From Candidatus Izemoplasmatales bacterium (lineage in GTDB: Bacteria > Bacillota_I > Bacilli_A > Izemoplasmatales > Hujiaoplasmataceae), in assembly GCA_050177605.1 (NCBI GenBank), contig JBFXGX010000033.1:1-10371 (forward strand): a stretch of DNA of 10,371 nt, written 5' to 3'. Of this stretch, positions 1 to 10,371 are shown piece by piece. Position numbers and translations under genes: made by a program. Below the pieces are notes generated by a model, which was not told where the DNA came from, did no database searches, and worked only from the letters and a program-made list of their open reading frames with translations. Numbering within the stretch: position 1 is the first letter of the stretch; every line of letters begins with the position of its first letter.

Positions 1-1131
1 TTAGTAGAATCCATTTATGGTACAGAAGCTGGAAAATCAATTTTAGAAGATTTTCAAGATGAAGTCTATATGTATCACCCAGATACGGCTCTGACCTATT
101 TCAAGGAAGCCGTTGCCAGGGGAATTGAGGATGGATTTTACACTGCTGGAACTAGTGATGAATATAGTATCATTCATCTGAATTTAGTATATCCAATTGA
201 ATCTTCAGAAGGATTTATGAACTATATTACGAATATGGTCCTTCAGTATGAAACGTTATTTGTGGATGATACGAATTTTGTTCGTCTTACAATTACACCG
301 AATCCAGTACACTTCCCAGACAATTATTATGACTATATTATGGATGCTGGATGCGATCTAGGAATTTATGGAATTAACTATATGTTTGAATCTATATTTG
401 ATTATTTACAGAATTATTCTGATGGATATTTCGGTGATCAAATGATGAATTTTGGCACCGATACTTCAAGCGCAAACATTCCAGTAGTTTATCAAAATCT
501 TGACGGAAAAACGGTATACGAAACATGGAGTTATAATACATTAATTGAGGCGTTATTAGGAAAGACTTATGTGGACCAAGGAATACATAAGACGACTTGG
601 GAAGATCCAACAGGTCTGTTTCAATCAATGATCGATTCGCCAATGGTCAAAGTGCAATCATCTACTGAAGATGCTCTCTTGCCAAATGAATTCTTCGGCG
701 ATAACACCTCCTCGATTATTTTAGAAAATGATTGGCTTGCATTGACTGGGTTTGTCGTCACAATGGATGATGATTCAATTTGGATGTATGTGGTTGGGCA
801 AACGGATGAAGGATATGTTCCTTATTATGCATCAAAGGTATTTGATAATATAGATGATGCAATGATTCAATATATCAGCGATTATTTTATGTTTAATCCA
901 ACATTGATTCAAAAATCAGGTCCTCTGACGAACGCTGAGATTGCGTCAAACGCCTATATCAGTGAAAATTATGGTTATACTTCAGTTGAAGATATTGAAC
1001 TCATGTTCCCATTTAGTAAAGAAAATATTGAAGTCTATGCTTGTGAATGGTCAAACTATACTTCTACATGGGATGATGCCTTTGTCGTGCTTCAATTTGG
1101 GGATTATTACATTGCTTTAAAATGGCTATAA
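1..1131 (+). CDS. 5'-truncated large acidic extracytoplasmic protein; tentatively the C-terminal part of a divergent family-5 (OppA-like) solute-binding protein with an extra C-terminal domain
   Basis: Frame 1 is open from base 1 (LVESIYGTEAGKSILEDFQDEVY then MYHPD...), so ATG70 is probably internal and the real start lies upstream of the window. TAA is at 1129-1131 and a terminator follows. The protein is rich in D/E/Y/N. Segments YHPDTALTYFKEAVARGIEDGFY, FPDNYYDYIM and NFGTDTSSANIPVVYQNLDG..YETWSYN recall, from memory only, C-termini of Acholeplasma/Izemoplasma OppA-like proteins. The CDS is solid; the product call is weak. Confidence 0.55.
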   Translation, partial: LVESIYGTEAGKSILEDFQDEVYMYHPDTALTYFKEAVARGIEDGFYTAGTSDEYSIIHLNLVYPIESSEGFMNYITNMVLQYETLFVDDTNFVRLTITPNPVHFPDNYYDYIMDAGCDLGIYGINYMFESIFDYLQNYSDGYFGDQMMNFGTDTSSANIPVVYQNLDGKTVYETWSYNTLIEALLGKTYVDQGIHKTTWEDPTGLFQSMIDSPMVKVQSSTEDALLPNEFFGDNTSSIILENDWLALTGFVVTMDDDSIWMYVVGQTDEGYVPYYASKVFDNIDDAMIQYISDYFMFNPTLIQKSGPLTNAEIASNAYISENYGYTSVEDIELMFPFSKENIEVYACEWSNYTSTWDDAFVVLQFGDYYIALKWL

Positions 1132-1175
1132 AATAAAGAGACGCTATGCTGCTGCATAACGTCTTTTCTTTATTT
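1131..1175. terminator. Bidirectional intrinsic terminator between convergent genes
   Basis: Stem GAGACGCTATGC (1138-1149), loop TGCT, GCATAACGTCTT (1154-1165), with one C/A mismatch and one G-T pair. It is flanked by AAATAAA on the left and TTTTCTTTATTT on the right, between the stops at 1131 (+) and 1182 (-). Confidence 0.8.
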
Positions 1176-1181
1176 CATTTG

Positions 1182-1589
1182 TTATTCTTTTCCTCCTGAA
1201 AACAAGGCAATGGTTTCAGAAGAATAAGTTATCAGCAATACACTTCCATCTCGGTACACAAGTCGTCCTTCTGTCCCTTCATCGTTCAGCGCGACTTGAT
1301 ATGTTTCTGCATCGCTGTCACTTGATAACACAACAAGTTCTATCCATCTTTCTGTGGAGTTAATATAACCTACATATAAATCCTCAACAGAAATCTCTAT
1401 CTCATAACTCGCGTTCACGTATGTATCTTGATAGTACTCTATTGCGTCAGAATCTCTTTGCGTTAACACATAGCCTGCTTCTTCAAGCGTTGTTTTGATA
1501 TCATCTGCGGTTTTTGAACCAGCATCATCACAACCAATAATCGATATTCCAAGTAAAGCCACAAGAAGTACGTATAACAATTTTTTCAT
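1182..1589 (-). CDS. Small acidic lipoprotein of unknown function (135 aa)
   Basis: Signal peptide MKK plus hydrophobic LLYVLLVALLGIS and lipobox IIG-C (Cys20). RBS GAGGGGG lies about 10 nt before the ATG on the - strand. It has its own promoter and terminator. Confidence 0.85.
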   Translation of the reverse strand: MKKLLYVLLVALLGISIIGCDDAGSKTADDIKTTLEEAGYVLTQRDSDAIEYYQDTYVNASYEIEISVEDLYVGYINSTERWIELVVLSSDSDAETYQVALNDEGTEGRLVYRDGSVLLITYSSETIALFSGGKE

Positions 1590-1624
1590 TACTTTATATC
1601 CCCCTCTATGTTTAAACTAATCTC

Positions 1625-1653
1625 ATCGTATCAAAAATAATGAACTTTTTCAA
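1625..1653 (-). promoter_or_regulatory. SigA-type promoter of the lipoprotein gene
   Basis: The - strand reads TTGAAA (1653-1648), a 17 nt spacer ending TGA, then TACGAT (1630-1625). This gives canonical spacing plus an extended -10 TG. Confidence 0.65.
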
Positions 1654-1742
1654 TCCTATGTGGATATTTTTACAAGGTTGTGTGAAAAAAAAGTTCGAAA
1701 TTCGATAATTCTAGTTATCCATAAACTACCTTTAACAATTAA

Positions 1743-1757
1743 TGATATAATTATAAT
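1743..1757 (+). promoter_or_regulatory. Extended -10 promoter for the ROK-deacetylase operon
   Basis: TG-A-TATAAT (1743-1751) is followed immediately by a second TATAAT (1752-1757). RBS GAGGTG is at 1764-1769 before ATG1777. There is no convincing -35. Confidence 0.6.
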
Positions 1758-1776
1758 TGTGTAGAGGTGTGAAAAA

Positions 1777-3192
1777 ATGAAGTCATTTACATTTACGAAG
1801 AAACCAAAATCAGCATTAAAACTCGATCCTCATTTTTATCCAATTATTCTTAATAATTTAGCTTTTGAAGAGGCTGTAAACAACTCAACTTGTCCAACTT
1901 TGGTTAAGATTTCTCTTGAAAGATCGAATCAACAGTTTTCTACTTATGAACTCTTTGTTTTTAATGAAGAAGAAAATCAAGAAGAAGCTAACTTCATCTA
2001 TATCGAACGTTTTGTTAAAACGATACTATGGCTAAAAGGTGGATTCCGCCTATATTTTAGTGGTAGTCCTACTTTAGGGAGAAAACTGAAGGAAGCCTAT
2101 AGCACGAATGGACTTCGCGCGTTTGATGAAGTCTTTATGACAAAAGTCTATGATCATCCGTTCGAAGTTGTATTATGTAAATTTGAAGAAGTACCATCAA
2201 CCTATGAAATTTCTTACCCTGTGGGTAGACATTTGGATGGATACCGGATTGGATTTGATGCAGGAGGAAGTGATAGAAAAGTATCTGCGGTAGTCAACGG
2301 AGAAGCCATCTTTTCAGAAGAGGTTGTTTGGAGTCCAAAAATCCAAAGTGATCCATCCTATCATTATCAAGGAATCATGGACTCATTACAAAGAGCGGCT
2401 TCAAAAATGCCAAGAGTTGATGCGATTGGCGTGAGTAGTGCGGGTATTTATATTGATAACAGAGTTGCTGTAGCGTCTTTATTTAGAAAAGTTCCCGATG
2501 ATTTATTTGAAAAAGAAATCAAAAATATCTTTTTTAGAATTAAAAAAGAGTTTGGTGATATCCCTATCAATGTTCAAAATGATGGTGATGTTACAGCGCT
2601 TGCCGGAGCGATGAGTTTAAATAAAAATAACGTCCTAGGGATTGCCATGGGAACGAGTGAAGCTGCAGGATATGTGGATCAACTAGGCAATATTACCGGA
2701 TGGCTGAATGAGTTATCCTTTGTACCGGTAGATTATTACCCTCATTCATTTAGAGATGAATGGAGTATGGATTATGGCGTTGGCGTGGGTTATTTTTCTC
2801 AGGACGCAGTAATCAAATTAGCACAAAATAATGGATTTGTTTTTGATGATGGATTATCGCCTGCAGAAAAACTGAAAGTCATCCAACACCTTGCGAAAAA
2901 ACAAAATCCACTTGCACTCGAAATTTTTCATACAATTGGTGTATACTTAGGATATGAACTCGCATATTATGCTAGATTTTACGAAATAGACGAAGTATTG
3001 ATCTTGGGTAGAGTTACTAGTGGTGTGGGAGGAGATCTTGTACTGAAGAGCTGTTTAGCTGTATTAAAAGATGAATTCCCAGATTTGGCTAAAACGATGA
3101 ATGTCAGTCTTCCTTCAGAAATGAATCGACGTGTCGGACAAAGTATTGCGGCCGCAAGTCTTCCAGAAATAAAAGAAGAGGTAATGAAATGA
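1777..3192 (+). CDS. ROK-family sugar kinase-like protein with an approximately 150-aa N-terminal extension (471 aa)
   Basis: Phosphate-1 motif GFDAGGSDRK (residues 159-168), plus IGVSSAG, VQNDGDVTALAG, LGIAMGTS and VLILGRV, in the order expected for ROK/ASKHA kinases. It has a good RBS, and its stop overlaps the next start (ATGA 3189-3192). Confidence 0.8.
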   Translation: MKSFTFTKKPKSALKLDPHFYPIILNNLAFEEAVNNSTCPTLVKISLERSNQQFSTYELFVFNEEENQEEANFIYIERFVKTILWLKGGFRLYFSGSPTLGRKLKEAYSTNGLRAFDEVFMTKVYDHPFEVVLCKFEEVPSTYEISYPVGRHLDGYRIGFDAGGSDRKVSAVVNGEAIFSEEVVWSPKIQSDPSYHYQGIMDSLQRAASKMPRVDAIGVSSAGIYIDNRVAVASLFRKVPDDLFEKEIKNIFFRIKKEFGDIPINVQNDGDVTALAGAMSLNKNNVLGIAMGTSEAAGYVDQLGNITGWLNELSFVPVDYYPHSFRDEWSMDYGVGVGYFSQDAVIKLAQNNGFVFDDGLSPAEKLKVIQHLAKKQNPLALEIFHTIGVYLGYELAYYARFYEIDEVLILGRVTSGVGGDLVLKSCLAVLKDEFPDLAKTMNVSLPSEMNRRVGQSIAAASLPEIKEEVMK

Positions 3193-4031
3193 AAAACTTA
3201 ACTGAAATATTTGTTCCCGATGGGACAGTACAAAATGTAGCGATTGAAAGAACGACGCATATGGCGATTGCGGCGCATCAAGATGATATCGAAATTATGG
3301 CTTATCATGGAATTGAAGCTTGTTTTCAAAAACAAGATCAATTTTTTATGGGTGTGGTTGTGACCAATGGTGCTGGAAGCGCAAGAGATCATATTTATAA
3401 AGAATATACCGATGAACAAATGATGGATGTTCGTCGTTTAGAACAAATCAAAGCTGCGGTTTTAGGCGAATATTCTATGTTAGCATTACTCAATTATCCT
3501 AGCAGCGCTGTCAAAGACCCAAAAAATGAAGAAGTTATTCATGAGATTGCTTCCTTACTTGAGAAGGCTAAACCAGAGGTGGTTTATACGCATAATTTAG
3601 CGGATAAGCATGACACCCATATTGGTGTCATCATTAAAACGATTTTAGCTATTCGTTTATTACCACAAACCTTACGGCCAAAGAAAGTCTATGGATGTGA
3701 AGTATGGAGAAACTTAGACTGGGTAAACGATGATGAAAAAGTAATGCTTGACGTATCTCATCATCCAAATTTAGCTTCTAGTTTAGTCGAAATCTTTGAC
3801 TCTCAAATTATTGGCGGAAAGAGATATGACGCCGCAACCATCGGAAGAAGGCTAGCGAATGCAACCTTTAATGCTTCCCATGAAGTAGATCAAACTAGCG
3901 CCCTTACTTACGCTATTGACTTAACGCCGCTATGTTTAGATGATTCAATTGATATTTTAGATTTTATTCTTTCGTATATTGATCGATTTAAGAAAGATGT
4001 AGAGTCGCGTGTTTCAAAAATGCTTCTGTAA
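3189..4031 (+). CDS. PIG-L/LmbE-family Zn-dependent N-acetylhexosamine deacetylase (280 aa)
   Basis: Metal motifs AHQDD (HxDD, residues 29-33) and THNLADKHDTH (HxxH), plus VVTNGAGS and RRLEQ..AA.LG typical of the family. It is translationally coupled to the ROK gene, with RBS GAGG at 3178-3181. Confidence 0.85.
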   Translation: MKNLTEIFVPDGTVQNVAIERTTHMAIAAHQDDIEIMAYHGIEACFQKQDQFFMGVVVTNGAGSARDHIYKEYTDEQMMDVRRLEQIKAAVLGEYSMLALLNYPSSAVKDPKNEEVIHEIASLLEKAKPEVVYTHNLADKHDTHIGVIIKTILAIRLLPQTLRPKKVYGCEVWRNLDWVNDDEKVMLDVSHHPNLASSLVEIFDSQIIGGKRYDAATIGRRLANATFNASHEVDQTSALTYAIDLTPLCLDDSIDILDFILSYIDRFKKDVESRVSKMLL

Positions 4032-4058
4032 TTGAAACAAAAAAACAGTGAATAAATC

Positions 4059-4127
4059 AAGTGTGTTAGAAACAATTTTCCAGTTCTTGAAAATAAGAAG
4101 GAAATTGACCTAACACTCTTTTTTATT
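4059..4127 (+). terminator. Long imperfect hairpin with U-tract after the deacetylase (terminator or attenuator-like)
   Basis: Pairings GTGTTAG(4063-69)/CTAACAC(4110-16), CAATTT.CC(4073-81)/GGAAATTG(4100-07) and TTCTT(4084-88)/AAGAA(4095-99), with loop GAAAAT. It is followed by TTTTTTATT. Confidence 0.6.
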
Positions 4128-4138
4128 AAAAAGAACTG

Positions 4139-4147
4139 TGTTAAAGT
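4139..4147 (+). promoter_or_regulatory. Possible extended -10 promoter for etfB-etfA-ldh
   Basis: TG-T-TAAAGT lies just downstream of the hairpin and about 30 nt before ATG4178. RBS AAAGGAAG is at 4163-4170. There is no properly spaced -35. Confidence 0.4.
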
Positions 4148-4177
4148 AAGAGCATATCTATCAAAGGAAGCTTATGT

Positions 4178-4969
4178 ATGAAAATAATTAGTTGTATCAA
4201 ACAAGTACCATCCTCTTCAAAAGTGGATGTAGATCCAAAGACTGGTGTACTCATCAGGAGTAGCCAAGCGACGAAAATGAATCCCTATGATCTTTATGCA
4301 TTGGAAGCTGCTTTTGAAATGAAAGCAATGCTTAAAAATACAGAAATTTGTTCAGTTACGATGGGACCCCCTAACGCGATAAAAGTACTGGAAGAAGCAC
4401 TTTATATGGGGGCTGATGATGGTGTATTATTAAGTGATCGTGCGTTTGCTGGGGCAGATGTCCTCGCGACTTCTTATAGTTTAAGTCAGGTAATTAAGTC
4501 AATTAACAATGTTGATGTTGTCATCTGTGGGAAACAAACTACTGATGGCGATACAGCTCAAGTCGGACCAGAAATTGCGGAATTTTTAGGTATCGTTCAT
4601 GTGCCATATGTTACTGAAATTATCGAAGTGACTGAAAAGTACTTGAAAGTAAGAAGTCTACTAGATACCCATGAAGAAATCGTAAAGGTTCAGTTTCCTT
4701 GTTTGATCACGATAGATAAAGGTTCTTTTGTTCCAAGGTTACCATCTTACCGAAGAAAAATGGAGATGAAAGATCATCCCATCAAGGTCCTTGGATTAAA
4801 AGACTTACATGATCAAGATAAATTACATTATGGGCTTGAAGGTTCGCCTACTCAAGTAGAGAAGATTTTTCCGCCTGATAAATCACGAGATAGTGAATTA
4901 ATTCATGGAGATAAAATAGAACTTTCAAGAAAATTGCTCCAAATTCTTCAAGATAAAAAATTTGTTTAG
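4178..4969 (+). CDS. etfB: Electron transfer flavoprotein beta subunit, bifurcating type (LctB-like)
   Basis: Motifs CIKQVP, MNPYDLYALE, MGPP, LSDRAFAGADVLATS (NADH/bifurcating-FAD region), CGKQTTDGDTAQVGPEIAE, PRLPS and GLEGSPTQV. Confidence 0.95.
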   Translation: MKIISCIKQVPSSSKVDVDPKTGVLIRSSQATKMNPYDLYALEAAFEMKAMLKNTEICSVTMGPPNAIKVLEEALYMGADDGVLLSDRAFAGADVLATSYSLSQVIKSINNVDVVICGKQTTDGDTAQVGPEIAEFLGIVHVPYVTEIIEVTEKYLKVRSLLDTHEEIVKVQFPCLITIDKGSFVPRLPSYRRKMEMKDHPIKVLGLKDLHDQDKLHYGLEGSPTQVEKIFPPDKSRDSELIHGDKIELSRKLLQILQDKKFV

Positions 4970-4980
4970 AGGTTAATTCG

Positions 4981-6174
4981 ATGGGATATATTAAAGTAAA
5001 TCAAAATAATGTAACACCTTCAATAGCCAAAGAACTGATGGATATTTGTCCGTTTAATGCTTTTGAGTATCAAGATGCTTATTTGAGTATCAATGCGGGA
5101 TGTCGTATCTGTAAACTATGTGTTAGAAAAGGACCTCAAGGAGTATGTGAGTTTATCGAAAACACGACGGCATCCATTGATAAATCAAAATATAAAGGAA
5201 TTGCAGTGTTTGTTGAACAAACTTTTCAAGAAGCTCATCCTGTTTCTTGGGAACTATTAGGAAAAGCAAAAGAACTTGCGAAAGTAACTAAAGAAGGTGT
5301 AATTGCACTTGTCGTTGGTAGCGATACTGCTACGATTGCCAAAGAAGCGTTATCATATGGCGCTGATAAAGTGATTGTCTATGATCATCAAGATTATCAA
5401 TCCTTTGATGTAATGAAATATACAGATGTCCTTGAAGACTTCTTTTTGAAATTCCATGTAGGTGTGATTTTATATGGAGGAACTAGTTTGGGTCGTAGTT
5501 TCGCTCCACGTGTTGCGGCTCGTTTAAAAACAGGGCTTACTGCGGATTGTACAATGCTTGATATTAGAGAAGATGGCGACTTGCTACAAATCCGTCCTGC
5601 TTTTGGTGGAAATATTATGGCGAGTATTCACACACCTAATCATCGTCCTCAAATGGCCACAATCAGGTATAAAATGTTCAATGCTCCACAGAAGGAAACT
5701 CCTCATGGTGAACTAATTTATGAGACCATGAAACAAAAGGTAAACACGAATTCTTTAGAGATTATTGAGAGTAATCGACATCAAGCTTCAAAAGATATTT
5801 CTGATGCGAATATTATCGTCGCGGTTGGGAGAGCCTTTAAAAAAGAAAAAGATTTAGACCTTGTAAAACCTTTACTTGACCGACTTGGCGCTGAACTTGC
5901 ATGTACAAGGCCATTAATCGAAAATGGATGGCTCGACCCAAGAAAACAAATCGGATTAAGCGGAAGAACAGTGAAACCAAAGTTAATTATCAATTTAGGA
6001 ATCAGTGGTTCAGTTCAATATATTGAAGGAATGAAAGAGAGTGAACTGATTATCTCTGTGAATTCAGACCCTTCCAATAGACTGTTTGAATTATCAGATT
6101 ATGCACTCTTAGGGGATATCTATGAAGTATTACCAGAGCTTAATTTACTACTTGATAAACTAGGATTTGAATAA
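4981..6174 (+). CDS. etfA: Electron transfer flavoprotein alpha subunit with N-terminal ferredoxin-like Fe-S domain (LctC-like)
   Basis: N-terminal C23-P and C41xxC44xxC47, followed by ELLGKA, TGLTADCT, RPAFGGNIMA, RPQMATIR, ACTRP, QIGLSGRTVKP and GISGSVQ. RBS GAGG is at 4969-4972 region. Confidence 0.95.
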   Translation: MGYIKVNQNNVTPSIAKELMDICPFNAFEYQDAYLSINAGCRICKLCVRKGPQGVCEFIENTTASIDKSKYKGIAVFVEQTFQEAHPVSWELLGKAKELAKVTKEGVIALVVGSDTATIAKEALSYGADKVIVYDHQDYQSFDVMKYTDVLEDFFLKFHVGVILYGGTSLGRSFAPRVAARLKTGLTADCTMLDIREDGDLLQIRPAFGGNIMASIHTPNHRPQMATIRYKMFNAPQKETPHGELIYETMKQKVNTNSLEIIESNRHQASKDISDANIIVAVGRAFKKEKDLDLVKPLLDRLGAELACTRPLIENGWLDPRKQIGLSGRTVKPKLIINLGISGSVQYIEGMKESELIISVNSDPSNRLFELSDYALLGDIYEVLPELNLLLDKLGFE

Positions 6175-6187
6175 GGAAGGACTCACT

Positions 6188-7585
6188 ATGAACTATAAAA
6201 AATTAACAGATACAGATATCATCGTTATAAAGAAAATATTTGGTGAAAATCAAGTTCTTATCAAAGAACAGATTGAAGAAGATTATCATCATGATGAATT
6301 ACAAACTGTATATGGCGAACCCGACCTTTTAGTCTTTGGATCGACCAAAGAAGAAATTATGAAATTAATGAAATATTGTTACCAAGAATCGATTGCCGTT
6401 ACAGTAAGGGGAAGTGGAACAGGTCTTGTTGGTGGATGTGTCCCTTTAGAAGGTGGAATCATCCTTGATATGCACAAGATGAATCATTTTATTGAACTTG
6501 ATAAAGAAAATATGACACTCACTTTAGAGCCTGGTGTTTTGTTAATGGAAATTAGTGAATACGTTGAAAAAGAAGGATTGTTTTATGCTCCAGACCCTGG
6601 TGAAAAATCCGCAACAATTGGTGGAAATATTTCGACCAATGCCGGTGGAATGCGTGCTGTCAAATATGGTGTTACTCGCGACTGGGTCCGAGGGTTAGAA
6701 GTTGTCCTTCCAAATGGCGAATTAATTAAACTCGGTGGGAAAGTAGTCAAAAATTCCAGCGGTTATTCCTTAAAAGATTTAATGATTGGTAGTGAAGGTA
6801 CCTTAGGTATTATTGTAGAAGCCACATTGAAATTGATCCCGAAACCTAAATTTGCAGTATCCTTATTAATTCCTTTTCAAAACAGGATCGATGCGATTAA
6901 TGCTGTTCCAAAAGTGCTCCAGTTTGAAACATTACCCACAGCGGTCGAATTTTTAGAAAACAAAACGTTAAAATTTTCAGAAGAGTATCTAGGAAAGAAA
7001 ATTCCAAACGCTGATTTTAGTGCTTACCTTCTTGTCTCATTTGATGGAACAACACAAGTTGAAATCGACCATTATGTTGACAAGGTAAGTGACCTATGTG
7101 TTAACAAGTTAGGTGCGATTGATGTCTTTTTAATCGATACTGACGAGCGTAAGACTTCTGTTTGGAGTGCTCGAGGTGCTTTTTTAGAAGCAATTAAAGC
7201 ATCAACGACAGAGATTGATGAATGCGATGTTGTTTTACCACGCACTTATATTTCAGCGTTCTTAACATTCACACAAGAACTAAGTCAGCGACTCAACGTA
7301 CGAATCCCTTATTTTGGCCATGCAGGAGATGGAAATCTTCACATTTATTTCTGTAAGGATCAATTAAGTAATGCAACATGGAATCAAGTAATCCAAGAAG
7401 GATTCGAATGCTTATATCAAAAAGCGTTTGAATTCGGTGGACTTGTTTCTGGAGAACATGGCATCGGATATGCTAAAAAAAGTTATCTTGCAGAACAAGT
7501 TGGAACCACGCAAATGGAATTAATGAAAGGAATCAAAAATACATTTGATCCAAAAGGCATATTGAACCCTAGAAAAATCGTATAA
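6188..7585 (+). CDS. lctD: FAD-linked D-lactate dehydrogenase of the GlcD/LctD family, partner of the Etf (465 aa)
   Basis: Motifs RGSGTGLVGG, PDPGEKSATIGGNISTNAGGMRAVKYGVTRD, KNSSGYSL, GSEGTLG, WSARGAFLEAIKAS, GHAGDGNLH and SGEHGIG. The start is moved from TTG6167 to ATG6188 because RBS AAGGAAGG (6173-6180) precedes it and MNYKK matches my recollection of the A. woodii LctD N-terminus. Gene order etfB-etfA-ldh equals lctBCD. Confidence 0.85.
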   Translation: MNYKKLTDTDIIVIKKIFGENQVLIKEQIEEDYHHDELQTVYGEPDLLVFGSTKEEIMKLMKYCYQESIAVTVRGSGTGLVGGCVPLEGGIILDMHKMNHFIELDKENMTLTLEPGVLLMEISEYVEKEGLFYAPDPGEKSATIGGNISTNAGGMRAVKYGVTRDWVRGLEVVLPNGELIKLGGKVVKNSSGYSLKDLMIGSEGTLGIIVEATLKLIPKPKFAVSLLIPFQNRIDAINAVPKVLQFETLPTAVEFLENKTLKFSEEYLGKKIPNADFSAYLLVSFDGTTQVEIDHYVDKVSDLCVNKLGAIDVFLIDTDERKTSVWSARGAFLEAIKASTTEIDECDVVLPRTYISAFLTFTQELSQRLNVRIPYFGHAGDGNLHIYFCKDQLSNATWNQVIQEGFECLYQKAFEFGGLVSGEHGIGYAKKSYLAEQVGTTQMELMKGIKNTFDPKGILNPRKIV

Positions 7586-7609
7586 TAAATTCAAAAATCA
7601 TGAATAAAT

Positions 7610-7630
7610 AAGGCCTGCTGGCCTTTTTTT
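7610..7630 (+). terminator. Intrinsic terminator closing the etfBA-ldh operon
   Basis: AAGGCC-TGCT-GGCCTT hairpin with a T7 tract (7624-7630), about 25 nt after the stop. Confidence 0.85.
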
Positions 7631-7674
7631 ATTGAAAAAAAGTACAATAAGTTATACCTTTTTTTTCAAAACGG

Positions 7675-7683
7675 TGTTATAAT
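7675..7683 (+). promoter_or_regulatory. Extended -10 promoter of the RpiR gene
   Basis: TG-T-TATAAT is a perfect extended -10, 26 nt before ATG7710. An alternative weaker pair TTGAAA(7632-37)-17 nt-TACCTT(7655-60) lies upstream. Confidence 0.65.
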
Positions 7684-7709
7684 CGTAGTCGTAGAGTGAG
7701 GTGTGTAAT

Positions 7710-8555
7710 ATGAGCGTTATGCTGAATATGCTGGCATATAAAGATGATTTAAGTATGGCTGAAAGAGCAGTTCTCGATTATTTAATTGAAAATAAAGATA
7801 TCTTAAAAGACCTTTATGTCGAAAAAATAGCAGAAGCCGCTTATGCCAGTCCTGCTAGTGTTGTCAGAATGTGTAAAAAACTTGGCTATAAAGGATTTAA
7901 GGACTTCAAAATTGATTTCATTTTATCCAATGCAAAAGTCGAAATTCCAGAGACAAAAGAGTATGATGATGTTATTCTATCTAAAAACTCTAGTTTTGGT
8001 GAAAGCGTCATCCAAAATAATATAAGAATTCTCGAGGAAACATTAAAAATCCATGACCCTGTTGCACTTCACAGCGCCGCAGATGCAATTATGAAGGCAC
8101 GTCGAATCTTTATTTTTGGGAAAGGTTCTTCCTTCCTTGTATGTAAAGATCTAGAAATGAAATTAAGACGGATTAACAAACTTGCGATTGCTCAAGAGGA
8201 TTCGCATGAACAACTTGTCGATGCATCCTTTTTAAACCAAAATGATGTGGTTATCTTAATCTCTAACAGTGGAAAGACTCCTGAAATTGTTTCAGCTGCT
8301 CTCCTCGTAAAAGAAAAGAAAGCTAAGATCATAAGCATTATCAAACTAGGCTCTAGCCTCCTTGCGGATTTAAGTGATATTGTGCTTTATACAACCTCTT
8401 TAGAAGGCGAATTCAGGAGCGCCGCAATGACCTCAAGAATGTCTCAACTCTGCGTTGTAGATGCCTTATTCACCAACTGTGCTTATATGGATATTGATAA
8501 GTCGATTAAAATGATCGAAACGACCTATCAAACCTTTAAAAAATACAAACGATAA
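7710..8555 (+). CDS. MurR/RpiR-family transcriptional regulator (HTH_6 + SIS sugar-phosphate-binding domain)
   Basis: N-terminal LSMAERAVLDY...IAEAAYASPASVVRMCKKLGYKGFKDFK. SIS motifs IFIFGKGSS, ISNSGKT, SSLLADLSD and SAAMTSRMSQL. The start is placed at ATG7710 (RBS GAGGTG 7698-7703) rather than GTG7701, which lies inside the RBS. Confidence 0.92.
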   Translation: MSVMLNMLAYKDDLSMAERAVLDYLIENKDILKDLYVEKIAEAAYASPASVVRMCKKLGYKGFKDFKIDFILSNAKVEIPETKEYDDVILSKNSSFGESVIQNNIRILEETLKIHDPVALHSAADAIMKARRIFIFGKGSSFLVCKDLEMKLRRINKLAIAQEDSHEQLVDASFLNQNDVVILISNSGKTPEIVSAALLVKEKKAKIISIIKLGSSLLADLSDIVLYTTSLEGEFRSAAMTSRMSQLCVVDALFTNCAYMDIDKSIKMIETTYQTFKKYKR

Positions 8556-8559
8556 AGAT

Positions 8560-8583
8560 AAAACGGCCATCGCCGTTTTTTTT
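8560..8583 (+). terminator. Intrinsic terminator after the RpiR gene
   Basis: AAAACGGC-CATC-GCCGTTTT perfect stem with a T8 tract (8576-8583), 4 nt after the stop. Confidence 0.88.
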
Positions 8584-8619
8584 ATTTTTGAAAAAAATAA
8601 CCAAAGGGCTGGCGATAGA

Positions 8620-8647
8620 TTGCTATTCTTGTTTTTTCATTTATAAT
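8620..8647 (+). promoter_or_regulatory. SigA-type promoter of the anmK operon
   Basis: TTGCTA (8620-25), 16 nt spacer, TATAAT (8642-47). RBS GAGGA is at 8655-8659 before ATG8667. Confidence 0.7.
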
Positions 8648-8666
8648 GGAGGTAGAGGATGAATAA

Positions 8667-9827
8667 ATGAAAAAAATGGCGATTGGGTTAATGAGCGGAA
8701 CCTCTCTAGATGGACTAGACTTATTTATCGGAACCATCGATGAGCAAGCAGGCAAAACCCACATTGAAAAAGTCTTTTTTAAAACTTATTCTTATGAGCC
8801 GTCGTTTCAACAGAAAATATTGAAAGCGATGAGCTTAAGTGAAGGCACTCCAAAACTACTTTCGAGTTTAAATCTTGAAATCGCGAAAGTATATAGTGAG
8901 TGTATTTTTGCTAGTTTGGCAGAAAATAATCTTTCTTCAGAAGATATTTCATTTATTGCTTCGCATGGGCAAACGATCTATCACATTACCAAAGATATGG
9001 ATGGCTCTCCTTCATCCCTACAACTGGGGGATGGGTCCGCCCTTGCGGCGCTTACGAATATTCCTGTGGTTTCTAATTTTAGAAACGCTGACATCGCCGT
9101 TGGTGGAGAAGGAGCTCCTTTAGTTCCTTTTGTCCATCATAAACTATTACAATCCACAGAAAAAAATAGAGTAATTCAAAATATAGGTGGGATAAGCAAT
9201 GCAACCTTCCTTCCTAAAAATAGTGAATTAGACCAGGTGGTCGCATTTGATAATGGTCCTGGAAATATGATGATTGATTATGCGATGAGTATCCTATATC
9301 ATCAGCCATATGATTTGGATGGAAAGATCGCTTCCAGTGGGAATAAAATCAATCAGATGTACGATGAGGTTTTATCTCTTCCATATTTCAAGAAACTACC
9401 ACCAAAATCAACTGGACGTGAGTTGTTTGGTAATGAATTTACATCGGTGTTATTAACGAAATATTCGTCCTATAAAAAGGAAGATATTATCCATACTTTA
9501 TCCATCATTACCGCAGATAGTATTGCTTCATCGATTGAACAGTATCTCCCAATGGATAAGTTTCCACTTGAAGTGGTTTTATGCGGAGGTGGAGCCTCGA
9601 ATCCTTTCTTAGTTGAACGGCTTAGGAAGCAAATATCTTTCGGGAATGTAATTAAAGTTGAAAATATAGGGTATGATTCGAATTCATTTGAAGCATTGGC
9701 TTTCATGGTTCTTGGAAATGAGACGATGAATCATCGACCTAGCAATGTTCCAAGCGCAACTGGCGCGACAAAAAAAGTAATCTTAGGTCAAATCAGCCCC
9801 GTATGGAATGCAGGTGAAGAAAGATGA
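8667..9827 (+). CDS. anmK: Anhydro-N-acetylmuramic acid kinase (386 aa)
   Basis: Diagnostic motifs IGLMSGTSLDGLD, SHGQTIYH, LQLGDG, NFRNADIAVGGEGAPLVP, QNIGGISN, FDNGPGNMMID, PPKSTGRELF, CGGG, EALAF and NVPSATGA. Confidence 0.95.
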   Translation: MKKMAIGLMSGTSLDGLDLFIGTIDEQAGKTHIEKVFFKTYSYEPSFQQKILKAMSLSEGTPKLLSSLNLEIAKVYSECIFASLAENNLSSEDISFIASHGQTIYHITKDMDGSPSSLQLGDGSALAALTNIPVVSNFRNADIAVGGEGAPLVPFVHHKLLQSTEKNRVIQNIGGISNATFLPKNSELDQVVAFDNGPGNMMIDYAMSILYHQPYDLDGKIASSGNKINQMYDEVLSLPYFKKLPPKSTGRELFGNEFTSVLLTKYSSYKKEDIIHTLSIITADSIASSIEQYLPMDKFPLEVVLCGGGASNPFLVERLRKQISFGNVIKVENIGYDSNSFEALAFMVLGNETMNHRPSNVPSATGATKKVILGQISPVWNAGEER

Positions 9828-10371
9828 AATATATTATTGGATATGATGGTGGCGGAACCAAAACGGTGATTTCTGTCTTTGATACGATGGGTCATTTATT
9901 CTTTCATCAACGAAGTAGTGGCAGTAATGTATTTAGCGCAGGAGACGAACAGTTCAAATATGTCATCAGCGAGTTATTCTTAGCCGCAAAGAAACAACTT
10001 AAATTTGAAAATGAGGATATTATCCACATTGTTCTTGGTTTAAGTGGTGCCGATTTAGAAGAAGACTATGCTCGTCTTAATCGACTCGTGAATCAATTAT
10101 TTTCACCGATTCCTTTTACTGTCTTAAATGATGCTTGGATTATCTTGAGAAGTGGATTAAAAACACCATATGGTGCCACGGCGATTTGCGGAACAGGCAT
10201 GAATAGCGCAGCGATAAACCATCAAGGTGAGAAGGCAATTTTAAGAGCCCTAGGTTATACTTTAGGAACATACGGTGGAGGACTAGATATCGCAAGAAGT
10301 GGTTTGCATTATGCTTTTCGTAGTGAAGAACTCACGTATAAAAAAACGCTTCTTGAAACAAGAATTCCTGC
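9824..10371 (+). CDS. BadF/BadG/BcrA/BcrD-family sugar kinase (GlcNAc/MurNAc kinase-like), 3'-truncated by the window end; absent from the ORF track
   Basis: ATGA overlap with the anmK stop and RBS AGGTG at 9812-9816. Manual translation gives MKYIIGYDGGGTKT...GSN...LGLSGAD...VLNDAWI...ICGTGMN...LGYTLGTYGGG..IAR, open to the end of the window (182 codons). Confidence 0.88.
   Translation, partial: MKYIIGYDGGGTKTVISVFDTMGHLFFHQRSSGSNVFSAGDEQFKYVISELFLAAKKQLKFENEDIIHIVLGLSGADLEEDYARLNRLVNQLFSPIPFTVLNDAWIILRSGLKTPYGATAICGTGMNSAAINHQGEKAILRALGYTLGTYGGGLDIARSGLHYAFRSEELTYKKTLLETRIP

Follow-up and report, generated by a model that had tools for sequence, protein, structure and literature searches.

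The window analysed here is a stretch of 10,371 nucleotides from an Izemoplasmatales genome, and its positions 1777 to 10371 carry the following genes and features.

1777..3192, + strand: K471, a 471-aa divergent ROK-fold (ASKHA) sugar-kinase-like protein (TIGR00744 and fold-level evidence)
3189..4031, + strand: PIG-L/LmbE-family de-N-acetylase (PF02585, E 9e-16)
4178..4969, + strand: LctB, a bifurcating-type EtfB (7qh2_B, 297 bits, E 7.6e-88)
4981..6174, + strand: LctC, an EtfA with an N-terminal one-cluster ferredoxin domain (7qh2_A, 415 bits, residues 3-391)
6167..7585, + strand: LctD, an FAD-dependent D-lactate dehydrogenase of the GlcD/VAO family (FAD_binding_4, FAD-oxidase_C; 7qh2_C, 631 bits, E 7e-189)
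7610..7625, + strand: terminator-like hairpin and T-run after lctD
7701..8555, + strand: RpiR/MurR-family regulator with HTH_6 and SIS sugar-phosphate-binding domains (PF01418, PF01380)
8560..8579, + strand: terminator-like hairpin and T-run after rpiR
8620..8647, + strand: promoter-like site TTGCTA-16-TATAAT upstream of anmK (consensus match only)
8667..9827, + strand: AnmK, anhydro-N-acetylmuramic acid kinase (PF03702, E 2e-92)
9824..10371, + strand: BadF/BcrAD-type sugar kinase (MurK/NagK-like), N-terminal 182 aa (PF01869, E 7.5e-13)

The first-pass annotation had described an etfB-etfA-dehydrogenase set lying between a kinase/PIG-L pair and rpiR-anmK-BadF on a single strand; all eight genes that it named are confirmed, at the place given there and on the + strand. 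A 100-N scaffold gap at the end of the window cuts the gene for the BadF-type kinase (full-length homologues, of 326 aa, occur in loci L011 and L029), and the contig itself runs on beyond the gap, where GH4, GHL10 and a large secreted protein containing two GHL10 domains are encoded. We propose that the window belongs to a large set of genes for peptidoglycan foraging.

The two terminator-like hairpins, after lctD and rpiR, and the promoter-like site before anmK split the stretch; thus, it does not appear to be a single operon, and lctBCD is predicted to form its own transcription unit within the window. The RpiR regulator, which is best matched in NCBIfam by the MurR/RpiR family (155.7 bits, below the cut-off of 378), is better conserved than any other protein of the cluster: of the 46 loci having a match, 44 show 67-89% identity. 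The order lctD>rpiR>anmK on a single strand is kept in 34 of 38 loci. A shared operator was sought upstream of lctB (29 loci) and anmK (34 loci), and none was found; each of these regions has its own conserved motif.

All three Lct proteins match the corresponding chains of A. woodii Ldh-EtfAB (7QH2) with the scores listed above, well ahead of every other solved protein. The ATG at 6188 lines up with residue 1 of the A. woodii protein and is probably the true start of LctD. The equivalents of the A. woodii LctD lactate- and metal-site residues L80, R328, L332, E344, D346, H377, H384, Y386, E422 and H423 are all identical (10/10), and these ten positions are invariant in 78/78 homologues. In LctC, the N-terminal ferredoxin motif C23-x17-C41-xx-C44-xx-C47 (Cys-x17-Cys-xx-Cys-xx-Cys) and Arg205 are present, the four cysteines and the arginine being invariant in 75/75 homologues. 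LctB carries the motifs DGDTAQVGP (b-FAD), RAFAG (RxFxG; NAD) and SPT; 72/72 homologues keep the first eight letters of the b-FAD motif, DGDTAQVG, unchanged. With every catalytic and bifurcation hallmark examined retained, the set can be assigned as an LctBCD orthologue, and at the gene level scores and residues agree with the bifurcating D-lactate dehydrogenase/Etf originally proposed. LctD-type enzymes are described as D-specific (PMC8914356).

The GlcD/VAO family also includes glycolate oxidase, D-2-hydroxyglutarate dehydrogenase and ether-cleaving enzymes; the matches of LctD include alkyl-DHAP synthase, and its top NCBIfam name is GlcD (376 bits, below the cut-off of 568). On these grounds the dehydrogenase could act on another D-2-hydroxyacid from the wall (for example, N-glycolyl-derived glycolate) or directly on the lactyl ether. 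We regard this as highly improbable. The second-best solved protein for LctD is glycolate oxidase, at 246 bits versus 631 for the A. woodii chain, and the invariant residues described above point to a lactate-type active site rather than to the preference for a different 2-hydroxyacid that the first-pass annotation had named as a way to overturn its reading. MurQ, moreover, is present in the genome and adjacent to the dehydrogenase genes in many loci; therefore, an alternative etherase is not needed.

Among 70 other genomes of the same GTDB family, LctD occurs in 12 and AnmK in exactly those same 12. The two share a contig in nine (about 1.1-1.2 kb apart in eight, 5.2 kb in one); in the remaining three they are on separate contigs, and in two of these AnmK lies <200 bases from the contig start. 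MurQ is present in 10 of the 12 LctD-containing genomes versus 1 of the 58 others. A wider survey took the closest 80 LctD loci of 365 relatives from a search of 185,579 species genomes: of these 80 loci, 57 have AnmK, 27 have MurQ, 64 have one or both of the two, and 71 have at least one of the peptidoglycan markers queried (AnmK, MurQ, NamZ, GHL10, RpiR). Six of the nine marker-less loci are contigs of <6 kb. A class-level sample, drawn without ranking by similarity, comprised 398 other genomes from 30 families. Here MurQ accompanies LctD in 67/68 genomes and is found in 61/330 genomes lacking LctD; where both genes are on one contig (44 LctD-containing genomes), they are ≤10 kb apart in 26, 10-40 kb apart in 16 and farther apart in 2. 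These counts, together with synteny, place the cluster arrangement far beyond chance, although the co-occurrence figures overstate the statistical support because related genomes are not independent.

The murQ gene, which had been predicted to lie near the window, is indeed in the host genome (373.7 bits, cut-off 302) but on another contig, C16, and not on that of the window. Past position 10371 the contig itself yields GH4 and GHL10; the genome also encodes NamZ, a GH3 NagZ-like enzyme and NagB. In relatives that have the same layout and long contigs, murQ lies ~31-38 kb from lctD, which is linkage within a genomic island and not an operon. In other families murQ immediately precedes lctBCD in the same orientation. 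Among resolved loci it is upstream of lctB and on its strand in 26/26, with a distance of ≤828 bp in 21 and a gap of only 24 bp in L017. For comparison, the B. subtilis cluster has the order murQ-murR-murP-amiE-nagZ-namZ. Two different architectures, in at least seven families, keep lctBCD with MurNAc genes. The first-pass annotation had taken a genome without murQ, or a lack of linkage between lctBCD and mur genes in relatives, as speaking against the proposed connection; murQ is present, and the linkage in relatives is seen. The linkage is not universal. Peptidoglycan genes are missing from the vicinity of three full-length LctD loci (L048, L052, L055), and family f6, with 11 LctD-containing genomes, shows essentially no linkage; thus, the complex is not tied to MurNAc everywhere.

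The published lct clusters of A. woodii and of Anaerobutyricum and Anaerostipes have the same subunits in the same order, etfB-etfA-ldh, and the A. woodii enzyme shares the one-cluster ferredoxin domain and Arg205 of EtfA, the b-FAD, NAD and SPT motifs of EtfB and the lactate/metal site of LctD. Those clusters, however, also contain lctE for a lactate permease, lctF for a racemase and lctA for a LutR-type regulator (PMC8914356), none of which is present here; the neighbours are instead rpiR, anmK and the BadF-type kinase, and other lineages have murQ, namZ and a GH3 gene, implying an intracellular source of lactate. LctBCD might still be a general module for environmental lactate that sits in a peptidoglycan island only because it was inherited along with the rest of a catabolic region. 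External lactate is described as being used through LctBCD by A. woodii and gut Firmicutes (PMC8914356), the cultured relative Xianfuyuplasma coldseepsis is reportedly stimulated by lactate (PMC8397711), and both the separate transcription unit of lctBCD and the unlinked loci and family would fit. We nevertheless consider this unlikely, given the conserved linkage and the near-constant presence of MurQ. Lactate permease (PF02652) and the racemase LarA (PF09861) were not found in the host genome, which is 89% complete, so that its absences here and below are to be read as not found rather than proven; nor were they among the 82 neighbour proteins scanned at the closest 80 LctD loci. In the class-level sample 59/68 LctD-containing genomes are without PF02652, including 52/57 in the linked families, and the other nine carry it elsewhere in the genome. 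Lactate might also enter through a transporter of another type.

The complex might also run in the bifurcating direction, with NADH reducing pyruvate (to D-lactate) and ferredoxin as a redox valve in the fermentation of sugars and amino sugars. The A. woodii enzyme does catalyse this reaction, at 1.2 U/mg, but the forward rate is 12.3 U/mg, about ten times higher (PMC9232219, Table 2). Izemoplasma are described as predicted lactate producers (PMC8397711), and a search of the host genome for an NAD-dependent L-LDH (TIGR01771) gave none; contig C8, however, encodes a candidate NAD-dependent D-LDH, with VanH/LdhA-type best models below their cut-offs (242 vs 540 bits). Since a redox valve would also leave the close association of lctBCD with murQ and anmK unexplained, we judge it very unlikely.

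Neither MraY nor a PBP transpeptidase was found in the host genome, and MraY is present in 0/82 genomes of families f1, f2, f15 and f20. The host thus appears to be a wall-less, Izemoplasmatales-type sediment bacterium. The scavenging of peptidoglycan suggested by the first-pass annotation fits the linkage to MurNAc genes, with the correction that, in a host without MraY and PBPs, the pathway would be foraging on foreign wall and not recycling, and so purely catabolic. Compared with the known MurNAc/anhydro-MurNAc pathway (AnmK, MurK, MurQ, MurR), the host has AnmK (NF007142, 437 bits, cut-off 435; NF007148, 421 bits, cut-off 387), a BadF-type kinase with weak NagK_SO3507 similarity, an RpiR/MurR-type regulator, MurQ, NamZ, the NagZ-like GH3 enzyme and NagB. 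It differs in lacking the wall-synthesis markers and a detectable NagA (TIGR00221), and in the addition of LctBCD, the PIG-L deacetylase, the divergent ROK-fold kinase, GH4 and GHL10.

For K471, the earlier label of ROK kinase stands at the level of the fold. Pfam gives no match at E≤1e-3, and the sole sequence hint is TIGR00744 (E 1.3e-4), but the AF2 model (pLDDT 89.4, pTM 0.89) is closest by Foldseek to ROK glucokinase 2qm1 and to ManNAc and GlcNAc kinases (E 1e-16 to 1e-13), and its neighbours in the Atlas are clusters of ~460-aa proteins labelled ‘ROK family’. K471 carries an additional domain of ~150 aa at its N-terminus, and its motifs GFDAGGSD, NDGD and GTS are invariant in 15 homologues. 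K471 occurs in 21/70 family genomes, including some without lctD. NagA is found in 1/12 LctD-containing family genomes versus 29/58 others, and in L029 the K471-PIG-L pair is directly preceded by nagB; the PIG-L deacetylase is a candidate stand-in for the missing NagA.

The identity of the genes, the conservation of their catalytic and bifurcation residues, their synteny and their co-occurrence are observations; which way the reaction runs, where the lactate comes from, whether RpiR exerts control and what the PIG-L deacetylase and ROK-fold kinase do are inferences. GHL10, GH4, NamZ and the GH3 NagZ-like enzyme, secreted and cytoplasmic, would free MurNAc, anhydro-MurNAc and GlcNAc from foreign walls. 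AnmK and BadF-type kinases would make MurNAc-6-phosphate, which MurQ would split inside the cell into GlcNAc-6-phosphate and D-lactate; the PIG-L deacetylase and the ROK-fold kinase, in either order, probably replace NagA ahead of NagB. By flavin-based electron confurcation, LctBCD would then oxidise D-lactate together with reduced ferredoxin, giving pyruvate and reducing two NAD+. Oxidation of the pyruvate by PFOR could give back reduced ferredoxin, acetate formation could yield ATP, and Rnf and [FeFe]-hydrogenases could dispose of reducing equivalents; the host genome encodes PFOR (1725 bits), RnfC (315 bits) and three [FeFe]-hydrogenases.

A search of the literature found no report of a gene link between LctBCD and MurNAc, in keeping with the first-pass annotation, although it is already published, as a general idea, that the D-lactate formed by MurQ is passed to a D-lactate dehydrogenase. 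In Fidelibacter multiformis IA91, a muropeptide-dependent anaerobe, MurNAc-6P is described as giving GlcNAc-6P and D-lactate, which a D-lactate dehydrogenase converts to pyruvate for energy (PMC11652737), and in mycobacteria the MurNAc lactyl moiety is described as a carbon source (PMC6572805); the relevant sections of these two papers describe neither an Etf-coupled confurcating LDH nor a murQ linkage. The Ldh-ETF-Bcd cluster of Fusobacterium nucleatum encodes a GlcD-type D-lactate dehydrogenase with an ETF described as canonical and non-bifurcating, passing electrons to butyryl-CoA dehydrogenase (PMC12630350), whereas the Etf here has bifurcation motifs and an Fe-S domain, with no Bcd nearby.

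Comparative genomics thus supports the proposed link between MurNAc catabolism and use of the lactyl group, and we consider it probable that LctBCD oxidises intracellular D-lactate released by MurQ from foreign-wall MurNAc. The pairing of LctBCD with MurNAc genes recurs across many related lineages, and the D-lactate dehydrogenase is most likely kept among the wall-sugar genes so that the lactate split off from the sugar is also burned.

The window comprises bases 1-10,371 of scaffold C33 and ends in a run of 100 N; the scaffold is 16,189 bases long and belongs to a host bin of 1.94 Mb (66 contigs, 89% complete). All ORFs of at least 130 aa from position 1777 onward lie on the plus strand. The features of the window, and of the part of C33 beyond it, are as follows.

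Features of the window and of the remainder of scaffold C33
1-1131: 376-aa ORF, open at its 5' end; no Pfam or NCBIfam family
1182-1589, minus strand: 135-aa lipoprotein-like ORF
1777-3192, plus strand: kinase-like protein of 471 aa (K471); no Pfam match, ROK fold by Foldseek
3189-4031, plus strand, after K471: PIG-L deacetylase (family search)
4178-7585, plus strand: EtfB, EtfA and FAD_binding_4/FAD-oxidase_C dehydrogenase (LctB, LctC, LctD), spaced by an 11-nt gap and an 8-nt overlap
7701-8555, plus strand: RpiR regulator (HTH_6 and SIS)
downstream of rpiR, plus strand: AnmK (NF007142, NF007148)
up to the 100-N gap, plus strand: first 182 residues of a BcrAD_BadFG-type kinase (family search)
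C33 10472-11632, beyond the window: GH4 glycosidase
C33 within 11636-16189, beyond the window: 399-aa GHL10 protein, cytoplasmic
C33 within 11636-16189, beyond the window: large protein (>1117 aa) that begins with a hydrophobic signal-like segment and contains two GHL10 domains

The ORFs at 1-1131 and 1182-1589 have counterparts in none of 80 related loci and were excluded from the feature under study; the window has no Rfam match at or above a gathering score. Because relatives (e.g. loci L011 and L029) show the order anmK-badF-GH4-GHL10-GHL10 without interruption, the scaffold join in C33 is credible.

The first-pass annotation described the three central genes as an Etf/dehydrogenase set of the LctBCD type, and this assignment holds: each subunit is nearest, among solved structures, to the Acetobacterium woodii Ldh-EtfAB complex (PDB 7QH2), and the catalytic and bifurcation residues are kept. 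In searches of all PDB sequences, LctD matches chain C with 631 bits (E 7e-189, residues 8-471), the second-best match being a glycolate oxidase at 246 bits. LctC matches chain A with 415 bits, its N-terminal domain included (runner-up 259), and LctB matches chain B with 297 bits (runner-up 183). The defining residues were taken from excerpts of the paper describing 7QH2 and mapped onto the window proteins; these excerpts place the lactate/metal site of LctD at L80, R328, L332, E344, D346, H377, H384, Y386, E422 and H423, with H377, H384 and E422 as metal ligands and H423 as the catalytic base (PMC9232219). All 10 are identical in the window protein and invariant in 78/78 homologues from related loci. 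LctC has an N-terminal ferredoxin domain (C23-x17-C41-xx-C44-xx-C47) and Arg205, the cysteines and the arginine being invariant in 75/75 homologues. The bifurcating hallmarks found in LctB are DGDTAQVGP (b-FAD), RAFAG (the RxFxG NAD motif) and SPT; DGDTAQVG is present in 72/72 homologues, and the final P and R87 in 64/72 each. Every sequence criterion checked thus marks LctBCD as a predicted confurcating D-lactate dehydrogenase. For lctD, the TTG start as listed (6167) overlaps the end of lctC, and an ATG at 6188 is the likelier start, since residue 1 of A. woodii LctD aligns with the Met at codon 8.

AnmK and MurK-type kinases produce MurNAc-6P, which MurQ splits into GlcNAc-6P and D-lactate. 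The AnmK of the window scores above two curated cut-offs (437 bits against 435 for NF007142, and 421 against 387 for NF007148). The first-pass annotation predicted murQ near the window and held that a genome devoid of it and of any other lactyl-releasing enzyme would refute the proposed pathway. The gene is absent from the full C33 scaffold and is present in the host genome on another contig (C16:13282-14148; 373.7 bits, cut-off 302). There it sits in a canonical cluster, which includes the ABC transporter and nagB genes that the first-pass annotation suggested looking for and encodes DUF5696, two ABC permeases, DUF624, NamZ, GH3, a BadF kinase, MurQ and NagB.

To survey synteny, 365 LctD relatives were collected from 185,579 species, and the best 80 (56-73% identity) were kept and compared with the window and C16 proteins by local tblastn. 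Their labels include Candidatus Izemoplasmatales/Izimaplasma, Xianfuyuplasma, Acholeplasmataceae, Mariniplasma, Haloplasmataceae, Anaeroplasma bactoclasticum and uncultured Bacilli/Tenericutes. The link of lctBCD to mur genes that had been anticipated is seen in the flanks of these best 80 of 365 loci: AnmK is found in 57, MurQ in 27, both in 20, either one in 64, RpiR in 46, and any of AnmK, MurQ, NamZ, GHL10 and RpiR in 71. Nine loci have no such marker; six are contigs shorter than 6 kb, and the flanks of the other three (L048, L052 and L055) are full but hold unrelated genes, namely those for glycine reductase, for ornithine fermentation, and for an ABC transporter plus glyoxalase. The glyoxalase-family gene in L055 (7263-7655) is directly 5' of lctB in a locus without wall genes; D-lactate can also arise inside the cell by the methylglyoxal route.

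Two layouts recur. In the window-type layout, lctD, rpiR and anmK follow one another on a single strand (34/38 loci with all three; median gaps 146 and 132 bp), usually continuing with badF-GH4-GHL10-GHL10 and often preceded by K471-PIG-L. In the murQ-adjacent layout the order is namZ-GH3-badF-anmK-murQ-(alpha/beta hydrolase or rpiR)-lctB-lctC-lctD; murQ and lctB are co-stranded in 26/26 resolved loci and at most 828 bp apart in 21, with only 24 bp from the end of murQ to lctB in L017. The ~250-aa alpha/beta hydrolase occurs between murQ and lctB in 18 murQ-adjacent loci (e.g. L063:7221-7961) and, speculatively, may be an esterase for O-acetylated MurNAc.

Among all 70 other genomes of the host's GTDB family, LctD is present in 12, and AnmK in exactly those 12. 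The two share a contig in 9/12, with a gap of 1.1-1.2 kb in eight genomes, just enough to hold rpiR in the way the window does, and of 5.2 kb in one. In the other three they are on separate contigs; AnmK is <200 bases from a contig start in two of these, and LctD is on short contigs in two. MurQ is found in 10/12 LctD-containing family genomes as opposed to 1/58 of the others, and the two without it are bins 90% and 82% complete. In same-layout relatives with long contigs, murQ lies ~31-38 kb from lct/anmK (32-36 kb in G063, G019, G020 and G036).

A class-level sample was drawn evenly rather than ranked by similarity; 398 other genomes from 30 families were scored, two genomes being unscored, and LctD was called present at E<=1e-120. 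LctD is present in 68, and MurQ is found in 67/68 of these as opposed to 61/330 LctD-negative genomes, counts that are descriptive and carry no test because related genomes are not independent. Within the 68, lctD and murQ share a contig within 10 kb in 26, at 10-40 kb in 16 and farther apart in 1; they are on different contigs in 24, and 1 has no MurQ. The linkage is seen in seven families. In a further family (f6), with 11 LctD-containing genomes (LctD 50-56% identical), the linkage is essentially absent. Two architectures, seven families and joint presence/absence within one family argue against coincidence as the explanation of the linkage.

The families also divide by MraY, which is found in 0/82 genomes of the four with the window-type layout (f1, f2, f15 and f20), and in the murQ-adjacent families in 12/12 (f7), 22/23 (f19) and 13/25 (f12). 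Given this division, the pairing would serve pure foraging in wall-less lineages, and in walled ones it may serve either recycling or foraging. The window holds the split, wall-less-host version of the pairing.

The D-lactate could in principle enter from outside. Excerpts of a study of published lct clusters describe a lactate permease, a racemase and a LutR-type regulator, and propose the permease as a marker of lactate utilisers (PMC8914356). Unlike the canonical operon (lctA-F), with its linked permease, racemase and LutR/GntR regulator, the window locus has none of the three. Neither lactate permease (PF02652) nor the racemase LarA (PF09861) was found in the host genome (89% complete). 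A census of neighbours in the best 80 of 365 loci grouped unlabelled ORFs into 142 clusters, of which 61 representatives plus 21 proteins were scanned, covering multi-locus clusters and singletons of 350-700 aa; none of these 82 proteins is a permease or racemase. In the class-level sample, PF02652 is found in 9/68 LctD-containing genomes (5/57 in linked families, 4/11 in f6), and a distance of 430 kb or more separates it from lctD wherever both are on one contig. With permease and racemase missing here, and the permease rare in LctD-containing genomes and that distant, the gene content fits an internal source of D-lactate, supplied by MurQ.

The scanned neighbours include a NAGPA phosphodiester glycosidase (30 loci), an Ig-like surface protein (27), the alpha/beta hydrolase (20), MupG (9), GH73 (7), Amidase_2, GH20, PTS EIICB and peptide-binding proteins. 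One of them, a ~520-aa gene 5' of lctB, was considered as a lactate permease and rejected, being a NAGPA phosphodiester glycosidase or GH73 glucosaminidase. The ~520-aa NAGPA-type protein lies just 5' of lctB in 30/80 loci (e.g. L029:6339-7901, L047:6442-7992, L034:3938-5557) and is absent from the window; a speculative substrate for it is the GlcNAc-1-P phosphodiester joining teichoic acid to MurNAc. The GH4 glycosidase is conserved right behind the BadF kinase in window-type loci, with 63-71% identity in most (L011:14687-15994). GH4 enzymes are of the NAD+/Mn2+ type and often have 6-phospho-glycosides as substrates, and this one may be an analogue of the 6-phospho-muramidase MupG; in NCBIfam it has only sub-threshold similarity to alpha-galactosidase. 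NCBIfam gave no specific name for GH4, the BadF kinases, GHL10, the alpha/beta hydrolase, NAGPA or MupG. A GHL10 member of Escherichia coli, DigH/YddW, cleaves denuded glycan strands.

The RpiR protein (HTH_6 and SIS) has a best NCBIfam MurR/RpiR score of 155.7 bits, under the cut-off of 378. No other protein of the cluster is as well conserved: of the 46 loci where RpiR has a match, 44 show 67-89% identity, compared with 57-73% for LctD and 39-53% for AnmK in the same loci. In the window, terminator-like hairpins follow lctBCD and rpiR, and a promoter-like site precedes anmK. A search for a shared operator in the window's four intergenic regions gave only AT-rich low-complexity words as common 9-mers, and 8-mer footprinting of 29 lctB-upstream against 34 anmK-upstream regions found no common word at >=40% of loci. 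Each set has a word of its own: a TATC-ATA-GATA-like palindrome occurs 5' of lctB in 16-17/29 window-type loci (with a one-mismatch version in the window at 4032-4177), and AAAACAACC occurs 5' of anmK in 24/34 loci. These words may be sites for separate regulators.

The product of AnmK and MurQ would still have to reach NagB. NagA (TIGR00221) was not found in the host genome (89% complete), and it is present in 1/12 LctD-containing family genomes as opposed to 29/58 others. We propose a stand-in on account of this absence: PIG-L and K471 may supply deacetylation and phosphorylation before NagB, replacing NagA/NagK, a weaker inference than the others made here. K471 had been called a ROK kinase. 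The name is not borne out by Pfam, where no family, ROK (PF00480) included, matches at E<=1e-3, and a sequence search of the PDB gives a single match at E 0.76; the ROK/ASKHA fold is borne out by Foldseek, which places the predicted fold with ROK kinases (E 1e-16, target TM-score 0.73-0.79). The motifs DxGGS, NDGD and GTS, which we take to be ATP-binding, are invariant. In L029 (2366-5505), nagB is immediately 5' of K471-PIG-L, and in genome G031 a K471 homologue adjoins a nagA instead. As K471 is present in 21/70 family genomes, including some without lct, it is a separable module.

Neither MraY nor a PBP transpeptidase nor an NAD-dependent L-LDH was found in the host genome (89% complete), while PFOR (1725 bits), RnfC and three [FeFe]-hydrogenases are encoded there; such gene content suggests a fermentative host that lacks a wall and has an active ferredoxin pool. 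LctBCD would oxidise the MurQ-derived D-lactate, and PFOR, acting on the resulting pyruvate, would regenerate reduced ferredoxin; ATP would come from acetate formation, and Rnf and the hydrogenases would dispose of reductant. The first of these steps would have the coupling described for Ldh-EtfAB, in which lactate is oxidised with NAD+ only if reduced ferredoxin is co-oxidised (PMC9232219). A role of LctD in cleaving the lactyl ether in place of MurQ was rejected, given the presence of MurQ and the unaltered LctD site. Running in reverse, the complex would form lactate, a role made less necessary by a candidate NAD-dependent D-LDH on another host contig. This 353-aa 2-hydroxyacid dehydrogenase (C8:43737-44798) has VanH/LdhA-type best matches (242 bits, below the cut-off of 540) and may provide fermentative D-LDH activity in an organism without L-LDH. 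Oxidation of internal D-lactate remains the direction we favour.

Use of the lactyl group has precedents. In Fidelibacter multiformis IA91, a D-lactate dehydrogenase is reported to gain energy for the cell by oxidising the D-lactate that MurNAc-6P yields (PMC11652737), and mycobacteria are reported to use the lactyl moiety of MurNAc (PMC6572805). We found no report in the literature linking the LctBCD/EtfAB lactate dehydrogenase to MurQ or MurNAc catabolism, and nothing on MurQ in Acholeplasma; excerpts of Izemoplasma/Tenericutes genome papers do not mention the pairing. The pairing itself occurs in a genome bin named Anaeroplasma bactoclasticum and in a record that bears the name Acholeplasma sp. 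Both enzyme systems are known, and what appears to be new is the recruitment of the confurcating dehydrogenase, without permease or racemase, into MurNAc catabolism in Mollicutes-related lineages.

LctBCD has been seen as the gateway through which external lactate enters the metabolism of acetogens and gut butyrate producers; the context here points instead to clearing of an internal by-product, which would let all nine carbons of MurNAc be fermented. Lactate oxidation with NAD+ alone is impossible for anaerobes, and the pairing suggests how strict fermenters can profit from the lactyl group. A broader reading, on balance somewhat doubtful to us, is that a complete, dedicated 'muramic-acid fermentation' exists both in wall-less relatives of the Mollicutes (Izemoplasmatales, Acholeplasmataceae) and in their walled kin: a ~50-kb peptidoglycan-foraging island in which the lactyl ether carbon passes via a confurcating LctBCD, wired to PFOR, Rnf and hydrogenase, and NagA is replaced by PIG-L and the divergent ROK-fold kinase. 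If this were true, peptidoglycan from bacterial necromass would count as a major energy substrate of these lineages, in anoxic sediments as well as in guts, and LctBCD would gain a second physiological role distinct from lactate feeding. The pairing could serve as a marker of peptidoglycan-eating anaerobes in metagenomes, and free-living wall-less bacteria of anoxic sediments would eat the walls of other cells besides their DNA.
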